Shown in pieces: positions 1 to 32,000 of a stretch of DNA of 32,000 nt. The first letter of the stretch is position 1. Every line of letters starts with the position of its first letter. Where the stretch lies: contig NZ_CP007536.1 in assembly GCF_000698785.1 (NCBI RefSeq), forward strand, positions 1,380,001 to 1,412,000, given 5' to 3'. The notes under the pieces were generated by a model, which had not been told where the DNA came from, ran no database searches, and saw only the letters and a program-made list of their open reading frames with translations. The translations under genes and the position numbers were made by a program. This DNA comes from Nitrososphaera viennensis EN76. Lineage in GTDB: Archaea; Thermoproteota; Nitrososphaeria; Nitrososphaerales; Nitrososphaeraceae.

Positions 1-1
1 C

Positions 2-2926
2 AAGTCGGGAAACCTTGACGCCTATTATTTCCATATTCCGCTTGAAGCGGCGGCCGACGCAAAGAGCGACCCCCGCGTGACTGTATACGACAGGACTGCC
101 GGCTCTGCCGGGCTCTTGATGAACCCCGCGCCGGCCAGGGACGGAAATTCCCTCAACCCGTTCTCCATAAAGGAAGTCAGGTTTGCCATGAACTACCTCA
201 TTGACCGCCAGTTCGTGGTGAACGAGATCTACAAGGGGTACGGAAGCCCGCTTGTCGACCCCTTTGGCATCTACTCGCCGGAATACCTCAACGTCATTGA
301 CACGGTAGAGTCGTTCGGGTTCAGCTACAACCCCGGCCTTGCAGAAAAAATGATCACCGACGCCATGACTGCCGCCGGCGCCACCAAGGATGCGGCAAGC
401 GGCAACAAGTGGATGTTCAAGGAAAGCCCCGTCACCGTCAAGATAATGATAAGGCTCGACGACGCATCGAGAAAATCGATAGGAGAGCTTGTCGCCTCAA
501 AGCTCGAAGAGTCAGGGTTTACGGTGCAAAAGGAATATGGAGACCTGACCAAGGCCAACACCATAGTATACGGCTCCAACCCGCAGGACCTGAAATGGAA
601 CGTGTACACGGAGGGGCTTGCAGGAACGTCTGTGTTCGTGAAATACAACCCGATAATACCGGGCCAGATGTACGCCCCGTGGGTCGGCAACATGCCGGGC
701 TCCCAGAACCCGAGCTTCTGGAACTACCAGAACTCCACGCTTGACGAGATTACGCAAAAGATATTCTTTGCCAACTTTACGTCGGCAGAAGACAGGAGCA
801 GGCTGGTGAACGCGGCCGTCAAGGGTGGCATACAGGAATCGGTCAGGATATTCCTTGCGCAGAGGACAGAGCCGTTTGTGGTTTCTTCTTCGCTCAAGGG
901 CGTGGTCAACGACTTTGGCGCAGGCATCACAAGCAAGTATTCGCTCGTAAACGCCCGGCCTTCAGACGGCAAGGGCACCCTCAACATCGGCGTCAAGCAG
1001 ATCCATCAAGGGTCATGGAATGGCATAGGCGGCCTGTCAGACACGTACAGCAGGGACATCTTTAACAATGTCTACGACAGCGCTACTTTCAGGGACCCGT
1101 ACACCGGCGAGATAATCCCCATGAGGACCCAGTGGACAGACATCTCCACGCAGGGCCCGACCGGCAAGCTGCAAGTGGCAGAGGACGCCCAGACGTGGGA
1201 TCCCGCCACGCAAAAGTGGAAGGACGCCGGGCCCGATGCCACTGCCACGAGCAAGGTCACGTACAAGCTTCTCTATTCAAAGTGGCACAACGGCATCCCG
1301 ATGGACAAGTCTGACCTGCTGTACTCCCAGTACTTTACTTTTGAGTGGGGCACCAATTCTGGAAGCGACGACCAGACGGTCGACCCAGAATACACCTCGT
1401 CGGCCGCGCCGGCACTCCCGCTCCTCAAGGGAATCAAGTTTACGTCGGATGGCACCCTAGAGTCGTACGTCAACTTTTGGCACTATGACGACAAAGAGAT
1501 AGCTGACTTTGCGCCGGCGTGGGCGGCAGAGCCCTGGGAGATAACCGCGGCGACTGAGAGGCTCGTCACCGACGGCAAGTTTGCATATTCAAGGAGCCAG
1601 GCAAGCGCCAAGAACGTCGACTGGCTCGACCCGATAGTGCCGGAGCACGCGCAGGCGATAAAGGAAGAGCTGCAACAGATGAAGAGCGAAAATTACGTAC
1701 CTGCGGCGCTCAAGGGGATAGTGAGCGTTGACGACGCGAAAAAGCGCTACGACGCAAGCATCGCCTGGATAAACACGCACGGGAACGCCATCATCAGCAA
1801 TGGCGCGTTCTACCTTGACAGTTTCAACATTGCCGGAGGAACGATAACCATCAGGGCTTTCCGCGACCCTTCGTACCCGTTTGAGCAGGGGCACTGGTCG
1901 GCCTACGAGAACCCGAAGCTTGCGACGATAGAAAGGGTGGACGCGGCCAGGATGATAGAGATAGGCAAGCCGGCGGAAATGACTGTCAGCGTGCAGGTAG
2001 ACGGCAAGCCGAGCAACGACGCGCTGGTAGAATATTTCATATTCAACAAGGACGGAAAAGTTGTTGCAAGGGGCGAGGCCAAGGCAGCGCAGGACGGGAG
2101 CGCAGCAGGGACGTTCAGGGTTGACCTGACGCCGGAGAACACGTCGAAACTGACGCCGGGGCCAAGCCAGCTAAAGATATTTGCAAACAGCAAGTACGCT
2201 TTCAGGCCGGACATTTCGACCAACACCATCCTTGCCGTGGCTGCAGGAGCGCCAGGCGGCAGCAATAGTGGAGGAGTAAGCACGACAACTCCCGGCAGCA
2301 ACGGAGGGCAACAGCAGCAACAACCACAGCAGCCGGCGCAGCCGTCCGGGTGCCTCATCGCAACAGCGGCGTTTGGCTCCGAACTGACGCCACAGGTGCA
2401 GTACCTCCGCAACTTTAGAGAACATTACATACTGTCAACCGCCTCCGGCGCGGCGTTCATGAACGCCTTTAACACGGTCTATTACTCGTTCAGCCCGCAG
2501 GTCGCGGATTACGAGCGCCAGCAGCCGTGGCTGCAGGCCACGGTCAAGACCGCCCTGTACCCGCTGTTCGGGATACTGATGGCGTCAGAAAAGGCGTACT
2601 CGGTGGCCGCAGGAGGCGACGCAGGGGCGGTGGCGGCAGGAGCCGTTGCAAGCACGCTGATTGGCGCTGTATACCTGTGGCCGGCGGCGCTTTCGGCGCG
2701 CCTGCAGGGCAGGTTTGGAATTGCTGCCAAGGTATCGCTTGCAGTGATGGGTGCCGCAGCAGCGTTGATTGCAATAGGCGTGGCAACGACAGACAATTCG
2801 CCGTTGCTGCTGTTAGCAGGCACGTCCCTGTTTGTCCTGTCGGCGGCAAGCGCGTCCGCGATTGCAGTCGGCAAGCTGGCAAGGATCGGCTACACCGCGC
2901 TAATACGGCAGGCAGGCAGACATTAA
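2..2926 (+). CDS. ABC transporter substrate-binding protein, family 5 (peptide/nickel type); 5' end lies outside the window; C-terminal poly-Q linker, Cys-box and hydrophobic tail
   Basis: The frame of ORF 77..2926 stays open back to nt 2 (KSGNLDAYYFHIPLEAAADAKSDPRV...), so the GTG at 77 is internal. The sequence looks like a family-5 SBP. Two Dpp/Opp-type permease genes follow directly. Confidence 0.85.
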   Translation, partial: KSGNLDAYYFHIPLEAAADAKSDPRVTVYDRTAGSAGLLMNPAPARDGNSLNPFSIKEVRFAMNYLIDRQFVVNEIYKGYGSPLVDPFGIYSPEYLNVIDTVESFGFSYNPGLAEKMITDAMTAAGATKDAASGNKWMFKESPVTVKIMIRLDDASRKSIGELVASKLEESGFTVQKEYGDLTKANTIVYGSNPQDLKWNVYTEGLAGTSVFVKYNPIIPGQMYAPWVGNMPGSQNPSFWNYQNSTLDEITQKIFFANFTSAEDRSRLVNAAVKGGIQESVRIFLAQRTEPFVVSSSLKGVVNDFGAGITSKYSLVNARPSDGKGTLNIGVKQIHQGSWNGIGGLSDTYSRDIFNNVYDSATFRDPYTGEIIPMRTQWTDISTQGPTGKLQVAEDAQTWDPATQKWKDAGPDATATSKVTYKLLYSKWHNGIPMDKSDLLYSQYFTFEWGTNSGSDDQTVDPEYTSSAAPALPLLKGIKFTSDGTLESYVNFWHYDDKEIADFAPAWAAEPWEITAATERLVTDGKFAYSRSQASAKNVDWLDPIVPEHAQAIKEELQQMKSENYVPAALKGIVSVDDAKKRYDASIAWINTHGNAIISNGAFYLDSFNIAGGTITIRAFRDPSYPFEQGHWSAYENPKLATIERVDAARMIEIGKPAEMTVSVQVDGKPSNDALVEYFIFNKDGKVVARGEAKAAQDGSAAGTFRVDLTPENTSKLTPGPSQLKIFANSKYAFRPDISTNTILAVAAGAPGGSNSGGVSTTTPGSNGGQQQQQPQQPAQPSGCLIATAAFGSELTPQVQYLRNFREHYILSTASGAAFMNAFNTVYYSFSPQVADYERQQPWLQATVKTALYPLFGILMASEKAYSVAAGGDAGAVAAGAVASTLIGAVYLWPAALSARLQGRFGIAAKVSLAVMGAAAALIAIGVATTDNSPLLLLAGTSLFVLSAASASAIAVGKLARIGYTALIRQAGRH

Positions 2927-2960
2927 AATAGAAAAGCAACCCCAAGAGCTGTGAGCAGAT

Positions 2961-4010
2961 TTGGTGGGAGGCTTTGGCCGCTTTTTGGCAAGGCGTTCGG
3001 CAAACATGCTGATCGTGCTGTTTGCGACGCTCGTACTTACGATAGCGCTCCTTGGCCCGACGATGGACAGGATACTGTCCGACGCGGCCAGGTTTGCCGT
3101 CGTTGACGAGGTCAACCACGCCAAGCTGAAATTCCAGAGCGCACAGGAGCGGCAGCAGTACATCGACGACAGGGTCCAGCTCCAGATAAGGACGCTCGGC
3201 CTCGACGAGCCGTGGTACTCGCCAAAGAGGTTCACAAACACCGTGCTCAAGGTGATGACGCTTGACCTGGGCAGGTCCAACTTTTTCACAAGCGACAGCG
3301 GCTCCTCAAGCGTCAGAGACATCATACTGGAAAGGATGCCCAAGACGGTGCTCCTCTTCACGACCTCGACCCTAGTGATAACCGTCATAGGGCTGTACCT
3401 GGGCGCCTACGTCGCCAACAAGTCAGGCTCTGTTCTTGACAGGCTCAACTCGGCGTTTGCGGTGTTTAGCGGAAGCTTTCCCACGTGGTGGGTGGGAATA
3501 CTCATGATCTTTGCGTTTGCGTTTACATACCACATCTTCCCGGCGCGGGCTACCCCGCTCACCGCGCCGTCGGACCCCGCGTACGTGCCTGATTTATTAT
3601 ATCACATGGTGCTCCCGCTCATAACCATAGTCGCGGTGGGCTTTGGCTCGTGGGCATACATCGTGAGGTATTTCGTGGTGGGCATACTGGGCGAGGATTA
3701 TATCGCGGCAAAGAGGGCAGCCGGCGTGCCGGAAAAGAGGATCGTCTATTCCCATGCGCTGAAAAACGCGGCTCCCCCCATAGTCACCGTGATCGCGCTC
3801 AGCCTTGCAGGGTCCTTTGGCGGGGCCATCACCGTCGAGGCGGTGTTTGACTGGCCCGGCATGGGGAGGCTCTACTACGACGCAATAGGCTTTCTGGACA
3901 TACCGGTCATAATCGGCCTCACGTACGTCGCCACGGTCATTTTCGTAGTCACCGTCTTTGTCACCGACATCGTCTACGCCTATTTTGACCCGAGGGTGAA
4001 GGTCGGATGA
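2961..4010 (+). CDS. ABC transporter permease (DppB/OppB-like)
   Basis: N-terminal TM segment 'FLARRSANMLIVLFATLVLTIALLGP'; conserved cytoplasmic loop 'EDYIAAKRAAGVPEKRIVYSHALKNAAPPIVT'; C-terminus 'DIVYAYFDPRVK'. TTG start at 2961 (alternative ATG at 3006). The stop overlaps the next start in ATGA at 4007-4010. Confidence 0.9.
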   Translation: MVGGFGRFLARRSANMLIVLFATLVLTIALLGPTMDRILSDAARFAVVDEVNHAKLKFQSAQERQQYIDDRVQLQIRTLGLDEPWYSPKRFTNTVLKVMTLDLGRSNFFTSDSGSSSVRDIILERMPKTVLLFTTSTLVITVIGLYLGAYVANKSGSVLDRLNSAFAVFSGSFPTWWVGILMIFAFAFTYHIFPARATPLTAPSDPAYVPDLLYHMVLPLITIVAVGFGSWAYIVRYFVVGILGEDYIAAKRAAGVPEKRIVYSHALKNAAPPIVTVIALSLAGSFGGAITVEAVFDWPGMGRLYYDAIGFLDIPVIIGLTYVATVIFVVTVFVTDIVYAYFDPRVKVG

Positions 4011-5455
4011 GCGGCAGATCATCATCGTCGTCTCCTTCTGCAGCGGCTGCTGCCGCTGCCGCGATTTCAAGGTCCCAGATGCTCAGGGAGTTCCGGCGCT
4101 CAAAGAGCGGCCTGGCCGGCGTGGGCATACTGTTGGGCCTTATCTTAATGACGATATACTCGGCAGTCGCAATACCGCTGGACTCGTACCGGCAGTGGAA
4201 CAACCCCAACTTTTGGATAGATCTGCCCAAGTCGGCCGCGCCGGCGTGGACAAACATCGGGTTTGGCCCAAAGGTGCCGGAGCACTTTGTGCTGCATGCC
4301 AGGGACGCTACCATATCCACTTCTGGTGTTGGCAGTAGCCGGACGGTGACGTACTCGTACACCGTGAATTTCAACTATGATTCCTACCCGAGCGACTTTA
4401 TGCTGCTGTACTCTGCCAGGTACGGAAGCACGCAGCCGGCGCTGCAGGCAGACGTGCTCAGGCCCGACGGCAGGGAATTTCGGATCTACTTTGCGCCGCT
4501 CCCGCCTGCGTCCCAGAGTACGGGCAGTGGCGCCAGCAACGAGTTTTCCGGCAGGGTCTTTTCCACCGACAGCGGGATAGCCGAGAACCTGCGCGGCTAC
4601 ACGGACGCTTTTGCATACAGGCAGGACCTGTCGAGGCCGCAGATGATGATATTTGCAGACACCCAGGAAAACCACGCGCTAAAAGGCACGTACGTCATTC
4701 GCCAGACGTTCTACCTCTTTGGCCCGGACGACACAATCACGGATTCAGGCGTCATACTCGGGGGCAAGGTGTACGGCCTGATGGGCACCGACGAATTGCG
4801 CCGCGACCTTGCGACGGGCATCCTGTGGGCCGCGCCGGTGGCGCTCTTTATCGGCCTCACGGTATCTATAGCGTCCATACTCATCGGCCTTGTGTACGGC
4901 GTGGTGGCCGGCTACAAGGGCAGGCGGACCGACGAGGGGCTTATGCGCATAAATGACATCTTTTACTCCCTGCCGACGCTGCCGCTGCTAGTCATCCTCT
5001 CCGTCACGATAGGGCGCAGCATATTTTTGATAACTGGGTTTCTCGTCATCTTTGGGTGGGTCGGCATGGCCAAGATAAGCAGGAGCCTTGCGCTCCAGCT
5101 AAAGAACCTGCAGTACGTCGAGGCCGCAAAACTGATGGGACAGTCTGACGCAAAGATAATCTTCCGGCACATAATCCCGCAGCTCCTGCCGCTGACATTT
5201 GCGAGCATCGCCATTGCGGTGCCAAGCGCGATCCTCGGCGAGGCCGCGCTATCTTTTCTGGGCCTTGGCGACCCGTCGATTCCGACGTGGGGCCAGATAC
5301 TGCACGACGCCAACTCTGCCGGCGCGGCCGTTCGCGGCCTGTGGTGGTGGATAGTGCCGCCGGGCCTCATGATAGCCGTGACTGGCCTTGCATTTGCGCT
5401 CATCGGAAACGCGCTTGACTCGATAGTGAACCCGCGCGCAAAAAGGATGCAGTAG
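4007..5455 (+). CDS. ABC transporter permease (DppC/OppC-like) with a long N-terminal extracytoplasmic insert
   Basis: Permease core motifs 'YVEAAKLMGQSDAKIIFRHIIPQLLP' and 'LIGNALDSIVNPR'. About 215 aa lie between the first TM (GVGILLGLILMTIYSAVAIPL) and the core. The N-terminus is a Ser/Ala homopolymer (SSSSSPSAAAAAAAA). Confidence 0.9.
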   Translation: MSGRSSSSSPSAAAAAAAAISRSQMLREFRRSKSGLAGVGILLGLILMTIYSAVAIPLDSYRQWNNPNFWIDLPKSAAPAWTNIGFGPKVPEHFVLHARDATISTSGVGSSRTVTYSYTVNFNYDSYPSDFMLLYSARYGSTQPALQADVLRPDGREFRIYFAPLPPASQSTGSGASNEFSGRVFSTDSGIAENLRGYTDAFAYRQDLSRPQMMIFADTQENHALKGTYVIRQTFYLFGPDDTITDSGVILGGKVYGLMGTDELRRDLATGILWAAPVALFIGLTVSIASILIGLVYGVVAGYKGRRTDEGLMRINDIFYSLPTLPLLVILSVTIGRSIFLITGFLVIFGWVGMAKISRSLALQLKNLQYVEAAKLMGQSDAKIIFRHIIPQLLPLTFASIAIAVPSAILGEAALSFLGLGDPSIPTWGQILHDANSAGAAVRGLWWWIVPPGLMIAVTGLAFALIGNALDSIVNPRAKRMQ

Positions 5456-5473
5456 TAGTAATAATAATAGTAA
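5453..5473 (+). repeat. (TAR)7 tract: seven consecutive in-frame stop codons ending the permease gene
   Basis: Read directly in the permease frame: TAG TAG TAA TAA TAA TAG TAA at 5453-5473. Confidence 0.9.
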
Positions 5474-5589
5474 TGGTGGATGCCTCAGGACTCATAATCC
5501 TCGTCACAAATCAGACGGCTCTTCCTTCACGTCATCAGCATCCAAGCACATTGTCCTTGCTGCTGGCGTATGAACTTAGCGAATACTGA

Positions 5590-5991
5590 CTAGCCCTTTA
5601 CGCGGACGATCTTTATCCTGTCAAGCACCTTCCAGTACTCGACCTCGCGGCCGTTGACGTTGTCCTGGAGCTTGTCCTTTATCTCGTCTTCCACGGACGA
5701 CGTCTCGAACACCTCGAACGTCTCAAGGTCCATTATCTGGAGCGTTTCGCCGCTCTTTGAGATTATCTGGCCGTTGCGCTTGTCAATCAGTGGTACCTCG
5801 ACCCTTGTCGTCACCGGGCCCACGAACGGGTGGGTGCCACCGTCAAAGACGCCGACCGCGTTTATCCTGGCCTTGGCCGATCCGTGCTTTCCGGGCTTGC
5901 TGTGGTCGTACGATACTATCCTGCACGGCTCACCGTCAATGATGATGTACGAACCGATCTTTAATGCGCCAAGTTCCATCGGCTTGCTCAA
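5590..5991 (-). CDS. eif5a: translation initiation factor 5A (aIF5A)
   Basis: Hypusine-loop motif 'SKPGKHGSAKA' within 'IVSYDHSKPGKHGSAKARINAVGVFDG'. The 133-aa size is typical. A TATA-like 'TTAAATAT' (minus strand, about 6021-6030) lies about 30-38 nt upstream of the ATG. Confidence 0.95.
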   Translation of the reverse strand: MSKPMELGALKIGSYIIIDGEPCRIVSYDHSKPGKHGSAKARINAVGVFDGGTHPFVGPVTTRVEVPLIDKRNGQIISKSGETLQIMDLETFEVFETSSVEDEIKDKLQDNVNGREVEYWKVLDRIKIVRVKG

Positions 5992-6057
5992 TATAATTCA
6001 GGAATTTTGAAAGATCCAGCATATTTAAGCGTTGAGCTTTTCTTCTGCTCCGCTAAA

Positions 6058-6222
6058 CTAAATGTCGTCCAGTGCAGAGTTGATGTAGTCGTCGGTAATC
6101 ATCGACGGCATCTTTGGCGGGTTTGGAAGAAGCTTGCGGATCAGGTTGAACAGCTTGACTTTTCTGTCCATGTCGCTCTCCTGCCTGCACTCCCATACCA
6201 GTTCTTCCATCTGCGACTTCAT
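6058..6222 (-). CDS. small hypothetical protein (54 aa), below the ORF-track length cutoff
   Basis: Hand-translated as MKSQMEELVWECRQESDMDRKVKLFNLIRKLLPNPPKMPSMITDDYINSALDDI*. Third-position G/C bias resembles neighbouring genes. It is co-directional with, and 61 nt downstream of, the 202-aa gene. The competing + strand ORF 6007..6306 translates to low-quality sequence. Confidence 0.4.
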   Translation of the reverse strand: MKSQMEELVWECRQESDMDRKVKLFNLIRKLLPNPPKMPSMITDDYINSALDDI

Positions 6223-6283
6223 CAAAGAATCATCGCATTTATCGCTTTTAGGTATTGCGGAAGACGACTACAGACCATGCATG

Positions 6284-6892
6284 TTACTTTAGTTTTTCAA
6301 GAATAGAGAAACTTACCAGATTATTCAGCAGTATTCCCTTTCTAGCCACGTCGCGCCGGGTGCGCTCGCAGTACTTTTGGTCGGTCTGGTGCGTCTCGGA
6401 GCCTTCCACCTCCAGTATTACAAGGTTCTTGGAGTATGGAAACGCAAAGCGCGGCTGCTCGGCAGCCAGGAGCTGCATCTGTGCAAGGCTTGCCTTTTTC
6501 ACCCTGTCGCGCCTTGCGATGACGTTGGCAAGGTCGCCTATCGCCGGGTCGCCGCTTGAATACTTTGTAAAATACAGCGAGACGTAGTTTAGCTTGGCGC
6601 CGACGCGCTCAAAGAGCGGGCTGTTCAGGCTGAACATGAAGGCGAGCCGGTCCATGCCGCTCCTGCGGATGTCGTCAAGGACGCCGTCCATGTCTGCAAA
6701 AGACGCAAGGATGTAGTTGTTGGCCTTGTTCGGAAAGTACGGCACGCTTTCGTCAGAGAACGTCGCGGCGGCAAAATACATGTCGACAATGTTTGCACTC
6801 TTTTTCCAAGCCTCCACGAGCGATACCGTCTGCTTGCCGTGGGGAGTACAAACGTATCCAGTGACTACCTCCCCCTTTCCTCCTGCAGCCAA
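6284..6892 (-). CDS. hypothetical protein (202 aa)
   Basis: Clean ORF with host-like codon bias and a TATA-like box at the expected distance. I recognise no family. Confidence 0.6.
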   Translation of the reverse strand: MAAGGKGEVVTGYVCTPHGKQTVSLVEAWKKSANIVDMYFAAATFSDESVPYFPNKANNYILASFADMDGVLDDIRRSGMDRLAFMFSLNSPLFERVGAKLNYVSLYFTKYSSGDPAIGDLANVIARRDRVKKASLAQMQLLAAEQPRFAFPYSKNLVILEVEGSETHQTDQKYCERTRRDVARKGILLNNLVSFSILEKLK

Positions 6893-6917
6893 CCCTTTAT
6901 CTCTGATAGGCCACCAG

Positions 6918-6925
6918 AATATATA
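6918..6925 (-). promoter_or_regulatory. TATA-like box for the 202-aa gene
   Basis: The minus strand reads TATATATT, 26-33 nt upstream of the ATG at 6892. This spacing fits an archaeal promoter driving a leaderless or short-leader mRNA. Confidence 0.35.
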
Positions 6926-7028
6926 CCCTTTGCTCCCAAAAATGGGAATTTTTGTACGTAATAATGGTCATTATTAAAATTACAATATCCTCACTCAAAT
7001 AAAACAAATATTATAGAAAAAGGTTAGG

Positions 7029-7982
7029 TCAGAGCCAGCCCTGCTTGCGGAAGTACAGGAGCATGAGGCCGGCTGGCGCCGCCGAGATCGCGATTACAAA
7101 AATAAAAGTGGTGTAGGGCCCAAGCTGCGTCCACGGGCCCGTCTCTATCCCGCCGGGGATGTTGACGTTCATGCCGTAAAACGCGGCCACGACGGCCGCC
7201 GGGATTGAAAGCGTGAATATGATGGTCAGCACCGCAAGGATCTTGTTGGTCTTTTCGGTGCTCAGCACATAGTCGGTATCCTTGTAGATCTCGACCGTCT
7301 CCTTTGCCTCCTCAAGGGCCTCGTACACCTTTTCCACGTGGTCCTGCACGTCTTTGTAGTACGGGGTCAGGTCCTCGCTTGAAAACCTCTGCACGTCCCT
7401 TGTCAGGTCCACGACGATCCGGCGAAGGTGGATAACTATTCTGCGCAGAGTCGTTATCTCGCGGCGCAAAAGTGCTATCTGCCGGGAGACTGAAATGCGC
7501 TCGTCAAACACCAGGTCCTCGATGTCCTCTATGTTTCCCACCACCTTCATGAGGAGGTGCAGGAGGTCGTCGACGAGCGTGTCGATTATCTTGTGCAAGA
7601 GGTAGCCGGAGGACTTGCCCATTATGGCCTGGCGCATCTTCTCGTCGGCCTTGCACATGTTGAACAGCTCCTCAAGGGGCTTGAGGTCTCCCTGATGCAC
7701 GGTGACAACAAAGCTTGCGCCGATGAACACCGACAGCTGCGAAAACACGAATCCGCGCTCCTTGTCGGCGGTCGGGAAGTGCAGCACGATGAACATGTGG
7801 TCGTCGTAGCGGTCTATTTTTGGAAGCTGGATCTTTGAAAGGCAGTCCTCAAAGTTGAGCTTGTGAAATGACGGGTGGCGCTCGCCGAGCGTCGCAAGGT
7901 CGACGTAGGCCGGCCTCTGTATGTAGGTCCAGTCCAGGCCATTGTTGGTGATAGTGTCCTGCCTCTTTTGCGCCTCCATCAT
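7029..7982 (-). CDS. corA: CorA-family magnesium/cobalt transporter
   Basis: The C-terminal two-TM region carries the signature 'FYGMNVNIPGG' (GMN motif). The 317-aa length is typical. Confidence 0.9.
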   Translation of the reverse strand: MMEAQKRQDTITNNGLDWTYIQRPAYVDLATLGERHPSFHKLNFEDCLSKIQLPKIDRYDDHMFIVLHFPTADKERGFVFSQLSVFIGASFVVTVHQGDLKPLEELFNMCKADEKMRQAIMGKSSGYLLHKIIDTLVDDLLHLLMKVVGNIEDIEDLVFDERISVSRQIALLRREITTLRRIVIHLRRIVVDLTRDVQRFSSEDLTPYYKDVQDHVEKVYEALEEAKETVEIYKDTDYVLSTEKTNKILAVLTIIFTLSIPAAVVAAFYGMNVNIPGGIETGPWTQLGPYTTFIFVIAISAAPAGLMLLYFRKQGWL

Positions 7983-8041
7983 TATGGTCTACCTCCGCCA
8001 CACCTGCCTGTTGCCATGATGCAGATAGCTGTCATAAAAAC

Positions 8042-9067
8042 GTGCGCAACGTGAACAATAGACAACATATTCATAGGCCGCGCGCAATACGCGTAATCGT
8101 GGTGGTAGCGGTGCAGCAGGCGCACGCATATGCAGACGTGCTCTCGATGGCAGGCCTCAGGCGCGAGCACCTCATCTGCCCGGTCTTTGTGTCAGAAAGG
8201 CAGCAAGATGATGGAGGTGACGCGATAGCGGCCATGCCGGGCGTGTCCATATCGTCCCTCAAGGACGCGGTTTTGAGCGTGCAGAGGATATCCGACGCAG
8301 GAATCCGCTCCATCATCGTCTTTGGCATACCAAAAAGCCGCGACGGCGACGGCTCGGCAGCGGCCGACAGAAACGGCGTGGTGCAGCACGCGACGAGGGA
8401 GATCAAGTCGGCGTTTGGCAGGTCGCTTGACGTGATAACTGACGTCTGCGTCTGTCAGTATAATCTGTCGGGACACTGTGGGCTTGTGCGCAATAGCGGA
8501 ACAGTCGACAATGATTCCACCCTGCAAGTCCTTGCAGAGATTTCCCAGAGCCACGCGGAGGCAGGCGCGGATGTCGTCGCCCCTTCTGCAATGATGGACG
8601 GCCAGGTGCGCGCAATACGAGATGCGCTTGACAGGGGCAGTTATGCGGCAACCAGGATACTTTCGTATTCTGCCAAGCACGCGTCGTCATTGTACACTCC
8701 GTTCCGGTCGGCCGCGTTCGCAAAAAAGAAGGGCGCGATTGACAAGGCAGGCTACCAGGTGTCGTACGCGAACCCCAGACAGGCAATGCGCGAGATTGCA
8801 GGCGACATCGAGGAGGGCGCGGACATGGTGATGGTCAAGCCGGGACTTGCGTACCTCGACCTTGTAAGGCGTGCAAAGGAGCGGTTTTCCGTGCCGATTG
8901 CCGTGCAGAACGTGTCAGGCGAGTACGCCATGATAAAGGCCGCCGGGATGAGGGGCTGGATAGACGAGGAGCAATGGAAGGTCACGTCGCTTGCCGCAAT
9001 GAGAAGGGCAGGCGCAGACAGGATAATCTCGTACTTTGCGCTTGATGTTGTCCAATATCTGCAATAG
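8042..9067 (+). CDS. hemB: porphobilinogen synthase (delta-aminolevulinate dehydratase), Zn-type
   Basis: 'LICPVFVSE' entry motif. Cys-rich zinc site 'DVCVCQYNLSGHCG' matches D-x-C-x-C-x-Y-x3-G-H-C-G. Active-site lysine contexts 'SYSAKHASSLYTPFR' and 'ADMVMVKPG'. The start is uncertain: GTG at 8042 or ATG at 8147. Confidence 0.9.
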   Translation: MRNVNNRQHIHRPRAIRVIVVVAVQQAHAYADVLSMAGLRREHLICPVFVSERQQDDGGDAIAAMPGVSISSLKDAVLSVQRISDAGIRSIIVFGIPKSRDGDGSAAADRNGVVQHATREIKSAFGRSLDVITDVCVCQYNLSGHCGLVRNSGTVDNDSTLQVLAEISQSHAEAGADVVAPSAMMDGQVRAIRDALDRGSYAATRILSYSAKHASSLYTPFRSAAFAKKKGAIDKAGYQVSYANPRQAMREIAGDIEEGADMVMVKPGLAYLDLVRRAKERFSVPIAVQNVSGEYAMIKAAGMRGWIDEEQWKVTSLAAMRRAGADRIISYFALDVVQYLQ

Positions 9068-9100
9068 ATTATATAGTATTCTCGCAGCCAACGAGACTGT

Positions 9101-9263
9101 CCCGCTGTAGCTCAGCCTGGTAGAGCTTTCGGCTGTAGATGTCGGCTAGCAGAGCTGACCACGTGTAGCAGCCTATCGGGCGTACAGGTAGCAGTAACCG
9201 AAGAGTCGCAGGCTCAAACAAAACCGGCGACATGCCGTTTTGGAGCAAATCCTGCCGGCGGGA
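9101..9263 (+). tRNA. tRNA-Tyr (anticodon GTA) with two introns: a canonical 37/38 intron (58 nt) and a T-loop intron (about 31 nt)
   Basis: Folded by hand. Acceptor stem CCCGCTG (9101-9107) pairs with CGGCGGG (9256-9262), giving the C1:G72 pair typical of archaeal tRNA-Tyr. D arm: GCTC-AGCCTGGTA-GAGC. Anticodon stem TTCGG (9128-32) pairs with CCGAA (9198-9202). Anticodon loop is CT-GTA-G[intron 9139-9196]A. T stem GCAGG (9208-12) pairs with CCTGC (9251-55), with about 9215-9245 removed to leave loop CTCAAAT. Discriminator is A9263 and no CCA is encoded. Confidence 0.85.
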
Positions 9264-9270
9264 TACACAC

Positions 9271-9290
9271 ACTCTCTCTTCTTTTCTTTC
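9271..9290 (+). terminator. pyrimidine (CT)-rich tract downstream of the tRNA; putative archaeal terminator
   Basis: ACTCTCTCTTCTTTTCTTTC begins 8 nt after the tRNA 3' end. Oligo-T or pyrimidine tracts are the known archaeal termination signal. Confidence 0.4.
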
Positions 9291-9329
9291 GAGTGCTTAT
9301 TAGCGTGCATGGCGTAACAATATACCGCC

Positions 9330-10724
9330 ATGCAGCAAAAGATAGAAACGATAAACCCGGCAACAGGCAAGGTCATTGCGTCTTATGATAACGATAGCGC
9401 GGATGTTGTTGCGCAAAAAGTAAGGAAGGCAAGGGAGGCTTTTTCCGGCTGGAAAAAACTCGAGCTTGGCGAGCGCGCAGACCACATGCGCAGGCTTGGG
9501 AGGGTGATGCGCAAAAACCGCGAAGAGTACGCCCACATTGTAACAGAAGAGATGGGCAAGCCTGTGCGCCAGTCGCTTGCCGAAATTGAAAAGTGCGCGT
9601 GGGTATGCGACTATTACGCCGAGCACGCGGAGGCATTTTTGCGCGACCAGATAGTGCCGACAGAGTTCCGCAAGAGCTTTGTCTCGTTTGAGCCGCTGGG
9701 CGTGGTCGCGTCGATAATGCCGTGGAACTTTCCCTTCTGGCAGGTGATGAGGTTTGCGGTGCCGGCGCTCACCGCCGGAAACGTCGGCGTGCTGAAACAT
9801 TCCAGCGTCTGCCTTGGAAGCTCGCTCAAGCTGCAGCAAGCGTTTTCCGACGCAGGCTTTCCGGAAAACGTGTTCCAGGTGGTAGTCGGCGACTATCGCG
9901 TCGGCGAGGCTCTGGTACAGGCCGACATTGATGCTGTCTCGGTGACAGGGAGCGTGAACACGGGAAAACGGGTGGCCGAGCTTGCGTCAAAAGACCTGAA
10001 GAAATTCGTGCTGGAGCTTGGCGGCAGTGATCCATTTATCGTTCTGGACGACGCCGACCTGAAGCAGACGGCGTACATGGCCACGCAGTCGCGCCTTTTG
10101 AACACTGGCCAGAGCTGCATATCCGCCAAGAGGTTCATAGTCGTAAAAAGCGTCGCAGAGAAATTCACAAAGCTGTTTGTCGAGGACACTGAGGCGGAGG
10201 TGCTCGGCGACCCGCTCGACCCCAAGACGACCGTCGGCCCGCTTGTGCGCGACAGCCAGAGGCAGGCGCTTGCAAGGCAGGTCGACGACGCAAGGACAAA
10301 GGGGGGCAAGGTGCTTGTCGGGGGCAGGCCCGTTGCAGGGGACGGCTATTTCTACGAGCCGACAATAATCTCCAACGTCGGGCACGAGATGAACGTACTC
10401 AAGGAGGAGGTGTTTGGTCCTGCCGCGCCGATAATAGTGGTGGAAAACGAGGAGCAGGCAGTCCGCGAGGCCAACAACTCGGAGTTTGGACTTGGCGCAA
10501 GCATCTGGACCAACAACATCGAGCGCGGCGTGAAACTTGCAAGGCAGATAGAATCCGGCATCGTGTCGGTAAACGAGATGGTCAGGTCGGACCCGCGCCT
10601 GCCTTTTGGCGGGGTAAAGAAATCCGGCATCGGCCGTGAGCTGTCAGAGTTTGGCATAAAGGAGTTTGTCAATATCAAGTCGGTGGTAGTGAAGGACATA
10701 CAGAGCAAGCTGCTTGTGGAATAG
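9330..10724 (+). CDS. NAD(P)-dependent aldehyde dehydrogenase (succinate-semialdehyde dehydrogenase-like)
   Basis: 'INPATGKVIASY' N-terminus, 'LELGGSDPFIVLDDADL' and the catalytic Cys context 'NTGQSCISAKRF'. The 464-aa length is typical of the family. Confidence 0.9.
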   Translation: MQQKIETINPATGKVIASYDNDSADVVAQKVRKAREAFSGWKKLELGERADHMRRLGRVMRKNREEYAHIVTEEMGKPVRQSLAEIEKCAWVCDYYAEHAEAFLRDQIVPTEFRKSFVSFEPLGVVASIMPWNFPFWQVMRFAVPALTAGNVGVLKHSSVCLGSSLKLQQAFSDAGFPENVFQVVVGDYRVGEALVQADIDAVSVTGSVNTGKRVAELASKDLKKFVLELGGSDPFIVLDDADLKQTAYMATQSRLLNTGQSCISAKRFIVVKSVAEKFTKLFVEDTEAEVLGDPLDPKTTVGPLVRDSQRQALARQVDDARTKGGKVLVGGRPVAGDGYFYEPTIISNVGHEMNVLKEEVFGPAAPIIVVENEEQAVREANNSEFGLGASIWTNNIERGVKLARQIESGIVSVNEMVRSDPRLPFGGVKKSGIGRELSEFGIKEFVNIKSVVVKDIQSKLLVE

Positions 10725-10865
10725 ACTAATCCTCCACTGTGAAGTTGGACTGATAGAGCAGAAATAATGTCTCTTAGAATGGCACGGGGCACTTCTCGAA
10801 AACTCATTGCATAATCGCTATGAAACGACGCGGCCTTAAATCCCCAAGTCACCAAGTAGTAACGC

Positions 10866-11155
10866 TTGAAGCGGCATCACTCTATCGAGATATTCTCTGT
10901 GGGTTGTCCTCTATGTAAGCACATAACAGACGATATTGAGATTGGCAAGTGTAAAGGATGTAGTCATGCAGTTTATGACTTGAACAAAATGACTGAAGAG
11001 ATTAAGGTAAAAATGAAGAGTACGGCATCACGTCGGTGCCTACCACAATTATAGACGGAAGCATCAAGGTCATAGGAATACCTGATTTCCCTTGGATATG
11101 CGGCGACGACCTGTACATGAAGCTAAGAAAGGATTACACGCTGAAAAAGAACTAA
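10866..11155 (+). pseudogene. thioredoxin-fold small redox protein (CPLC motif) interrupted by a 1-nt frameshift
   Basis: Frame 1 (10866-11018) gives 'IEIFSVGCPLCKHITDDIEIG...EEIKVKMK'. From 11021 a different frame gives 'YGITSVPTTIIDGSIKVIGIPDFPWICGDDLYMKLRKDYTLKKN*'. Together they form a complete redox-active-disulfide-protein pattern (CxxC ... YGI.SVPT.IDG). One base appears to be missing at about 11019-11020. Confidence 0.6.
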
Positions 11156-11307
11156 GAACGGAACATCTTGATCCAGCAGCAGCTGTCCTTGTCGTTTGAC
11201 AACCATGCAAACTGACGAACTCGCAATATGTCGTTAATTTCCTTCCGGACCCACTTTCAACAGCTTGCCACTTTGACCCGAATTTTCAGTGTCGCATTTT
11301 CGTTGCA

Positions 11308-11338
11308 CAAAAAGAGAAAAGAAGAGAGAAAGAGAGGA
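11308..11338 (-). terminator. pyrimidine-rich tract immediately 3' of the adh stop codon
   Basis: The minus strand reads CCTATCCTCTCTTTCTCTCTTCTTTTCTCTTTTTG starting right after the stop at 11343. It shares the 15-mer TCTCTCTTCTTTTCT with the tract after tRNA-Tyr. Confidence 0.45.
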
Positions 11339-11342
11339 TAGG

Positions 11343-12395
11343 CTACGGGTTGATTACAGCCCTGCCGATTATCTTGCCACTCTTTAGCTCTTCAAGCGCG
11401 GCGTTCACTTCATCGAGCTTGAACCGGCGCGACACCACTGACTGGATCTTGCCCTTCTTGGCGAGCTCTACCAGTTCTACCAGATCAGAGTACTTGCCGG
11501 TGTAGGCGCCGGTAAGGGTAAAGGCGCGCAGCGGTATGAGCGGTAAGTTAAGTTCCATCGAGCCTCCGAAAAGGCCCACCATCACAAGCTTGCCGCGCTT
11601 TCTCAGCATGTTAAAAGAGTTCGGGGCTGTCTTGGCGTTGTTGACAAAGTCGATGACTGCTTCGGCTCCGAGGCCCTTTGTGGCGTCCTTGACGCCCTGC
11701 ACCGGGTCGCCCTTGCCCGAGTTCACCGCAATGTCGGCGCCGAGCTTTTTCGCCTCGTCCAGCTTTTTGTCGTCAATGTCGACCACGGCTATCTTTGCGC
11801 CGGTTATCGCCTTGGCTATCTGCACCGCCATGAGCCCAAGGCCGCCGGCTCCGATTATCACGAGCGTCTCGCCGTCCTTTACCGCCGCCTTTTTCACGGC
11901 GGTAAACGCGGTGAGGCCAGAGCACGCAAGCGATGCAGCTGCGGCAGTGTCATAGTCGCCCAGCTTTACAAGGTATTTGTAACTGGGAACGAGTGCATAC
12001 TCGCCATAGCCCCCGTCCTGGTACACGCCAAGCGACCTTGGCGAGTCGCAGAGGTTCTCCTCTCCGGCCTTGCACGCAGGGCACACGCCGTCGCCTATCC
12101 ACGGGTAGACGAGCACCTTTTCGCCCTTGCTGTAGCCGGTGACCTTGTCGCCCATCTCCACTATCGAGCCGGCGACCTCGTGGCCCGGCGTCAACGGAAA
12201 CTTTACTCCGCGGTCTTCAACCTTCATGAAAACGCCCTGCGGGCCGGCATAGCCTCCTTCCCACAGGTGCAGGTCGCTGTGGCAGACTCCTGCGCTGTCC
12301 ACCTTTACGAGGACCTGCTCGCCGCTTGGCTTTGGTGTAGCAATATCTTCTACTTTCAAGGGTTCCTTTGTCTTGTTTATGCGTGCAGCCTTCAT
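11343..12395 (-). CDS. zinc-dependent alcohol dehydrogenase (MDR family)
   Basis: 'GVCHSDLH' and 'GHEVAGSIVE' catalytic-zinc motifs; structural-zinc Cys cluster 'CPACKAGEENLC'; Rossmann motif 'VIIGAGGLGLMAV'. The ATG at 12395 (MKAARI...) is preferred over the GTG at 12404. Confidence 0.9.
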   Translation of the reverse strand: MKAARINKTKEPLKVEDIATPKPSGEQVLVKVDSAGVCHSDLHLWEGGYAGPQGVFMKVEDRGVKFPLTPGHEVAGSIVEMGDKVTGYSKGEKVLVYPWIGDGVCPACKAGEENLCDSPRSLGVYQDGGYGEYALVPSYKYLVKLGDYDTAAAASLACSGLTAFTAVKKAAVKDGETLVIIGAGGLGLMAVQIAKAITGAKIAVVDIDDKKLDEAKKLGADIAVNSGKGDPVQGVKDATKGLGAEAVIDFVNNAKTAPNSFNMLRKRGKLVMVGLFGGSMELNLPLIPLRAFTLTGAYTGKYSDLVELVELAKKGKIQSVVSRRFKLDEVNAALEELKSGKIIGRAVINP

Positions 12396-12485
12396 ACGCC
12401 ACACTTGTACGATGCGATCGGTATTAAACTAAACGCACACACGTACAGTTTATCTTGCAATCCTGCGCAATTTTGGATACACACA

Positions 12486-12833
12486 TTGATCAGGGCTGCA
12501 AGGATCTACTCCTTTGAAAATGACGAAAGAAAAAGCTACCGCGTGCTGGTAGACAGGCTTTGGCCGAGGGGCGTCAGCAAAGGCAGCGTGGACCTCTGGC
12601 TTAGAGACATTGCCCCGTCCGACGCGCTGCGCAAGTGGTTCTCCCACGATGATAAAAAGTGGGACTCCTTTAAGGAGCGCTATTTCAAGGAGCTTGACGG
12701 AAAGCAGGGGCTTGTAAAAACAATTCTTGAAAAAGAAAAGCAGGGGCCCGTCACCCTGCTGTTTGCGGCAAAAGACGCAGAGCACAACAACGCAGTTGCG
12801 CTGCTGGAATACCTGAAACGCTTTAATTGCTAG
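12486..12833 (+). CDS. DUF488 (YeaO-like) family protein
   Basis: 'YRVLVDRLWPRGVSK...DLWLRDIAPSDALRKWFSHD...VTLLFAAKDAEHNNAVAL' parallels E. coli YeaO as I recall it. A TTG start at 12486 gives 'MIRAARIYSF...'. The longer ORF beginning at 12180 would overlap adh. Confidence 0.8.
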   Translation: MIRAARIYSFENDERKSYRVLVDRLWPRGVSKGSVDLWLRDIAPSDALRKWFSHDDKKWDSFKERYFKELDGKQGLVKTILEKEKQGPVTLLFAAKDAEHNNAVALLEYLKRFNC

Positions 12834-12834
12834 C

Positions 12835-13230
12835 ATGTGCATCTTTTTGCCTGTACATATGCGTGTCAGCGCGGTCGCGGTAGTCCTTGCGGCAATAGCA
12901 GTCACGGGCGCAATCGCAATCCCTACTGGCAACCCCGCGTTCCTTGACAGGGCGATTGCAATCGAAGCCGCGTTCATCGCGCTTGCCGTGCTGACCTTTG
13001 CCGGCTACAAAAAGCAGCTGTACGCGTGCATACCGCTTGCAGCAATCGTAATGGTCGGAAACTCGCTTGCGCCTCCGCACGTAGAGATAATGACGACGTT
13101 TTCAAAGCCGTTCAACGCGGTGGTGCTCATAACGGGCGGGTACATACTGCAAATAGTGCTCATCGTGACCGCGGTGATGGAGCTGCAAAAGAGAAGGGAA
13201 AGGCCGCCGCTGCCGGCCAGAGGGAGATAG
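12835..13230 (+). CDS. hypothetical membrane protein (about 4 TM)
   Basis: Four hydrophobic segments. The ATG lies 1 nt after the DUF488 stop (TAG-C-ATG). An alternative ATG is at 12859. Confidence 0.5.
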   Translation: MCIFLPVHMRVSAVAVVLAAIAVTGAIAIPTGNPAFLDRAIAIEAAFIALAVLTFAGYKKQLYACIPLAAIVMVGNSLAPPHVEIMTTFSKPFNAVVLITGGYILQIVLIVTAVMELQKRRERPPLPARGR

Positions 13231-13234
13231 AGAG

Positions 13235-14620
13235 CTAGCCGGCTCCAAGTATGCTTTCTTTTGACAGCGCCTTGTCAAGGTCCGCCTTGGTCATCAGCTT
13301 CTTTTCAAGGACGAGCTCCCGTATGCTCTTGTTCGTTTTCAGCGCCTCCTTGTAGATTTCTGCCGCCTTCAGGTAGCCTATGTACGGGTTCAGGAGCGTG
13401 ACGAGAACAGGGCTTTTCTCGATGTACGACTCTAGCTTTTCCCTGTTGGCCTTTATCCCGTCTATCATGTTTTCCGCAAACACGGGCAGGAAATTTTTCA
13501 GCATGTCAGTCGAGTCGAGCATGCTCTTTAACATTCCGGGGAGCATGACGTTCAGCTCGAACTGGCCTGCCTGCGCCGCCATTGCGACAGAGACGTCGTT
13601 TCCTATGACGTTGAAGCAGACCATGTTCAGGCACTCTGCAAGCGACGGGTTGACCTTGCCCGGCATTATCGACGAGCCAGCGTGCACGGCAGGTATCAGG
13701 ACTTCTGCAAGGCCGGCTACAGGGCCGCAGGCCATCAGGCGTATGTCGTTTGCCATTTTTGTAAGCTCGATTGCAACGTTGCGTAGCGCCGACGACGCGT
13801 TTGCGACGTCGAACTTGCTCTGGAGCGAATAGAACATGTTGTCAGACGGCTTCAGCTTTAGTTTCGATACTTCAGAGAGGTGCTTTATGGCAAGCTCGCG
13901 GTAGCCCTTGGGCGTGTTTGCGCCCGTGCCGACGGCGGTGCCCCCGAGGCCCACCTCTCGCAGGCCATCCATCGCCTCGCGCATCCTCTTTTGCGCCCTT
14001 GCAAGCGAGTAGGCGTACTCTTCAAACTCGGCGCCTAGAGTGACGGGGATCGCGTCCATCAGGTGCGTCCTTCCGATCTTGATGGCGTCCTCAAACTCCT
14101 TGGCTTTTTTCTTGAGCGAGTTTATCAGGACGGAAAGCGACCTGTCGGCCTCTTCCATGTTGAGCAGGATCGCGACGTGCATCGCAGTGGGAAAGGTGTC
14201 GTTTGACGACTGGGACATGTTGACGTGGTCGTTTGGGCTGACGATTTCATACTCGCCCTTTTTCTTGCCCAGAATTTCCAGAGCCCTGTTTGCTATCACC
14301 TCGTTTGAATTCATGTTAAAGGCGGTGCCGGCGCCAGAGTTGATGGCCTCGACCACGAACTGGTCAAGGAGCTTGCCGGCAAGGATCTCGTCGCAGGCCT
14401 TTACAATGGCGTCGGCCTTTTTGGCGTCCAGCGCTTTTAGTTCCTTGTTTGCAAGGGCGGCAGACCGCTTTATCATGACAAAAGCGCGTATCAGGTTGAT
14501 GTGGGCCCTCTGGCCCGTGACCTTGTACATCTCTTTTGCCCTTGCCGCAAAGGGGCCGTAGTAAGCGTCAGACGGAACCTTGACTTCGCCAAGCGAATCC
14601 TTGTCTATCCTGTACGACAT
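13235..14620 (-). CDS. aspartate ammonia-lyase / class II fumarate hydratase family lyase (Bacillus-type aspartase-like)
   Basis: Family signature 'GSSIMPGKVNP', plus 'SSNDTFPTAMH' and 'GRTHLMDAIPVTLG'. Several other segments ('VPSDAYYG', 'VCFNVIGND..AMAAQAGQFELNVM', 'GIKANREK') resemble aspartases more than FumC. Confidence 0.85.
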   Translation of the reverse strand: MSYRIDKDSLGEVKVPSDAYYGPFAARAKEMYKVTGQRAHINLIRAFVMIKRSAALANKELKALDAKKADAIVKACDEILAGKLLDQFVVEAINSGAGTAFNMNSNEVIANRALEILGKKKGEYEIVSPNDHVNMSQSSNDTFPTAMHVAILLNMEEADRSLSVLINSLKKKAKEFEDAIKIGRTHLMDAIPVTLGAEFEEYAYSLARAQKRMREAMDGLREVGLGGTAVGTGANTPKGYRELAIKHLSEVSKLKLKPSDNMFYSLQSKFDVANASSALRNVAIELTKMANDIRLMACGPVAGLAEVLIPAVHAGSSIMPGKVNPSLAECLNMVCFNVIGNDVSVAMAAQAGQFELNVMLPGMLKSMLDSTDMLKNFLPVFAENMIDGIKANREKLESYIEKSPVLVTLLNPYIGYLKAAEIYKEALKTNKSIRELVLEKKLMTKADLDKALSKESILGAG

Positions 14621-14645
14621 CGCAGCTGCGATGGCGCTGGCGCCG

Positions 14646-14657
14646 TAATAAATTAAT
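14646..14657 (-). promoter_or_regulatory. TATA-like box for the lyase gene
   Basis: The minus strand reads ATTAATTTATTA, 26-37 nt upstream of the ATG at 14620. Confidence 0.35.
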
Positions 14658-14681
14658 CGACGCTCTCGCGGTTTGGATTTG

Positions 14682-15269
14682 TCAAACCGGCTGTACGAGC
14701 CGGCGGTACTCTTCTTCCAGTATTGAATACCTCAACTCGTCCAGCCATTTTCCGTCCTTCAAGACGCTTTTTCGCATCCTGCCTTCAAACTCAAATCCAG
14801 CCTTTTCCAGCAGTTTCACAGACGCGGTGTTTGGATGCATGACGCTGGCGTAGATCCTAAAGAGTTTCAGGTTGTCAAATCCAAAGTTCAGGATGCCAAG
14901 GAGAGCCTCTTTTGCAATCCCCCTGCCCCAGTATTTTTTGCCCAGCCAGTATCCGACCTCTGCATTTCGGTTCTGGTAGTCTATGCGAGCCAAGCTGATT
15001 ACCCCGATAATCTTGCGGGTTTCTTTAATCTCGATGCCAAATGCATAGTCTTCTTCTCTGCTACCAAAGTGCTGGGCAATTTTGATGAAATCCCGGGCAT
15101 GCCTCAACGTGTACGGATAAGGAATAATGCGCGTGTACCTGCTAACCTCTTTATCGTTTAGATTTTCCTGGATGGACCTGGCGTCAGATTTTTCAAGCGT
15201 CCGCAAGACGATCCGTTTTCCTTCAATTACTGGAACAACCATGCCGCGTCCTGTGATGTGCGCATTCAT
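14682..15269 (-). CDS. GNAT family N-acetyltransferase (RimJ/RimL-like)
   Basis: 'RIVLRTLEKSDA' N-terminal pattern and the acetyl-CoA motif region 'YWLGKKYWGRGIAKEA'. An alternative start at 15242 gives MVVPVIEGK.... Confidence 0.85.
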   Translation of the reverse strand: MNAHITGRGMVVPVIEGKRIVLRTLEKSDARSIQENLNDKEVSRYTRIIPYPYTLRHARDFIKIAQHFGSREEDYAFGIEIKETRKIIGVISLARIDYQNRNAEVGYWLGKKYWGRGIAKEALLGILNFGFDNLKLFRIYASVMHPNTASVKLLEKAGFEFEGRMRKSVLKDGKWLDELRYSILEEEYRRLVQPV

Positions 15270-15330
15270 GTCATATTAAGACAGATTTTGCAGGTTTGCG
15301 GAAATACAAAAAATGCTGCAAGCTAACGAG

Positions 15331-15798
15331 TCACCGCCGCTGCTGCCCTGCCTTGACAGGGGTCATTGCCATCGTCCTTGAAATGATAGAACAAATAATT
15401 CCAACTCCTGCCGCGGTGCCGGTGAACCAGAGGACGTAATTGCTCAGAAAGTTTGCTCCTTCTGGCGGCGATGATGATGATGCAAAGCCAAGGACCAAGC
15501 TGAGGATTATTGTGATGATGCCCTGGCCGGTCCCTATCATTACGAGGAACTTGCCGCTTGTGATCCTGTTTTTGAAAAACAACACTCCCCCGATCATCAC
15601 TACGATGCCGCCAAGCTGCGCAACCAGCGCCAGCAACCCGACCGGCACGATGGCGACTTGCCAGACATCTCTGGCCGTGTACTCCTTCAGGCCTGCGATA
15701 GCCAGATCGTAAACGACTGTGCTTGGGTGATAGCCGGAAACGAGAAAAAGCACGCCGGATGCTATTGCCAGCATTCCTGCCAGCTTGTTACGGATCAT
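15331..15798 (-). CDS. hypothetical membrane protein (about 4 TM)
   Basis: Hydrophobic segments run throughout. It is co-directional with and downstream of the DUF2182 gene. Confidence 0.5.
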   Translation of the reverse strand: MIRNKLAGMLAIASGVLFLVSGYHPSTVVYDLAIAGLKEYTARDVWQVAIVPVGLLALVAQLGGIVVMIGGVLFFKNRITSGKFLVMIGTGQGIITIILSLVLGFASSSSPPEGANFLSNYVLWFTGTAAGVGIICSIISRTMAMTPVKAGQQRR

Positions 15799-15973
15799 AC
15801 TGGTGTTCAGAAAAATATTTTCTTGGCATTAAGCAATTATGGAGACTCTCTCTTGCACCTTTTTTCAGTTTTAAGCAGTACCTAAAGCGCCAGGAACGCA
15901 AGTGATGATTACTACTACTGCCGTTATCGCGTCTGCAAAATGATTATCATAGGCATTTTCTCGTCCTAGTTTT

Positions 15974-16924
15974 TTATGTCATCCCGTCGGGCATCTCTTG
16001 GGTCGGCGCCATGTTTGCAGGCGGATTCAGGGCAGTGTCAGTACCAGAAGCCATGTCGCCCGCAGGCGGCATCATGGGAATAGAAATTGCTGACGACCCG
16101 CCCGTGACTACGACCAGGATTCCAATCATCATAAATCCAATTCCTGCAGCTCTTGCAATCCATATCCCCTTCTTTGACCAGATTTTTTCCCCAAAGATTA
16201 TTCCCGAAAACAAGGCCATCCAGAGCAGGTTCATCCAGCCAAGCGCCACCATCAACAAAAAGTACGGCCAGCAGCACCCCAGGCAATACAGGCCATGAAA
16301 GACTCCCATCTTGGCCGCTCCTGAAACGCCGTTGCGCCACCTCCTCATGAAAAAGCTCAGGGGAGATTCGCAGTACCCGAGGCACCTAGCCTTGAGCGGG
16401 CTGAACTGATAGGCCCCTGCAATAATTAGGATGGCGCCATAGATGTACTGTGCAGACAACTCTGATGCCGCGCTTGTTACGGCGCTCATCAACGCGGACC
16501 ACCCAAACAGCAGGACAAGCCCCGTCAGTGACCAGACCGCAAGATAGCCGCCGACAAATAGCATGGTCTTGAAGGGATAGTAGACTTTCTTTCTGGAAAC
16601 ACCATTATCATCATTTTTCTGTAAAGTCATCTGCACCTGGCTGCTGTTTTTTTCCGAGCCGGCCAGCCTGTTGTAGAGAAGCACCATCGGAGTGATGGCA
16701 GGAAACATCATTGCGGCCATGCCGACGGTCCACAACGATACAAAAAACAGGTAAGATGATGATGATGCCATCAAGCCAAGCTTATCATTACTGTCGCTGC
16801 CCATTCCAGAAGCTAAAGACATCATCGCCATCATCATATCGTTCTGAAAAGCCTGGGAGGTCAGCCAGCCTGCTGCTGAAACAGAGACAAGCGAAACGAG
16901 GATTACCTTTTGCACTTTGTCCAT
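15974..16924 (-). CDS. DUF2182-like polytopic membrane protein (predicted metal-binding) with Met-rich termini
   Basis: 'GMAAMMFPAITPMVLLY' and 'YCLGCCWPYFLLMVALGWMNLLWMALF' resemble DUF2182 as I recall it. The start is 40 nt downstream of a DUF1326 gene, the usual partner. Family call made by eye only. Confidence 0.7.
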   Translation of the reverse strand: MDKVQKVILVSLVSVSAAGWLTSQAFQNDMMMAMMSLASGMGSDSNDKLGLMASSSSYLFFVSLWTVGMAAMMFPAITPMVLLYNRLAGSEKNSSQVQMTLQKNDDNGVSRKKVYYPFKTMLFVGGYLAVWSLTGLVLLFGWSALMSAVTSAASELSAQYIYGAILIIAGAYQFSPLKARCLGYCESPLSFFMRRWRNGVSGAAKMGVFHGLYCLGCCWPYFLLMVALGWMNLLWMALFSGIIFGEKIWSKKGIWIARAAGIGFMMIGILVVVTGGSSAISIPMMPPAGDMASGTDTALNPPANMAPTQEMPDGMT

Positions 16925-16964
16925 ATCCCAGCATCCCTGCTGCCGCTACTGCAGCATCATCATC

Positions 16965-17597
16965 TCACGGCCCCCTGTATTCCACCACTGAGACAAAGGC
17001 GTTCTTGCCTGAATCGTCAAAGTTGAGGTTTGGCGTCATTATCCTCATTAACGAACTCTTGGCGGCATCTGCCACCTTCCAGATGAAACCTTTTGGAAGC
17101 TGCACCTTTGTGTCCTGCTCTTCGCCAGTAACGGGATTCTTGAAGCTCTCAAGGCGGACATCCAGCACCCCAGGCACGGAGAAACTGCTTTTCTTGCCGT
17201 CCAGCTTGACGTTAATGTCGACGAACTGGGGCTCTAGCATGTACTTTACGGTCGTCGCAAAGATCGCAAAGGGCCCCTCTCCTTTTGCCTTTCCTGAAAA
17301 GATGCTCACGACCGCATCTCTCTGCTCCGGCGTGGTATTGTTTGAAATAAACAGCTGCATCGTACCGTTCCCCTCGTGAATCGCCTTGGGCCAGGACGCG
17401 GCGTACACCACGTCGATGTTGTCAAGTTTTACGCTATCGCCGTAATGGCCTTCCCTTATGTGGTACAGAACCAGCGCCCTGCAAAAGCCGTATGTCGGAT
17501 AGCCGTTAAAGTTGCAGGGGCAGCCATAGTCGCAGTTGCACGTCTCTATGTAGTCGATTTTTGTCATCCAAGAAGGAATCTCAACCACAGAAGTCAT
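16965..17597 (-). CDS. DUF1326-like Cys-rich protein (paralogue 1)
   Basis: 'SWMTKIDYIETCNCDYGCPCNFNGYPTYGFCRALVLYHI'. The ATG at 17597 is preferred because a TATA-like CTTATTAC lies 24-31 nt upstream (17621-17628). The ORF track's start at 17675 would add 26 non-conserved residues. Confidence 0.75.
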   Translation of the reverse strand: MTSVVEIPSWMTKIDYIETCNCDYGCPCNFNGYPTYGFCRALVLYHIREGHYGDSVKLDNIDVVYAASWPKAIHEGNGTMQLFISNNTTPEQRDAVVSIFSGKAKGEGPFAIFATTVKYMLEPQFVDINVKLDGKKSSFSVPGVLDVRLESFKNPVTGEEQDTKVQLPKGFIWKVADAAKSSLMRIMTPNLNFDDSGKNAFVSVVEYRGP

Positions 17598-17860
17598 ATG
17601 ACGACTGTACGTATGCGTATGTAATAAGCAATTGTCGATGGTGCAACCTGTATCACTGCCGCCAACAAGCAGCATCGAAAAAGTTTATAGCTTGCAAGTA
17701 GCTTGCGTCTATCCCTCGCACTAAATCAAACGTCCATGTTGCTAATCATGTTCAACTAAAAACAGGATAATTTCATAGTTTTTCACGTATTTGTCACCAG
17801 ATGGCCAGAATCCTTGAATAGGCGGAATCAGGCTATCATGACCAAATAGAGAAATCTTAT

Positions 17861-18316
17861 ATGACAATAATCCAGCTTTGGACGAATTCTGACGAGACAG
17901 AGTTTGCCATCAGGCGGGCTTCAGACACGATAGGGTTCCGGGCTTCCACCAGCAACACCGCTGACTATGTCAAGGTCGCGGATGAAATGCATGAAATGTA
18001 CGACCAGCAACAGATTGACTGGCCTTTCATGCTCGAGAGGTGGATAGCAAGCTGGAAGGACGGCTTTCGCCATTCTGCCCTGCTGCCGCCATACGAATGG
18101 GAGCTGCAAAAGGGCGCCGAGCGTCATGCCCCTGCGCCACCCTTCTCCGTCTCCGAGATAAAACAGCAACAAGGCAGGCGGGCCAAGAGGCGCCGCAAGT
18201 CCCGGCGCAAAAAGCTCACAGTAAAGTGCAGGTTCTGCAATCTGATGTTCTACAATGATGTTGAACGCTTAACGCATGAAAAGGAATGGCACCCAAGTAA
18301 ATCAGAGGCCAAATGA
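17861..18316 (+). CDS. basic protein with a C-terminal classical C2H2 zinc finger
   Basis: 'CRFCNLMFYNDVERLTHEKEWH' fits C-x2-C-x12-H-x4-H. It is preceded by the basic tract 'RRAKRRRKSRRKK'. Codon usage looks coding. Confidence 0.6.
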   Translation: MTIIQLWTNSDETEFAIRRASDTIGFRASTSNTADYVKVADEMHEMYDQQQIDWPFMLERWIASWKDGFRHSALLPPYEWELQKGAERHAPAPPFSVSEIKQQQGRRAKRRRKSRRKKLTVKCRFCNLMFYNDVERLTHEKEWHPSKSEAK

Positions 18317-18481
18317 TGCGACCTAGATGAGCAGCGAAAAATAACAGTTAACTAGAAGAGCATAGAGACTTCTTTGACAAAAAACTAACCCCGAACATCC
18401 ATGGTATATTATACAGGTTGATTCTCAAAATCTCTTGTCGTTATTATTATTGCTTCATGATAACAACCTTGATGATGGCAT

Positions 18482-19120
18482 TTAGGGGCCAGCCCAGTCG
18501 AAAGGAATGTGCTTACTCGATCTCCCTTTCCAGTCCCACTTGAAGCCCATGGCATCCACTTCGTCAGCTACAGCTCTACCCCATGTCGCAACGGTACCTG
18601 GTCCCGTCTCGCTTCCAGGCGCATTAAGAGTCTGTACTCGTTTGCCGGGTGGAGTCATGGGTCCAGTTAATGCTTCACCTCTTGCAGAGACCCTCCCCGG
18701 GATTTCCGCGCTCCAATAAGCAAGATCCTCTGCTATCTCAAACTTGATTGGAACAAATTCCGTGCCGCGGTCTTCTCCAAAGACCTTGGCAAGCTCTCCC
18801 ATGAAGCCACCTGCTTTGCCGGTAAATATCATCTGAAGAGCTTCTCGCTGCTTTTCATTAGCTCGCTCGTCGAAAAAGAATCCCATGGTTGCTTTTGCCT
18901 CCCCCGCCCAGATATTGCCCTTGAAACCTCCAACGAATAACGCGTTCAAGCCATCGAGCTTTGTTTCGCCATAGTGTCCATTCTTGATATGATATGCAAG
19001 TATGCCTTCGCAATCTCCATAAGACGGAGCTTGAGCAAATGTACAGGGGCAGGGAATATTACATTTGCAGACATCAAACCAGTCTCCTGAAGCCTTCCAT
19101 TTGGGAATATCTGCAGACAT
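18482..19120 (-). CDS. DUF1326-like Cys-rich protein (paralogue 2)
   Basis: 'IPKWKASGDWFDVCKCNIPCPCTFAQAPSYGDCEGILAYHI' aligns with paralogue 1. The ATG at 19120 has a TATA-like CTTAAAAT 23-30 nt upstream (19143-19150). The ORF track's start is 19153. Confidence 0.75.
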   Translation of the reverse strand: MSADIPKWKASGDWFDVCKCNIPCPCTFAQAPSYGDCEGILAYHIKNGHYGETKLDGLNALFVGGFKGNIWAGEAKATMGFFFDERANEKQREALQMIFTGKAGGFMGELAKVFGEDRGTEFVPIKFEIAEDLAYWSAEIPGRVSARGEALTGPMTPPGKRVQTLNAPGSETGPGTVATWGRAVADEVDAMGFKWDWKGRSSKHIPFDWAGP

Positions 19121-19226
19121 ACAATTTGGTACAGTGCGCGTCATTTTAAGCATTTAGAAGATGAAATAATGATTTTGTTACCTACAAGAGATTGATATCT
19201 CGAAATTTTTTAAAAGATGATGCTAT

Positions 19227-19700
19227 CTAGGTTATTATTTTGGAGCTTGCAAGGCTTTCAATCTCGGACAGTTCGTCCTCGGTTATTGCAAGGCCGTGCA
19301 GCAAGGCAGGGTGCTTGCCGGCAAGCGGCGTTTCAGAAACGGACACGGCCGGCAGGAACCTTGCCAGCATGGCAAACACCATCTTGCCGTACCAGTTGTT
19401 TTCAAGGCACAGCTTTTTTTCGCCGTTGTTCAATGCGTCAAGCTCGACAATTTTTCCAAGCGTCGCCGAGCCGATTATTACAGAATCACCCTGTGTATTT
19501 TTCTTGACGAGCAGGATTTTCGATCCTGAAGACCAGTCGCGCCTGATGCCCACGTACAGCGACTGCCTTGCATACAGCGTGCGCTCCTGCTCCTCCTTTA
19601 CGCGCACGACGTACGCCAACCCCAGACTTGCAGGCACACGAAACAATAAGCGTTGCGAATCATCACCGCAATAACAATATATTATCACCGGGATTTTCAT
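19227..19700 (-). CDS. hypothetical protein (157 aa)
   Basis: Clean ORF, no family recognised. The start codon shares a CATG with the divergent gene, so the start is uncertain (alternative GTG at 19688). Confidence 0.5.
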   Translation of the reverse strand: MKIPVIIYCYCGDDSQRLLFRVPASLGLAYVVRVKEEQERTLYARQSLYVGIRRDWSSGSKILLVKKNTQGDSVIIGSATLGKIVELDALNNGEKKLCLENNWYGKMVFAMLARFLPAVSVSETPLAGKHPALLHGLAITEDELSEIESLASSKIIT

Positions 19701-20637
19701 GCGCTATATGCAAGTAAGCGGCAGGGTGCTTGTCTGCGACTCGATAGACCGGGCAGGCATCGACAGCATGAAGCGCGCGGGGCTTGCAATTGACTACAAG
19801 CCCGAGATCAAGGCTAATGAACTGGTTGCAACTGTCAAGGATTATGACGTCATAGTAGTGAGGAGCAGGACCAAGGTCACAAAGGAAGTCATTGATGCTT
19901 CCAATGCCAAGATAATAGCAAGGGTCGGAGTCGGCCTTGACAACGTCGACGTCAAAGCTGCCGAGGCGAAAAAGATCAGGGTGATAAACGCGCCCGAGGC
20001 CGCGTCCGTTGCAGTGGCCGAGCTTGCAATCGGCCTGATGATTTCGCTTGCAAGGAACATACCAAGGGCAGACGCCGAGACGAAAAAGGGCAACTGGATC
20101 AAAAAAGACCTGATGGGCACGCAACTGTCAGGCAAGTACCTCGGCATTGTCGGCGTCGGAAACATTGGCCGGCACATCGGCAGGATGGCCAAGGCGTTCC
20201 ACATGAACCTGATTGGTTATGATCCATATCCGATAAACAAGGAATTCATCAGTGAGACCGGCATGATAGTAACTGACCTTAACACGCTTTTAGAAAGCGC
20301 CGACTATATCACGTGCCACGTGCCTTCGACGCCAGAGACAAAGCACATGTTCAATGCCGAGCGCCTGGCAAAGATGAAGCCGACGGCGTACCTCGTCAAC
20401 ACGTCAAGGGGCGAGATAATCGACGAAAACGCCCTGTACGAGGCACTGAAAAACGGCAAGCTTGCCGGCGCGGCGCTTGACGTCTTTGAGGTAGAGCCAC
20501 CGACTAACAAGCTTCTCCTCGGCCTGCCAAACGTCGTCTGCACGCCGCACATTGGCGCGCAGACCAAGGAGGCGCAAGAACTGGCATCGATTGTCATCGC
20601 AGAGAAGATAATACAGATCCTGCGCGGCGTGATCTAG
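19699..20637 (+). CDS. serA: D-isomer-specific 2-hydroxyacid dehydrogenase (short D-3-phosphoglycerate dehydrogenase-like, no ACT domain)
   Basis: NAD motif 'GIVGVGNIGRHIGRMA', plus 'NTSRGEIIDE', 'LDVFEVEPP' and the catalytic His context 'TPHIGAQTKEAQ'. Alternative starts are 19708 (ATG) and 19726 (GTG). Confidence 0.85.
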   Translation: MRYMQVSGRVLVCDSIDRAGIDSMKRAGLAIDYKPEIKANELVATVKDYDVIVVRSRTKVTKEVIDASNAKIIARVGVGLDNVDVKAAEAKKIRVINAPEAASVAVAELAIGLMISLARNIPRADAETKKGNWIKKDLMGTQLSGKYLGIVGVGNIGRHIGRMAKAFHMNLIGYDPYPINKEFISETGMIVTDLNTLLESADYITCHVPSTPETKHMFNAERLAKMKPTAYLVNTSRGEIIDENALYEALKNGKLAGAALDVFEVEPPTNKLLLGLPNVVCTPHIGAQTKEAQELASIVIAEKIIQILRGVI

Positions 20638-20651
20638 AGAGAGAATATTAG

Positions 20652-20659
20652 AATATAAA
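20652..20659 (+). promoter_or_regulatory. TATA-like box for rpl15e
   Basis: AATATAAA lies 29-36 nt upstream of the ATG at 20688. Confidence 0.4.
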
Positions 20660-20687
20660 GGGCTAGGAGTCAGGAGAGTGGTATAAT

Positions 20688-21146
20688 ATGCGCAGCTACA
20701 TGGCCCAGACTTGGACAAAGATGTGGAAGGAAAACTCTGACGAACTAAAGTCCAAGGCCATTGCATGGAGGCAGGAGCCAACGATCAGCAGGATCGAAAG
20801 GCCAAGCAGGCTCGACAGGGCCCGCAGGCTGGGCTACAAGGCCAAGCAGGGCATCGTGGTCGTCCGCGTGCGCGTCGGCAGGGGCGGCATGAGGAAGCAG
20901 CGCCCGGTCGCAGGCAGGAGGCCAAAGCACATCGGCGTCGTCCACATCAAGCAGGGCATCAGCATGCGCAAGGTCGCCGAGAGGAGGGTTTCAGAAAAGT
21001 TCCCGAACCTCGAGGTAATGGGCTCGTACTACCTGCACAAGGACGGCATGAACATCTGGTACGAGGTAATTCTGGCAGACCCGGCCCACCCCACGATATC
21101 AAAGGACCGCGAGATGAGGGGCAAGCTCAAGGCGTTTGCGAAGTAA
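20688..21146 (+). CDS. rpl15e: 50S ribosomal protein L15e
   Basis: 'RSYMAQTWTK...WRQEPTISRIERPSRLDRARRLGYKAKQGIVVVRVRVGRGG' is the L15e pattern. Confidence 0.95.
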   Translation: MRSYMAQTWTKMWKENSDELKSKAIAWRQEPTISRIERPSRLDRARRLGYKAKQGIVVVRVRVGRGGMRKQRPVAGRRPKHIGVVHIKQGISMRKVAERRVSEKFPNLEVMGSYYLHKDGMNIWYEVILADPAHPTISKDREMRGKLKAFAK

Positions 21147-21202
21147 TTTCCTAGCTCATTGTCAGCACAAGCATCGTCAGATTGATTGCCACATTGCAAT
21201 TG

Positions 21203-21754
21203 CTATTTGACTATCTGGATTCTGTAAAATGAAGAGACGAATCCTTCCTTTCCGTATGCGTACGCCGTGACGAAATAGTCGCCCGGCTCCAAATTGACTC
21301 CAAAGGCGCCCTCTTTGCCATCGTCGCATTTGTTGTCATCTAAAATTCCCCACGGGCCGTTTTCCATGTCGTAAACATAGGTGCTCACCTTCAGGGTCCC
21401 ATTGTAATCCTGCCCTTCAAAGTATACCGTGGAATTCCTGCTCAGGTCTATCACGATTTTCTTGGCGTCATAGTCAGCGCTGTATGGATCAAATTTAAAG
21501 TGGCCCGGAGTAGGTCCACTGCCTGCATCCCTGCCCCAAGCCATGTTGCCGCCAAAGCCTTTGTATTCTTTGTAATCATAGACCATCACAAGCCTTGGAG
21601 GCGAAACAGGAACCTCTTCTTGCTTTATTGGCAGATAATCAGAAAAAGAATATTTTGGCCACGGGCGGGCACTTGTCGCAGCGCCCAGCAGTGCAAGAAA
21701 CATCAATCCTGCAAAAAGGCCGCCTATAGCCGCGTACGCAACCCTATCAGCCAC
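21203..21754 (-). CDS. hypothetical N-terminally anchored or secreted protein
   Basis: N-terminal hydrophobic segment 'AAIGGLFAGLMFLALLGAATSA' followed by a beta-rich, Tyr/Gly/Asp-rich body. Co-directional with and 87 nt downstream of the CDGSH gene. Confidence 0.5.
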   Translation of the reverse strand: MADRVAYAAIGGLFAGLMFLALLGAATSARPWPKYSFSDYLPIKQEEVPVSPPRLVMVYDYKEYKGFGGNMAWGRDAGSGPTPGHFKFDPYSADYDAKKIVIDLSRNSTVYFEGQDYNGTLKVSTYVYDMENGPWGILDDNKCDDGKEGAFGVNLEPGDYFVTAYAYGKEGFVSSFYRIQIVK

Positions 21755-21841
21755 TGGAGACTCACCAAGGCCTAGAACTAATTAGCTTTTATCCAAACTG
21801 CGCGCAGAATCTTTTTTGCATACTATTATGAGTCCATCGCC

Positions 21842-22567
21842 TTAATCGCTAACAAGGCCGTCCCTGAACCTGATGCTTGCATGACTGCCGTTGCAAAATG
21901 GCATATTACTTGAAGCCCCGCACCTACATAGCGTTACGCGATTTCGCACTTCGTAGCGCTTGCCGTCATGGGATTCAATAGGAATGCCTCCGCGAATCCA
22001 TAGCGGTCCGCTGCACCCCAAGGCAGGGTCTTCGACCACCCCAATAGAAGGAGGGAGCTTGTGTTCGATCTCCTTTCCAGTCTTTTTATCGTGCACCACC
22101 AGCCGGCCTGCCGGGCAGTGATTTGCTTCGCGTATCACCAATTCACGAGCGGCAGGGTTGTCGGCTTGCTCAATCAGGTTCCAAATCTGTCCTGCAGGAT
22201 CGCAAAAACGCGCAAATGCGCACAAGTTTTCTGCGTCGCTAAGAACCATTGTCGGGCCATCATATTTTTTGGCTTGCCGGACATACGGCCTGCGCGTCGC
22301 AGTTTCTTTCCCCTCAAATCCTATTTTCTCATGGGTCCCGTCGCAAAATGGCTTGTTCTTTGACTGCCCGCACCGGCACAGCGCATACTCTGATGATTGC
22401 GTATCAAACGATCTGCCCTCTGTCCAGTCCCACGAAAAACCCTCTTTGTTTGGGGTAATGGTCTGTATCGAAAGGGGAATGCCGCCTGAAACCAGATAGG
22501 GCCCGTTCTTGCTGACGATTATCTTTTTCTCCAAAGATTTGTCCGCGTTCCGATCTTCCTCTCGCAT
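21842..22567 (-). CDS. CDGSH-type iron-sulfur domain protein (two CDGSH motifs flanking a central Cys-containing segment)
   Basis: 'CRCGQSKNKPFCDGTH' and 'CRCGASSNMPFCNGSH' fit C-x-C-x2-S-x3-P-x-C-[DN]-G-[ST]-H. The central segment is 'CAFARFCDPAGQ...NHCPAGRL'. Confidence 0.85.
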   Translation of the reverse strand: MREEDRNADKSLEKKIIVSKNGPYLVSGGIPLSIQTITPNKEGFSWDWTEGRSFDTQSSEYALCRCGQSKNKPFCDGTHEKIGFEGKETATRRPYVRQAKKYDGPTMVLSDAENLCAFARFCDPAGQIWNLIEQADNPAARELVIREANHCPAGRLVVHDKKTGKEIEHKLPPSIGVVEDPALGCSGPLWIRGGIPIESHDGKRYEVRNRVTLCRCGASSNMPFCNGSHASIRFRDGLVSD

Positions 22568-22718
22568 TAAATAGACAATCGTCGTTGATGTGGATTAATT
22601 TATCGTTCATTAATCGCTGTATAAATCCAAAAAATAATGTTTTGAGCAGTCGATAAGAATTTCCAAGTATATTCTTACTCTCGTTGTTTAATATCGCGCT
22701 TAACATAATATCAACAAT

Positions 22719-23654
22719 ATGAAATCGGCTCAAATCAAAGGATATGGCAGCAGCAAAGTAGTCGAGATTAACCCTGACGCGCCTGCACCAAATCCATCGG
22801 CAGGAAAGGTCCTAGTCATTGTCAAGGCGGCCGGCGTAAATCCAGTCGACTGGAAAATCCGCGAAGGCTATATGCAGCAAAGGATAAAGCTGCAATTCCC
22901 CTCAACGCTGGGCATGGACTTTTCCGGCATTATCAAGGAAATTGGAGATGGAGTTGCAGGTTTCAAGCAAGGTGATGAGATATACGGGCAGGCATCAGTC
23001 ATAACCGGCGGGTCAGGGGCGTTTGCAGAGAGGGCTCTGGCACCTGTACAAACTATCGCGTACAAGCCAAAAAGCCTGAGCCATGCTGAAGCGGCAGGTC
23101 TCCCGCTTGTAGGCGTTAGCGCGTGGCAGGCGCTCATGGAAACCATTGGACTGGCAAAGGGTCAGAAAATCCTCATTCACGGAGGAGCAGGAGGAATAGG
23201 CTCAATCGCGATTCAAGTTGCAAAGAAACTGGGCGCGCAAGTAGCCACGACGGTAAGTGCAGACGACAGACAGTTTGTACAAGAATTGGGAGCCGACGAA
23301 ATAATTGACTACAAGAGCCAAAAGTTTGAGGATATCTTGCACGACTGTGACTCTGTCTTTGATACCGTGGGCGGCGATACCTACAAGAGGTCCTTCAAGG
23401 TGCTCAAGAAAGGCGGAGTAATCGTCTCCATGTTGGAACAGCCAGGCGCGGAGCTGATGAACCAGTTTGGAGTCAAAGCCGTTTTCCTGTTCTCACAGGT
23501 AAACAACGAGCGGCTGACGAGATTGGCGCAGTGGGTGGATCAAAATAACATAAGGGTAAACATCGACAGAAAGTTCTCCCTGGACGATGCAGGCAAGGCG
23601 CTTGATTACGTAAAGGACATTCATCCACGGGGCAAGATTGTCCTGGCAGCTTGA
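22719..23654 (+). CDS. NADPH:quinone oxidoreductase / zeta-crystallin-like MDR oxidoreductase
   Basis: 'KVLVIVKAAGVNPVDWKIREG' and the cofactor motif 'ILIHGGAGGIGSIAIQVAKKLGA'. It lacks the zinc-ligand motifs seen in the adh at 11343. Confidence 0.85.
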   Translation: MKSAQIKGYGSSKVVEINPDAPAPNPSAGKVLVIVKAAGVNPVDWKIREGYMQQRIKLQFPSTLGMDFSGIIKEIGDGVAGFKQGDEIYGQASVITGGSGAFAERALAPVQTIAYKPKSLSHAEAAGLPLVGVSAWQALMETIGLAKGQKILIHGGAGGIGSIAIQVAKKLGAQVATTVSADDRQFVQELGADEIIDYKSQKFEDILHDCDSVFDTVGGDTYKRSFKVLKKGGVIVSMLEQPGAELMNQFGVKAVFLFSQVNNERLTRLAQWVDQNNIRVNIDRKFSLDDAGKALDYVKDIHPRGKIVLAA

Positions 23655-23706
23655 GAGAAAGAAAGAAGTGAAAGGACAAAATCAGGCAAGTACTTTGTTG
23701 CCCACA

Positions 23707-24297
23707 CTATTCTCTGAACTTTCCCTCCATCACTATTTCTGCCAGCGGCTTTCTGTCGCTTGGGTATTCCCTTTCGCAAAGGGCCGGATCGAGCCTTTCT
23801 TTTGGCGCAGGCCTGCCTATTGCGACCATCGCCATTGGTTCATAGTCGTCAGGCAGGCCCAGCTCGCGCCGTGCACCTTCGCGGTCAAAGCCTCCCATCG
23901 CGTGTGCGACTAGGCCGCGCGACGCGGCTTCAAGGGCAAGGTTCTGCCACGCCGCGCCCGCGTCAAACCGGTACGTCGCGTTTGGCTGGCCGCCGTTATA
24001 GTCTGAGGTCTTTTTCGAGACGACGAGTGCAAGCGCCGCGGCGTCCTTTGCCCACGACTTGTTGAAATCCACGAGCAGGCCAAACAGCCGGCCCCAGTGG
24101 GGCGTGTCCCTTTTTGCATAGACAAAGCGCCACGGCTGGCCGTTGAACTCCGACGGGGCCCACCTGGCCGCTTCAAACAGCGGCATGAGCTCCTCGTGCG
24201 AGAGCGCCGTGCCGCTCATGGCCCGTGCCGACCACCTGTTCAGTATCAGCGGGTTTATCTCATAGGTTGCTTTCCGTGTAAGTTCCTGTTGTTTCAC
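23707..24297 (-). CDS. nitroreductase family protein
   Basis: 'NRWSARAMSG', 'APSEFNGQPWRFVY' and 'DAGAAWQNLALEAASRGL' are typical nitroreductase-fold patterns. TATA-like TTTATTAA (24320-24327) lies 23-30 nt upstream of the ATG. Confidence 0.85.
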   Translation of the reverse strand: MKQQELTRKATYEINPLILNRWSARAMSGTALSHEELMPLFEAARWAPSEFNGQPWRFVYAKRDTPHWGRLFGLLVDFNKSWAKDAAALALVVSKKTSDYNGGQPNATYRFDAGAAWQNLALEAASRGLVAHAMGGFDREGARRELGLPDDYEPMAMVAIGRPAPKERLDPALCEREYPSDRKPLAEIVMEGKFRE

Positions 24298-24338
24298 GCA
24301 GGATAAATAGCCGGCAGTGTTAATAAACCTGGTAGTAA

Positions 24339-24357
24339 TTACCTACCAAGTAGGTAA
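24339..24357. promoter_or_regulatory. perfect 8-bp-arm palindrome TTACCTAC-CAA-GTAGGTAA upstream of the nitroreductase promoter
   Basis: Read directly. It sits about 12 nt upstream of the TATA-like box at 24320-24327 and 33 nt downstream of the O-methyltransferase stop. A related GGTAG at 24331-24335 can pair with the same CTACC. Confidence 0.4.
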
Positions 24358-24389
24358 GAACAACCTTTGCAGGTCAGCGCCTGCTTACC

Positions 24390-25426
24390 TTAACGATAGC
24401 CGATAGCAAGCTCGGCAGGGCCGGCAAGAGGCTTCCTTTCCATGTTCTTGAAACCTGCTTTTGCCAGCATCGCAGAGATTTCTGCAAACGAGTAGTTCTG
24501 CCCGCCGCTTGTCCCAAGCATCATGTTCATGCCCATGAGCGCGGAAAGCGCCGGCCCGGTCTTGTCGTCGTTTAGCATCCATTCGCTTATTATCACGGCG
24601 CCGCCGTCCAAAATGCTCGCGTGCGCCTTTTTCAAGAGCGTGACGCCCTTGTCCTCGTCATAGTCGTGGATCACGTTTGAAAAGAACGCCACGTCGTACC
24701 CCTTTGGGAGCTCCTCGTTGAAAAAGTCAACCGCAAGCGTCTTCACTCTGCCTGCAAGGCCGTAGCGCGAGATGTATTCGTATGCGACCTTGCACACAGG
24801 CGCAAGGTCCGCCACGGTGGCCTGCAATTGCGGGTTTTCCTTTGCCACTTGCAATGCATAAACGCCCGAGCCTCCGCCCACGTCCAGCATCCTTTTGCCC
24901 CTGGAAAAGTCGAACGTCCTTGCGAGCGCCATTGCAGGGCCGACGCTGGTCGCGTGCATTGCGTGTATGAATTTTTGTACTGCCTCTATGCTGTTGTTTT
25001 TCTTGGCGTCGTCAAAGATGTGCTCTGCATTATCTCCTTTCATTGCATCGACAGGCTTGTTGTTCACTAGCGACCACGTCAAAAAATTCCACGCGTTGTA
25101 CAGGTGCTCGTCGCACATCCTGACAACTTCTCCCATGTATGCAGGGCTCTTGCTTGACAGGAACTTCTCGGCAAGAGGCGAGTTTGAGAACTTGTCTCCA
25201 TTTTTCTGCAGCAGCCCAAGTGATGCAAGAGTGGACGCAAAGACCTCTGCAGGTCGCCTTTCCATTCCGAGCATCTCCTACAAGGTAGCCTGCTTTTTTT
25301 GCCGTTGTTGACATCGGCAAGCTTGGTAAACAGATCGAGTTCCACCGCGGTCATGAGGGTCCTTGAGACCCCGAATCCATTCAGCATCTGGAATATTGGA
25401 TCAGGTGAGAGAGAAGGAGAAGACAT
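24390..25426 (-). pseudogene. class I SAM-dependent O-methyltransferase (dimerisation helix plus OMT domain) disrupted near codon 45
   Basis: N-terminal 'PDPIFQMLNGFGVSRTLMTAVELDLFTKLAD' (ORF 25079..25426) is in a different frame from the OMT body (ORF 24390..25274: 'GLLQKNGDKFSNSPLAEKFL...MLDVGGGSGVYALQVAKENP'). Joining them needs a shift in the A7 run (25294-25300), and the joined frame then meets a TAG at 25278-25280. Confidence 0.65.
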
Positions 25427-25473
25427 ATCCGCTACTGAAAAAACACAAGCAAAATATCTAAGGCTTTACCGGA

Positions 25474-26271
25474 TCAGCGAGTCTGGGTCTTTCTTGCCTT
25501 TAGCAGGATATATTCAATATCACCCCTGTCTGACAGCTGCTTCATTTTCAAAATCGACCTGTACAGCATCTTTTCAAGGTAGACAGGGTACGCCGCCAGG
25601 ATTCTCGGTTTCAGGTTTTCCCTGTTTTCCAGATAATAGTCGGCAAGCGGCCCGTAGACGTGCGGCCCGATGTAGCGGCATGCCTCTATCGAGAGGCCGG
25701 CGCCCTTGATTGCGCTCTCCACGTATTCTGGGGCATAGTGCTCCGACGACCAGGTCACGGACAGTATGCCAAGGCTCAAAAACTGCAGCAGCCTCTTCCT
25801 CTTCTTTTGCAGTTTCAGCACAGGGATTGCAATGACCAGGAGGCCGCCGGCGGCAAGCACCCTTGCAGACTCATGTACGAACCGTTCAAGCGGCCGGAAA
25901 TGCTGCGCCGATTCAAGCGCCACCACCCTGTCCACCGAGCCGCTGGCAAACGGCAGCGCGGTGGAAGTGGCGCTTACCAGGGACGCGCGGGCGTCTTTTG
26001 AATCCTGCAGCTGCGAAAAGTTGATGTTCACGCAGGCAACGTCCAGCGATTTATAGCAGGATTTCCAGTAGGCGGCAGGGGCGCCAAGGCCGCTCCCGAC
26101 ATCTATAACAATTCTGGCAGACGCAAGCTCGGCCAGCTCGCCGACTACCGCGCAGAGCATGCGCTGCGCCTCAAGCGGTGTCTTGGCAGAATCGCTCCAG
26201 TAGCCAAAATTTAGCATCCTGCCGCCGGTCGCAATGGTCATCAGGGGAGAGAGCGAATTGTAGAGTTTCAC
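25474..26271 (-). CDS. class I SAM-dependent methyltransferase (type 11-like)
   Basis: 'MLNFGYWSD...PLEAQRML', the SAM motif 'VIDVGSGLGAPAAYW' and 'FASGSVDRVVALESAQHF'. GTG start at 26271. Confidence 0.8.
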   Translation of the reverse strand: MKLYNSLSPLMTIATGGRMLNFGYWSDSAKTPLEAQRMLCAVVGELAELASARIVIDVGSGLGAPAAYWKSCYKSLDVACVNINFSQLQDSKDARASLVSATSTALPFASGSVDRVVALESAQHFRPLERFVHESARVLAAGGLLVIAIPVLKLQKKRKRLLQFLSLGILSVTWSSEHYAPEYVESAIKGAGLSIEACRYIGPHVYGPLADYYLENRENLKPRILAAYPVYLEKMLYRSILKMKQLSDRGDIEYILLKARKTQTR

Positions 26272-26343
26272 GATGTCTTTTTCGCTCCGCCGGAACGTCC
26301 ACAGCAGGACGTCAAGCGGGCGTATGCTGCCTGCCAGCGGCCT

Positions 26344-26736
26344 TTACCTGGCCAGCTTTTTGGCTAACTCGATTATCTTTGCTACCTCGGCAGCCGGCGT
26401 TTCCTTGTCCATCGTGAGGTAGTAAAAGTTGTCCTCGTCCGTCAGCGTCAGTATTTTCACTTTTTCGTTTTCGGTCAGGGTATATTCCGTCCTGCCTATT
26501 GATGTCTCAAAGCTTTTCCTCAGCTGGTTGCGCGTCGCTTCGATAAAGTACTCATTGCGCGCCTCGTCCGGCTTTAACAACGGGACGACGCCCTTGCGCA
26601 GGCCGCCGGCAAGCGTCCTACCAAACTTGTTCATGATGCCGGCGTAGCGTATACGCGGTGATATGGCAAGGATGCGGTTGCATTTCTCCTTGTATTTTGC
26701 TGCTGCTTCTGGATCAGCCTGCGGTCTGTTTGACAT
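26344..26736 (-). CDS. small hypothetical protein (130 aa), possibly Roadblock/LC7-like
   Basis: 'ILAISPRIRYAGIMNKFGRTLAGGLRKGVVPLL' resembles a family of about 120-130-aa proteins that I recall as multi-copy in Thaumarchaeota. The fold guess is weak. Confidence 0.5.
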   Translation of the reverse strand: MSNRPQADPEAAAKYKEKCNRILAISPRIRYAGIMNKFGRTLAGGLRKGVVPLLKPDEARNEYFIEATRNQLRKSFETSIGRTEYTLTENEKVKILTLTDEDNFYYLTMDKETPAAEVAKIIELAKKLAR

Positions 26737-26814
26737 ATATGGATTGATCTTTGCAATCAGGTGATATATGAACTGCTTTGCGCAACAATATGTCTAAAAA
26801 TATAGAGGGAGAGG

Positions 26815-27423
26815 TTAGACGCTCCCGATTTTTGCCATGTCACTGCGGTTGTCGTTGTCATGTGATGCATCAGTCGGCTTGCTCTGAAAGTAAGTCGCGA
26901 TGTATGCCAGCCCGCCTGCAACGACTCCTATTATCAAGAGTCCTGCAAACGCGGCAATGGGGGTGATGAACTGCCCCATTATTGCAGGATTCTCACTCAG
27001 GCCGGAAGCACCGCTGCTGGCAATCACGCCAAGCACGCCCGAGCCTGCAAGCCCCGCATACACCATCATCAACGTTACCGCGGCGCCTCCAACGTTCATC
27101 CCGACAAGGTTGGCCCACGCAAGCGCAGATCTGACTCCGCGGATCCTCTTTTGCAGGTTGACCTCCAGGTGGTTGTAGAATATCGCCGTTGTCGCTATTG
27201 CGACGATCAGTATCATGTAGAATATGTAGCCAAGGAATATCCACTTTGCCGGCCCTTCAAACGATAGCGAAAGGATCTGGATGATGTTGACGCTGGGCGA
27301 AAAGAGCAGCTGCATCCCAACAAACGACGCGGTAAGTAGGGTGATTACCGCGCCCTGAAATATTGCCGACGCTATGAACCTGTTGGACCATACACTACCC
27401 CTGCTAGGTGTTTCTCCTTTCAA
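26815..27423 (-). CDS. hypothetical membrane protein (5-6 TM)
   Basis: Repeated hydrophobic segments. TTG start at 27423. Acidic and polar C-terminal tail. Confidence 0.5.
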   Translation of the reverse strand: MKGETPSRGSVWSNRFIASAIFQGAVITLLTASFVGMQLLFSPSVNIIQILSLSFEGPAKWIFLGYIFYMILIVAIATTAIFYNHLEVNLQKRIRGVRSALAWANLVGMNVGGAAVTLMMVYAGLAGSGVLGVIASSGASGLSENPAIMGQFITPIAAFAGLLIIGVVAGGLAYIATYFQSKPTDASHDNDNRSDMAKIGSV

Positions 27424-27600
27424 GCGATCGTCACCAAGATTATTACGCTGATTCTTGTGATAAGACTAGGTCAAAAGGGAAAGCGCAGAGTAAAGTACGG
27501 ATTATAGATGGGTTTAATAGCGCTAAATGTGCATTAATATAATATAAGGGCAGGCATCGATGTTTTTTCTCTTTCAGTTGCTGCCTTTGGTACATGCCGC

Positions 27601-27606
27601 AAAAAA
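27601..27606 (-). terminator. oligo-T run about 30 nt after the lrp stop
   Basis: The minus strand reads GCACTTTTTTGCGG, an archaeal terminator-like T6 run. Confidence 0.35.
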
Positions 27607-27635
27607 GTGCAATGGACACGACCGGCACAGCAGTG

Positions 27636-28049
27636 CTAGCGCATCGTCTTTAGTATTATGACGGTGTTCGTGTCGGACACGCCTTCTATCTTGCGAATGT
27701 CGTCGATGCACTTGTTGATTTCGACGATCGCTGGCGCGGCAATGATTGCTGCAATGTCGTACTGGCCAGTGATTTCATAGACGACTTCGACGCCGGCAAG
27801 CTTCATCAGCCTCTGCGAGACTGCAGAGGTGTCGGCGGTAGAGCTCACCGAGATCAGCGTTATTGCGCTCGTCTTGTCAGACGCGCCGAGCTCTATCGTA
27901 AAGCGCTTTACTATGCCGCTGTCCGTCAGGTTCTTGACGCGCCTTCTCACTGCAGACTCGGACAGTCCGATCTCGTTTGCAATGTCCACAAACGCCTTTC
28001 TCGAATCGGCCTGCAGGATGCGGATTATCTTTTCGTCTGTCTCGTCCAT
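27636..28049 (-). CDS. Lrp/AsnC family transcriptional regulator
   Basis: 'MDETDEKIIRILQADSRKAFVDIANEIGLSESAVRRRVKNLTDSGIVKRFTIEL' is an HTH_AsnC pattern followed by a C-terminal RAM-like domain. The ATG at 28049 is 4 nt after the lysJ stop. Alternative starts at 28064 and 28097 overlap lysJ. Confidence 0.9.
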   Translation of the reverse strand: MDETDEKIIRILQADSRKAFVDIANEIGLSESAVRRRVKNLTDSGIVKRFTIELGASDKTSAITLISVSSTADTSAVSQRLMKLAGVEVVYEITGQYDIAAIIAAPAIVEINKCIDDIRKIEGVSDTNTVIILKTMR

Positions 28050-28053
28050 GTTG

Positions 28054-29235
28054 CTAATTGACATTTCTTCTCTGTTCCTCCCTTGTAAGTACCGCATCCA
28101 TTATTTCAACTGCGCGGGAAACCGTCGCTTCATCCATTACAAGTGGCGGAAGCAGGCGTATGATGTTCCTTCCCGAGTACAGCATGAGCAGTCCGTTGCT
28201 GATTCCGTCAAGGAGCACGTCTTTTACCTCAAAGCGGAGCTCGACCCCAAGCATCATTCCAAGGCCGCGCACCTCCCGGATTATCTTGTGGCGCTCCTTG
28301 AGAGCCATCAGCTTTTCTTTAAACATCTTGCCAGTCTTGGCCGCGTTGTCCACTAGGCCGTCGGTCGTCAGCGCCTCAAGCGTCGCAGAGGCCGCCGCGC
28401 ACGCTATGGGGCTTGCGCCAAACGTTGACGAGTGCTCACCCAGCTTTATTGCGTCCATTATCTCCGGCTTTGTCAATACCAGCCCCATAGGCACTCCGCC
28501 GGCGATGCCCTTTGCAAGGCACATGATGTCAGGAGTCGTGTTCCAGTTCTGCCCTGCCCACATCTTGCCGGTCCTGCCCAAGCCCGCCTGTATTTCGTCA
28601 AATATCAGCACGAGGTTCTTGCGGTTGCATATCTCGCGGATCCGGGGGATCAGGTCGTCAGGCGGGACGATGATGCCGGTCTCGCCCTGTATAGGCTCCA
28701 GTATCACGGCGCCGGTGGTGTCGTCTATTGCCTCTTCCAGTTTTGCCGGCTCACCGTACGGGATGAACTTTACCCCGTCAAGGAGAGGCATGAACGCCTT
28801 GCGGTACTTTTCGTTGTAAGTCACAGAAAGCGCGCCAAACGTCTTGCCGTGGTAGGCGCCGTTCATGGCAATCACGCCGTGCTTGCCGGTGAATTTCCTT
28901 GCAAACTTTAGCGCCGCCTCTACGGACTCGGCACCCGAGTTGGTAAAGAACATTTTTGTTAGGCCTGGCGGCGCTATCTGCGCTATTTTCTTCATGAATC
29001 CAAGGCGCGTCTCGTTGTAGACTGACATGTGCGCGGTTATCAGGGTATCTGCCTGCTTTTTGATGGCTTCAACGACGCGGTCATTGCAGTGGCCCACGAG
29101 CGCGACTCCATAGCCTCCCATGCAGTCGACGTACTCTTTGCCGTTTACGTCCCAGATCCTGGCTCCCTTGCCCCTTGCGACGTTTACCGGGAACCTCTGG
29201 TACAGCGTTCCTAGGTAGTTGTCCTCGCCATTCAT
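28054..29235 (-). CDS. lysJ: class III aminotransferase: [LysW]-aminoadipate semialdehyde / acetylornithine aminotransferase
   Basis: Typical ArgD/LysJ sequence ('FTNSGAESVEAALKFAR', 'LIFDEIQAGLGRTGKMWA', 'STFGASPIACAAA'). It sits in a lysX-Y-Z-J operon. Confidence 0.9.
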   Translation of the reverse strand: MNGEDNYLGTLYQRFPVNVARGKGARIWDVNGKEYVDCMGGYGVALVGHCNDRVVEAIKKQADTLITAHMSVYNETRLGFMKKIAQIAPPGLTKMFFTNSGAESVEAALKFARKFTGKHGVIAMNGAYHGKTFGALSVTYNEKYRKAFMPLLDGVKFIPYGEPAKLEEAIDDTTGAVILEPIQGETGIIVPPDDLIPRIREICNRKNLVLIFDEIQAGLGRTGKMWAGQNWNTTPDIMCLAKGIAGGVPMGLVLTKPEIMDAIKLGEHSSTFGASPIACAAASATLEALTTDGLVDNAAKTGKMFKEKLMALKERHKIIREVRGLGMMLGVELRFEVKDVLLDGISNGLLMLYSGRNIIRLLPPLVMDEATVSRAVEIMDAVLTREEQRRNVN

Positions 29236-30035
29236 TTCGGGGTTATCACCGTGCAGTTGTTGTGCGCAATGGCTGACGATATCGGGTTTTCGACCTGGCC
29301 GGACGCGATTATGGCCTCCCTGACGCCCATCTCTAGCGCCTCCGTGCAGGCAAGCACCTTCTTTTCCATGCCAAAGCCTATCTTTGGCAGCGTTGCTTTT
29401 GCCTGCTCGAGGTTCATGCCCGTGACGAGCTTTTCGTTGAGCATCAGGCCGTTGACGTTGGTGATGAATATCACCTTGTCGGCTTTCACCCCGCCGGCGA
29501 CGTACGCGGCCGCCCTGTCGCCGTCCACGTTAAGGAAGTCGAATTCTTCAGAAAGCGCGATCGGGGACACCACCGGCACATAGCCACTGTTTACCAGCGT
29601 GTTTACAAGCGACGGGTCGACGTCGTTTATCTTGCCCGTGTACCCGCCGTCAATTACCATCTTCCTCCCCTTCTCATTTATCACCATCAGTTTTTTCTTG
29701 CGCTCGGCCTTTAATATGCCGCCGTCGACGCCGGCTACGCCTACTGCCTTGATGCCCTGGCGCAACAGCATGCCCACAATGGCCTTGTTTATCTTGCCCG
29801 ACATGACCATCGTGTAAATGTCAGCGGTCTCTTTGTCGGTGTACCTGCTGCGCACGCCGCCTGGCGACACGATGAATTTCTGTTCTTTGCCAAGCTTGGT
29901 CGCTGTCGCCGTCACCTCCTTGCCGCCGCCGTGCACGAACACCAGTTTCTCTTTCTCTGCTATTGCCTTGATGTCGGCAAGCGTTGACGGGTGCAGCCCG
30001 TCGACCACGCTTCCCCCTATCTTTATGACTATCAT
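29232..30035 (-). CDS. lysZ: [LysW]-aminoadipate / acetylglutamate kinase
   Basis: Amino-acid kinase pattern: 'MIVIKIGGSV', 'VFVHGGG'. ATGA overlaps on both sides (29232-35 and 30032-35). Confidence 0.9.
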   Translation of the reverse strand: MIVIKIGGSVVDGLHPSTLADIKAIAEKEKLVFVHGGGKEVTATATKLGKEQKFIVSPGGVRSRYTDKETADIYTMVMSGKINKAIVGMLLRQGIKAVGVAGVDGGILKAERKKKLMVINEKGRKMVIDGGYTGKINDVDPSLVNTLVNSGYVPVVSPIALSEEFDFLNVDGDRAAAYVAGGVKADKVIFITNVNGLMLNEKLVTGMNLEQAKATLPKIGFGMEKKVLACTEALEMGVREAIIASGQVENPISSAIAHNNCTVITPK

Positions 30036-31084
30036 ACCGGGGTCAGAGGGGTGTACTTCAAGCCCTCAGTCTCCTCGTAGCCGAACATCACGTTCATGAC
30101 CTGCACCGCAGAGCCGGCCGCGCCCTTCATGAGGTTGTCAGACGCCGAGAGCGCCACTATCCTCTGGTTGTCCTCGTCTATGTCAAAGCCGACGTCGCAA
30201 AAGTTTGATCCGACAACGAACTTGGGGTCTGGGAACTTGTACAGGCCCTTCTTGTCGCGGATGAGCCGGACAAACGGCTCGCCCTTGTACGAGTTGCGGT
30301 ACATCTTCCACAGCTCCAGCTCTTCCACCTTGCGCTTGAGGAACGTATGGTTCGTAGTCAGGATGCCGCGGACGATGTTGACCGCGTGCGGGCTCATGCT
30401 GACCTTGATCTGCTTTTTGGCTATCATTGACAGCTCTTGCTCTATCTCGCCGGTGTGGCGGTGCTTGGCGGGCTTGTATGGCCTGACTACTCCGTAGCGC
30501 ATCGCGTGGTGCGTGCCTGCGTTTGCTTTTTGTCCGGCGCCCGACGAGCCTATCTTGCTGTCGACTACCACGTGCTCGGTGTCGATGAGGTTGTTCTCGA
30601 TGAGCGGCTTTAATGCCAAGAGCGATGTCACTGCCATGCATCCCGGGCACGACACCAGCTGCGCCTTCTTTATCTCTTCGCGGTGCAGTTCTGGAACGCC
30701 ATAGACCGACTTGGACAGCATGTCTGGGAAGGGGTGCTCCCAGCCGTACCACTTTATGTAGTCTTTTGGGTTCTTTAAGCGAAAGTCTGCGGAAAGGTCG
30801 ATTATCTTGACTCCCCTGTCGTACAGGTCCTTGACTATCTTGTTGGCCTTGCCGTGCGGCACCGACGTGAACACCATGTCGCAGTTGTTGGCCAGCTTTT
30901 CCATGTCCATTGGCGAGAATGTGAGGTCGATGAAACCCTTTAGGCTGGGGTGCACCCTCTGCACGTACTCGCCTGCCTTCTGGCGCGAAGTAACCATGCT
31001 GACTTCGACCTTTGGGTGCGTAACAAGCAGCCTGAGAAGCTCGCCTCCGACGTAGCCGGACGCGCCTACAACTCCAACCTTCAT
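30032..31084 (-). CDS. lysY: [LysW]-aminoadipyl-phosphate / N-acetyl-gamma-glutamyl-phosphate reductase
   Basis: 'MKVGVVGASGYVGGELLRLL' Rossmann N-terminus and the catalytic Cys context 'LVSCPGCMAVTS'. Confidence 0.9.
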   Translation of the reverse strand: MKVGVVGASGYVGGELLRLLVTHPKVEVSMVTSRQKAGEYVQRVHPSLKGFIDLTFSPMDMEKLANNCDMVFTSVPHGKANKIVKDLYDRGVKIIDLSADFRLKNPKDYIKWYGWEHPFPDMLSKSVYGVPELHREEIKKAQLVSCPGCMAVTSLLALKPLIENNLIDTEHVVVDSKIGSSGAGQKANAGTHHAMRYGVVRPYKPAKHRHTGEIEQELSMIAKKQIKVSMSPHAVNIVRGILTTNHTFLKRKVEELELWKMYRNSYKGEPFVRLIRDKKGLYKFPDPKFVVGSNFCDVGFDIDEDNQRIVALSASDNLMKGAAGSAVQVMNVMFGYEETEGLKYTPLTPV

Positions 31085-31228
31085 TGCGAAACGTTGTCCT
31101 CCATCATTGCCATGTTCGCGAGATGATGATACATGTTAATGATGGTTCTGCCTTAAAAATCCTCATTTATATTTTTTGGACATATTTGACCTAATAAAGG
31201 CCAATAGTGACCGAAATTGGTCAGCTAC

Positions 31229-32000
31229 TTACTTCCTTACCAGGCTCACGGCGTAGTCGATCATGGCGCCGGGGATGTCGTTTGCAGAAACGCTTGCCGC
31301 GCCGCGGAATTCCACTGTGTTGTTCACTTCGTGTACCACCAGGCCGCGGTTCTTGTCCTCCATCAGGTCGACGCCCACTATTCCGCCGCCCACCGCCTTT
31401 GCCGCCCGCAGCGCCAGATCTTCAAGCTCTTTTGTTATTGGCGCAAGCTCGGCCTTGCCCCCGCGTGCGACGTTTGTGCGCCACTCGTTTTCGGCAGAAT
31501 AGCGGTATATCGCAGTCACTACCCTGTCGCCCACCACTATGCAGCGGATGTCACGCGGTGGCCTGTCTATCATTTCCTGCACGTAATAGATCCTTGCAAG
31601 TGGGCTGTCGTTTTCCTCCCTCATCTCGACTATCATGCTTGCGGTCTCGTCGTCGCGCAGCGGGAAAACGCCCCTGCCCCACGAGCCGACTATCGGTTTT
31701 AGGACAAGCGGCAGGCCGGTCTTGCGTATGACCTCGATTGCAGACTCGGCTGAAAACGCCATCTGCGTCTTTGGGGTAGGGATGTTGTTCTTTGCCAGCA
31801 CGAGCGACGTGACAAGCTTGTTCCCGCACGTCTCTGCAGTCTGGAACTTGTTGATGACAGGATAATCGAGAAATTCCAGGCACGCGGTGAGGTACAGGCC
31901 CCGGTAATGGCTCACGCTCCTCTGCAGTATCACGTCTCCGAGCGCAAGATCGCTCTTTTTGCTTTCGGTGCCCACGGTGACGTTTTTCCCATCCACGATC
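31229..32000 (-). CDS. lysX: RimK-type ATP-grasp ligase LysX/ArgX (5' end outside the window)
   Basis: 'LPLVLKPIVGSWGRGV', 'DIRCIVVGDRVVTAIYR...WRTNVARGG' and 'GVDLMEDKNRGLVVHEVNNTVEF'. The frame stays open to nt 32000, and comparison with the Thermus LysX sequence as I recall it implies about 25-30 residues are missing. Confidence 0.85.
   Translation of the reverse strand, partial: IVDGKNVTVGTESKKSDLALGDVILQRSVSHYRGLYLTACLEFLDYPVINKFQTAETCGNKLVTSLVLAKNNIPTPKTQMAFSAESAIEVIRKTGLPLVLKPIVGSWGRGVFPLRDDETASMIVEMREENDSPLARIYYVQEMIDRPPRDIRCIVVGDRVVTAIYRYSAENEWRTNVARGGKAELAPITKELEDLALRAAKAVGGGIVGVDLMEDKNRGLVVHEVNNTVEFRGAASVSANDIPGAMIDYAVSLVRK

Follow-up and report, generated by a model that had tools for sequence, protein, structure and literature searches.

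The locus considered here belongs to the soil ammonia-oxidising archaeon Nitrososphaera viennensis EN76, in keeping with the thaumarchaeal assignment of an initial annotation made from the DNA alone, and covers locus tags NVIE_016310 to NVIE_016360 within a 32-kb window, by which we mean the whole stretch of DNA that was analysed. The five open reading frames have the coordinates and strands that were first given for them (Table 1), and the start codons chosen at that stage agree with the 210-aa and 212-aa RefSeq proteins. The sequence itself shows an A/T-rich TTATTACA about 27 nt upstream of the DUF1326-A start codon. The promoter motif that other copper-limitation genes of N. viennensis have in common, TTCSGSMTTTGWACYANT (Reyes et al. 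2020), had no match in the whole 32-kb window when up to three mismatches were allowed. Pfam scans of the ORFs in the window found no tyrosinase or multicopper oxidase among them, nor any other obvious copper-enzyme client.

Table 1. Genes and sequence features of the locus, with positions in the window
Feature	Position	Strand	Basis
Predicted 4-TM protein NVIE_016310, 155 aa; neighbour of the pair	15331..15798	-	ORF
PpoB2-family polytopic membrane protein NVIE_016320, 316 aa	15974..16924	-	PF09948 (ex-DUF2182, COG5486, arCOG10678)
PpoB2 Met-rich acidic C-terminal tail, residues 276-316, 6 Met	15977..16099	-	Sequence
PpoB2 invariant thiolate/His cluster codons, C181-x3-C185 ... H210-x3-C214-x2-C217-C218	16271..16384	-	Homologue alignments
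40-nt spacer, DUF1326-A upstream, PpoB2 downstream	16925..16964	-	Same-strand genes
DUF1326 type A (His type) NVIE_016330, 210 aa, soluble	16965..17597	-	PF07040
DUF1326-A five family-invariant Cys codons, C20-x-C22-x3-C26-x-C28 ... C39	17481..17540	-	Alignment
Divergent intergenic region, DUF1326-A / zinc-finger gene, 263 bp	17598..17860	.	Read from sequence
Basic single C2H2 zinc-finger protein NVIE_016340, 151 aa; neighbour of the pair	17861..18316	+	Spacing motif
DUF1326 type B (non-His type) NVIE_016350, 212 aa	18482..19120	-	PF07040 (arCOG11393)

Two protein families and their conserved residues

The membrane gene had been placed in DUF2182, and its product indeed matches the corresponding profile PF09948, whose current Pfam name is "PpoB2, copper chaperone", over the full length (187.2 bits against a cut-off of 28.7, E 3.8e-55; profile positions 2-187 of 188 aligned to residues 63-270); the biofilm data set discussed below enters it as arCOG10678. 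In two alignments, one of 50 and one of 36 archaeal and bacterial homologues, M69, M73, C181, C185, H210, C214, C217 and C218 are invariant in the family and M72 is nearly so. The protein is Met-rich, as was first remarked, with 28 Met in 316 aa. Loop 1 holds a family-wide mean of 4.7 Met in 23 residues, and the C-terminal tails of Nitrososphaerales homologues are 15% Met (median 9 Met in 51 aa), a tail that bacterial homologues essentially lack. The distribution of charges is consistent with an N-in, C-out protein, which would place the Met-rich parts outside, including a predicted extracellular C-terminal tail, and the C-x3-C motif inside, with C181 and C185 in a strongly positive, predicted cytoplasmic loop and the remaining cluster residues in TM5. 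The structure model of PpoB2 is moderately confident (pLDDT 69).

Both soluble genes likewise belong to DUF1326, as proposed, with full-length matches to PF07040 (arCOG11393) of 182 bits for DUF1326-A (E 1.5e-53) and 187.5 bits for DUF1326-B (E 3.1e-55) against a cut-off of 25. The soluble protein is mostly beta-stranded, the AF2 model of DUF1326-A reaches a pLDDT of 95.8, and no signal sequence is visible by eye in this copy. The arrangement C-x-C-x3-C-x-C...C is present in both copies; the five Cys of DUF1326-A are invariant in a 34-sequence alignment with identities down to 28%, and the first four were found in 156 of the 161 DUF1326 ORFs in the fetched loci. DUF1326-A carries WPKAIHEGNGT, which matches the His-type motif WP(K/G)xIHEGNGT (WPxxIHEGNGT); DUF1326-B keeps the five Cys, with FKGNIWAGKATM in place of WPKAIHEGNGTM, and is of the non-His subtype, given FKGNIWAGKAT at the motif position.

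DUF1326-A is 70-89% identical across Nitrososphaerales and 32% identical to DUF1326-B. Judged by their sequences, the two are ancient paralogues from two old clades, which are found together in bacteria and other archaea too; contrary to what had been supposed, they hence did not arise by local duplication on either side of the zinc-finger gene. Nor was a DUF1326-DUF2182 module duplicated, since a single PF09948 gene stands against two DUF1326 genes.

Across genomes, the DUF1326 and PpoB2 families are near-obligate neighbours. A neighbourhood survey, which the initial annotation had suggested, found a DUF1326 gene adjoining 60 of 80 PpoB2-anchored loci, and informative loci without one numbered three. 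Anchored on DUF1326 instead, PpoB2 adjoined 37 of 50 bacterial loci, which bears out the earlier statement that the families tend to be neighbours in bacteria, and 11 of 30 archaeal ones. The order DUF1326 then PpoB2 prevails (50/60 adjacent PpoB2-anchored and 42/48 adjacent DUF1326-anchored pairs), with a median gap elsewhere of 16-24 nt (about 20). As no other Pfam family is recurrent beside the pair, we regard it as self-contained.

Response to copper limitation and the neighbouring genes

Ammonia oxidation and electron transport in ammonia-oxidising archaea depend on copper. A re-check of published transcriptomes for a copper response showed that DUF1326-A (log2FC +2.64, padj 2.6e-35) and PpoB2 (log2FC +2.60, padj 2.8e-27) rise about six-fold when copper is limiting (Reyes et al. 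2020, Dataset S1), with flanking genes unchanged or down. Their common strand, the short spacer between them and the near-identical fold changes indicate that the two genes are probably co-transcribed. The second paralogue, DUF1326-B, does not share the response (log2FC -0.006), and two more solo DUF1326 genes in N. viennensis are expressed at far higher levels and are barely copper-responsive. In the biofilm data set, changes of +1.47 for PpoB2, +2.36 for DUF1326-A and +1.19 for DUF1326-B accompany a rise of the copper-acquisition genes MCO1 and CopC/D, which the authors of the biofilm paper discuss; the response of DUF1326-A and PpoB2 is never discussed in the published N. viennensis transcriptome papers. 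The pair is very weakly expressed (TPM 2-8).

An important aspect of these data is the direction of the response. Co-induction of DUF1326-A and PpoB2 by copper limitation points to a role in acquisition or in cofactor insertion, and it speaks against detoxification. While copper resistance systems typically employ Cys- and Met-rich proteins, a detoxification or efflux system would be an odd answer to copper scarcity, as opposed to excess, and we hold this explanation to be highly improbable.

The zinc-finger gene had been put forward as a local regulator, and it is quite unlikely, in our view, that it controls the divergent DUF1326-A/PpoB2 unit. The gene does face DUF1326-A across a 263-bp promoter region, it rises weakly under copper limitation (+0.79, p 0.006), and its product joins a basic stretch to a finger, C123-x2-C126-x12-H139-x4-H144, that fits C-x2-4-C-x12-H-x3-5-H and is invariant in all seven members of the family, although Pfam yielded no zinc-finger profile for it at E <= 0.01 and a sub-threshold Arnt_C match alone. 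Its position between DUF1326-B and DUF1326-A is kept in N. evergladensis and a related metagenome lineage (L007/L008) besides N. viennensis, and nowhere else: the gene is missing at the locus in every other relative examined. This covers all other Nitrososphaeraceae loci with the pair, among them loci where B and A are directly adjacent and one (L004) where they overlap by one base. Family members with a taxon label are all Nitrososphaera, one homologue sits in an unrelated neighbourhood of its genome, and the gene is not regulated in the biofilm data set, where the pair rises. The gene is an insertion specific to its lineage. On the other side of the pair, the 155-aa NVIE_016310 matches no Pfam or NCBIfam family, is syntenic in close relatives only (73% identity in L004) and changes by +0.64 under copper limitation and +0.67 in biofilm, neither significant.

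A candidate copper relay

Taken together, we consider the chances slightly better than even that DUF1326-A and PpoB2 form a Cu(I) relay or metallation pair. The metal relay of the initial annotation, tentatively ascribed to Cu(I), gains from the copper-chaperone family of the membrane partner and from induction under copper limitation, and loses its detoxification option. Weighing against copper handling are the absence from the window of the copper-limitation promoter motif and of an obvious copper-enzyme client, the very low expression of the pair and the two barely responsive solo DUF1326 genes. The core would be a two-gene copper-handling unit, DUF1326-A then PpoB2, with an old DUF1326-B of the other subtype alongside. 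PpoB2 would be a seven-helix membrane protein whose outer Met-rich segments (loop 1 and the C-terminal tail of the archaeal lineage) capture Cu(I), whose intramembrane site (a Met triad, one His and three Cys) passes it onward, and whose cytoplasmic C-x3-C loop gives it to, or takes it from, the DUF1326 C-x-C-x3-C-x-C...C cluster. DUF1326 could then be either a carrier of Cu(I) in the cytoplasm or a dedicated metal-requiring client, comparable to the tyrosinase served by PpoB2 in Marinomonas. We infer copper as the ligand of the two proteins, as we do their topology, the contact between them and which way the metal moves. Since it is copper scarcity that the genes answer to, import is the favoured direction, though transfer may instead be export toward extracellular copper enzymes.

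The same residues could also serve a transmembrane thiol-disulfide or electron relay, or another soft or cluster-forming metal (Zn, Fe-S, Ni), in which case the transcripts would be responding to the chelator TETA and not to copper. Five invariant Cys in each partner would suit such a role, as would the dense C-x-C motifs, which bind Zn or Fe-S clusters too. However, neither model resembles DsbD/CcdA or any solved protein fold, the invariant Met and the Met-rich outer segments indicate Cu(I) over Zn or Fe-S, the founding PpoB2 member is copper-specific, and 5 nM copper relieved TETA stress in N. viennensis (later preprint). We regard this reading as very unlikely.

The locus is thus a concrete candidate for copper acquisition or distribution in ammonia-oxidising archaea, found in a cultivable model archaeon and made up of a homologue of the sole characterised PF09948 copper chaperone and a structurally unsolved five-Cys protein, co-induced by copper scarcity. 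The PpoB2 copper-chaperone family and its usual DUF1326 partner were already known, so the pair is a real candidate and not categorically new. According to the family table of the biofilm paper, both families occur in N. viennensis only and not in N. franklandianus or N. maritimus, which rules the pair out as the general source of copper for ammonia oxidisers. Its importance is limited by this restricted distribution, by weak expression and by the putative nature of its copper binding.

Comparison with known systems

The closest functional precedent is PpoB2 of Marinomonas mediterranea, a membrane chaperone that transfers copper specifically to the tyrosinase PpoB1 (PMC2855505; reports of 2004/2007). 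Compared at the level of the family profile, the N. viennensis protein is a full-length, high-scoring member of the same Pfam family, polytopic and equipped with metal-binding residues, and in both organisms it is encoded directly beside its presumed soluble partner, in the order partner then PpoB2. Unlike in Marinomonas, the partner is DUF1326, with no tyrosinase in the window, and the archaeal protein adds the Met-rich C-terminal tail.

The second precedent is the DUF2182/DUF1326 pair named DmdE/DmdF in Ruegeria lacuscaerulensis and other Roseobacters (EMBO J 2026, PMC12992908). With it and the Marinomonas work, the initial view that no function had been demonstrated for either family is outdated. 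The genes dmdE and dmdF are always adjacent, co-regulated and each needed for the same phenotype (PMC12992908), and one shared phenotype is what would be expected if one partner serves the other. The sole biochemical report on the DUF1326 family concerns DmdF, which consumed H2O2 when purified and was called a peroxidase, and a dmdF mutant had raised ROS; copper is never mentioned (PMC12992908). As in the Roseobacters, the same two families are adjacent in N. viennensis, on one strand and 40 nt apart, but the order is reversed (dmdE then dmdF in Roseobacters), the host is archaeal and the trigger is copper limitation, not DMSP. The linkage to dmdR, dmdA/acuI and often dinB that marks DmdE/DmdF is absent, none of these families being found in the window by Pfam scans, and homologues outside Rhodobacterales are stated to be phylogenetically distinct (PMC12992908).

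These findings raise the question of whether the archaeal pair is itself an oxidative-stress pair, with DUF1326 as a thiol- or metal-dependent H2O2-consuming enzyme, PpoB2 as its membrane helper and the copper-limitation response secondary to oxidative or growth stress. Besides the DmdF results, the rise of the pair in biofilm and clustered Cys that would suit peroxide chemistry fit this picture, as does the upward trend of DUF1326-A under DMPP/ATU inhibitor stress (+1.9 to +2.1), although these changes are non-significant; the DUF1326-A response may have a general stress component. On the other hand, the DmdF assay used 440 ug protein per lane and identified no cofactor (PMC12992908). The Met/Cys/His site of PpoB2 and its membership of a copper-chaperone family would also be left unexplained. 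Furthermore, N. viennensis relies on H2O2 scavengers supplied from outside, and this speaks against an effective peroxidase of its own. We consider oxidative stress as the primary role unlikely, and the copper and peroxidase readings would be compatible if DUF1326 were a copper-requiring peroxidase loaded by PpoB2.

The locus joins three literatures that do not cite one another, namely those on Marinomonas PpoB2, on Roseobacter DmdE/DmdF and on N. viennensis transcriptomes, a connection which suggests that a fault in metallation may underlie the DmdE/DmdF phenotype. A bolder possibility, to which we give limited though not negligible credence, is that DUF1326 represents a previously unrecognised cytoplasmic Cu(I)-thiolate class, that its His and non-His types act as a heterotypic pair and together with PpoB2 provide a high-affinity route of copper uptake and metallation, one that serves many bacteria as well as soil ammonia-oxidising archaea, and that the DmdF "peroxidase" reflects the activity of a copper-loaded client.

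Finally, the proposed Cu(I) relay can be set beside CopC/CopD and CopZ with its P1B-ATPase. The N. viennensis proteins are unrelated to these in sequence and fold and lack an ATPase domain, and in place of the ferredoxin fold of CopZ, DUF1326 is mostly beta-stranded, with a five-Cys cluster, and cytoplasmic. What the systems would share, as proposed here, is a soluble metal-binding protein and a membrane partner that pass Cu(I) through Cys, Met and His sites, and the CopC/D genes of N. viennensis are likewise induced in copper limitation and biofilm.

Gene order and conservation of the DUF1326 and PpoB2 genes

All five genes proposed in the initial annotation appear in the ORF table at the same positions, and exact-sequence look-ups, which identify the window as Nitrososphaera viennensis EN76 and the genes described here as NVIE_016310 to NVIE_016360, showed that the RefSeq re-annotation uses the same shorter start codons. 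The assignments to DUF1326 and DUF2182 were both upheld by full-length Pfam profile matches (see table); PF09948 is called 'PpoB2, copper chaperone' in the current Pfam release, the name 'DUF2182' having been dropped. No Pfam or NCBIfam family was matched by the 155-aa membrane ORF, the zinc-finger ORF or the 157-aa ORF upstream of DUF1326-B, the last of which is found at the same place in L004 (nearest of the relatives found), in the metagenome locus L007 and in N. evergladensis.

Window features, with Pfam scan matches and transcript changes (log2FC, padj in brackets; ns, not significant). Cu limitation: Reyes et al. 2020 (PMC7785015, Dataset S1), a plus sign meaning higher expression in Cu-limited cultures. 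Biofilm versus planktonic: 2025 study (PMC12448741).
Feature	Locus tag	Position	Strand	Pfam match	Cu limitation	Biofilm
155-aa membrane ORF	NVIE_016310	15331-15798	-		+0.64 (ns)	+0.67 (ns)
PpoB2 gene	NVIE_016320	15974-16924	-	PF09948, full-length, E 3.8e-55	+2.60 (padj 2.8e-27)	+1.47 (1e-13)
DUF1326-A	NVIE_016330	16965-17597	-	PF07040, full-length, E 1.5e-53	+2.64 (padj 2.6e-35)	+2.36 (4e-20)
Zinc-finger gene	NVIE_016340	17861-18316	+		+0.79 (padj 0.006)	-0.35 (ns)
DUF1326-B	NVIE_016350	18482-19120	-	PF07040, full-length, E 3.1e-55	-0.006 (padj 0.98)	+1.19 (7e-9)
157-aa ORF	NVIE_016360	19227-19700	-		-1.05 (padj 3e-5)	-0.60 (1e-4)
Inverted repeat, 15 nt, 80%		17834-17848/18448-18462				
Inverted repeat, 10 nt, 100%		17644-17653/18411-18420				
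949-aa protein (family-5 solute-binding domain, partial match only), then two ABC permease genes (Opp/Dpp/Nik type)		77-5455	+			
CorA gene		7029-7982				
241-aa protein with two CDGSH-type iron-sulfur domains and a divergent 4Fe-4S mono-cluster domain (Fer4_19)		21842-22567	-			

The expectation that the two families tend to be neighbours was borne out by a survey of gene neighbourhoods, in which partners within <= 300 bp were counted as adjacent. In the genome collection, PpoB2 adjoined DUF1326 in 37 of 50 DUF1326-anchored bacterial loci (31 of the 37 pairs with DUF1326 first; median gap 16 nt), lay farther away in one and was missing from 12, ten of them with adequate flanks. For Nitrososphaerales the corresponding figure was 11 of 30, all with DUF1326 first (median gap 24 nt), together with two loci having a more distant PpoB2 and nine solo loci with adequate flanks; the archaeal solo loci reflect extra paralogues such as NVIE_008000 and NVIE_018060, which lie outside the window in N. 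viennensis. Metagenome contigs anchored on PpoB2 gave an adjacent DUF1326 in 60 of 80 cases (50 with DUF1326 first) and a more distant one in three, and only three informative loci had none. No third partner recurred among the 136 genes flanking bacterial pairs, where the commonest Pfam family occurred only four times, and neither DinB, tyrosinase nor multicopper oxidase was among the 25 most frequent of the 120 families matched there. The pair is therefore a self-contained two-gene unit, one that can be split, since in N. gargensis (L001, 2274-3149 and 8001-8627) the orthologue of DUF1326-A lies ~5 kb from the PpoB2 gene, on the opposite strand.

The initial picture of a module duplicated around the zinc-finger gene did not hold. 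DUF1326-A and DUF1326-B share 32% identity and fall into two separate clades of a distance tree, and other Nitrososphaeraceae have orthologues in each clade (60-94% identity); they are old paralogues. Their order also varies among relatives, being B-A-PpoB2 with a one-base B/A overlap in L004 (A 88-89% identical), A-B-PpoB2 in five loci (L016, L017, L023, L024, L028), A-PpoB2 with B convergent in L010, A-PpoB2 only in five others (L006, L012, L013, L015, L018), and B-[zinc finger]-A-PpoB2 in the window, in L007/L008 and in N. evergladensis. From the old clades and the varied order we conclude that the module is not duplicated, and that nothing is duplicated around that gene. On the metagenome contig closely related to N. 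evergladensis (L007 2794-3506, L008 1149-1861), DUF1326-A is split into ORFs of 91 and 143 aa by a frameshift or assembly error; N. evergladensis SR1 itself has an unbroken copy (L090 5001-5636).

The zinc-finger protein combines a KRRRKSRRKK stretch with a finger of the form C-x2-C-x12-H-x4-H. It belongs to a family of seven, the taxon-labelled members being Nitrososphaera, in which the N-terminal domain is conserved and the linker varies, and which has a basic stretch and a finger that is invariant. Its gene is a lineage-specific insertion: it is placed between paralogues that directly adjoin, in either order, in several other Nitrososphaeraceae, and one homologue sits in an unrelated neighbourhood. 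The gene is transcribed, with a rise of only +0.79 under copper limitation and no significant change in biofilm. We found no evidence for its suggested role as a local regulator, which we consider improbable. Signs of mobile elements around it were limited to short inverted repeats, which could be chance matches or an insertion remnant. An IS605 OrfB/TnpB (Cas12f-like) gene lies beside a 2-hydroxyacid dehydrogenase gene in N. evergladensis (L090 863-2026) and its relative (L007 6406-7569), and is absent from the equivalent place in the window.

Conserved residues and predicted structures

PpoB2 homologues share the invariant residues M69, M73, C181, C185, H210, C214, C217 and C218, with M72 nearly so, and these are candidate copper ligands. 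Across 50 homologues, net charge is positive at the N-terminus (+1.8) and in loops 2 (+2.4), 4 (+4.5) and 6 (+1.5), and negative in loop 1 and the C-terminal tail, a pattern which, under the positive-inside rule, argues for seven helices with the N-terminus inside and the C-terminus outside. This predicted topology would put loop 1, rich in Met (on average 4.7 per 23 residues), outside and the C-x3-C loop inside, with a Met cluster in helix 2 and a His/Cys cluster in helix 5. Nitrososphaerales proteins have an additional acidic, Met-rich tail (15% Met) at the C-terminus, which is missing from bacterial homologues. A model built from database homologues reached moderate confidence (pLDDT 69) and had no Foldseek match in the PDB (E >= 0.23), nor did a profile search of PDB sequences return anything at E <= 1.

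In DUF1326, five cysteines (C20, C22, C26, C28 and C39 in A numbering) are invariant in an alignment of 34 sequences reaching down to 28% identity, and the first four occur in 156 of the 161 DUF1326 ORFs of the fetched loci. The AlphaFold2 model of DUF1326-A is confident (pLDDT 95.8) and mostly beta-stranded; it matched nothing in the PDB at E < 1e-3 by Foldseek, and profile searching of PDB sequences likewise gave nothing at E <= 1. The best Foldseek matches, acetoacetate-decarboxylase-like proteins (MppR, Swit_4259), were rejected as homologues, their TM scores of 0.35-0.38 being unconvincing. None of five long DUF1326 matches was fused to PpoB2, and one of them bears a partial FAD_binding_4 domain.

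The family divides into two subtypes. DUF1326-A carries the motif WPKAIHEGNGT, common to most bacterial homologues, in place of which the B clade has FKGNIWAGxxx; the His is likewise missing from the second copies in L050 and L088, both bacterial. Over all fetched DUF1326 loci (L010-L170), 106 of 161 ORFs are of the His type (WPxxIHEGNGT) and 55 of the non-His type (often xPxxMxEGNW). Thirteen of the 16 two-copy loci are mixed (two are non-His/non-His, one His/His), which hints at a heterotypic DUF1326 pair.

Response to copper limitation and biofilm growth

Re-examination of published transcriptomes, as proposed in the initial annotation, showed that DUF1326-A and PpoB2 are both induced under copper limitation (see table). 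NVIE_016360 responded to copper limitation and biofilm growth in the direction opposite to the pair. The main text of Reyes et al. 2020 (PMC7785015) mentions none of NVIE_016310-016360, and the promoter motif reported there for other genes induced by copper limitation had no match in the window with <= 3 mismatches; bacterial promoter and terminator scans were uninformative for an archaeal window.

In the biofilm study the pair is transcribed at low levels (TPM 2-8), and its authors take the co-induction of MCO1 and CopC/D to mean that cells respond to a matrix that sequesters metal by acquiring copper (PMC12448741). In their family table both families are marked for N. viennensis alone, with neither N. 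franklandianus nor N. maritimus marked. The solo paralogues NVIE_008000 and NVIE_018060 are far more strongly expressed (log2 RPKM 7-8 vs ~3.5) and barely react to copper limitation (+0.65 and +0.40); the family therefore also functions with no PpoB2 next to it. Inhibition by DMPP and ATU gave non-significant changes for DUF1326-A (+1.9 and +2.1; padj 0.16 and 0.10) and for PpoB2 (~+0.75), and supplements of a carbon-limitation study had no entry for these genes.

A proposed copper-handling pair and its characterised relatives

The best-supported reading, which we hold with moderate confidence, is that the pair is a copper-handling Cu(I) relay. When copper is scarce, the cell turns on PpoB2 and DUF1326-A together, and the former, as a membrane chaperone or transporter of the PpoB2 type, would swap Cu(I) with the adjacent cytoplasmic five-cysteine DUF1326; copper binding by both proteins is a prediction from their residues. 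The initial proposal of a metal relay for import, cofactor insertion or detoxification thus keeps its central copper-handling idea and, the genes being induced by copper scarcity, is narrowed to acquisition or cofactor insertion rather than detoxification. Detoxification, other metals and redox relays jointly take the leftover confidence.

Both families, their adjacency and the copper role of PF09948 are already published. What our analysis adds is the observation that, in a model ammonia oxidiser, the pair is induced by copper limitation and in biofilm, the division of DUF1326 into His and non-His types with mostly heterotypic two-copy loci, the Met-rich tail of archaeal PpoB2, and the reclassification of the zinc-finger gene as a lineage-specific insertion. 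The pair offers a useful and testable lead on how archaea handle copper and on the function of DUF1326, if no surprise to specialists.

The earlier statement that both families lack a demonstrated function is contradicted by work on two bacterial systems, beyond which a full-text literature search by family names and arCOG numbers returned no further paper and nothing on archaea. In Marinomonas mediterranea, PpoB2 shares an operon with the tyrosinase PpoB1 (PMC2855505), is required for specific copper transfer to it, and was the first COG5486 protein given a role. In Roseobacters, the adjacent DUF2182/DUF1326 pair was named DmdE/DmdF in a 2026 EMBO J paper (PMC12992908), according to which the two genes are 'always adjacent' and each is needed for growth on DMSP. 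Purified DmdF consumed H2O2 in an assay using 440 ug protein per lane, and the paper left a metal cofactor unconsidered. The main rival reading, a primarily oxidative-stress system whose copper response is indirect, sits well with that activity and would have to treat the copper-limitation induction as secondary; we consider it less likely than the relay. Under the copper relay, DUF1326 would be a carrier or, by analogy with tyrosinase, the metal-requiring client, and as a client it would also accommodate both the peroxidase report for DmdF and the common phenotype of dmdE and dmdF.
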